From Octopus vulgaris (Eukaryota), in assembly GCA_951406725.2 (NCBI GenBank), contig OX597816.1, forward strand, positions 140,244,001 through 140,308,000: a DNA stretch of 64,000 nt, in the 5' to 3' direction. The notes under the pieces were generated by a model, which worked only from the letters and a program-made list of their open reading frames with translations, did not search any database and was not told the origin of the DNA. Shown in pieces: positions 1 through 64,000 of this stretch. Each line of letters starts with the position of its first letter. The first letter of the stretch is position 1. Both the position numbers and the translations under genes were made by a program.

Positions 1-92
1 TTATACCTCGAACGAGGAAGGAATATAGATTGCTTAGTAACCAAGAAAGATACGATTTCCTTCGTAGCTTATATCTTTTAAAGCAAGATACG
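1..92 (+). CDS. Tyrosinase-like gene, internal exon (5' part outside window)
   Basis: From base 3 reads IPRTRKEYRLLSNQERYDFLRSLYLLKQDT, the R-K-E-Y-R-x-L motif that opens tyrosinase domains; GTAAGA donor at 93, phase 0, compatible with the next exon. Confidence 0.85.
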
Positions 93-127
93 GTAAGAAT
101 GATTTATTATTTCTATATAAACATATA

Positions 128-340
128 CGGAGAGCTGGCAGAATCGTTAGCACGCCTGGCAAATGCTTAGCGGCATTTCGTCCGCCATTACGTTCTGTGT
201 TCAAATTCCACCGTGGTCGACTTTACCTTTCATCCTTTCGGAGTCGATGAAATAAGTACCAGTTACGAACTGGGGTCGATGTAATCGACTAGCTTCCTCC
301 CCCAATATTTCAAGCCTTATGTCTATAGGAGAATGAATTA
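128..340 (+). mobile_element. tRNA-derived SINE, family 1
   Basis: gagctggcagaatcgttagcacgcc...ttcaaattcc...ttcatcctttcggagtcgat...aagtaccag; many copies in the window; Pol III A/B-box-like head. Confidence 0.85.
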
Positions 341-659
341 TTTCTATACAAACAACTATCAAGGAGACACTTGTTAATATTATTTCAGATAAACTTATAT
401 ACTTACACAATACTATTGGTTACAGTGTTTACAACAAGGGTCATGAAATTCTTTTTATGATAGCCCACTTTTAAGTTTTCTCCACATTTTCACATGGCAC
501 CACATATGTATATGTCATACATACATAAAAATATGCTCATGAGTTCCCAACCATATCCATTGCTAGTAATGTTTAAATAAGCAAAAGTTAAAGTAATCGG
601 CAGGCAAAAAGATATCAACCAACTGTTCAATGGTCCACAGAGAACATGCCAGGAAACAC

Positions 660-807
660 CTGTGTGTGTGTATACGAGTCTGTGTGTGTGTGTGTGTGTG
701 CGTGTGTGTGTGAGTGTGTGTGCACGCTATGCATATATATACATACATTCATTCATACATACATACATACATACATACATACATACATACATACATACAT
801 ACATACA

Positions 808-838
<31 letters not shown>
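660..838. repeat. (TG)n and (TACA)n microsatellites
   Basis: Directly visible. Confidence 0.95.
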
Positions 839-839
839 G

Positions 840-3800
840 TCAGGTCACTTATGAGGCTCTCATAAGTGCTACTGGTAACATGGAATCCAGTACAACCTAT
901 TGCATGCAACTAAACTGGCACCTCCACCAGGCTATCCTTGTGAGTGGGGTTGCTAGAAATCCAGCAGGATTAAAAACAAGACCTCTTGAAAGGTCGGATG
1001 AACCTAGTGCAGGCTCAACGGCTATCTAACAATAGCACGGGTACGCAGAAATTCCGGGATGGTGGCCGGCGTGCTGAAAGACCACTGGGAGTGAGGCACC
1101 CCTCAGCTTTTGTTAAAGCATGTCTCTCGGAGAAGGTCACTCTAATATAAAACCAGATATGCAAGGGATGACATTGAACATTTTGGGGATCTTTGGTTTG
1201 TGCTAGAGATCATGGCGCTCCCACATCCCTGAGCCTGCAACTCATATTGGCACCAGGCATCTTGTTCCGGCTTGTCTCTGGAGAATGTCAATAAATTTGA
1301 GAGGGTATGTGAGGTGACGTGCAAGCCTTATTGCTCAATATGTGTCTTTCCCCCCACCCTCTATATATTTATTTATGTGGCGATGGGAAGGTGGTGAAGC
1401 ATGCAGACCTGACGGGCTGGAAGCATGTAGTCAACGACCTGCACGTAGGCGGCCCATGCTAGATATAAAGTCGTCTCCTTGTAGCCCAAGACAGCGGTAG
1501 GATTCGGTTGCTGCATGGGTGTCTGAGCAGCTCCATTTGGAGAGGGCACTGCTCACTCGAAGACCGGGGAGTTTCTTGAAAAGGTGAACCAAAAAATTGT
1601 CTGTCTTTCTATATCTGGTCAGTTTAGCACAAATGATGGATGTCCACCCTGCGCTTGAGAAACAAAGAGACTTTTATTTACAAAATCTGGATGGAACTTG
1701 AACATTTCATGTTAGAATGTGCGCACTCTGTTGGATAACAAAAGTGATTGTAGGCATGAAAGACGCACTACACTTGCTTCTCGCGAGTTGAACTGTTATA
1801 ACATTGATATAGCTGCACCTTCAGAGACTCGTATAGAATGTGATGGTCAGATTGAGGAAGTAGGAAGTGGATACACTTTTTTTTAAGGGGAGGCAGAAGA
1901 GGGAGCAGAGAGAGGTTGGTGTTGGCTTTGCAGTTCGATCTGATACCCTTAAGAAGTTGGAGGAGCTTCCTGTTCCTATAAACGAACGTCTAATGACTCT
2001 AAGATTGCACCTGAAAGGTGAGCGGTTTCCTACTCTAATAAGTGCCTATGCACCCATTCTGACTAGCTGTGGTGAAGATAAAACTATATTTTATACCCAG
2101 CTGAGAGCCATACTTAGGAAAATCCCAAATTCTGATAAAGTCATTCTAGTGGGGGATATCAATGCCAGGGTTAGAACAGACTGGCAAACATGGAACTCTC
2201 TAAGACGTTTTGGAGTAGGGAAAATGAATAGCAATGGTCTAATGCTGCTGGAGCTTTGCGATGAACATGGACTTTACATCGCAAGCACTCATTTTATGCA
2301 CAAAGGTGACCACACAACAACGTGGATGCATCCAAGGTCTAAAGTTTGGCACTTGCTGGATTATGTCATCATCTGCAAGCGTGACATCTATGACATTTGT
2401 AATGTCAAGTCCTTTCATGGATCAGAATGCTGGACAGATCACAGTCTGGTGCGAGCAAAGTTCCGGATGATGATTAAAGTGAAAGAGAGAAGATAGCCAG
2501 TCAGCACTCCTCGGTGTCTGAATGTCTACAAGGTATATGAGGAAAGAGCTTCAGACTCGCTTGTCCAGCATTGAAAATACTGCAGCATGGGAAGATTTTT
2601 CGAGATCAGGTTCTTCAATGTGCTGCTGAAACACTGGCAAATGCTACTGCCAGACACAGAGACTGTTTTGATGAAAATGATGCTGAAGTTCAGCGACTAT
2701 TAGCTGTAAAGCGCCATGCCCATAATGTATTGCTACACAGAGGACTTTTTGCTGTGCAGCGAAATCTAGCACTTGCCCACTATAGCAGTGTAAAATCACT
2801 ACCGCAGCGATCTCTCAGGAAGATGCAGAACACCTGATGGGAGGATCTTGCTCGTGATGTTCAGGCTGCTGCTGATGAAAATGACAGCAAGAAGCTTTAC
2901 TATCTTATGAAGTAAGTTTATGGGCCTAAGAGCTCCACATCAGTTCCTTTGCTTTCCAAAGAGTCTTCCACTCTATTTACTAAATCAACAGAAATCACAG
3001 GTCGCTGGATAGAATTACTTCTTTGAAATCCCAAACCCCGAGCCAGTTGTGGATGAAACAGTGATTGATACTATGCAACAAAGACCTATCATTGGCTCCT
3101 TAAATTCGACGCCTTCAATAGATGAAGTAATGACATCAATAAGTAAATTGAATCTTGGTAGGGTTACCTGAAAGGATGGAATTTGTGCTGAGGTCTTACG
3201 ATTTGGTGGTGATTATAACATACAGTCCCTTCATGAACTTATTAGTGCAGTCTGGAGGGATGGTGCAATGCTTAAGGACTGGAAGGATGCAATTATTCTT
3301 CCTCTCTATAAAGGAAAAGGAGCCAGAACAATGTGTGGTAACTACAGAGGTATTGCTCTACTATCAGCTGCTGGCAAGGCTCGGGCAAATATTCTTCTTA
3401 CCCGCCTAAATGGGTGTCTCGTAAATAACGTCCTATCTGAATCTCAATGTGGCTTCCGATCTGGCAGAGGGACAATGGATATGATTTTCACAGCAAGGCC
3501 GATGCAGGAGAAGTGCTATGAGCAGAATATGGATCTTGTGCAGGTATTCATTGATTTAATGAAGGCCTTTGATACTGTGAATAGGGCCTTGCTATGGAAA
3601 ACACTTGGCAAACTTAGATGTCCGGATCACTTTGTATCTATAATTAAATCATTTCATGATGTGATGGAGGCTTGGGTCAATGTTGGTGGTGGCATGGCGG
3701 GATCCATTCCTGTAGAGAATGGTATCAAGTAGAATGCCCCAACACTCTTTCTTTGTACTTTTGCTGCTGCTTTTACTCATGCCTTTTCTAAGGTTAGCGC

Positions 3801-3940
3801 TCTGGGAACATATGTCAAATATCAACTTCTGGCCGCCTCTTTAATCTGCGCCGATTTGCTGCCAATTCAAAAGTTTTCCAGTCTCTTATTCGTGACGCCC
3901 TTTATGCAGATGACTGTGACTTAGTCACTCATACAGGAAA
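840..3940 (+). mobile_element. RTE-clade LINE, degenerate (APE endonuclease + reverse transcriptase), in tyrosinase intron
   Basis: NVRTL...SETR, GVGFAV, AYAP, GDINARV, WMHPRSKVWHLLDYV and TDH endonuclease motifs; NYRGIALLS, QCGFRSGRGT, FIDLMKAFD and LYADD RT motifs; multiple stops and frameshifts; ends after YADD. Confidence 0.9.
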
Positions 3941-4374
3941 ACACAGCTGTTGCAATAATAACACTGTACTTCCATGGGCCCACAGCTATGACATCAATAT
4001 CAACATTAGCTTGTTAAAGGTCATCTATATTACGACATCTAATGATATTTAGTGCTAATCTCTGATTATTTTGTCGATATAATTTATCATCTCAAGTTAG
4101 AATATACAGACACTGCTCCTCAGACAGTTGTACTCTTTTAATTCTTTTTGAAGAGCATCTCTTCACCCTGAAGAAGGAGGCTTGATTTTTCCAGTGTTTG
4201 TTTTCTTCCATTACTGGTTGCAGATGTTTGAGAAACTACATCTGCCAACATTATCAAGGAACTCCGAGCCCCCAGAAACAGATGTTGGACTTGTAACATC
4301 ATGCCTTCTCCCCTCTAATTCTCTGAGTCTATACTATCTAAATACGTTTGCACTATTAGTATATAAATATATGA

Positions 4375-4575
4375 AGGCGGTGAGATGGCAGAACTGTTAG
4401 CACGCCGAGCAAAATGTATAGCATCATTTCGTCTGTCTATATGTTCTGAGTTCAAATTCCACTGAGGTCGACTTTGCCTTTCATCCTTTCGGGATCGATA
4501 AAATAAATACCAGCTGATGTAATCGACTATACCCCTCCCCCGAAATTGCTGGCTTTGTGCCAAAATTTGAAACCC
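4375..4575 (+). mobile_element. SINE family 1
   Basis: Matches the family 1 head and body. Confidence 0.85.
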
Positions 4576-4724
4576 TTTCATAAATATACATATATTTATA
4601 TTTGAATGTTAATCATCTGAAAATTTTAATTCTTTGCCTTTTATTTATTTACATGTGTATATATTCAGTATATCAAACTCAAGGAGTTTTATGTGTTTGC
4701 ATCATTGTCTACATACACAGATAT

Positions 4725-4857
4725 ATCCATTCCTCCATCCATCCATCCATCCATCCATACATACATACATACACATACACATAAATACATACATACATAC
4801 ATACATACATACATACATACATACATACATACATACATACATACATACATACATACA

Positions 4858-4889
<32 letters not shown>

Positions 4890-4890
4890 C
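4725..4890. repeat. (ATCC)n/(TACA)n microsatellite
   Basis: Directly visible. Confidence 0.95.
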
Positions 4891-5155
4891 GCATGCATAA
4901 ATACATATATACTAAGAAGGAGAGTAAATATGTAAGACTGACATATAAAATGGAAATTAATATTTTAAAAGACAACTTTCACAGAAGAAGGAAAAAAATA
5001 TATTTGATATGAAAACAAATCTCCTGTTCTTTCCAGAATAATAGAAATCTTTCATCGAAAACAGAAATCAAAATTAAAAGGCATAACTTCAAATAAAACT
5101 TATAAACGTTTGCTGTGTCCTAATCATTATGATTTTTAAATTATTTCTTTTACAG

Positions 5156-5268
5156 AGACTGTCACCAAATGTATTCGATTCTATCGCCTTCCTGCACACT
5201 GGTGATACTGCAAGAAACGCCCATGCTGGTCCTACATTTCTTCTCTGGCACAGAATCTATTTGAGAAT
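5156..5268 (+). CDS. Tyrosinase-like gene, CuA exon
   Basis: Acceptor ttcttttacAG (5154-5155), donor GTAAGT at 5269. Reads RLSPNVFDSIAFLHTGDTARNAHAGPTFLLWHRIYLR with the three CuA histidines. Phase 2 end (AT) joins C at 7100. Confidence 0.92.
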
Positions 5269-5489
5269 GTAAGTCATGCAATCAAGTATTATTCTTCCAG
5301 GTTCCTTCTGCTCTTTTCCTGTTTCTTTATCTCTTTCTTTATTGATTTTTTTAACTTTTGCCTCTTTCCCTTCCCATTTTTCCGTTATCTTTTTGTGTTC
5401 TTATTTCCTCCTCCCCCTCTCCTCCTCCTCCTCCTCCTCATCATCATCATCATATTATTATTATTATTATTATGATTATTATTATTATT

Positions 5490-6415
5490 ATCTTTCGATT
5501 CTATTTACATTTCTTGCCGAGTGTCTTTCTGACATCTAGGGCAGGGAAACGTACTGTATACATTGGTAGGCCATTAAAACAAACACATCAGACTGTTCAT
5601 TTACAGAATCATGTGTTAGAGGAAAAGGAAAAAATAAAAAATAGAAAAGTAAACAAATAAAATAAAGGTGTGGTGGGAGAAAATTCAAGCGACAATGCTC
5701 TTCTCAATACGCGTGACGTACCGGTTAAGACAATCTTTTGCACTTCCTGCATGTATGGTAAGCCCGGGATCGTTCTTTAAAAAATTTCAGTTTCGTTTTT
5801 TTTATCATTTCAGGATGGTGCTTGTACCATTTGTCAGCAGTTTTGATTTTATAATGCCCACACATTATCCATTGTAGATATTGGCCAACTCTGTCATGTC
5901 TTGATTTGTACTCTACAGGTGCTAAAACCTTACACCCAGAGATTAGATGGTCAACTGTTTCTATCCCATCGTTGCAGTATCGGCACTTTGGGTCTACACC
6001 ATTTTTCATCACATTGGCTTGATAGTACCAGGTCAATAAGCTCTGATCTTGGGCAACCAAAATAAATCCTGTACTCTCTGACTTTAGCCCTGAGCTCCGT
6101 AGCCACTAAATGGGTATGCTTCTGATCTACATCAGCTTGTTTGCTACGGGCCATATATTTGCCATGCTGAGGTTTTTGTTCCCACCTATCAGCCAATTGT
6201 TCAAGCGCAATTTGCTTTGCTATTGAGTTCAACTTCTTTGCAACTACAGCTGCTACACTTTCCTCATGCTGTTCAACCTGGATATTATGTATAAACTCAC
6301 TTGAAAATTTTTTGCTCTCCTTCATAACAGACTGAATCTTCTTACGTCTTTCATGGTTTTTAATTAGCTTTAGCATCCAGTTGTTAGATGTTTCAAGATA
6401 TTTTTCCAGTTCAGT
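5490..6415 (-). mobile_element. R4/Dong-like non-LTR retrotransposon 3' fragment (subfamily A) flanked by (TTA)n/(TCA)n
   Basis: CRYC..ETVDHLISGC..RHDRV zinc-knuckle/RLE motifs; 3' UTR shared with 13601-14137 and 16478-17190. Confidence 0.85.
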
Positions 6416-6436
6416 TGTGGTGGTTATCATCATCAG

Positions 6437-6490
<54 letters not shown>

Positions 6491-6503
6491 TATCGTCGTC
6501 GTC

Positions 6504-6562
<59 letters not shown>

Positions 6563-7099
6563 CAACTATGATATTGAATAAACACCTATGCTTTAAATAT
6601 ATTAGTATATATAATATGAAGTAAACTACAAGATATTTATAAATTTCCATTTCAGATGCAATTTTTTACATTAGGAATAGCGTGAAACCCATTTAGACTT
6701 CTTAATTTGTTAACATAAATCGAACGCAATAATAGACACCCCATATATCTCATTATTTATAGGAATTGTGAGTCATGTTGCTCCATCAATTTGTTTTTCA
6801 AAGTAAATGATATCTACAGTCGCTGTGCACACACATATTCTGCGATCACTGGGGGCGTACACTCCCATCCGATCTTAAAAGTCTAAGATAAGTTTATAAA
6901 TATACACTAACCTTTGCTGGCGAATTCTTGAGATATGCCAGTATACAAAAGATTAAAGCGTCTCTTGTACTAGAACAATTTGTGCATAATATAATTTTCC
7001 CTTGATAAATGAAATTAGTTAATCGATAAAAGTAAATATGTATTGAAATATGTTTTCTACGTATTAAATAGGGTTTACATTTTTTTTTTTTCATTTTAG

Positions 7100-8702
7100 C
7101 TTGGAAGATGCTCTTCGTGAAAAAGTACCTGGTGTAACAATTCCATTTTGGGATCCAACTCTTGACAGTCATCTTCCTAATCCTCGAGATTCCACTATGT
7201 GGTCAGATGAGTTAATGGGAACTATCAATGGTTTCGTCACTAAAGGGCCGTTTGCTAACTGGAAAACACCAATTGGTTATCTAGTAAGGAACGGGGGTTT
7301 CAGTACAAGGTTACCGACAAGTAGTAACATCGAAGATGTTCTCACTCGAACGAAACTCGAAGAGATCTCTGAACCAAATGCAGAAGATCGATATAACCTT
7401 GAATCCATGCATAATTCTATGCATGTTGCTATTGGAGGTCACATGGCTCGGGTACCATCATCGCCCATGGACCCAGTTTTCTGGCTACTCCACAGTTACG
7501 TAGAACTTGTCCACACGCGTTTCACTGAAAACCAAAGGCGACACAACGTTAATCCCGCAACAGATTATCCTTCGAATTATGGTTTAAATGTTTACGCTCC
7601 CAATCAAAGTATTGGTCTTATGAATTTAACCGTTGCAGAAGCATTAAAAAATACTAGTTCTTACACTCATTTCTACAAATATGACTATAGTTACTTGAAA
7701 AACTGTACTCTCGATCCAAAGGTATGTAATTCTCCATACCTAACCTGCAATAATGGTAGATGCGAGTCGAAATCTAGAAACTCAACTCGTTGCAGTACTT
7801 TAATTCCCTATCAGAATATGTTTTGTATCAACCGTAGATGCGATGTAGATGAATGGGCATTTATTCCGGTTGAAGTTATTTACGAACGACCTTTCGACAC
7901 GATGAAATTTGGAAATTTTCCTATCAAAAACGGCGTGCCGAATTTGCTGAATGATCTGTATGATGATAATCGACTTCAAAATTCCTCCGGTAATTCTAAC
8001 AGAAATAATTGTCAAATAAACAAGTGTTGTGGTCCTGCAGGAAGACTCAATGTTCGAGCTATTGGTTTAAATTATTTTGGAACCTATGAAGAGATGGCGG
8101 TGATAGATCGCAGATTAGCTGTATCATCGGATATATCTTACTTGGGAATCAGAGACCCGCAGAAAAATAACAGTGTAGTATTTTTGTCAGCGTCAGAACA
8201 ATGTGGAAGAATATGTCGTCCTTCTTGTTTAGTGCCGGGTTCAAATCCGCCGAGATACATACAATGTATAGGATTGTTGAACATAACACGTTACAACGCT
8301 ACTTTGTACGGTAAAACACTCGCAGACGCTTACATGAACGTGTGGGATTATGGAAACCAGATACGACCGAAACTGAGACATGAAAATATTCCAATAGTGT
8401 TCCATTGTGATGACAGCCAGTGGCCATTTAACAACAACAATACATCTACAACAACGACGACGACGACGACAACAACAACAACCACCACAACACTGCCGAC
8501 AACAACAACACCACTACCAACAACAACTACAACATCAACGACGACAACAACAACACCAACTCCAACGACGACAACAACAACACCAACACCAACACGACAA
8601 CCACAACACCACTACCAACAACAACAACCACAACACCAACTCCAACGACGACAACAACAACACCAACTCCAACGACTACAACAGCGACAACTACATATCG
8701 AA
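7100..8702 (+). CDS. Tyrosinase-like gene, large exon: CuB site, Cys-rich region, Thr/Pro linker
   Basis: Acceptor ttcattttAG (7098-7099). ORF 7101 has IPFWD and the CuB motif HNSMHVAIGGHM...DPVFWLLH, a Cys-rich segment, then a Thr-rich repeat. GTAAGT donor at 8703. Apparent frameshift near 8594. Confidence 0.92.
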
Positions 8703-8818
8703 GTAAGTGGCCTTTTTTTATCATATCATATGTTCATATTACATCGTGTTTGTGTAAGAGAAGGCCTAGTAGTCTGGTGATCGTAGTAGTTTAATGTAGG
8801 TGGTGGTAGTCCCAGCTG

Positions 8819-9200
8819 GTGGAGGCGCAATGGCCCAGTGGTTAGGGCAGCGGACTCGCGGTCATAGGATCGCGGTTTCGATTCCCAGACCGGGCGTTGT
8901 GAGTGTTTATTGAGCGAAAACACCTAAAAGCTCCACGAGGCTCCGGCAGGGGATGGTGGTGATCCCTGTACTCTTTCACTATAACTTTCTCTCACTCTTA
9001 CTTCCTGTTTCTGTTGTACCTGTATTTCAAGGAGCCGGCCTTGTCACTCTCTGTGTCACGCTGAATATCCCCGAGAACTACGTTATGGGTGCACGTGTCT
9101 GTGGAGTGCTCAGCCACTTACACGTTAATTTCACGAGCAGGCTGTTACGTTGATTCGGATCAACCGGAACCCTCATCGTCGTAACCGACGGAGTGCTTCC
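8819..9200 (+). mobile_element. tRNA-derived SINE, family 2, full length with 11-bp TSD
   Basis: tRNA-like head (tggcccagtgg...ggtttcgattcc); flanking direct repeat AGTCCCAGCTG at 8808-8818 and 9201-9211; partial relatives at ~36570-36830 and ~38655-38810. Confidence 0.88.
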
Positions 9201-9678
9201 AGTCCCAGCTGATTTAACTAACTGGAGTGAGGATGGGGATAGCTTTATTAGGATTAAAGTAATCAAAATGTGAGACAGTGCAGGGCAACGTAATCTAGGG
9301 TAGTAAAGAGTTTTACTGCAGGTAATGTTGAATCTTCTATGCAATGGATTGTCTAAATGGATAGACTTTGATTGTATGGATTCTGACTTCATGTTTCGTC
9401 ACGATTTGCAATACGTCTTTATACGAGGCAAAAAACAATTATATCCATCATAGTTACATAGGAACCAAATGTTATTTTACATATGTTATTGTTCAGTACT
9501 AATTTCTAAGTTTTGTTGTGTTAAGCTGATTAAAATATATCAATAAAGGTATTTTTTAATTAACGGTGATTTGAATTCAGTTAGGCATGTCATTAACATA
9601 TCGGACAATTCTACATTGCCGCCGCGTAGCAATAGGTTAACTTTATTATATGCACTACCTACTCATCTATATATATAT

Positions 9679-9746
<68 letters not shown>

Positions 9747-10289
9747 TATGTGTGTGTGTGTGTATAGATGAAGTGTCTTGTCTACATATTAATTATTGAG
9801 AGTGACAATGGACACAAAGCCTCCCTTAATATTATTCAAACTGAAAGCGGCGAGCAAGCAGAACCGTTACCGCGCCGGGCGAAAGGTTTAGTGGCATTTC
9901 GTCTGTCTTTACGTTTTGAGGTTGTCTTTATCTTTCATCGATAAAATAAGTACCAGAAATAAGTACCAGAAATTTCTGACTTTGTGCCAAAATGTGAAAC
10001 CGGTATTACTCAAACTGCCAAATTCCATACTGGTTTTCTGGCATATACATTTATCAAAAAGAGAAAAATGCTAAGAGACAATCAGAACCTTTTAAATTAC
10101 TTGGTGAACCTGACAACCAATGCAAGTGCCATTTCTTTGTTGTTACATATTAAGGGTAAGCTCAGCCACATCAAGCTTGCAACTCTCAACTTTACAAACG
10201 CCAGGACAATTAGTCTGTAAAGAATTGCAAATACTAGGCATATTACTGAAATTGTATTCTTTCTAATGTTTCTCGTTTCTCTTTTGCAG

Positions 10290-10477
10290 ACTGCTACAAT
10301 CCCAGGAGCTGTACCTCTAAGAAACGATGTCGATGTAAAGATGGAGATAAACAATCTTGCCGAAAAAGTTGTTCCCATTATGCTATTTGTTACTTTGGTC
10401 GTTACTATAAGATGTCTTGTGGCTACGGTCGAAGGTTTGAAAAGTCCATTGGAAAGTGTGTTTATGGATACTGCTAA
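10290..10477 (+). CDS. Tyrosinase-like gene, last coding exon: Cys-rich, chitin-binding type 2 (CBM14)-like domain
   Basis: Acceptor tctcttttgcAG (10288-10289). In phase 1 reads NCYNPRSCTSKKRCRCKDGDKQSCRKSCSHYAICYFGRYYKMSCGYGRRFEKSIGKCVYGYC-stop (TAA 10475-10477). The C-x2-Y-x2-C...C-x2-G-x2-F-x6-C spacing resembles CBM14. Confidence 0.75.
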
Positions 10478-10616
10478 TACTAAGCAATATTCCCATTGAT
10501 GTTACAATTGAAATGTTTCTCAACTACAGACCTTTGCATAGTAATTTGAAGAGGACATAACCATCTAACACCCACCGCTGGATTGATTGACTGATGAATG
10601 GATGGATGATGAGTAG

Positions 10617-10814
10617 AATAAATGAATGAATGAATAAATGAATGAATGAAGGAAGGAATGTATGAAATGAGAAAATGAATTGTGATATGAAAATCTATAT
10701 AGAATCCGGTACTAACTTTCAACAAAAAGGTGGATATTTGATTTGGTTAATATTTTTCAGTTAATTATTTATTCGTCGAAATTCTTATCTAATCTTACTA
10801 TAAAGCTCAATAAA
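10617..10814 (+). terminator. Candidate polyadenylation signals of the tyrosinase gene
   Basis: AATAAA at ~10617, ~10633 and ~10809, downstream of the stop codon; which is used is unknown. Confidence 0.3.
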
Positions 10815-11970
10815 TATATAATTACTTTAGATGTTCTGATGGTTTTTATTTTTTTACTCGGAAGTCCCTTGCGAAAATGGTAAACTATTTGGAATTAAAT
10901 GAAGGGAGGAATGATTTTACCGAATTGACGTCTAATTTCCTTATAGTGCACACCACTCGTTTCGGAAATGATGGAAACAAGTTGATCAGAATCAAAGAGA
11001 CAACATATTTACTTGTTATAAACATTTGATCGACGTATTGGGTTCTTTCCATCTCGTTCATACAGATCAATATTTGTATGGTATGATGGCGATGACCTAA
11101 GAAAATTGCATAACATCGCATTTAATGCATTGAAGTATTTACTTATGTCCCTCAATTATCAAAGTCCCAAACCTGCCAAAATCGATTTTTTTTGTCTTCT
11201 TTCCTATTTTTGTTTTTAATAAAATATGAATCAATATTATTTGAGGATCGACAATATAACCTGCCTTATGCATAGCGAGAACGTTTCGACATCGTAAAGC
11301 AGTACCAATAAGAAGAGGAGGAGTGGGATGGAGGAAGATGAAGGAAAGGAGGGGAAGAAGGAAGTGGTGGAGGAAAAGAAAAACGGAGGAGGAGGAGATG
11401 CTCAAGAAGGAGGAAGAGGAAGAGAAGAAGAAGAAGAAGAAGAAGAAGAAGAAGAAGAAGAAGAAGAAGAAGAAGAAGAAGAAGAAGAAGAAGAAGAAGA
11501 CAGATAGACAGAAAGACAGACAGACAAACAGACACGAATGTAGAGGGAAATTTTTTGTTTCATTGGGAAAAGGCCACAAATTTTGGAGAAAGTCTATTAA
11601 GCCACCGCCAACTTTCCACAGGTACAGTCTATCTGACTCGATCCAGTCAAGATTTGAACTTAAGGCACAAAAGACCATAATTTATGATAAAAGACAATTT
11701 ACTGCAGTTTTCTGCCATTCTTTTTCTTTCAGGCCTGAGCTTAAATTCGCCCAAGCCAGTATAGAAGGTACTTGCGCTAGACTATGCCCCTTTAAAACAC
11801 TGTATATCAATGTTGACGATTTCAAACACCCACTTCTAACTGTTCATATTTTAGCATATGACAACGGAAAGAAGCCTTTGTTATTAACGTAGGGGTTGTA
11901 GTAAGAATAGTAAGAATAGTAGGAATAGAGAAGTATTAACAAACCTCTCTTCTCCGTATTTCTCAACCTA

Positions 11971-13062
11971 CGAGGGGCGTTCAATAAGTAATGCCCCTGA
12001 CCCACTTCCCATAGCAGCAGAGCAACGAAACTTGGCACAGGTATTAGTCTTTTTCTACATAGGAACAACCCAGAGGTACGCATTTCTCCCATCGTTTGAT
12101 GCAGTTCTGGAGACCGTTTTCGTAGAAGACCCCAGCTTGGTCCTCCAACCACGACGTGACTTCAGAAATCAAGGCTGCATCATCTGGGAAACGCTTTCCT
12201 TTCAAAAACAACTTCATGGCTGGAAAGAGGTGAAAATCAGAGGGTGCAAGGTCAGGAGAGTAGGGGGATGGGGGAAGAGTTCATAGCCATACGCCTGTGC
12301 TTCTGATCTGGCGACACGCGAGTTGTGGACCGGAGCGTTGTCCTGCAGGAGGAGGATGCCTTTGCTGATCTTGCCCCGCCTCTTGGTTTCGATAGCTTCT
12401 CTTAATTTCCACAAAAGTGAAACATGATAGGCTCCTGTAATTGTGGTACCCTTTGCCAGGAAATCTGTCATCACTACTCCGTCCTGGTCCCAGAAGACTG
12501 TGAGCATGACCTTGCCAGCGGAGGGCTGCACCCTTGCCTTCATTGGAGGAGGTGAGTCATGGTGCTTCTACTGCATTGACTGGGCTTTGGTCTCTGGATC
12601 ATAGTGATGGACCCAGGTCTCATCCTGTGTAATCAGTCTTTTGAAAAATTTTAACTCATCTTCTTGGCACATCCCTAAATTCTCGCTTCTGGAATTCTTG
12701 CGTTCTTGCTTCTGGAAAAGTGTGAGCAACCTGGAAGTTCCGACCATGTTTGAATTCACGATGCCAGCGTTTTACAAGGTCATATGATGGGGCATCATCA
12801 CCATAAGTTACTTTCATTTCATTAAAAGTCTCCTGTGGTGTGCGTCATTTCAAATAGAAAAACCAGATCACTGCTCGACACTCAACATGCTCCATTTCCC
12901 ACTTGACTCATTTCAAACACCTGTAAATCAGAAACCACAATAAGTTGGGAGCTGTAATTTGCCACTTAATCTATAGAGATATCAATAATTGCACATGCAA
13001 AATTTCAGCTAGATCAAACAGAGGCAAGTGGGTCAGAGACATTACTTATTGAACGCCCCTCG
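11971..13062 (-). mobile_element. mariner DNA transposon, internally deleted and degenerate
   Basis: TIRs CGAGGGGCGTTCAATAAGTAATG at both ends, flanked by TA; transposase motifs ITQDETWVHHYDPE, KVMLTVFWD, LQDNAPVH; stops and frameshifts. Confidence 0.93.
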
Positions 13063-13069
13063 TATAGGC

Positions 13070-13450
13070 ACCAGCAGATGTTCAACATAACTTCGCATCG
13101 CATGCAATGCTCGAGTACTATACGAACGCGTGTAGGATGGTTTCATCGGTCCGCATGCATCTTCAGTATGCGCTGCTAACAGTACTACCATGTCTGTAGC
13201 GTTTATCCCTAACCAGCAATGTCCTTCCTCCAACCATGTAACACTGCCGAGCCAAGGAATTTTGAAAATTATCCATGCGCCCTGGCCTGAAAGTCCTCTG
13301 GAAAAGACCAGTTGATCCTAATCGACGGCCAAAGTTTCTCCAAGGAACGTCGTCGCACTTGCCGACCACCAACCTATAGAATGCCATAGTGGAACAACCA
13401 CCGACCACAATGCCCGATCGGCAGAGCGCCTGACGGCACTCATTGTGTCG
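13070..13450 (-). mobile_element. Tx1/L1-like LINE fragment
   Basis: Reverse complement resembles the 47500-47750 part of the Tx1-like element (caagtgcgacgacg..., catggataattttcaaaattcc). Confidence 0.55.
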
Positions 13451-13504
13451 GGTACCCTACGTTAGTTGGGCTACGCTTGATCTAGGACTACAGCTCGGTC
13501 AAAT

Positions 13505-14714
<1,210 letters not shown>

Positions 14715-14718
14715 TGTA

Positions 14719-16320
<1,602 letters not shown>

Positions 16321-16345
16321 AATAATAATAATAATGATAATAATA

Positions 16346-16380
<35 letters not shown>

Positions 16381-16408
16381 AATGATGATGATGATGATGA
16401 TGATAATG

Positions 16409-16477
<69 letters not shown>

Positions 16478-16478
<1 letters not shown>

Positions 16479-17190
16479 GTGGAATATAAATTAAGAGTGG
16501 AGTATAAATTAAGAGTGGAGTATAAATTAAGACATGATAGAGTTGGCCAATATCTCCACTGGCTAATAAGTCGGCATTACAATATCAAAACTGCCGACAA
16601 GTGGTATAATCACCACCCTGAGGCTGTAACTGAAGGAGAAAATGTAACCATTCTGTGGGACTTTCCAGTACATACAGACCGAACCATCAAGGCCAATAAA
16701 CCAGATATTGTTGTGAAAGACCAAAACAATAAAGTTTGCTTATTGATCGACATGAGCATCCCCTGTGATCATAATATCTCAGCGAAAGAGTTTGACAAGC
16801 TCAGAAAATATAAAGACCTACTCATTGAAATTGAGAAAATGTGGCATCTCAAGGCGGTTACAATACCAGTGATCATAGGAGCACTAGGAATGATCAAGAA
16901 GGGAACCGAAAATTATATGAGAATGATCCCTGGCTTACCATCCCTGCAAGAAGTGCAAAAGATTGTCTTAACTGGTACATCACACGTATTGAGAAGAGCA
17001 TTGTCGATGTGAGAACTGTTGCTGCTCATGTATTTTAATTTAACTTAAAAAAAAAAATAAAAAAAAATAAACGAACTACTGAGTTTGGTTTAATGGCCTA
17101 CCAATATACACTATGAGTTTCTTTGCCCCAGGAGTCGGGAAGACACTCGGCAAGAAATGGAAGAAAATTTGAAAGAAGAAAAAAAAAAGT
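16478..17190 (+). mobile_element. R4/Dong-like 3' fragment (subfamily A) with open RLE-domain frame
   Basis: ORF 16479-17012: RHDRV...ILWDF...KPDIVV...LID...KYKDL...PVIIGALG. Confidence 0.9.
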
Positions 17191-17207
17191 AATAATAATA
17201 ATAATAA

Positions 17208-17777
<570 letters not shown>

Positions 17778-17820
17778 AAGAAGAAGAAGAAGAAGAAGAA
17801 GAAGAAGAAGAAGAAGAAGA

Positions 17821-18500
17821 ATAGACAACACATCAGGAAGTGATAAGTGCAGAATTTCTGGACAAAATGGTGAAACCGTATGGCATATCACCCTATTACC
17901 TGTCAATGTACGCCACTAGCTCAGAAGGAATATAAAAGACATCAGGACAATATAGCAACGCTTGTCCACTGGAGACTTAGCAATAAGTATGAACTTGACA
18001 GCAAAAATTTGGTACGACCGTAAAACCGAAGGCATCATCGGAAATGATAATGCAAAATTCCTGTGGGATTTTATGATTCAGTGCGACCCTGAGATAGAGA
18101 ATATGAAACCGGACATAGTCTTAATTGAGAAAGAAAGCAAACTATGCTGGATCATACATATAGCATACCCAGATGACAACAAGGTATGCGATAAGGAAGA
18201 AAGAAAAGTCAATTGATATGACAGGTTAGTTTGGAAGGTTAAGAAGTTGTAGTCGATGAAAAAGGTGGTAGTAGGACCAATAATTGTCGGAGCCCTGGGA
18301 ACAGTGACTAAAAATCTTCAGAAGTACATGGAACAAATAGGGACTGCAATAAGGGTGGAGCACTTGCAGAAAACAACACTGCTTGGAACCGCACGAATAC
18401 TCCGGAAGGTGCTCGAAAAATAAGGGGTGTTACCTTAGTTCACTGGTAGTGAACAGCTGACACCGTAGTACATCTTCAGCGTTAGAAGCTGTGCAAAGGC
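17821..18500 (+). mobile_element. R4/Dong-like 3' fragment (subfamily D), degenerate
   Basis: FLWDFMIQCD...KPDIVLIEK, PIIVGALG and LLGTARILR motifs. Confidence 0.82.
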
Positions 18501-18584
18501 AATAATAATAACAGCAACAACAACAACAACAATAATAACAACAACAACTACAACAACAACAGCAACAACAACAACAACAACAAC

Positions 18585-18643
<59 letters not shown>

Positions 18644-19329
18644 TAATAATAATAATAATAACAATGGTAAAAGTGTTATCGGGTACGTGTTTTGTCTTGG
18701 TATAAAAGTTGGGCTATAGTAAATATCCTGCCCAATATCACAGATTTGCTTGTCAGTTGTTTGACTTTAATCATTTTAGCATACCTTTTGGTGAATGACA
18801 ATATGTGCATTTTAGACCATGAGCAGGAGTAGTGGTGGGGGCATCATAGCCTTCTGTTGAGAGGAATTCACCCTTGGAAACATAAGTGTTTCGTTCATCA
18901 TCCTTAGACAAACCTTATCCAGGTATCTTTTGACCTCCAATTTACAGACACATACTCAGAGTAGGCCCACTCCTCACTCGGGTCATGCTCACCTCTCCCA
19001 CCCACCTTTCAACAAATTGCATGAAAGGCAACACTGCCCTCTCCACCCTGATTTTTATCTTCAAATGAAATCTGTAAAACTTAATCAGGACTTCGCCAAA
19101 AAAGAAAGTGCTAGTCTTGAGCCCTTTCAAATGCATCCACCACACGACCTATTTCGTCATGACCATCATGCAGATAAAAACTAACTGCCCTTCCCGGTTA
19201 AAGAGAAGCGGTGGGGCAGTCTTCACGATGGACTCAGCAGATAGCTGGATCTGACCCACATGCGTCTGTAGATGTTTAACATAAACCCACATTGCTACGG
19301 TGAACGAAAAGGAAAAACATGATAATTGA

Positions 19330-19680
19330 CATAGCATGTTCTATTGACAACAGGATCGAAGAAAAAGAGAAGAAAAAGCTAACAACTATGATGAATTGAA
19401 GTGAGAAATACGCAGGTTGTTGGCAATGAAGCGATCAGACGTGTTACCAATAGTGATTGGCTCGCTTAGAAGTATCGGTTCTCAACTACCAGCGTGGTTC
19501 AAAAAGATTGGAACAAATGTAAAGATAGAACGCCTACAAAAATCATTGCTTGGAACTACAATCGTACTTTGCAAGGTTCTTGAAGCATGGTCAGAAAACA
19601 AGTGTCACCTTAGTTAGGTGGCTTTGGACAGCTGACACTTTCCATCCTGTCCAACAAAATAAGCTGAGAGTTTTCATGAA
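19330..19680 (+). mobile_element. R4/Dong-like 3' fragment
   Basis: LPIVIGSL...LQKSLLGT C-terminal motif. Confidence 0.65.
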
Positions 19681-19744
19681 ATAATTATAATAAATATTCT
19701 AAAGGCAAATAGCAATATATTAATATAACGCAAATAATATCAGC

Positions 19745-22400
19745 TTCAAATTTTGGCTCAAGGACACTAATTTGGGGGAAAGGATAAGTCAATTACATCC
19801 ACTCGAGTACTAAACTAGTACTTATTTTATTGACCACGGATGGATGAAAGGTAAAATCAACGTCGGCGGAATTTGAACTCAGAACGTAAAGACAAACGAA
19901 ATGCCGCTAGATATTTTACCCGCCGTGCTAACGATTCTGCCAGCTCCCCACCTTTAAAGAATGACATTATTGCTTTCAAATTTGAGCAGAAGGTCAGCTG
20001 TTTCAGGGAAGGAGGCTAAGACGATTACATCGTTCCCAGTACTCGACTGGTACTTGTTTTATCGACACCGAAAGGATGAAAGGCAATTTGAACTCCGAAT
20101 GAAAAGACCGACGAAATGCTGTTTGGATATTGTGCCCGGCGTGCTAACGGTTCTGCCAGCTCGTTGCCTTTAAACGATAACAGTATCAACATGATGTAAG
20201 GCGGCGAGCTGGCTGAATTGTAAGCGCATCGGACAAAATGATTAGCGGCATTTCGTCCGTCTTTGCATTGAGAGAGAGAGAGAGAGAGAATTTAGGTAAA
20301 CTTTTTAACTTTCTGGAAGCTGAAGTTTCTTGCCACCGAAGTGAAGCCAACTATTCAACCAGAATTCAAATCTCAAATGACATTCCATCATCGTCGCTAA
20401 TAAGATAATACCACGAGTTGACAACATTAGTGTAGTTTTTCGCACATAAATGTGCAAGGAACAAAAACAACAATTATCCAAGGATTTCACAAATAATTGT
20501 TTCCCTTGTTGCAGCGCAGTATAAAAATTTAGATTAGTATGACTAGGTGGTCGTAATTAGCATTGATATTCTTTAAAAAAACGTAGCAGGAGCAAATTCT
20601 TTCTAATTTTAGCACAAGACCAGTAATCGATTATATCGAGCCTAGTACTCAACTGGTACTTATTTTATCGATCCCGAAATAATGAAAACAAAGTTAACCT
20701 CCACGGAATTTGAACTCTCGGTGTAAAAAGAAGGAAGACATGCCACTAAGCATTATGTCCGATATACTAAAGATTCTGCCAGCTCACCGCTTCTAAACAG
20801 GAAAAAAATAATGATTTCAATTTTTGGCAGAAGGCCAGTAGTTTCTGGGGAATGGTAAGTTGATTACCTCGACTCCAATACTCAGTTGATACTTATTTTA
20901 TCGCCCCCACCCCGAAAAGATGAAAGACAAAGTCGACATTGGCGGAATTTGAACTCAGAGCGTAAAGACAAACGAAATACTGCCCGGCGGGCTAACGATT
21001 CTGCCAGCTCCCCACCTTTAAAGAATGACAGTATTGCTTTCAAATTTGAGCAGAATGTCAGCTGTTTTAGGGAAGCGGGATAAGACGATTACATCGTTCC
21101 CAGTGTTCGACTGGTACTTGTTTTAGCGACTCTGAAAGGATGAAAGGCAAAGTCGACCTCAGTGGAATTTGAACTCAGAACGTAAAGACGGACTAAATGC
21201 TGTTTGGAATTTTGCCCGGTGTGCTAACGGTTCTGCCAACTCGGCGCCTTTGAACGTCGACAATATTAACATGAAGTAAGTCGGCGAGCTGGCAGAATCG
21301 TTAGCACGCCGGGCAAAATGCGTAGCCGTATTTCGTCTGCCGTTACGTACTGAGTTTAAATTCATCCGAGGTCGACTTTGCTTTTCATCCCTTTCGGGGC
21401 TGATAAATTAGGTACCAGTTACGCACTGGGGTCGATGTAATCGACTTAATCCGTCTGTCTGTCCTTGTTTGTCTCCTCTGTGTTTAGCCCCTTGTGGGTA
21501 GTAAAGAAATAGGTATTTCGTCTGACGCTACGTTCTGAGTTCGAATTCCACCGAGGTCGACTTTGACTTTCATCCTTTCGGGGTCGATAAATTAAGTACC
21601 AGTTACGCACTGGGGTCGATGTAATCGACTTAATCCGTTTGTCTGTCCTTGTTTGTCCCCTCTGTGTTTAGCCCCTTGTGGGTAGTAAAGAAATAGGAAT
21701 TTCGTCTGCCGCTACGTTCTGAGTTCAAATTCCGCCGAGGTCGACTTTGACTTTCATCCCTTTCGGGGTCGATAAATTAGGTACCAGTTATGCACTGGGG
21801 TCGATATAATCGACTTAATTCGTTTGTCTGTCCTTGTTTGTCCCCTCTATGTTTAGCCCCTTGTGGGTAGTAAAGAAATAGGAATTTCGTCTGCCGCTAC
21901 GTTCTGAGTTCAAATTCCGCCTGTCATCCTCTCGGGGTCAATAAATTAATTACCATTTGCGTACTGGGGTCGATGTAATCGACTGGCCCCCTCTTCCAAA
22001 ATTTCGAGCCTTGTGCCTAGAGTAGAAAAGAAGTAAGGCGGCGAGCTGGCTGAATCGTTAGTACTCCGGGCAAAACGTTTAGCAGCATTTCGTCCGTTCT
22101 TACGTTCTGAGTTCAAATTCCACCGAGGTCGACTTTGCCTTTCGTCCTTGCGGGGTCGATAAATTAAGTACCAGTTGAGCATTAGGGTCGATGAAATTGA
22201 TACATCTCCCACCCCAAAATTGCTGGTCTTATGCCTAAATTTGAAATCGACATAACGTGAAATATAACTTCTCTTGGATTTGTGACTATTACATCAACTC
22301 ACATCCGAGAGTAGAAGATATCTCATATCTCATGGACAAATAACGGGCGAAATACTGCTAAACATTTTGTCCAGCGTGCTAACGATTCTGCCAGCTCAGA
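19745..22400. mobile_element. Dense cluster of SINE family 1 copies (both strands), including a ~185-bp tandem array at 21281-22030
   Basis: Roughly a dozen recognisable copies or units of the family 1 sequence. Confidence 0.88.
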
Positions 22401-23289
22401 ACTTTCTGACAGCAATGGAATAATATTAGAGAATAGGACAAAATAAATATTAGAAGAATTGGTATAAAAGCTTGTATAGGCGTCAGTCTAAGGAAACATA
22501 TTAAATCTTATAGCCAAATATGTTAATTCATCCATGCAAGTAGGGAGTGGGCGTGTGCATCCTCCCCTGGTTGCATATGTGTGGTGAGTGTGTACTTATA
22601 TTTCACTTATACCCCCATGGCTCATTCCTCTCATTGTATAGTGCCGTTGGTGATCTAAAATTAGGAATCGAAATGAAGTCTTTGGTGAGCAGAGGTATGG
22701 TCCGGGGCCAAGAACGTCGGAAGTCACAACTGTCACAGGTGAGAGATCGATACCTTAATAGTTTGCTTTTCTCAGCCTTATTAGCAATGAAGCCTGGGTT
22801 GAGAGCCGACAACACCAAATTGCCACTGGAGAAGCTGTCACAACGTGTGGAATCCCAGATGAGGGGCCTACCGCCATGGAATGGGAAAATTGCCCATATT
22901 TCAATTATACCCCATAGCTCATTCTCCCCATTCAATAGGGTCATTAGCAATCTATAAGTAGGAGTCGTTATGAAGTCTTTGCAACGATGTAGCAGATTGT
23001 AAGGTTCATTCAAATGTATTCTGTGGAATGTATGCAAGTTTTGTGGTTGAGTGGGAATCTGTATATGGATGGCAGTATTTTACACACAACCTCATCGCTC
23101 CCTCCCCATTGTGTCACTAGAGAGGTGTAATGTCAGTGTTTTAGAATACTGACGTTTTGAGGAGTTATAAAAAAGCTTAAAGATCCCTCCCGAGCTCATA
23201 AAGCCGGTTTCCCTGATTATGTGTCGTATATGCAAACGTGGATGGGCTGCATCTATTCAAACATGTATTTTGTTTTATTCCATTCTCCT

Positions 23290-23630
23290 CTCTACTCTAA
23301 CGCGGAGGTATTGTTTTCAGTCGTGTTTGTTTGTTTGTTTGTCCGTGGACAAGATATCTCAAAAACCGTTGGATGGAGTCGGTTGAAACTTTCAGGGATG
23401 TTTGGCTTCATGACCGGATTTTAGGATCGATCAGGTACCGGATAAAGATTCTGGATCATTTTTCCGGGATTTTTACTTAATTTTTGAGAAAGGTCGGGTT
23501 CATTTTTAGTATTCTCATTTGTGAGAGGAGTTGAATTTAAGATAGTATCATTTTAAAAATCATATCCAGTTAATCGTTGAGAGGATGTTGGTATTCCCTT
23601 GACGGAAATTTGCGCTCTCTGAGAGCTCTT
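23290..23630 (+). mobile_element. Helentron-associated (HINE/DINE-like) non-autonomous repeat
   Basis: gcggaggtattgttttcagtcgtg(tttg)n...gaaactttcaggg...tgcgctctctgag layout resembles this class; judged by pattern only. Confidence 0.45.
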
Positions 23631-23661
23631 GTGACAGTTATTTTTAAAATTCTCAAAAGAC

Positions 23662-24070
23662 CTGGCTGTATAGTTGAGAAGCTTTCTTCCTAACCAAATG
23701 GTCTTGGGTTCATTCCCATTTGGGCAAGCGCTTTCTACTGTAGCTCCGGGCCGCCGAAAACCTTGTCAGTGAATTTGGTAAGCAGAAACAAAAACAAACA
23801 AACCCATCGTATATGAATGTATATGTGTGTACGTGCGCGCGCGTCTTTTTGTGTCTTTGTGTGTCAATTGTTTTTCTCCCTCACCACGCACTGCTTGACA
23901 ATCGGTGTTGATTTATTTACCTCCCTGTAACTTAACGTTTCGGCAAAAGAAACTGACAGAATAAATACCAGACGGTAAAAAGTACTAGTGGCAATTTGTT
24001 TTGGCATAGATCCTTTAAGGCGGTACCCCAGCATGGCTGCAGTGCAACCATCGAAACAAGTAAAAGATAA
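23662..24070 (+). mobile_element. SINE family 3, diverged
   Basis: Collinear with 58809-59217. Confidence 0.75.
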
Positions 24071-25118
24071 ATATGAAAGTCTGAACCAGTCAATGCTCAA
24101 CAAACATTAGGTTCATCTAATATAAATCTATATACCAATGCTATACTCCACCGCTACTCATTAATGTTCTACTTTTAGAGGACGTTAGAATAAGTACCAG
24201 GCTTTAGGAAAATAAGTACTGGGGTCGATACATTTGACTAAAAATTCTTCAAGAATTTTGGTTTAAGCATCCCATATAACCCACCCCCATAATTTTTCTA
24301 TTTTTTGGAATTTTCAGGAAAATGTCTGCGAATTTGTCTTCTACACATGGAAATTCATAAGATTATGCAAAAACAATTTTTGTGTGTTTCAGGCAATTTA
24401 GCCGTTGTTTCCTCATTTCTTTGTCACTTTGAGGTATTGATATTGTTCAAGAGTGGAATTTAAGCAAAAAGTTCTGAGTGTCTGTATTTTAAACTCTAAT
24501 TAAAAAAAAAGAGAAATGGGAAATTTTAGTATTTATGGGGTTTAAAAATAATTTTTAATATTTTTTTTTCCTACAACAAACGTATGAATTTCAGTGCATA
24601 GAACACATATTCGCAAAAAATTTCTGAAAACTCCAAAAAATAAAAGCCGTAACTACCTACTACCTTCATTTCTACCCTTTGTTGTATTTTTTTAAATCGG
24701 AGTTTAAAATATGGACAGTCCGAATTTTTAGCTCAAATCCTACCCTTGAGTGTATCATCATTCCACTAAATGTGGAAAAATATTGAAAAATATTAATACG
24801 TGCCAGTGACAAAGACACGAAGAAAGTTTCAGGTGGTCGTGAGATGTGCTAAAATAACAGCTAAATCGCCCAAAACATAAAAAAAAAGTTATATGCAAAC
24901 TGATTTAAGTGATGATAAATAACAGCAATATTATATTTATCAGTAATGGATTAAAATAATTGTAAATTTTTTTTCTTAGAACGTATATTAAAATACCAGT
25001 TATAGATGATATGAAAACTTTCTGACCTTTACCCTAAAAAACTGACTCGGAGATCAGTCTTGCGAAAATATATTGAAATCAACTTCTTGCCAAGAACTGA
25101 GATGTTTCTGGTCTGAAT

Positions 25119-25126
25119 TCTCTCTT

Positions 25127-25184
<58 letters not shown>

Positions 25185-25187
25185 CTT

Positions 25188-25245
<58 letters not shown>

Positions 25246-25291
25246 GTATATGTATGCATACATAGAAATATATATAGCCACACATATAACG

Positions 25292-25344
<53 letters not shown>

Positions 25345-25500
25345 GTGTATGTGTGTGTATATCTGTGTGCATAGATAGCTAGACAGTCAGACAAATAGAT
25401 AAATGTATACAAACGTGCATACAAACACACACACACACATGTATGTATGTATGTATGTATGTATGTATGTATGTATGTATGTATGTATGTATTATGTATG
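25119..25500. repeat. Compound (CT)n/(CA)n/(TA)n/(TATG)n microsatellite
   Basis: Directly visible. Confidence 0.95.
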
Positions 25501-25509
25501 TATAAAGTG

Positions 25510-27290
25510 AAAGGGGTAGAGTGGACTTGTCGTGAAGAGTAGAATATCCAACGTTTCGGATCCAATCCTTTGTCAGGAGTAGATAAAAAGAGAAGTTGAA
25601 AAAAGACAGTTTTTCATCCTCTGGTTGCAACTGATAATGGATGCAGAATAACACGAGCTACTAACGTGAAACAGAAGTTATAGGAGAGGGCGTGCAGAAA
25701 GGAAGAGGAAAAGGGTGGTGGAGAGAGTAAAGGTAAGTAAATACGAGAATGTTGCAGAGAGAGAGAGGGTGGAAGGTGGATTAAAAAGGTAAAAAAAATG
25801 AATTAAGAGGAGGTGAAAGGATGAAAGGAAAAACGTTCATTCACACTTGTCGGGGACATAGAGAAGCGGGGACTGTGGTGCAAGACCATACCACACACTG
25901 ATAAATCTGTAATAGAATACTTCACAGCGTTGAAGTGGATTGCAATAGGTTGACCTGGCATACATAACATTATGTTTCTGATATGTTCGCGAAAGTGATC
26001 CCTAAGGCGTCGCCCTGTTTCTCCAATGTAAAGAGCACCACAGAGTTTGAATATGATTCGCCGAAGGGCAACAGAAGTGGTGTGTTATGTGATATTGCTT
26101 CTTGGGCCCTGTGATGGTGATAATATTGTTGATGTAGGGGCATGTGTTAAATCGTCGGTGAGAACATTTAAAAGTTCCTGGTTGTGTGGAGCTGGGAGGT
26201 GTGAAGCTTCTAACAAGAAGATTTCTAAGACTCCTATCTTTTTTAAAAGATAGGAGAGGTGATGTTGGAAAGATAGGGGCAGTTGTTGGGTTAGAAAGAA
26301 GAATGCGAAAGTTGCGGGTGTGTGCATTTTAGAGGGAGGATGGACGGGTGGTAAGTGAGAGATATTGGAATACAGTTGGCAGAAGTGCGTGAAGGCGATA
26401 GGAGAGCTGCGGAGTGGTTGATGTCTCGAGCTCGGTGGAGAGCCGGGTCGACAAATGATGGAAGATACCCTCGATTCAGAGAAAAAACTGTCGCATCGTT
26501 TTGCAATGGGATTCGAAATCCGATTCGATGCTGCAAAGTCGTCGAAGGCGAAGAAATTGAGAGGAAGGTATGGTAGATTTAATATGTTTAGGGTGAGAGG
26601 AAGAGTATTGGACATAGGAGTGGGAGTCAGTAGATTTATAGCAGACAGAGGCGGAAAGGTGGGTATTGTGTATTGTGACGGAGATGTCCAGAAAGCAAAC
26701 AGAAGTATCAGATATTGTGTGGGAGAATTCCAAGGCTAGGTGAAAGGTACTAACGAAAGAAAGAAAATTGTCGAGCTGTTGTCTGTTAAGGCTTGTGATG
26801 CCAATACAGTCATCGATGTAACAACCATACAGCTCTGGGATAGGTCCAGAGAAGTGAACAAAAATTTGCTCTTCTACATAACCTACAAAGGGTTTGGCAT
26901 AATCGGGGCCTATCCTGGTGCCCATAGCAACACCGCTGGACTGCTTATAGAATTCACCAGAGAAGGGAAAATAATTGAGTGTTAAAACGAGCTCGTCTAA
27001 GCGGAGGTAGTGTTGGGTTCAGGTACAGAACGACGGTCTAAGAAGTGTTTCAGTGCTAGTAGACCGTCGTTGTGAGGGATGACTGTGTACGAAGATTTAA
27101 TGTCCATGGTAAAGAGGAGTTTGAATTCATCAGGTGGGAAAGAAAATGCATTGAAGAGGTGTAGTGCATTGTTACTATCTTTGATATGCGAAGATAGGGC
27201 AGCGATGAGAGGGGATAAAAGTCTGTCGCGATAAGAAAATAAGAGTTCTGTGAAGCAAGTGAAAGCAGAGACAATAGAGCGGCCTACCCT
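25510..27290 (-). mobile_element. Penelope-like element (RT + GIY-YIG), degenerate, with 3' hammerhead-like motif
   Basis: MGTRIGP..YIDD..FLDI..YKSTDSHSY..SSHP..SQFLRLRRLCS RT motifs; LCGALYIGETGRRLRDHFREH GIY-YIG segment at ~25981-26046; hammerhead-like motif at 25544-25582. Confidence 0.9.
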
Positions 27291-27479
27291 GATTTATGTT
27301 TGTAGTACTATGGTCTTCAATAAATATTCTCTGGGGAACAGTGAACCGTGTTCTTTGAGACCAATTCTAAGTATGTGTGCGCGCGCTGTGTGTCTATGTT
27401 CGTGATTAAGCACTTAGCCAGCTGCTGTCGCTAGTCAATGTGTCTGGGACACTTTTGAAAGAACTGGTGTATGTGTGCG

Positions 27480-27514
<35 letters not shown>

Positions 27515-27532
27515 ACGCGTGTGTGTGTGTGC

Positions 27533-27564
<32 letters not shown>

Positions 27565-28914
27565 GTATTTTTCCATCTTAAACTGAGTGTCAACAATACA
27601 TTCACTGTGTTGTTTTTGTTTATATTTTTGATTTGCCCAAGGAATCTAATGCTCTTAGTTTAGTTATTTCTTGGGGCTGGCCAGATTGGAGCAATCTTGA
27701 GTATAACCAGCAGAAATTGCAAAGATAATCTGGAACGCGACTGAGGAAAGAAAACTGCGAATGACCCGTCCTTGTTTTCTTTGTATTGTCTATCTGGATG
27801 TTTTGTTGTCCCTTTCTTGTATCACCTAACTGTCTGGATGTTTTGCGTTCTTGTCCCATTTTGTATTTTTTATATATACATACATATATACATATACTGT
27901 GATTACTTTGGGTACCACTGGCCAGCTATGCCTACCCTGTTCTTTGATACCAAAGCCAAGTATGTGTGTGAATGTGTGTACGTATTCTTATAATTTTATT
28001 GCTGCTATTGTTGTTGTCGTTGTTTCTTCTCAGTATTATTTCTTTCATATTTCTAGAGAATCAGCAAGGAAATTTTAGGACCAGCCTCACATATATGTTT
28101 TGTCTTTTTTTAAATAATGTTTTCTTTATTCTTGTTTTGAAAAGTAAAGTAGTAAACAAATTAGTAAAGACAAATTTCTAGCAACATATGCCGGGGTGTT
28201 TTTTAAACAAGTTTCTTAGTCTCATATCACCATTGTACAGGGTCCGCATTGCAAACTACTGGTCTAAAGCACAATTTTTCATGGCCCCTAAAAAATTATC
28301 GTGGAATCCAATTTTCTGCATTTTATCTGTGGGTCTCCAGAAATTTTGTATGGACCCCAGTTGGGAATCCCTGATGTAAACTATACTGACCAATTTTTAC
28401 TCCCAACTACATAACCTATACTGACCAAATTGTATTCCCAAAGATGATGAAATAGTACAAAATGAGAGAAAATAACAATTAATCAGAAATTATTCATTTT
28501 GACACAGTTACCAATTTTGCCCCACTTCCATATAGTAATTCCAAGTGTTTGACAGGATGACGAAAAATATATGAAAAAAATAAGAAAGAAAAAGGTTTGA
28601 TTTAATGAAAACTTTGAATAGATTATGCAATAATTCGAAGGCTGAAAAAGCATGCTTTTAGCTGTTGAGAGATGTAATTTTATAATTAAAACTAAGTTCA
28701 AATGTTTTCTTTATTTGCTTCATAAAATAAGACTAGTTTTCAAAGTCTCATTGAAATAAGTTTAGAACTAGAAATGTGTGTGTGTGTGTGCCTTTAATCG
28801 CTCGCTATTTTCCTATCAATCTCTTTATCTTTATATACATTCATACGTTTACGCACACACAAACACACATAGATTTACAGATACATGCATACATATATAC
28901 AGACAGACAGATAT

Positions 28915-29900
28915 GATGACAGTAACATCGATCATCAAAGCAGTCTATCATGGACGAATAGCCGGATTATTACTTTCCACTTTGAAGAGTATGCATTTGC
29001 AATCCAGGAACATAATATATCAACCTAATGCACAAAAGATGCGGGAAAAACCGTAAAATGTGACAACCGATGCAAACTTTGTGGAGTTCGCACTGAAGAT
29101 ATCACCCACATCATAAGCAGTTGTCTGAAAATGTCATCACGGTATTATCTACCCATGAGACATGACGTTGTAGCTAGGACACTATAACGAAATCCACTGG
29201 AAAGATAATCCCGAGGACAAAGAAATAAAAACCCACAATATGGTAGAAGTCATAGCCACTCATAATGAAAAGGAATACTGGTGGAATGTACCAGTGAAGA
29301 CCTCAATAAAATGTAAGCACAACAGACATGATATAGTGATTTGGGATGGAGAAGAGAAACTGTGCACAGTTGTAGAAATTAGCTGCCCAGTGGATGTTAA
29401 CATAAAGCTGAAGATCAGTGAAAAAGAGAACACCTATGCTGAACTATTGAAAAATCTACAGTTACTATATCCAGATTACAAGTTCAGATTTATACCTGTA
29501 ATTATTGGGGCCCTGGGATATGTAACACATTGCCTAGATACCAATCTTGAGAAATTAGGCTTCTAAGAACCAGAAAGGAGAAAGCTAATTCGAAGGCTAC
29601 AGGTCCAATCCATCACTGGAACTGTAAAAATCTGTGTAAAACTTTCCAGAAGTTTATCATTTAAATATATATGAGCATGTCTAGATATGCAACTCTATGT
29701 ATGAGAGTTACAAATCTGCACATACATACATACATACATACATACATACATACATACATACATACATACATACATACATACATACATGCCAAACATACAA
29801 AATACCCTGTTGTTGATGTTGAAATTCCAGTGAAGGAACCTTGGATCTAGGTTAGAAACCTGATCTTTCTCTATTGGCAAGAACTCTTGAAATAAACTGA
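28915..29900 (+). mobile_element. RLE-type (R4/NeSL-like) LINE 3' fragment in (TACA)n context
   Basis: CKLC...HIISSC...RHD, RHDIVIWD...VVEISCP...PVIIGALG; 3' end runs into (TACA)n. Confidence 0.82.
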
Positions 29901-31396
29901 ATAATGACATACATACATACATACATTTTCAGTAGTGTTCTGTTGTTTCCCTTTTGTTGTCCCTTGGGAATTGTATAAATGTTTTTTAACTGAATTATTT
30001 GGCGTCTCTAAAGCGGCAAAATCTATTTTTATTTATCATAAAAGAGAATCCATTACATTTTTTTAAGAAGTCAAGATACCTTTCCATACCTGATTGCAAG
30101 GAGGTGGGGGGCCTTCATGTATTGAAAGCTACATACCCTTCATAGCAAGGGTTCTCCAATAACTAGATGCCCGGGGCAAATGCCCCCTCTTCCCCCTATA
30201 AATCCGGCCCTGTATATATATATATATATATGGAAAAAGGCGCATGTAGTTGGGTACACGAACCGACGCGCACGCGTACGTACATACATACACTCTCATG
30301 CGTTCATATAGGCGCACTCGCACTTACACGCATTTACAAGACGAAGTGAATCCCTATGCGTGTGGGCAGGAATATATATATATATGCATACATACATATA
30401 TATGTATATATAGGTATATGTTTGTTTGTATGCGTGCATGTGTGCGTGTGTATAATACATCATTAACAGGCTTCTTTCAGTTCCAGTCAAACAAGTCCAT
30501 TCACAAGGCTTTGGGAAAACCGAATTGAAACAATTAGTATAGAGAAAATTGGAATCAATGTACAGAGACTTTGATGACACAAAAGAAAGGAACGAACACA
30601 TTATTGCTTCCGCATGGACGAATGAGTAAGACAACTAGAGTTAGCCGTGACGTAAATATTGACCCAAATATAAAATATTACAAGGTCTTTTGCTAAATAC
30701 GGTGTAGTGTTATGAGCCAGGCAGTATTGTAGGGAAGGATCGGACGTAAGGGAGTAAGCATGTCCTGTCAGAAGTGGCCCCTGTGACTCCCACAGGAAGT
30801 GCCGCGGTGGACATGCGGCATTCAGTGAAGAACGAGGGTCAGTCGGCGTCGAACAGCACATCAGAGCGGACGTGTGAGATGGTAGAGCAACGGATAGCGC
30901 ACGTGGACGTGGAGTGAACCATTGAGATCGTGACAGCATGTGAACGTTGAAAGTGACCTTTTCTCCGGACCTACAGGTAAGACTACCGTAATTCTCTCTT
31001 CGCTTCAGTCTTTTTTTCCTTTACATCACATATGGAATATAAACGAAAAGAGGTATGGCATAGCATCTGCATCTTCGAAGCATTTTCAGTAAACAGGGCA
31101 TTGAACGTCGACTCAAACTTCCAAATTTATGTTTCAAGGCAAAACTACTAATGAAGACGTTAATAATAATAATGATGGACTCTCCCGTCGATGGCGACAT
31201 ATGAGTGCTCAGCTTTTGCCGAACGACCTGCATAAATGATTTGTTTATAGTTTTCAAATGTATGTGCTGTACACTAACTGCGTCCCACCATCAAATCGCA
31301 CCACCTTGTCAACATCCTAACCACTTGGCCTTGTGTCCTAATAATAATAATAACAACAACAACAACAACAACAACAACAATAATAATAATAATAAT

Positions 31397-31944
31397 CCCT
31401 GATGCAGTACCAGACAGTGACTCTCATGGCTTCTCAACTGATTGAAAGTGTCATCATGTACATCGTTTTGTCTTGGTATAAAAGATGGGCTACAACAAAT
31501 ATTCTGCTCAATACCACAGATTTGCTTATCAGTTGTTTGACCTTAACCAGTTGATTATCGCCCTCGGTGGTTGAGGATATGTGCATCTCTGATCATGAAC
31601 AGAAATAGGGGGGAGCATCATAGCTATGTGCTGAGAGGTATTCTTTAGGGTTTGGATAATTCACCGCTGGAAACATGGGTGTTTCGTTCAACATCCTTAA
31701 ACAACTCTTATTCATAGACCTTTTGAGCGGGTCGGGCTACTCAACCTGAAGAAAATTCTAACTGGGCTCCACCTGCAAGGTCATGTGTTGTCTATCTTGA
31801 TATGATATCACTATGTCACGCACATATGGTTGTGATGCATGTACCTGGTGTACCCTTATCAGTTGGGTAGTTTATGATGGGTATACTGGGCTTCGTATAT
31901 TTTACCCCAGTGTCACTTTGATGGCATGCACTGCTCTCTCACTC

Positions 31945-31945
<1 letters not shown>
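31397..31945 (+). mobile_element. Non-coding (TAA)n-associated repeat, longest copy
   Basis: ~550 bp bounded by (TAA)n on both sides; homologous to 17208-17649. Confidence 0.78.
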
Positions 31946-31988
<43 letters not shown>

Positions 31989-32039
31989 TAAATATAAAAA
32001 ATAAAAACAATAATATCAGTGATAAGAGTGATGATGATG

Positions 32040-32145
<106 letters not shown>

Positions 32146-32208
32146 TAAATATAAAAAATAAAAACAATAATATCAGTGATAACAGTGATGATGATGATGA
32201 TGATGATG

Positions 32209-32276
<68 letters not shown>

Positions 32277-32278
<2 letters not shown>

Positions 32279-34855
32279 AAGGAAGCGAGTGGAGTCGCCC
32301 CATGTCCTGATTAATGATACATCTATTGATTGTGTCACAATAAAAACACTGGTAATTACGCAATCTGATAGTTGCTACCTCATATGAGTGACAATAAAAA
32401 AACAAAATATTGTGAATAATAGTCGTAATGAAACTGAAGCCATTGATGGTGACAGTGTTGCATCCGGCAAGCTCAGAGATTCTGCTCCGGTTCCAATCTG
32501 TCGATATCCAGAAAGGGATCGCCACACACGGCGTAGATGGAGCAAGCAAATTAATTCTGTGGTCATGGACCTTTACTACCTGAGCAACCCGGTAGATGAA
32601 AATGATGCTCAAGTTCGGGGTTACTGACAACGTATGTATGATTATTGGAGGGAAAAGGGATTATTTCAACTCACGGTACAGATACTATGTGATCAAGCTA
32701 GAGCAATAAGAAAAAGATCGTTGGTTCACAGAAGTAGAGCTCGAAGCTATCAAAAGTCTTGGAAAATAGCAGCAGAGATAACGATGAAAATACAGTTCTT
32801 ATTAATAAAAGTAATCTCATAACACAGGAAAGGAGCAGTGGTAGCTTACTTGATGAGAGACATAAAGATGATCTAAAAGAAGACGTTAAAACTAATAACG
32901 ACATGACAGATGAACAAAAGGTAATCTACGACAGAATAAAGGCAAGACTCCAGGAGAACGGTAGCGACATTATTTGCAACCTGAAAAAGGTTGATCGATA
33001 GAAATCGAACCAAGAAACGAAAAATATCAATGAAATTCTGAAATACATTAGAACAAGAATCACAGAAACAAATAATTTGATCCAGGCAGCAAGTATTGTT
33101 GTAGCAGAAAACGTGGGTGTTGATGTCAAGAAAAAGAAATATAATGGGAGTGACAAAAGAAAAGATCCATGGTGGAAAAGAAGAATACAGGCAGGGTTAG
33201 ATATGCTCTCGAAGGAAATCTCTGTGTTAGGCCAAAAAGAGAAAGTGGAGCTTAAAGAGAGAAAAAATTCAGGGTGCTGAAAAGGGAGTATAATATTGAA
33301 AGAAAGGGCCTGAAAGTGGTAATGGAGGAACTGAAACAGCGCTTCCTTGCAAAGAAAGCAAAGATGGTAAAATACGACTAAAGAATGAAGGGTTACCATC
33401 AGAATAGGTTATTAGAGTAGATCAGAAGAGATTCTATAAAGAAATAAATGGAGAGTGTAGAGATGAAGAGTTGATACCAGATAACAATGAAAGTCAAATG
33501 TTTTTGAGTGACACCTGGAGCAAAGACAAGGAGCACAAGAAGGATGCTGAATGATTGCAGGAACTGAAACAAACAGTAGTCTGTCCAAAACAGGCGGAAC
33601 TAGTAATTTCAGTTAGGGAAGTGAAGGAAATAAGCAAAAACATTAGCAACTGGAGGGCCTCGGGACCAAATGGAGTTCAAGGCTACTGGATCAAAAGATT
33701 TGGTGAATATCATGCACGAAAAGCTGCGCAACTCAACACCTTGTTAAATGCCGACCAAGTAACACGAGAGTGGTTAACATTGGGTAGGACAGTGCTGTGT
33801 TTGAAAAACATCGAAAAAAGCAATCGGGTAGACAATTAGAGGCCGATATCGTTTTCCCATTTATGTGGAAATTATTGACTAGAATACTGGCAGAGTTAAT
33901 GTACGAACATCTGGAAAAAATGGAGTCCTGCCACATGAGCAGAAGGGTTGCAAGCGTAAGTGCAGAGGTACCAAGGATCAACTTCTGATAGATAAAACTG
34001 TACTTAGAGAATGCACGATAATTAACAACCAAGTATCAAGACTTATGTGTAGAAAGAGACCCTGTGAAACCTCTGACAGCAGGCTGCTGACTGTTCTCAC
34101 AGAATCTACCAGAACAAACAAGGCTGAACATTCTGAGAAGTGAAACAACAACAACAATAATAATAATTCTGCAAAAAAAAAAATGGATTCCTGCCACATG
34201 AGCAGGAGGGCTGCAAGTGTAAGTACAGAAGGTACCAAGGATCAACTCCTGATACACAAAAATGTACTTAGATAATGCAATAGGAGGGAAAGTAACTTAG
34301 CCATGTCATGGATCGATTATCGTAAGGTGTACGATATGATCCCACATTCTAGGATTATGGAGTGTATGAACCTATTTGTTATTGCATCGAATGTTGAGCG
34401 ATTGCTTGGAAAAAGCATGGCGAATTGGAGGACGAACCTGACAGCATACGGAAGAAGCTTAGGGACAGTAGATATTAGGAGGAGAGGCATCTTCCAAGGA
34501 GACTGCCTGTCCCCACTGATCTTTGTACTGTACTTGATACTTCTAACTCTAATTCTGAGGAAAGCAAAAGCTGGGTATGTATTCAAAAGCCTCCAACAAA
34601 AAGTTAACCATTTGTTATTCATGGATGACCTTAAACTTTATGGTAAAGATGAAGCCCAAGTCAGTTCCCTCATTGATATGGTGTATACTTGCAGTGCTGA
34701 TATCGGAATGGAATTCGGGCTGAGAAAGTGTGGTGTGTTAGTTTTGAAGAGAGGCAAAATCAAATGTATGGACGGGCTAACGATACCGTCGGCAAGGTTA
34801 TGAAGCAGATAGAAGAAACAGGCTCTAAGTACTTGGGAATTTTGGAAATGTATAA
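32277..34855 (+). mobile_element. R4/Dong-like LINE, 5' region and RT domain, degenerate
   Basis: Begins directly after (TAA)n; PWWKRR, NWRASGPNG, WIDYRKVYD, GIFQGDCLSPL, HLLFMDD and FGLRKC motifs. Confidence 0.88.
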
Positions 34856-35212
34856 ATTTTCCACAGAAGTTTTGTAATTTTCAGCGCCCTTCACGAAGCA
34901 AAGACTTATAACAGTCATAATCGATACAACCCACGAAAAACATCACAAAAGCTGCAAATGAGCAATTCATCTAAAAATTCGTTGAGAAAATAATGAAACT
35001 TGTTAGACGTATGATATGAAAAGAGTACATCTTCCTAACTCTCTCCACACACACACACACACGCACTCACACACACGCGCGCGCACACACACACGCGCAC
35101 TCTCTCCCCCTCCCACTCATCCCTTTTCCTCCCCTTCTCCGTATTTCTCTTTCTCCCTCATTCTCTTTCTTTCATGCTTTCTCTTTCCTTTGTACACACA
35201 CACACACACATG

Positions 35213-35246
<34 letters not shown>

Positions 35247-35287
35247 TGTATGTATGTATGTATGTATGTATGTATGTATGTATGTAT

Positions 35288-35500
35288 AGTTAATCCAAAC
35301 AAGAAAGCACAAAAAAACACAGCAACGCGAGGACGTGGAACAAATATAGTATTATTGGACGCTCAGGAAAGAAGGAAAGAAGGAGGGTTTAACGTTTCGA
35401 GCGGAGCTCTTCGTCGGAAACATAGGAGAAGGAAAGATCCAGAGAAGGGAAGACAGAGGAAAAAAATCGCCAACGATACACACGAGGTCACATATTGAAA
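35288..35500 (-). mobile_element. Penelope pLTR-like fragment with minimal hammerhead-like motif
   Basis: Minus strand 35420-35388: ttt-CCGACGA-A-gagc(tcc)gctc-GAAA-cg-TT-aaa; located between microsatellites. Confidence 0.55.
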
Positions 35501-35627
35501 GGATATATATATATATTTGAGTAGTTGATTGAATTATCTTATTAAGGATAATTCGAAAGATAACCGATACCCGGGTTACTTGTTAAGATACTTGTTAACC
35601 AGTCGTTCAACTCCATTCTTTCATATA

Positions 35628-35682
<55 letters not shown>

Positions 35683-35856
35683 GAGGAATACCCACTAAAG
35701 TGGACACCTAATATGGTACTACTAAGAAGAATGCGTTCTCAAGAAAAATCTCAGCAAAACGCCAAAATGTAAGACTATCTTTAATCTTCGGATTTTTTAA
35801 ATATGCTAAGCCGCTGGTTTTAATTGATTGATATCAATTTCTACCCATATTATGTA

Positions 35857-35945
<89 letters not shown>

Positions 35946-38516
35946 GCACGTGCTTGTGTATGTGTATGTACGTATGTGGTGGATGCATGCGCGTCTGTCT
36001 GTGTGTATGTGTACGTGTGTAGCTTCGTAGCTTTTTAAATTCAAGGGAAATCACCTACCTTGTCATTTTATAGAGTGACGTCCCTTGCAGCACGTTACTT
36101 ATGCTTATTAATAGATATGTTTGTAATTGCTTAAATTCAAAGTTTGTAACGTGTTAATCTGACAATGGCCATAAAAATGACCCAACACTGCCAGAAGAAA
36201 ATAATTTATGAATAATTAATATGGGAATATGAATGTATTTAACTTTTTATATTGTATAATCAGTTCTCTCTTGATTGACTTTTAACTTGCTTCATTCCTA
36301 CTTACCATTTGTTATTTATAATACATCCTGTTTAGGTTGAGATATTTTAATAAAACAACAATTTATAGTGTATGGTATTTGATATTCCTGTATTTGTATA
36401 TAATAGGTGCTTTGCAGTATCTGTTCCCGTTTGTGTATTCTGACATCAACACATATATTGATATTGGTGCCGAGCTGTATTGGTTTAAGCCAGCGGCCAT
36501 TCTTTTATTCTTTCTGAGGTATATATCGATGAATCACACCCAACGAATTATATTACACAATTATCACGAAGGTGCGTGAAATAGTGGTTAGGGTATTCGG
36601 CTCATGACCTTCGGGTCGTGAGTTCGATTCTCGACGCCGAGTGTGTCCTTGAACAAAACACTTTATTTCGTACTGCTCCAATTTACTCAGCTGGCAAAAT
36701 TGAGTTGTAACTGTAATTCAAACAGGCCAACCTTGTCGCATTCTGTCTCACTCGGAATCTCCCTGAGGACTACGTTAAGCGTACACGTGTCTGTAGAGTG
36801 ATCAGCCACCCGCACGTTAATTTCTCGAGCAACTTCCCAACCACGAGGTTAGAGGTTGGGAAGGAGGTGGAGATTAGAAAATATATGCTACCTCTTTGTG
36901 CTGAAAAGTTAGGGAAAGTTGTCCCCTCTGTGTACACCTCCATTTGGATCAGTTTTGTTTCTTGCCAAACCACTAAGTTACTGTGACGTAAACAAGTCAA
37001 AACCGGTTGTCAAGCAGTGGTGGGGGACAAACACAAACACAACCACCCCTATATTTATATATATATATATATTCTTTTATCCGTTTCAGTCATTTGACTG
37101 TGGCCATGTTGGAGCACCGCCTTTAGTTGAACAAATCTATCTCAGGACACATTCTCTATAAGAAATGTTAAGTTACCGGGACGTAATCACACCTACATCG
37201 CCTGGTGGGGTGAGAAACATAGACACACAAACATATATGAAGGCATGTGTATTGTTTATTTTTGATTTTGTCTATTACACAGTATAGTAGGGTCAGTTGC
37301 GCATTAGACATCTTTTTAAGATATTTAATTTACAATATTCTACAAGATTAAAGGTATGCACGCTATTAAATAATCCTATGCTCATATTAAAACAACTGAC
37401 TGTATCTGATCTAATCTATGCTACACTCTAATCAAAGAGATAATTCTTTCCAGGAAATTGCTTCTAAGTTACTATCGCTTATCGAGTTATATAACGAAGC
37501 AAAATCTAGCAGCTTATTTAATAGCTATTTAGCTATCGATAGGTAAATATTCACGTTCTCGAATTGATTGAACCTTAATTTATTACTTCTTACCCTCTTT
37601 TAGAGATGATTTCGGATGTGTTACCTCAATTGGGCAAGATTAGTTAACTCTTATTTTTAATTATGCATGAATGAAAACTCGTGATTATACAATAGTATAA
37701 TATTATTAAAGGCAGTAAGCGGCATAATCATTAGCACACTGGACAAAGTGCTTAGCAGTATTTCTGCCGGCTTTACGTTCTGAGTTCAATTTCCGCCGAG
37801 TTCGATTTTGCCTTTCATCCTTTCAGAGTTTGTTATAATTGATTTACCATCCCTCCTCCGACATTTCACGCCTTGTTCCAATAGTAGAACACATTGTTAA
37901 GAATGCTGATCTCAGATTTAGCAGGGCTCTTAAGCTCACATTTGCGATTGAAATGAAATTATTTTCGTCGTTTTAGAGCACCGCGATCACATTACGCAAA
38001 TTTATTACTATTCCTTTTGTAACTGTGTTTCTGTTAATAAGAGCCCTTGTATGATTTTGAATAATGATGTTGTTTGGGATATGATTATATAATCTGTCAT
38101 TTAACTTGCAGTGGTTCATAGTTTTAATTCAAAATAACAGAGCTGTTTTATAATGTCTGATTTAAGCTTAACTTGGAAAGGTTTAGAATATTAGAACTTG
38201 AGACTGAATATCAGATCAGAAAAGTCATAATCTAAGTTTCTAGGTCCATGACAAATAGTGGAAATCTTCCCTATTTTATATCGAAGTGATTCACAATCGA
38301 AAGTTGTTGACCGTCTACCATCTCAAACATATATCAAGGCACACTTTTTCCCCAGAAGTTTTGTAATTTTCAGCACCCTCGACGAAGCAAAGATTTATAA
38401 TAACCATAATCTAAATAACCCCCGAAGAACTTCCCAAAAGCTTCAAATGAGCAATTCATCTAAAAATTCATTGAGAAAATAATGAAACTTGTTAGACGTA
38501 TGATAGCTCTCTCCAC

Positions 38517-38637
<121 letters not shown>

Positions 38638-38813
38638 GGCGCGCATGCATGCTGCTCCAGTCCACTCAGGTGGCAAAACTGAGTTGTCCTGTAATTCACA
38701 AAGGCCAACCCGTCACATTCTTTGTCACTCGGAATCTCCCTGAGGACTACGTTAAGGGTATTGGTGTCTGTGGAGTGCTCAGTAACATGCACATTAATTT
38801 CACGAGCAGGCAG

Positions 38814-38881
<68 letters not shown>

Positions 38882-39262
38882 ATACATCCCGTTATTCCAC
38901 CCTTTCTTCTCTGACTTTCTCTTTCTCCCCCTTTCTCTCTATTTCATGCTTTCTGTTTCCCTAGTAGACGTGCTTGTGTACACGTGTGTATGTGTGTGTG
39001 TGAACGTGTGTACGTGTGTAACTAGATACCGTTGTTAAATTCAAGGGAAATCACCTACCTTGTCATTTTATAGAGTGACGTCCCTTGCAGCACGTTACTT
39101 ATGCTTATTAATAGATATGTTTGTAATTGCTTAAATTCAAAGTTTGTAACGTGTTAATCTGACAATGGCCATAAAAATGACCCAACACTGCCAGAAGAAA
39201 ATAATTTATGAATAATTAATATGGGAATATGAATGTATTTAACTTTTTATATTGTATAATTA

Positions 39263-40101
39263 AAGTATACAAGCCATCTCAACATGGCTAACCACTAAGG
39301 GTGGGTGTTACTGTAGCTTTTAGCCCCAAGAGATCATCGTCTCCAGCTGGCTTTAGGCACACTTTCTGTGCTCTTATGGTATTTGCAAAGGGAGGTCATC
39401 CCTCTCTCGTAAACCTAAGTGTCACGCACGGACTGCAGTTTCTAGGTATTTGCCTGTCTTCGACGTACGGCAGTCACCAGTTTACGATGAAAGGGAGACC
39501 TGTTTGCAAATACTTATAGGTTTTTCTAGTAACTTCCGTCACTGATTTCGAAAAACTGTCTGCAAGCAATAATAAATCTCTGAACGAGATGTAAACAGTA
39601 ACTGCTCGACAACGTAAAGTATACTAGCCATTTCAATATGGCTAACCACTAAGGGTAGGTGTTACTGTATCTTTTAGCCCCAGGAGATCATCGTCTCTGG
39701 CTGGCTTTAGGCACACTTTCTGTGCCCTGTTCAGAGATTTATTATTGCTTGCAGACAGTTTTTCGAAATCAGTGACGGAAGTTACTAGAAAAACCTATAA
39801 GTATTTGCAAACAGGTCTCCCTTTCATCGTAAACCGGTGACTGCTGTACGCCGAAGACAGGCAAGTACCTAGAAACTGCAGTCCGTGCGTGTCACTTGGG
39901 TTTACGAGAGAGGGATGACCTCCCTTTACAAATGCCATAAGAGCACAGAAAGTGTGCCTAAAGCCAGCTGGAGACGATGATCTCCTGGGGCTAAAAGCTA
40001 CAGTAACACCCACCCTTAGAGGTTAGCCATATTGAGATGGCTAGTATACTTTACGTTGTCGAGCAGTTACTGTTTACATCTCGTTCAGAGATTTATTATT
40101 G
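39263..40101. mobile_element. Non-coding structured insertion: ~354-nt unit, ~1.3 forward copies plus ~1.05 inverted copies, 12-bp TSD
   Basis: ATTGTATAATTA at 39251-39262 and 40102-40113; absent at the paralogous site 36251-36262; unit restarts at 39617; inversion at ~39728. Confidence 0.88.
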
Positions 40102-40779
40102 ATTGTATAATTAGTTCTCTCTTTATTGACTTTTAACATGTTTCATTCCTACTTACCATTTGTTATTTATAATACATCCAGTTTAGGCTGAGAAATTTTA
40201 ATAAAACAATAATTTATATTGTATGGTATTTGATATTCCTGTATTTGTATATAATAGGTGCTTTGCAGTATCTGTTCCCGTTTGTGTATTCTGACATCAA
40301 CACATTTATTGATATTGGTGCCGAGGTGTATTGGCTCAAGCCAGCGGCCTTTCTTTTCTTCTATCTTGGATAAATATCGATGAAGCACACCCGACGAATT
40401 ATATTACACAATTATCATGAAAGCACACGAAATAGTGGTTAAGGCCATGAATTTGATTATCAGCGCTGAGTTGCGTCTGCACCAGTGAATTTTGAAAGTT
40501 TAAAGGGAAGGAGGTTGATAGTTGAAAATGTGATGAGAGTTCTAAAGTGAGGAACTGTAAAAGAGAATAAAATTGTGGATAACATTTTGTACAGAAGGAA
40601 TGCAGTACGTTAGGAAATGAAAAGACATATCCCGCAAGTTATGCTGGGGGAATTGCCTCAGAAGATCAAGGGCCATTCAAATAACAGGACAGCATAACAG
40701 TAAAGCAAGAGAAGGTTTGCTTCCAGATCATGAAAATTGATTTTCTCTATCTGCATTGTGTAAAAAGTAAACATCTTTC

Positions 40780-41000
40780 TTTTATTATCTTGTACTGCAG
40801 CCATGCTGGAGCACCACCTTGAGGAAAGTTTAGTCGATTGAATCGACCCAAGCATTTACCCTTTTGCTAAGCCTGGTACTTATTCAATCGGTTTCTTTTG
40901 CCGAACTGTTAAGTTACGAGGACGTAAACACACCAAACACCGATTGTCAAACAGTGGTGCAGGGCAAAACATACACAAAGACACACACACACACACACCT
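40780..41000 (-). mobile_element. SINE family 3, 3' part
   Basis: Reverse-complement match to the 59040-59200 region. Confidence 0.7.
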
Positions 41001-41030
41001 ACATGTTTTTGTGTGTGTGTATGTATGTAA

Positions 41031-41077
<47 letters not shown>

Positions 41078-41324
41078 TATATAAGCAAGTTTCTTAACAT
41101 ACAAAGAGAAAAAAAAATCTCTGTAATACAGCTTATGTTACATCGAGCATGTTATATTGAGTATGTATGGTTACTGAAAGGGATCATTGAAAATTACAAC
41201 TATAACCTCAATAACAAAGAGCAATCTATGAGTAGGAAGTGATCATGTTGGGAGGAAATAGCCCTGTTTTCCTTTCTAAAATGAGTAACTGTTTTGGGTT
41301 TTTTTTTTACCGATAACACTGAAG

Positions 41325-41540
41325 TCGGCGAGCTAGCAGAATCGTTAGCACGCCGGGTAAAATGCTTAGCGGCATTTTGTCCGTCTTTATGTTCTGAATT
41401 CAAATTCCGCTGAGGTCGACTTTACCTTTCATCCTTTCGAGATCGATAAAATAAGTACCAGTTAAGTACTGGGATCGATGTAATTGACTTTTCCCTCACA
41501 CCAAAATTTTAGGCGTTGTACCTATAGAAGAAAGGATTAA
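41325..41540 (+). mobile_element. SINE family 1
   Basis: Full family 1 sequence. Confidence 0.85.
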
Positions 41541-41872
41541 TGATAACACAACAATATTGTTACTGTTGCATTAGCACTACCGATATGGTAGTAGTTGTAA
41601 ACCATTTTAATATATTATTTAATTACTCATTATATAAATGTGATTTTAATAACATAAGTGAAAGGCATTTCTATGGTTTATATAGTGTTTGAATTTTAGT
41701 ATAGTATTGTGTTATCTAGAACGGCTAGATGCCTTTCTTCCACAATATTCCTGGATGGTAGATTTAATTTATCATATTGTTTAACACAATCACAGGCTGC
41801 TTGTATATCTGTAGTGAAAGGGGTGAGGATCTACTCTGTTGCAAAATTTTGGACGGTGACAATTCTGTGGCA

Positions 41873-41941
<69 letters not shown>

Positions 41942-42524
41942 CCTCTCTCTCATTCCCACTCACCCAGTCTTATGATAATTTCATTTTTTTAAATTTCATA
42001 AATAGACATGCCAGGTACGTATGCACAAAACACGTTTCGCAACCAATTAACGAAAGAAATTAAAACAGATACAAGAAATTAATGTGCACAAAAATAGTTA
42101 TTCAGTACACATACAATTTTCTCATAAGAAACTTTGTCTTTGATATAAGTCTTCAGCACGCATTCGTTGGTCGTGTGTCTCATTGCTTAAAGAAGACTGT
42201 AGTCTTAGCTTCAAGGTCATATAACTTGTTATTTGACTTTAACATAAAAATCTCAAGTTGTTCCCAGCTAGTTTAATAAAGCTAATGTATGGACCATGTT
42301 ATAGAAAAGATTAAGAAGCGATTCCCATTTTAGGGTTAGAAGAAAGGGGTGCACATATATGGCTGGTCTAGAGCACTGAATACTCTGTTGGCGATCCTGC
42401 ATCCCACCCAAAACTATATCAGTGAGGAGAGTTTAACTATCACCTGTTCCCCAATATGAAAAAATAAAAAAACACTTGGCTGGGAACCAGTGTCGCAGTG
42501 ATGATGACGTCATAGCTGCTATTA

Positions 42525-42930
42525 CTCTCTCTATACTTGTTTCAGTCATTTGACTGCGGCCATGCTGAAGCACCGCCTTTAATCGAGCAAATCGACCCCA
42601 GGACTTATTCTTTTGTAAGCCCAGTACTTATTTTATCGGTCTCTTTTGCCGAACCGCTAAGTAACGGGGACATAAACACACCAGCATCGGTTGTCAAGCA
42701 ATGCTAGGGGGACAAACACAGACACACAAACACATACACACACATATATACATATATATACATATATACGACAGGCTTCTTTCAGTTTCCGTCTACCAAA
42801 TCCACTCACAAGGCTTTGGTCGGCCCGAGGCTATAGTAGAAGACACTTACCCAAGGTGCCACGCAGTGGGACTGAACTCGGAACCATGTGGTTGGTAAAC
42901 AAGCTACTTACCACACAGCCACTCCTGCGC
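42525..42930 (-). mobile_element. SINE family 3, full length
   Basis: Near-identical reverse complement of 58809-59217. Confidence 0.88.
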
Positions 42931-43209
42931 TATTGCTGATTTTTTTTTACGAACAGGATGAAAACTTTTTCACTAATAGGATCCAAGCTCTGCATCAAAT
43001 GGAAGAAGTGTGTGGACTGCAAAGGGGACCAGGTTGAAAATTATACCTCATTTGGTCACATTTCATGCCTATGAACTTTCCAGCCGAGCCTCGTATATTA
43101 CTGCTGCAGTTTACATAAGAGTTCAGTGTTTTTGCCAAGGAGTTGGTGCAGCATGGGTTACAATACTGAACCAAGTCCTTTATCGATTGGAAGTCTGATA
43201 CCTAACTAA

Positions 43210-43965
43210 TCTAGTTAATATCTTACTAACTTGGCTTTGCAGTTCTACAGTCGGCCCTGCCTATTTGAGATAAGCTCTACAGGTACGGAAATGTTGTCAG
43301 ACGGGCCTGTCCGAGACGCGTTCAGAGCAATGAAACCATTCTGCATGCATCTAGCCAGCGTCCAGGCATTGCTGACTTGTGGGGCTTTGTCAAACAACTG
43401 TTGCTGCATGTAGGGCGGATCTGGCTACTGGCCAAGACAATCATGAAATTAGCTCCACCGCCTTCTTTTAGCCGGGTATGACAGGTAGTTTTACCCGGTC
43501 TGGTGGCTACGGGGAAAGAGGTAGTATGACAGAGGAAGTTGAAGGGACTAATGACAGATTCTTTGTTCTGCAATCAAGCCTTCGTCGACTTTTCAAGTTC
43601 CAAGTGACAAGGAAAGTTAAGGTAAAGAGAGAAGTGCTGCCCTACTGTGTTTTTGTTGAGAGGTGGAGTAATGTGGCGAGGATGACCCGTGTGAATGGGT
43701 CTACACTAAGTAGGATCATGTAGGCTGGAGGAAAAGGAGAGGGATGCCTGCTGAAGTGTCCTTAGCGATCACGGTGTCCAGGATTTGCAGAGTTACTTGG
43801 TTGCGCCTGGGTTGTGCTTCCCACTCTGAAGTAATTTTTTATTGTTTAATATTTTTTATTGTTAATTATTTTTATTTTATTGTTTACACGTGCTATATGC
43901 ACACGTCCAATGTCCTACGTTTTATGTCGTCCCTTTTGTTTTGTGTGTGACCCTTGTAGCTAATA
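43210..43965 (+). mobile_element. Tx1/L1-like LINE 3' fragment
   Basis: Similar to 47680-48330 (gagataagctctacagg..., gcgaggatgacccgtgtgaatggg). Confidence 0.6.
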
Positions 43966-44025
43966 AGAAATTATCATTATTATTGTTGCTGTTGTTTTGC
44001 CGCTGCTATAGTTATTGCTGTAGTG

Positions 44026-44103
<78 letters not shown>

Positions 44104-44419
44104 GTTTTACTTCTCAGAACGTTCGGTCTTGTTTGTTCTGGTAGATTCTGTGAGAGCGGACAAAAGCCTGTTGTCAGATTGCACTCTGGACGAAATGTTT
44201 AGTGATATTTCGCCCGTCGCTACGTTCTGAGTTCATATTCCGCCGAAGTCGACTTTGTCTTTCATCCTTTCGGGGTCAATAAAATAAGTACCAGTTGAAC
44301 ACTGGGGTCTATGTAATCGACTAGTACTCTTCCCTCAAATTTCAGGCCTTGTGACTTTAGTAAAAAGGACTATTATTATTTTCATATACACTCAACAGAT
44401 TAGACTGTTGGAAAAGAAA

Positions 44420-45478
44420 AAAAATCCTACCATCAGGTTACAATAAGTAACTTTAGATGCCAAGAACCCTCCTATCAGGCTACAACAAGTAACCTTAGAT
44501 GCCTAGAAACCTCCTATCGAGCTACAACAAATAACCTTAGACCCCAGAACCCTCCAAAGTGTCCTAGCTGTACCTAATAACACTGTTTTCTGGAGCTGTA
44601 CTAAACTGGGTTTTATGCCTATTTCCTCTATCCATCTGTTCAGATCTTTTGGGATAGTTCCCAATGCACCTATAACTACTGGGATACAGTTTACCCACAC
44701 TTTCCATAGTCTCTGTAATTCAACAGCTAGGTCCTGGTACTTTGCTATTTTTCGATACTTCTCAAATTGATGTTTACATCATTTGAGACTGTAAAGTCAA
44801 TTATCTGGCGCTTTCTATTCTCTTTATCTACTACTACCAAATCAGGCCTTCTAGTTTCTACTACTCTGTCAGTCTGAATGTTAAAGTTCCACAACATCTT
44901 ATATTTCTTACTTTCTAGTACTTTACTTGGGTTCATGTTCATGCCATTTATCAGTATGTTCAAATTCTAGCTTTCTACATAGCCCCCAGTAGATTGCTTT
45001 TCCTAAATTGTCATGTCTTGTATTCTTTCTGTGCCAGCATGCTGCATTCACTTACTATGTGAGTAACGCTTTCCTCCTTTCATTTTCGTTATCTACATTG
45101 GGAATCTACTTGGTTTTTGTCTATCTTGGCTTTTATCCAATTAGTCCTTAACACTTGATCTTGTGCAGCTACTAACAAACTTTCTGTCTCCCTCTTCAGC
45201 TTTCCTTTCTGCAACCATAACTATGTCTCACTACTACTATTTGCTGCAACTATCTATGGGAATATACCATACAACGCCTTTTCTTGCCAGTCAGATCATT
45301 TCTGTTCTTTTTTCTAGTTTTTAACTTCGTTTTGTTTTCCCTGTCTTGTTGTGACTCTAGCAGCTTTTAATAAACTTTCTTCACTATTACCTACATAGGA
45401 GTCTATATCAACTCTAACTCCACGTAGTCTTCTACTGATATTAACCCTCTTCCGCCTTATTTTCTAGGTAGGTAGGTA
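44420..45478 (-). mobile_element. R4/Dong-like 3' fragment next to (TAA)n
   Basis: LWNFNIQTDR..RRPDLVVVD, PVVIGALG, LQKTVLLGTAR. Confidence 0.85.
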
Positions 45479-45489
45479 TAATGATGATG

Positions 45490-45559
<70 letters not shown>

Positions 45560-45560
<1 letters not shown>

Positions 45561-48330
45561 TTGTATGGTCGACCTAAATAGGCTTAAAAGACAGGGACCC
45601 GGTTCCTAGAAGCTGAACGCGTCACTTCTGGCGTGACAAGCTTACAGCGACCGGATTAAAGAATTAGGTAAACGGGCGTTGACGGGGTCAGCCTTAAATC
45701 ACAAATGGGGGCATTCCTTAAAAAGGGCAATTAGAGTAGACTAAGTTAGGTTGAGGAAGATATTAGTAACAGAAAGAAATAAAATAGAAGGGAACTTAGA
45801 AGAGGCACTTAGGAAAGACATTCCAACCGACGTGCTGGTGGCGAGACTGGCCTTAGACCAGTTCTTCAAAGCTAAACATGAAGATTGCATTGTCAGAGCT
45901 AAGGCAGGCACGTGCACTAAGACAAGAAGGAAACAAAGTCGCTCAATGGGACCGAGTGACAGAGGCGCAAAGCCAAAATTTGGTGTTTGGTGGGCCAAAA
46001 TGGGCGCACAGTAGTCTAGCCCAAGCAGATGTGCGCGGCGTTTCAGCGACACTACGCCCAATGTTTTGGGATGAATGGCAGTCTGGAATGCAGGATGGAC
46101 TTCAGAACCTACCGCGACAGCATGCCACAGCTCTCGGAGAGGGTGGGGGCGGAGCGTTGCGAAATACCCATAACAGCCGCAGAAATACGGGATGTAACGA
46201 TAGGTTGCAAGACAGGCAAATCGCCTGGTTTGGATGGTTTGCCCTACGAGCTTTGCTATTATATGCCAGACTTGTTTGGCGGCCTCTTAGCAGATAACTA
46301 ATGCAACTGACACCAGAACGAAATAATTCCTAATTCCGTGAACCGAGGAGCGGTAGCACTGCTGAGATAGGACCCAAACAAAGGGAACGAAATAGAATAT
46401 TTTGGGCCCATAACGCAGCTGAATGCAAATTTCAAAATTTTGGCCAAAGAGGTTGGCGTGTGTCGTCGAGGAACTGATTGGTGATGCGCAAACATGCGCA
46501 ATCCCAAGTGGATACGTCCACGACAATCTCTGTCTCATGCGATATATAATTGACAGGGTGGGTAAGGAAGCTCGTATGGGTGGGGCTCAGATCAATTTGG
46601 ATCAATCCAAAGCCTTCGATAGGGTTGACCACCAATACTTGGCAGCTGTCCTCATGGTGGCCGGTTTCGATCCCGTTTTCCGTGGTTGGATAGCTGCTAT
46701 GTACAGGGACATTTGTTCGGTGGTTCGGTTAAATGGTTACCTCTCAGAAGCATTCAATTATGTGTTCGGTCTGTCAAGGATACTCACTCTTATCTCTTCT
46801 GTATGTACTGGCTTTAGAACCACTACTGAGGAAATGAAAGGCGTTGAGAGGCATCCCGCGCGAATTAGGACATGGGTGAACTGTGTCGGCATACTCAGAT
46901 GACATCACTGTCATAGTGTCGAACAATAAGTACATAGACCTGGTCGGAATATGAGGCGGTAACAGGAGCAAAAACTAATCAGAAAAAAGTCAGTGGGCCA
47001 GTAGCTCGACACCTGAAAAGGCAAATCCATGCCGTCCAATAACGTCATGGGACGCTGGACGGAAGGACCAGTTAAATTGCTCGGGTTCAGGTTCGGTCCA
47101 GATCTCCAGCTGGAGAAGAACTGGGACGAGGCGACGAGCAGGGTGGCCAATATCACTCAGTAATGGGCCGAGAGAAAGGTATACTTGAAAGGTCGGGCAG
47201 AGATGGCGAACACATACATCGCCTCTGTCATATATTATGACTGGTCAGGCACTCTATTTGCTGTCAACACCCGCTGAACGGAGGGCTGGACACACCGTAG
47301 CTGTTGATGCGCAGATAAGCGCTGGGGCTGCGACATCTCCAGCGCTTCCTAAATGGTGAGCAGGTGTGGTCGCCTTTTGTCAGACACAAATTCTCACAGC
47401 TTGTCTCTTTGTCGGAGCCTCAGTCCCGGATCAAGCGTAGACCGAAGCAGGGCACCTGGTACCTAGAATGTCATCAGGTGCTCATAGTCCTCTGTCTGTC
47501 GGACAATCCGGTCGATGGAAGTTCCACTTAGGCTGTCTGTAGAGGGTTATTGGTGGACAAGTGCGACCGACGACGTTTTCAAAGAAACTCTAGACGTCGA
47601 CAAGAATGAGCTGGCTAGTCTGTTCCGGAGGAGTCTCGGGCCGGGGCATATGGATAACTTCCAGAAATCCCTGGCATAGCAGTGCCACCGGGGAGCATTG
47701 GCGATTCGAGATAAAATCTTCAGGCATGGAAGTGCTGTCTTCAGGAATGGAAGTGCCCGAGATGCACGCAAGAGCGACGACGCTGTTCTGCACGCTCTCG
47801 TCCAGCACTTCTGATTTGTGGATTTATGTCGAACACCTTTTGCCGCGTGTAGGATGGGTCCAGTTATCGACTGAGTTCACCAAGAAGATCGCTCTGCCAC
47901 TTTCCTTTGGTCGGGACGGGCAAGAAGTGTTTCTTTGCCTGACGGCCTTAGCGAAAGGGGTTATGTGGTGGACAAAGTTGAAAGGGCTGAAGACAGACAC
48001 TATCTTCTTTAGTCAAACTTTCATCAACTTTTTGTTAAAAGGTGGGTGTATGTAGTGCGAATGGTCCGAGTGAACGGGCCTATTCTAAGCATGCGGCTCT
48101 AGATAAAGGGTAGAAGAAAAGGAGAGGGCACTTGCTCAAGAGATCAGGTTTATAGTGGTTTTTGTGGATTTTCCACGTACAGCTCTTGGAAGTCTCCCTT
48201 TTTTTGCTGATTTTACTTGTTATAACTTATATTGTTTTTCTTTATTTACACGTTCCAATCCCACTCGTTTTGTATTGTCCTATACCATCCCCCAATCTTT
48301 TATAAGAACCTTCAGTAGCCAAAAAAAGAA
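45560..48330 (+). mobile_element. Tx1/L1-clade LINE, degenerate RT and 3' end
   Basis: KSPGLDGLPYE, QTCAIP, INLDQSKAFDRVDH and AYSDD (YADD box) motifs; many stops; A-rich end near 48320. Confidence 0.85.
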
Positions 48331-48354
48331 AGAGATTATTAATATTATTATCAT

Positions 48355-48990
48355 TTGAGACGTCTCACCGTATCCAATACCATGATGTTGTTGATTGAAG
48401 ATATTGTGTCTACTGGGGTTTATACTGTCTGTCAAGTTACTAGGATCTCAGACAGACAGTACTTTACGCAATATGTATGCCGTTCCAAGTAATGCCGATT
48501 TTTTCAATACACCTAGATTGTAGGGTATTTCTAAAGTTTGCAGGTGTTTTTCCATGTTGGGTAGTATTGAACCCAATGCTCTGATGACAACAGGGTCAAC
48601 CTTTATGTTTGACTCTCGTAGCTGCACATCTTGGCGATCTCAATTCTCAGGTTTCTATATTTATCAATCTTTCCTCTTTCTTTTGATCTCCTGGCACTGC
48701 CACGTCAAATATTAGGTACTCTTGTTTGTCCTTCCTAAAGGTTACTATATCCGGCCTTCAGTGCTCTAACACCTAGTCTGTCTGGAAGTCAAAGTTCCAG
48801 TGGATTTTTGCCTTCCCCTTTTCGTCTATTACCTTTCCAGGTGTATGTCGGTACTAAGCACACATTAACTCATATCTATATTTCCGACATTATAGACAAT
48901 GGAGGTTTGAGGCTACCTTGTCGTGTCTAAGCTTGTACTATTTCTGCCAAAAATTTTCACACGCACTAACAACGTGAGCCATGCTTTCGC
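48355..48990 (-). mobile_element. R4/Dong-like 3' fragment, degenerate
   Basis: Minus strand: AHVVSAC, RHDKV, HWNFDFQTD, PDIV, IDVAVP-like, LLGTAYILR. Confidence 0.75.
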
Positions 48991-48994
48991 ACGA

Positions 48995-49262
48995 TCAAGG
49001 TCATAGCGGAGAGAGAACGCATCTCACCTATGGAAGCAGTATTCTGGTACAATATGTCACTACAGTCAGGACAGCCTGAAGAGTCCGTGCCACACAGATC
49101 GATATTCAGGTATGAACGGCGTCACCCGAGTACATCAGAATGCCTTATGGAAGAGAGAGGGCCTGCGTTCGTGCAGATAGGAGATGAAGTCTGGGTCGAG
49201 CCCTCGAAGGCACGGTGCACGGTGCACATTTCAGTGGAACAGAAGAACAGTGACAACTATTA
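48995..49262 (+). mobile_element. Possible LTR-retrotransposon (Gypsy-like) integrase C-terminal fragment
   Basis: EAVFWYN...PH..IF.Y...IGDEVWV resembles integrase C-termini; short. Confidence 0.4.
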
Positions 49263-49279
49263 ATTCCAAAAATAATGGA

Positions 49280-50410
49280 TCGATGGGATCGATGTAATCG
49301 ACTAGTCCCCTGTTCCCAAATTTCAGTCCTTGTGTCTTAAGTAGAAAGGATTATCATTATTTCTTTTATTTCTTTATTCCCCACAGGGGGCTAAGCAGAG
49401 GAGACAAACAAGGACAAAGGGATTAAGTCGATCACATCGACCCCAGTGCGTAACTGGTACTTATTTAATCGACTCCGAAAGGATGAAAGGCAAAGTCAAC
49501 CTCGGCGGAATTTGGACTCAGAACGTAACGGCAGGCGAAATACCTATTTCTTTACTACCCACAAGGTGCTACACATAGAGAGGACAAACAAGGACAGACA
49601 AACGGATTAAGTCGATTATATCGACCCCAGTGCGTAACTGATACTTAGGATCTTTTCGGTTTGAACGGCATTTTTTTCTAGCGGTGTCATATGAAATTGT
49701 CACCCATAATTTTGACCCTAGCATCGATCTATTGCATTTCAATCTGATTTAGGGTTAGGGTTAGTTAGGATTAGTTAGGGTACGGGCTAGGGGTGGGGGG
49801 ATGGTATCTTTTTTTCTTCAGAAATGTAAATAAACCCAATCTGTTTCTTAAACGAGGGACATATTCACACGGCACAGAATGTTTTCACCTCAATAGACGT
49901 TATTGATTGGTTGAAATTGCAGAAATTGAAGAAAAAAAAACAACAAATATCTTACAAACTATAGAATTTTCTCAATAAGGCCAAGAGAAATAGATGTTTT
50001 ATAAACACATTCTACCAGTATACGAATTTTAAAAGTGTTTAGTTACGTGGAAATTATTTTAAAAAACTGCCGTTCAAACCGAAAAGATCCGGTACTTATT
50101 TAATCGACCCCGAAAGGATGAAAGGCAAAGTCGACCTCGGCGGAATTTGAACTCAGAACGTAGCAGCAGGCGAAATACCTTTTTCTTAACTACCCACAAG
50201 GGGATAAACACAGAGGGGACAAACAAGGACAGACAAACGGATTAAGTCGATTATATCGACCCCAGTGCGTAACTGGTACTTTTTTAATCGACCCCTAAAG
50301 GATGAAAGGCAAAGTCGACCTCGGCGGAATTTGAACTCAGAATGAAAGACAGACGAAATACCGCTAAGCATTTCGACCGGGGTGCTAACATTTCTGCCAG
50401 CTCGCCGTCT
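49280..50410. mobile_element. SINE family 1 copies, mainly a minus-strand tandem array, interrupted by a MITE
   Basis: Reverse complement of the ~185-bp unit seen at 21.3-22.0 kb. Confidence 0.85.
49648..50090. mobile_element. MITE (443 bp) with 23-bp TIRs and 8-bp TSD
   Basis: TIR GGATCTTTTCGGTTTGAACGGCA at both ends; TSD GATACTTA/GGTACTTA derived from the host SINE. Confidence 0.9.
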
Positions 50411-50458
50411 ATCATTATTATTAAGGCGGTGAGCTGGAAGAATCGTTTGCCCGCCGGT

Positions 50459-50857
50459 GTGTGTGGTGATGTTGAACTTATTTAGCTATTCAGTCGGCAG
50501 ATGTCAAGGATGGGTAGTACATTCTTTTGTTCGATCTCATTTAAGGCATGACTATCTTCTATGAATTCTGAAGTAAACAGATCAGCCGGTACAGCCACTA
50601 CAACCATAAGCTGTTGGGGTTCATTATCTGAATTAATAAATGATACATTTAAAAGGTCACCCTAAGAAAGTATCATTTATCAATTCAGACAATGAACCCC
50701 ATTAGCTTATGGCTGTAGTAGATGTACTGGCTGATCCGTTTACTGCGGAATTCATTGAAGATAGTCATGCCTTAAATGAGATCGAACAAAAGAATGTACT
50801 ACCCATCCTTGACATCTGCAGACTGAATAACAAAGTGAGTCCAACATCACCACACAC
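50459..50857. repeat. ~400-bp imperfect palindrome (fold-back/MITE-like)
   Basis: Arms of ~190 bp are reverse complements (cagatgtcaaggatgggtagtacattc / gaatgtactacccatccttgacatctg); short central spacer. Confidence 0.9.
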
Positions 50858-51125
50858 CTACCCCCTTCCCCATATAACTACCATTCCTTCTTCTTTTCCA
50901 TTACCACATACTCCAATTACGCTCATTAATGCCCTTTATGTTAACCAGCCAGAAGTAACAATCTTCCCTGTGATCCCTTTCTTCTATCCGGGCATAAGAG
51001 GAATGATATGCATGTACAAGAGAGGAGATTGTGTTGGTTTCGTCATGTCCTTACGAAGGAGATAACAGAAGACTGAGATATGTGGCACATTGCAGTACTC
51101 AAGTAGACCTGCCCACCAGAACAGA

Positions 51126-51506
51126 AGCAATAATAATTCTCTAAACGAGATTTAGACAGTAACTGCTCCATAACATAAGGGACATTAGCCATTTGAATGT
51201 GGCTAGGGACAGGGCAGGGCGGTGGGGGTGTTACTGATGCATTTAGCCCCAGGCGATCAACTACGTCACCAGATAGGCTGACACCATCACGGTGTCCTCT
51301 ATCCTGCAAAGGGAGATCATTCCCCGAAGTTACTGTCTAAATCTCGTTTAGAGAATTATTATTGCTGTCGAACAGATTTTCGAAATCAGTAAATGTATTT
51401 ACGTGAAAATCTATATATAAATATCCTGCACGGGAAGTTGTTCGTCGAGGAGCGGTGCCTGCCATACGTTGATGATAGGCAAATACCTGTCGTGTAAACA
51501 GCATTG

Positions 51507-51510
<4 letters not shown>
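51126..51510. mobile_element. Divergent relative of the 39263-40101 structured unit (forward piece plus inverted piece)
   Basis: Shared blocks gcaataataa..ctc..aacgagat, cagtaactgctc, tagccattt..tggcta, ggtgttactg..tttagccccagg, tgcaaagggag, aggtatttgcct, actgatttcgaaaa. Confidence 0.8.
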
Positions 51511-51549
<39 letters not shown>

Positions 51550-51553
<4 letters not shown>

Positions 51554-52451
51554 GATCCATAAAGTCTCTTTACAATTCTAGAATTTTATTACAAAGGCAG
51601 TTGACAAGATATCTTAACCAGATTTGTTTTATTGTAAAAATTGTTTATTAAAGTTTTTTTTAACTGTTATTTAATAGACCTCAATATGGGCACCATTAGT
51701 TGCGCAAAGCACATCCAGACGATACTCGATTTCTTGCTATGTTCCCTGTAGGATAGCCTCATCAACGGTGGTAATGACATTACGAATCCTTTGCTTCAAG
51801 TCATCTTTGTTTGATATCTTTTACATAACCCCATAAAAAGAAGTCCAAGGCAGTGATATCTGGCGAACGTGGTGGCCATGGAATTGGCCCATCCCTTACA
51901 ATTCATCGGTCTGGAAATGTTTGATTAAAGAACTGATTAACATGCCGTTCCCAATGTGGTTGTGCACCATCTTGCTGGAAAATGATGGTTGGTTGTAAAT
52001 CAATCAGTTGTGGTGCCAAATATTCGGTCAGAAGGTCGAGGTAAACATCTGCAGTAATTGTTGCCTTGTTGAAGAAAATTGGACCAATTATTCGATTGCA
52101 CATGATTCCACACCACACATTCACTTTTGGACTATTCCGTTAAAACTCCCTAGTTACATGGGGGTGTTCTGATCCCCAGATTCTCACATTGTGTCTGTTT
52201 AATTTCCCTGAAACATGAAAAGTCGCCTCGTCACTAAAGCAAACTCGTTTGAGGAATGTTTCATCCTCATTTTATAGGGGTTCAGTGAATCAGTTCCCTT
52301 CCATCAACAGAGTATCTGAAACACAAAAATGTAATACCAATAAAAACTTTAATAAGCAATTATTAAAATAAAACAAATCTGGTTAAAATATCTCATCAAC
52401 TGTCTTTGTAATAATTTTGTTAAATTGTAAAGAGACTTTATGGACACCCTG
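51550..52451 (-). mobile_element. Tc1/mariner-superfamily DD41D (rosa-like) element, internally deleted; left arm of inverted duplication
   Basis: TIRs containing ccataaagtctctttacaatt in TA context; FSDEATF, VWCGI, FQQDGA and WPPRSPD motifs. Confidence 0.88.
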
Positions 52452-52476
52452 TATGTATGTATATATATATATATAC

Positions 52477-52564
<88 letters not shown>

Positions 52565-53622
52565 TAGAAGAAATAAGGTACTCAGAAATCTGGATGGTTT
52601 TATATTTACAGATATTTATTAATATGTCACATGTTTTTATAAATCATATATCTGAAGACTCCACTAAAGTGGACGTAAGCGCTAATATATATTTATGAAA
52701 ACATGTGACATATTAATAGATATCTGTAAATATAAAACCATCCAGATTTCTGAGTACCTTATTTCTTCTAATATATAATACCTGTACATCATCTCCAACC
52801 TTCTAATTTTATAACACAAGAAATATGCTCTAAAATTATTGGCCGCGGCCTACGGGCTAAAACATTTTTAAGGATTTAAGGATATAAGAAAAAAAAAATT
52901 TAACATATTTAATTTAACTTATTAATACCAAAAATTACTATTTAATGATTAACTATAAATTTATGTTAAGTTTGTATAGAAATATATAAATATTGAATAA
53001 TTTCTCTATTCTCCATTTCTCTATTGTGTAAAATAATGAAATTATTCTAAACTTACTTTTGTGTGCGTGTGTGTGTCTGTGTGAAAATTCTCTAAAACGT
53101 TCCTATGTATATAAAAATAACACTGGGTTTATGGTTGTAAAATAGTTAAGTATTATAAGTTCTACTCTTCCGGCAAATTTTACTTCAACGAAATCTTGAT
53201 TTATGACTCTGCCACTTAAATTGACCTTTTACACTATTCATAAAAGTTAGATTCTAGTTTTCTATTAGACTTGATAAACAAGTCTATAACTTAGAACTAA
53301 ACCCCCACCCCCCTCTTAGTAAATCAGAATAACAAAATAAAATCAATGATAAGTAGTGTCTTCCTGTGAAAAAATATCAGTTAGAACTATGATGTTGTTG
53401 ATGAAACATGTTCTTTGTCTATCTACTTATCTTTGTGATTGTGGATAATAAGAAAACTATACAAATGAATCCTTCGAATTTAACTAAATTCTATATCTTT
53501 ATCCAACTGAAGATTGCTCTACATTAAAAAATTGATGTAATATTCGCATTGCTCAATTAAATGGAGTCGCATGAAACGATCGTACTGCATTACCTCTGGA
53601 TATCCTTGTTGCTTATTTTGAT

Positions 53623-53654
<32 letters not shown>

Positions 53655-54239
53655 TATGATAGAAATGGTAAGACAACAAAAGAATGAAAGAGACCTCGAT
53701 ATTATGTAAATAGAGGAATTTATCTGTAAATATAATATGTGACAATTATTCGGTAGCCATGATAAAACTCCGTTTCGGATGTCGGGGCGGAAAGTCACGC
53801 CGCCATTTCTTCAGTTATCCGGCCATCGAAAAAAATGCTATGAAAATTACCGTTAAACAAAGGGAAATTACTGTGTGATTGACCGTTATTAAGACAAAAG
53901 AGCTAATAGAATGACCGCTAAGTGAGGGGAGGGAGTAAAGGTAAGGGGTAAAAATGTTCATTGTATTCGCGTAAGCGCGTATGTCCATGCCTACACATGC
54001 GCGCCCGCACACACACGCACAAAAAGGGTTCATGCACACGTCTATATAAGCACATGCACACAAAAAAAAGCTAAAGGCAAAATACTGAAAAATGTGTAAA
54101 AAATGTGTAAAATTAAGCAATACACATACACACACACATATATATACATATATATATATAACAAGAAACCATGATGGTCCTCTGGAAGACACTTGTCCTA
54201 AGCCACTTTGACTATTGCTCTCAGCTATGGTCACCATCC

Positions 54240-54619
<380 letters not shown>

Positions 54620-57600
54620 GGGGACCTTGCCACAGAGACACGAGGCAGATGGACAAACCATCAACACAAGGAAAAGGGATGGACCACGCACCACCTGCCC
54701 CAAAGCGGAGGTTCGCAGATGTTGTGCGTGCCACAAACCGCCAGCGTGATGTTGTCGAAAGGGCAGCTGCTGAGCAGCAATCTTTTTTGTGCATGGCACA
54801 AAAGATTGTACAGCAGCTGACCTGGCTTCATCAAACCCAAGCCCGCAGGTGGGACTACCCACTATATACAAGACCACCACAGCAAACAGACCCAGGATGG
54901 ACACCGCCGGCAACAACATACACCTCACCTCGATGCTCCTACTGAACATCAGAGGGCTGCAAACACTCAGTAACAGGACAAAAATCCCGTTCTTGAGAGA
55001 CTTTGTTGCATGCAATCAAGCCTTATGCATAGCACTTACGGAAACGCACCTGAAACCGGACACATACCGGAGTTACACATACCACAGTATGTTGTACTAC
55101 GGACCGACAGAAAAGAAAGGAGTCATGGAGGAGTTGCTATGTACATCCGTGAGGACCTCACACCCCAGGTCCTCTTGTCATACTCAAACTCGGTGTGTGA
55201 CACATTAATTGTACATATAAGGCAACTTGATGTAGTTGTGTGTGCTACATATCGCCCTCCAGATGCCCCAAGCCATGTGGGCAAGTTTGAAGACTGCCTT
55301 ATAAAAATAGAAGAAGTTCTAATCACATTAGAACAACACATAAGTGTACTTCTTATGGGAGATTTCAATCTACCCAATGTCAGATGGCCCGAGGGCCTTT
55401 CTCTCCCAGGAATGACAAGATGTGAACGAGGACAGGCGAGGTCCCTCCTGAACCTCATCAACACCCTGTACATGGAGCAGGTAATACTCCAACCAACCAG
55501 GGCAGGTAACACACTGGATCTCTGCTTCACAAATGACATGGATCTCATCCATAATGTGAAAGTGACACCGACACTACTCTCGGATCACAACATGATAGAG
55601 CTGACCATGTACGGGCCAAAAGAGAGCACGGACATGCAGCCTACAAGAAACCCTCAGAATCTTTCCAGCTTGAACTACCATAAGGCAAACTGGAAACAAA
55701 TTGAGAAAGAGATCCTCAAACAAAACTGGCCTAAATGTCTCTCCTCGCCAGACATCGACGTGAAACTTCAACAATTCATGTCTGTAATGCAAGCCATATG
55801 CTACAAATGCGTCCCAGAGAGAAAGGCCACTGTACACAAGAACAAAATCCCCAGAGAGAGGAAAATTTTAATGAGACGGCGTACAAAAATTTCAAATCGC
55901 CTAAACAAACAGATTGAAAGCAGTGAAAAGTCCCGCCTAAAAACTGTTGGAAATCGAAAAATGTCTGCAACTCTCCCATGAAAAAGAAAGAGCAGACAAA
56001 GAAGCCTGGGCTATAGACAACATAAAATCTAACCCCAGAGCTTTCTACAGGTATGCCAAAGAAACAGCTACGGTGCACTGTAGAATAGGGCCACTCCTTG
56101 AAAAGGATGGCACACTTACAGGAAAACCAATGAGGGTAAGTGAAATACTGAATGAGCAATTCAAGAGTGTTTTCACTCCACCCTTGGGCATCTCCAAATC
56201 ACCAATCCAACTGACTTCTTTACCACTGCAGATATAAAATCAGAGGCGGCGACGATAGATTACATCGATATAAAGGAAGACGATGTAATCAAGGCTATAG
56301 ATGAAATGAAAACAGACTCAGCTACTGGCCCCGATGGATTCCCGGCAATCCTCCTAAAAGCATATAAGAGAGTCCTAGCAAGACCACTGCAGTTCCTCTT
56401 TCAGAGCTTCCTTGCAGCTGGCAAACTTCCAAGAAAACTGAAGGAAGGTAAAATATGCCCCATTCATAAAGGAGGTAGCAGAGCGGAGGCCAAGAACTAC
56501 AGACCTATCTCTCTGACCTCACACATCAGCAAGGTCATGGAACGAATAGTCAGAAGGAAACTGATCACCTTCCTTGAAGAGAATGACTTGCTGCCCGACA
56601 CCCAACATGATTTCCGACCAGGGAGAAGCTGTTTAACTCAGCTCCTACAACACTATGACTGGGTGCTGAAACGGCTGCTCAACCACTCAAATGTGGAAGT
56701 GATATATCTCGACTTTGCAAAGGCCTTTGATAAAGTCGATCATGGAATGATATGTCACAAACTGCGTGATCTCAACATAGTTGGAAAACTGGGAGAATGG
56801 CTTCATCACTTTCTGAAAGATAGAAGTCAGGTGGTAGTAGCCAATGGGGCCACTTCCATTAACACGCAAATAGTGAGCGGTGTTCCGCAGGGCACTGTTC
56901 TGGGACCACTACTGTTCATAATGGCCCTCTCAGACATGCCCTCAGCCACGCAGAGAGCCACAATCACAAGTTATGCAGATGATACAAAAGTTTCACAGGC
57001 AATACAGAACCCTGAGGACACTAAACGCCTGCAATGTGAGCTGGACAAAATATACAAGTGGGCTGAAAAGAATAGCATGCAGTTCAATGCTGAAAAGTTT
57101 CAAGCTTTATACTATCAGCATGTAAAACTAAATGCAATACCCAATGAATACACTGGACCCGGAGGAATAGCAATCCCAGAGGCACAATCAGTGCGTGACC
57201 TAGGTATTTACATGAGTGATGACGCAACCTTTCGTGTACATGTTGCTAAATTGGCAATGAAATGTAGACGACTGGCCGGATGGATCCTCAGAACCTTTAG
57301 AACAAGAGAACAAGAAACCATGATGGTCCTCTGGAGGACACTTGTCCTAAGCCACTTTGACTACTGCTCTCAGATTTGGTCACCATCCAGTGTCAAGTTG
57401 ATCACAGAGCTCGAGGCGATCCAACGTAGCTACACGAAGAAGATAGCCTCTATGCAGAATGTAAGCTACTGGGAAAGACTCAAGAGATTAAAACTATATT
57501 CCTTGGAGCGTAGGCGGGAAAGATATGCCATAATATACATCTGGAAGATCCTGGAGGGACGTGTCCTAAACTTTGGCATCGAGAGTTACGTAAATGCCAG

Positions 57601-57965
57601 AACTGGGCGCCACTGCGTGGTGCCTTGGACTCCAAACTTGCCATCAAGATGTAGGACAAGATTCTGTGATAGCCTGGGCTTCCGAGGCCCACAGCTCTTC
57701 AATATCCTCCCGAAGAACCTAAGAGACCTGCATGGGGTAGATGCAGATGTCTTTAAAATGAAGCTGGATCTCTTCCTGTCAGGTGTCCCAGATGAACCAA
57801 CTTCCCGGCAGGAGGTGCAGATGAGGGCAGCTGCATCGAACTCTCTCATGCACCAAATGGCAGTTGCTCAAAAGCTTTCGTGAAGTAAAACCAAGTAGCA
57901 ACACCAAATGGCGGTGCCCCAGCATGGCCACAGCTCATAAGCTGAAACTAGAATCAATCAATCAA
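54620..57965 (+). mobile_element. CR1/L2-group LINE, near-complete ORF2 (APE + RT) with about three frameshifts, inserted in (TA)n
   Basis: LNIRGL..LTETHL, GGVAMY, YRPP, GDFN, LDL and SDH; RT ORF 56306-57883 with YRPISLTS, YLDFAKAFD, GVPQGTVLGPLLF, YADD; (AATC)n tail at ~57952. Confidence 0.93.
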
Positions 57966-57977
57966 TCACTCAATCAT

Positions 57978-58051
<74 letters not shown>

Positions 58052-58052
58052 A

Positions 58053-58083
<31 letters not shown>

Positions 58084-58808
58084 TGCTTAATTTTACACAT
58101 TTTTTACACATTTTTCAGTATTTTGCCTTTAGCTTTTTTTTGTGTGCATGTGCTTATATAGACGTGTGCATGAACCCTTTTTGTGCGTGTGTGTGCGGGC
58201 GCGCATGTGTAGGTATGGACATACGCGCTTACGCGAATACAATGAACATTTTTACCCCTTACCTTTACTCCCTCCCCTCACTTAGCGGTCATTCTATTAG
58301 CTCTTTTGTCTTAATAACGGTCAATCACACAGTAATTTCCCTTTGTTTAACGGTAATTTTCATAGCATTTTTTCGATGGCCGGATAACTGAAGAAATGGC
58401 GGCGTGACTTTCCGCCCCGACATCCGAAACGGAATTTTATCATGGCTACCGAATAATTGTCACATATTATATTTACAGATAAATTCCTCTATTTACATAA
58501 TATCGAGGTATCTTTCATTCTTTTGTTGTCTTACCATTTCTATCAATATATATATATACATATATATATATAATCAAAATAAGCAACAAGGATATCCAGA
58601 GGTAATGCAGTACGATCGTTTCATGCGACTCCATTTAATTGAGCAATGCGAATATTACATCAATTTTTTAATGTAGAGCAATCTTCAGTTGGATAAAGAT
58701 ATAGAATTTAGTTAAATTCGAAGGATTCATTTGTATAGTTTTCTTATTATCCACAATCACAAAGATAAGTAGATAGACAAAGAACATGTTTCATCAACAA
58801 CATCATAG

Positions 58809-59217
58809 GCGCAGGAGTGGCTGTGTGGTAAGTAGCTTGCTAACCAACCACATGGTTCCGGGTTCAGTCCCACTGCGTGGCATGTTGGGCAAGTGTCTTC
58901 TGCTATAGCCCCGGGCCGACCAATGCCTTGTGAGTGGATTTGGTAGACGGAAACTGAAAGAAGCCTGTCGTATATATGTATATATATATATATGTATGTG
59001 TGTGTGTTTGTGTGTCTGTTTGTCCCCCTAGCATTGCTTGACAACCGATGCTGGTGTGTTTACGTCCCCGTCACTTAGCGGTTCGGCAAAAAGAGACCGA
59101 TAGAATAAGTACTGAGCTTACAAAAAGAATAAGTCCCGGGGTCGAGTTGCTCGACTAAAGGCGGTGCTCCAGCATGGCCGCAGTCAAATGACTGAAACAA
59201 GTAAAAGAGTAAAGAGT
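58809..59217 (+). mobile_element. SINE family 3, full length, inserted into right arm
   Basis: tRNA-like head; ATAG duplicated at 58805-58808 and 59218-59221; empty site in the left arm near 53390. Confidence 0.92.
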
Positions 59218-60045
59218 ATAGTTCTAACTGATATTTTTTCACAAGAAGACACTACTTATCATTGATTTTATTTTGTTATTCTGATTTACTAAGAGGGGGG
59301 TGGGGGTTTATTCTAAGTTATAGACTTGTTCATCAAGTCTAATAGAAAACTAGAATCTAACTTTTATGAATAGTGTAAAAGGTCAATTTAAGTGGCAGAG
59401 TCATAAATCAAGATTTCGTTGAAGTAAAATTTGCCGGAAGAGTAGAACTTATAATACTTAACTATTTTACAACCATAAACCCAGTGTTATTTTTATATAC
59501 ATAGGAACGTTTTAGAGAATTTTCACACAGACACACACACGCACACAAAAGTAAGTTTAGAATAATTTCATTATTTTACACAATAGAGAAATGGAGAATA
59601 GAGAAATTATTCAATATTTATATATTTCTATACAAACTTAACATAAATTTAAAGTTAATTATTAAATAGTAATTTTTGGTATTAATAAGTTAAATTAAAT
59701 ATGTTAAATTTTTTTTTTTCTTATATCCTTAAATCCTTAAAAATGTTTTAGCCCGTAGGCCGCGGCCAATAATTTTAGAGCATATTTCTTGTGTTATAAA
59801 ATTAGAAGGTTTGGAGATGATGTACAGGTATTATATATTAGAAGAAATAAGGTACTCAGAAATCTGGATGGTTTTATATTTACAGATATCTATTAATATG
59901 TCACATGTTTTCATAAATCATATATTAGCGCTTACGTCCACTTTAGTGGAGTCTTCAGATATATGATTTATAAAAACATGTGACATATTAATAAATATCT
60001 GTAAATACAAAACCATCCAGATTTCTGAGTACCTTATTTCTTCTA

Positions 60046-60098
<53 letters not shown>

Positions 60099-60101
<3 letters not shown>

Positions 60102-61022
60102 GGTGTCCATAAAGTCTCTTTACAATTTAACAAAATTATTACAAAGACAGTTGATGAGATATTTTAACCAGATTTGTTTTATTTTAATAATTGCTTATTA
60201 AAGTTTTTATTGGTATTACATTTTTGTGTTTCAGATACTCTGTTGATGGAAGGGAACTGATTCACTGAACCCCTATAAAATGAGGATGAAACATTCCTCA
60301 AACGAGTTTGCTTTAGTGACGAGGCGACTTTTCATGTTTCAGGGAAATTAAACAGACACAATGTGAGAATCTGGGGATCAGAACACCCCCATGTGACTAG
60401 GGAGCTTCAACGGGATAGTCCAAAAGTGAATGTGTGGTGTGGAATCATATGCAATCGAATAATTGGTCCATTTTTCTTCAACAAGGCAACAAGTACTGCA
60501 GATGTTTACCTCGACCTTCTGACCGAATATTTGGCACCACAACTGATTGATTTACAACCAACCATCATTTTCCAGCAAGATGGTGCACAACCACATTGGG
60601 GACGGCATGTTCATCAGTTCCTTAATCAAACATTTCCAGAGCGATGAATTGTAAGGGATGGGCCAATTCCATGGCCACCACGTTCGCCAGATATCACTAC
60701 CTTGGACTTCTTTTTATGGGGTTATGTAAAAGATATCGTGTATCAAACAAAGATACGGGACATTGCTGACTTGAAGCAAAGGATTCGTAATGTCATTACC
60801 ACCGTTGATGAGGCTATCCTACAGGGAACATAGCAAGAAATCGAGTATCGTCTGGATGTGCTTCGCGCAATTAATGGTGCCCATATTGAGGTCTATTAAA
60901 TAACAGTTAAAAAAAACTTTAATAAACAATTTTTACAATAAAACAAATCTGGTTAAGATATCTTGTCAACTGCCTTTGTAATAAAATTTTAGAATTGTAA
61001 AGAGACTTTATGGGATCCCCTG
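60099..61022 (+). mobile_element. DD41D (rosa-like) element, right-arm copy
   Basis: TIRs CAGGGTGTCCATAAAGTCTC.../...GAGACTTTATGGGATCCCCTG; 41 codons between the QQD and LDFF aspartates (including one in-frame stop). Confidence 0.9.
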
Positions 61023-61630
<608 letters not shown>

Positions 61631-62829
61631 AGACATAATATGAGCTAAATTTACATGTTTAATACAATACAGCATATATATATATATATTGTTCGCACAG
61701 AAAAGATAGGGAGAGTTGCTAAATTTGCTTGTTCAATGCATGTTACACAATACTTCTTCACTGTCATAGTATTCCACATTTTGAAACATTTGGCGTTTAT
61801 TTTATATTATGTCCAGACATGTGGGTTGGGAGAGTTGCTGAAGAGGTCACAGTTATGCGATGAAAGATTTCCAGGCAGTGGACATAAGATAAAATAGGAG
61901 CAATGATAAACGAGCGAAGAACAAACATATAGTGCGTGTGTTTATTTGGGAAGAAAAAAATGACCGTCCCGATATGTAACAATATATATATTTTTTTTCA
62001 GGATTAAGAGAGTTCGAATTGGAGTGCATCAACATGATTGTTTTTGTTTTTTAGTGTTTTCCACAATTTTTGAAATTTATGTCTTATGAACTCTGTCATT
62101 ACAAATTAAAACAAAATGACATTTAATTTATATTCGTCGAACTTTCAGAATAGCCGTCTTACATAAATAGAAATTTCTCGTTTTCTATTTGGCGTGCGGT
62201 ACCGAGTTTTTTCCACATCTTATCGTATCCCACATTTCAAAATACTTGCGGGGGCGGACTTTCTTTAAAACTTTTTAATCTATGGATTTTTAAATGTTAC
62301 CCGTCCCCTCATCGCAATTTGGAACACAAGCAACCACCCTTTTTTTTCTTTTTCACTTTTCATCATGTAGTATTCCATATCATGAAACACTTATAATCCG
62401 TATGTTACAGATTAAATTTTGGTATCATACATAAATCGGATTTCTTTTCTTTTTTTTTTTGTGGAGGGTGCGAGATTTTAATCGTGAAAATTAAAATGAA
62501 GAAGTGGTTATATGAATTTTTTTCACTAAAACTGTGCATTACAAATGTTTCAAAATGTGGAATACTATAACAGTGATGATGTATTGTGCAACATACATTG
62601 AACAAGCAAATTTAACTTACAGTCAGTTGAGTCTCTTTTACCAAACAATAAAGTATTTTTCTTGTTTATATGTTTGCTTCGTCAAAGATTAATGTTTGGT
62701 CCGCTCTATTATTGACAACTATAAGACTATAACTAGAAACAGATACAAAAGAAGAGTCAGTAATTCGTGTTTGAGCAATAGATGGTACACCATCGACAGT
62801 AGATTGTCATCGCGGCTTCAACAGTTTAT

Positions 62830-63650
62830 TGAAAATTTACACTTAGAGTGTTTACAGCGCACTCTATAATCCACATGCAAAATCTGGTTGCAAATAAATG
62901 AAGTGGTGATTGCTTGCTTTTTGTTTCATGCTCTTGCTTGATGTCGCTGGTATCATTCCAAGTTATTGGTCCAGAGGCTTCAGCGTACGTAGAGCCGATC
63001 AGGCCACCTGTTCTGTGCCATCCCCTCTGCATCTTCCAAGCTGATGTCGAGCCTCTGGATGTCTTCCTTAATTACGTTCAGCTATTTGGATGTGGGAGGG
63101 AAGCGCCCACAGGGCCTGCCACGGGCCTCTTCCTGTCCGCAGCTGCTGCATCAAACGAGAGTAAGGCTCTGGTAGGAGGATCTGGCAGGAGGTAGAGGAT
63201 ATGTCCGTACCAGCCGTGGATAGCTATGAGGTGAGAGGCTGCGGGCCGATGCGTGCGCAGTTGTTTGTTGGGAACATGATGGTACCATCTGATGTTCTCG
63301 ATGGTTCACAGGGTTCTGTTATCAAAGCCGTCGTTCCTCTTCGCCAGGATGTTCGTGAGAAAAAAACTTGATCCAATGGCTCAATCGTTTCATCAACCAT
63401 GTATGGGGTTAGAGGGGCTTCAAGTGACTAGACCTGGAGTGTCATCCTCCCCTTCTGGAAACGGAAGGGCGACAAACTCATCTGCAGAAACCACAGGGGC
63501 ATCACCCTCTTCTACATCCCGGAAAAGCTCTTCACAGGGATTATCTTCGGCCGTGCTCTTCCAGCCACTAGAAGCAGGCGCTGCCCACGACAAGCTGGGT
63601 TCATACCAAATCGATCTACTGCCATCATATTTTTGCCTTTCGTCTCATTA
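62830..63650. mobile_element. RTE-like LINE fragments (3' part on minus strand, RT part on plus strand)
   Basis: Plus ~63410-63650: LWKRKGDKLICRNHRGITL..PGK; minus ~62830-63330: WYGHI-type C-terminal motif. Confidence 0.55.
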
Positions 63651-63654
63651 TTGA

Positions 63655-64000
63655 AATTAAGTGAGCACTGTTATCACAGCAGTAAATAAAATAAAGATAC
63701 ATGCTCGCAATTCCTCGCTGTTTCAACACCTCTCTACTGGGAATGATGAAGATTATGAATGTTCGTTGCACATAGAAGTTCGATGGCTGTCAAAGGGAAA
63801 CTGCCAGAAAGCTTCTATTCCCTTTTTAAAACAGTTGTTGAATTATTGCAAGACTCTTGTTCCGTTCTTTGTGATGGACCAAGAAACATAAAGTATGGCA
63901 TTGCTTATATGGCGCATATATTCACAAAGTTCAGTGAAGTTCATTTGCAACCTCAAGGAAATTATGTTAAACATCAGCAAAGTAGAACCAATCCGCCCCA
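63655..64000 (+). mobile_element. hAT (Buster/Charlie-like) transposase fragment
   Basis: VNKIK...NSSLFQHL...HIEVRWLSKGNC matches the HTEVRWLS(R/K)G signature; later ..LQG. Confidence 0.82.

Follow-up and report, generated by a model that had tools for sequence, protein, structure and literature searches.

A hammerhead-bearing, non-coding tandem repeat of Octopus vulgaris with two fixed insertion ends, a retrozyme probably copied by a Penelope-like protein

Results

The insertion and its surroundings

The window, by which we mean the whole 64,000-nt stretch of Octopus vulgaris DNA that was analysed, contains an insertion of 839 bp at positions 39263-40101, delimited from the sequence and its self-alignment and flanked by an exact 12-mer at 39251 and 40102 that has no third occurrence within the window (Table 1). 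A paralogous site at 36251 is without the insert and carries the target 12-mer once, in 11/12 letters, and the flanks of the insert align across this empty site with 95.9% similarity over 268 nt and 91.5% over 343 nt. The insert is built of a 354-nt repeat unit with a GC content of 44%, present as 1.32 forward copies followed by 1.05 inverted copies, and self-alignment placed the starts of these two arms at different points of the unit. In all of these respects the sequence agreed with an earlier note on the same DNA, and the helices which that note had named were likewise present. The arms were 92-96% similar to each other, each about 3% away from the family majority, with three alleles common to both. 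The earlier view of the unit as highly structured and without a credible ORF also held, with folding z-scores of -4.4 and -5.2, 0 of 100 shuffles as stable, and a longest stop-to-stop frame in the insert of 75 aa. A tRNA was looked for in the insert and none was found.

Two other features of the window are a 570-aa single-exon frame at 7068-8780, which we take by eye to be of the tyrosinase type, and a large interrupted inverted duplication at 51557-61467, whose arms are 95-99% similar and which encloses an element of the LINE type whose frames are those of an endonuclease and a reverse transcriptase (54974-57883).

Table 1. Coordinates of the insertion, its parts, and related features in the window
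Feature	Position	Strand	Remarks
Empty paralogous site, single target copy	36251..36262	+	11/12 letters
Left target-site duplication copy, 12 bp	39251..39262	+	Exact 12-mer, elsewhere only at 40102
First arm, 1.32 units	39263..39728	-	RNA-sense strand -; outer boundary at site B, the inner of the fixed sites (left end of L001, RNA position 304)
Type I hammerhead motif, first arm	39419..39477	-	39463-39457 form the core U3-C4-G5-A6-A7-G8-A9; cleavage predicted between 39431 and 39430
Second (inverted) arm, 1.05 units	39729..40101	+	RNA-sense strand +; outer boundary at site A, the outer of the fixed sites (right end of L001, RNA position 352-354)
Long rod extending hammerhead stem I	39801..39935	+	Mirror of the earlier-noted rod 39379-39513
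Type I hammerhead motif, second arm	39837..39895	+	
Tail of ~48 nt between fixed end sites B and A	40054..40101	+	At one outer end only
Right target-site duplication copy, 12 bp	40102..40113	+	
Sister subfamily V copy, inverted	51125..51488		~72-78% similar; starts at site A

A type I hammerhead motif in each arm

The earlier note had reported no recognisable ribozyme. On the strand opposite to the one it had described, however, each arm was found to contain one type I hammerhead motif, in which stem I is followed by a core of seven letters, stem II closed by a loop of six letters, GAAA, a stem III of two pairs with a palindromic tetraloop, the cleavage triplet, and the second strand of stem I. 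In the second arm, stem I occupies 39837-39850/39884-39895 and encloses the core CCGAAGA at 39851-39857 (+), which carries the change U4C, stem II at 39858-39871 with a C-A mismatch at its base, GAAA at 39872-39875, and a 2-bp stem III with the loop TGCA, the predicted cut falling after GTC at 39883. This arrangement agrees with the canonical metazoan type I hammerheads in the available part of PMC4209133. The motif was present in 32 of 33 pattern matches in family U loci, the remaining match being unrelated, and matches occurred in one polarity of the unit only.

An alignment of 24 sequences picked by the core pattern was drawn from four subfamilies (U, 8; V, 5; W, 6; Y, 5), with rows containing insertions omitted and one W row not used. 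Twelve columns were invariant, eight of them belonging to the core (G5, A6, A9, G12, A13, A14, A15.1, and U16.1, with positions after the consensus in PMC3088659); the invariance of these core columns is partly built in by the choice of rows, whereas the stems were not. The other four were two letters of loop II, one letter of stem II, and the bulge of stem I. In 15 of the 20 named pairs both partners vary, 92.9% of cells were paired as against 23-51% in slid controls, and the covariation score was reached by 0 of 500 shuffles; because the rows are related, these are not counts of independent events. C3-G8 was replaced by U3-A8 in four rows, the loop of stem III was self-complementary in 95.8% of cells, and the 10.1-11.1 pair was unpaired in 20 of the 24 rows. 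Covariation, whose absence the earlier note would have taken as speaking against its reading, was strong, and the compensatory changes seen between subfamilies indicate that RNA structure has been under selection.

The minimum-energy fold of the isolated 63-nt motif was not a hammerhead and did not beat shuffles (z -0.84). Because both strands of the unit folded better than shuffles, folding energy is a weak guide to strand, and the choice of strand rests on the hammerhead and the polarity of the insertion ends. Rfam returned four chance matches and no ribozyme in the insert region; it gave no hammerhead in canonical sister copies either, so the blank at the window copy says little. Twister, pistol, hairpin, and HDV cores were sought by eye and none was seen. 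On sequence grounds, we concluded that the ribozyme missed earlier is an ordinary hammerhead motif and that the hoped-for new ribozyme fold was not borne out.

Family size and subfamilies

Searches of the genome (2.8 Gb, 227 contigs) returned 3676 first-look candidates for the unit, of which 40 were scored and found to be 93-97% similar. An exact 22-mer of the unit matched 921 times (control 0), and a wider core pattern gave 1382 exact matches (controls 0). Related subfamilies with units of 353-357 nt were also found: V, with 1814 candidates and one copy in the window; W, with 3021 candidates; Y, with 751 exact matches; Z, which is 75% similar to the window unit over 256 nt and whose copies are mostly 96-100% similar to their reference unit; and a more distant subfamily at L132. 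One locus holds an array of 10 units, 99.4% similar to each other, with a single 12-bp duplication, and the longest stop-to-stop frame in the array stretch examined was 100 aa. Two family Z insertions about 1 Mb apart (L232 and L237) have the same inner junction in opposite orientation and are perhaps one duplicated insertion.

Contigs of four sequencing runs, three presumed to be RNA and one other, cover the unit piecewise, in pieces that cannot show strand, ends, or expression. A different repeat at L018:2640-2810 holds about 60 nt of the unit (the stem before site B) and terminates in a hairpin followed by CTAGT, which we take to resemble Helitron-type ends; its junction with the unit also occurs in contigs of all four runs. 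Our literature searches turned up no description of the family, although the supplements of PMC7229834 and bioRxiv 2026.07.22.740005, Dfam, or Repbase may list it. A squid genome paper counts 235 hammerheads, without detail in its available part (PMC6962438).

Core variants and predicted activity

Both window copies are non-canonical, with U4C and the C-A mismatch at 10.1-11.1 and, in one of them, also C3U, and the first two of these features place them outside the strict core consensus of PMC3088659. Exact cores of family U numbered 262 genome-wide. In a hand count of the first 100 listed, the largest class was U4C, with 39, followed by 37 with U3 (36 of them U3-A8), 17 canonical cores (C3-U4-G8), 6 with both U3 and C4, and 1 other; the window arms fall in the U4C lineage. 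The available text of PMC3088659 describes U4C as lowering activity in vitro considerably without abolishing it, yet as sufficient in a viroid, and U3-A8 as a known active covariation. Given that the 10-unit array combines U3-A8 cores with a G-C pair at 10.1-11.1, with the hammerhead in 10/10 units, and that the family Z core is fully canonical, the family likely has active members, while U4C and the 10.1-11.1 mismatch predict that the window copy likely cuts poorly or slowly. Core position 3, which is not a CpG site, is U in one arm and C in the other in three insertions (window 39463; contig 3 near 46526534; L028).

Insertion ends and the two arms

On the hammerhead strand, outer 3' ends fell in two places about 48 nt apart, at positions ~300-311 (site B) and 349-354 (site A). 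Family U was represented by 27 loci chosen by similarity, with 16 inversions, and by 24 insertions taken in order along contig 1, with 18 inversions, one of which had already been counted in the similarity sample. For the 33 inversions of this family, 29 had one end in each interval, 3 came within ~16 nt of that, and 1 was not assigned. The pattern recurred in family V (18 of 21 inversions with one end each at A and B, 3 not assigned) and in family Z (5 of 5, of which two perhaps represent a single duplicated insertion), so that overall 55 of 59 inverted insertions had one end at A and one at B, 4 were not assigned, and none used the same site twice. Non-inverted copies in the contig 1 sample ended at B (6 of 6). 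Target duplications were 10-14 bp long, mostly 12, in non-microsatellite targets; many copies lie in TA runs, and no duplication was found at 6 of the 27 similarity-chosen loci, all of them non-inverted. The earlier note had read the different starts of the two arms as circular permutation, but free permutation did not hold as a general feature, the outer ends of copies being fixed at two sites. Fixed ends were also what that note had named as a result against its proposal, and they apply in part, to the outer ends; the inner junctions are variable.

In the contig 1 sample, with one degraded locus dropped, 27 of 40 arms crossed the predicted cut site and 8 of 40 were longer than one unit. With this many arms continuing across the predicted cut site, the RNA that was copied was either circular or an uncleaved multimer, and these two would explain the read-through equally well. 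Cleaved linear monomers were rejected as template, as arm ends did not pile up at the cut site; by hand count a single arm of the 40 ended within 3 nt of it, and did so on its second passage through the unit. At subfamily-diagnostic sites the arms of one insertion agreed much more often than copies from different loci did, with 16 of 139 comparisons discordant for inverted pairs and 5 of 46 for tandem pairs, against 38.8% between loci; a single locus (L026) was exceptional, with arms from two different templates and 7 of 11 sites discordant.

Penelope-like elements in the same genome

Penelope-like elements are numerous in the genome, which yielded 6136 GIY-YIG candidates and 12440 candidates for a reverse-transcriptase fragment. 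A profile scan of 82 Penelope-type loci found no autonomous partner with matching ends among them, the only matches being neighbouring retrozyme copies in L079 and L097/L101 and one match at E 0.82. We considered L097 as the autonomous partner and rejected it as a chance neighbour, since in each of the other 39 copies scored its element stops ~600 bp short of the unit homolog. No reverse-transcriptase and GIY-YIG frame joined to the unit was found in the loci checked. Penelope fragments near retrozyme copies at L030, L040, L168, L182, L187, and L228 were read letter by letter and are separate insertions; further ones lie at L035, L206, and L250. Beyond site A, arms exceeding a unit in length and 10-unit arrays pass directly into the next unit, so that a frame could not be accommodated there.

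An autonomous Penelope-like family in this genome showed a pairing of tail and no tail in 2 of 2 visible inversions, along with 28 single ends without a tail. A young Penelope-like family (L097:1830-4980), with copies ~100% similar over 1 kb, inserts in TA runs and has an AC-rich tail and a small hammerhead-like motif, also with C at core position 4. An abundant one (L091:906-4587) has a 781-aa frame and an extra upstream frame of ~360 aa, and the pattern used found no hammerhead-like motif in it. The window itself contains a Penelope-type reverse transcriptase fragment at 26476-27018 (-), which as a query led to family frames of up to ~1200 aa elsewhere.

Discussion

Comparison with known systems

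Metazoan non-LTR retrozymes are characterised by a non-coding tandem unit of 150-450 bp (350-390 bp in mussels), a GC content below 50%, and target duplications of more than 4 bp (Cervera and de la Pena 2020, PMC7229834; Li, Clavereau and Pollet, bioRxiv 2026.07.22.740005; further features from PMC7761336; all in their available parts). The octopus family resembles them in its 354-nt tandem unit of 44% GC with arrays of up to 10 units, in the type I hammerhead in each unit with its short stem III and palindromic loop, in lacking coding capacity in both insert and array, and in its 12-bp duplication. It differs in that most copies are tandem-plus-inverted with two fixed ends, and in the U4C core and unpaired 10.1-11.1 of the window lineage. 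The available portions of PMC7229834 and bioRxiv 2026.07.22.740005 do not describe a two-site end rule for retrozymes.

The structure of the copies also recalls endonuclease-bearing Penelope-like elements, such as Poseidon of Anolis (PMC11167929) and Penelope of Adineta (PMC3846280; see also PMC8557442). As excerpted from these sources, such elements share with the octopus unit a partial tandem joined to an inverted truncated copy, a tail that one end may carry, a pair of neighbouring internal start sites, AT-rich targets, and a hammerhead, in their case in the terminal repeat. Unlike autonomous elements of this kind, the unit has no reverse transcriptase or GIY-YIG frame, its tail is ~48 nt rather than 30-40, its duplication is mostly 12 bp rather than the 8-10 bp of the Adineta examples (PMC3846280), and its hammerhead is full-stemmed rather than of the minimal pLTR form. 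Non-autonomous Chlamys elements such as MRC1 are, like the unit, non-coding, arranged head-to-tail, and presumably moved by a Penelope-like protein, but they share 3' sequence with a known autonomous family and belong to a clade without canonical hammerheads (PMC8557442, available part).

Proposed mechanism and alternatives

The hammerhead motif, together with two fixed ends that point to probable Penelope-like copying, places the repeat in a known class, the animal retrozymes. We consider it very probable that this 354-nt non-coding tandem repeat with its type I hammerhead motif is an animal non-LTR retrozyme, likely reverse-transcribed into AT-rich DNA by a Penelope-like protein acting in trans; that the enzyme is Penelope-like is likely, judging by the end signature. 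The earlier idea of a structured unit moved in trans keeps its mobile, non-coding retrozyme architecture, its Penelope-type inversion, and a fitting circular or multimeric template, and loses its unrecognised fold to the hammerhead. [quoted passage not shown] According to the corresponding parts of PMC8557442 and PMC3846280, Penelope-like elements typically show partial tandems, a truncated copy in inverted orientation, and a one-sided tail.

Tandem copies would be transcribed on the hammerhead strand, and the multimers would be cut and closed into circles where the core is intact. A Penelope-like protein would then nick both target strands ~12 bp apart and prime cDNA from both nicks, at site A of a circular or uncleaved multimeric RNA from one and at site B from the other, and the two cDNAs would be joined at variable inner points to give the tandem-plus-inverted product. 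Since the window core is predicted to be slow, the lineage to which it belongs probably expanded through uncleaved multimers or through circles that formed slowly. A narrower version, in which a single dimer of a Penelope-like protein would have primed the two target strands at two fixed positions on one circular RNA and the insertions would be the record of this, is put forward tentatively and is, in our estimation, possible though rather doubtful.

We consider it improbable that the unit amounts to no more than a terminal repeat (pLTR plus tail) belonging to an autonomous Penelope-like element, as the earlier note had allowed, and that the copies are heavily truncated insertions of such an element. 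The tail, inversion, and duplication are as in such elements (PMC8557442 and PMC3846280, in part), retrozymes have been reported as pLTR-derived (bioRxiv 2026.07.22.740005, in part), and the Penelope families covered are only part of those in the genome; against this, the next unit begins directly beyond site A in long arms and 10-unit arrays, no attached coding element was found in the loci checked, and the nearby Penelope fragments that were read are separate insertions. The similarity and periodic variants of the array units do suggest local exchange after insertion, and weakened cores make up the biggest class in the first 100 family U cores listed, as might be expected of a tandem satellite amplified at the DNA level, by unequal exchange or rolling circle of DNA, in which the hammerhead is a relic. 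We nevertheless regard such a satellite as highly unlikely, for most copies are dispersed, with 10-14-bp duplications, fixed outer and variable inner ends, and the compensatory changes speak for selection on RNA structure. Least probable of all is a viroid-like RNA that replicates from RNA to RNA and is occasionally integrated, or that carries a new ribozyme class: the size, the rod-like fold, the hammerhead, and the better-than-shuffled folding of both strands resemble viroid-like circles, but the hammerhead matches are confined to one polarity, the conserved core is accounted for by a known motif, and the copies behave like ordinary genomic repeat subfamilies.

Implications for retrozyme mobilisation

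Returning to the retrozyme reading, the element class itself is already known, and Penelope-like proteins have been proposed as the movers of animal retrozymes from co-occurrence and sequence kinship (PMC7229834 and bioRxiv 2026.07.22.740005, in their available parts). What this family adds is evidence from insertion ends, a two-site tail signature with a clear and strict one-of-each rule, and a set of natural ribozyme variants (canonical, U3-A8, and U4C) in one backbone. If the insertions do record a dimer acting on the same circular RNA, then the one-of-each rule, the alleles shared between arms, and the passage of arms across the cut site would qualify this 354-nt RNA as a minimal substrate showing how retrozymes are mobilised, and the spread of the U4C lineage would mean that the ribozyme is partly dispensable. 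With the two-site end signature and the core variants combined in so short an RNA, both the Penelope link and the role of cleavage become directly testable.
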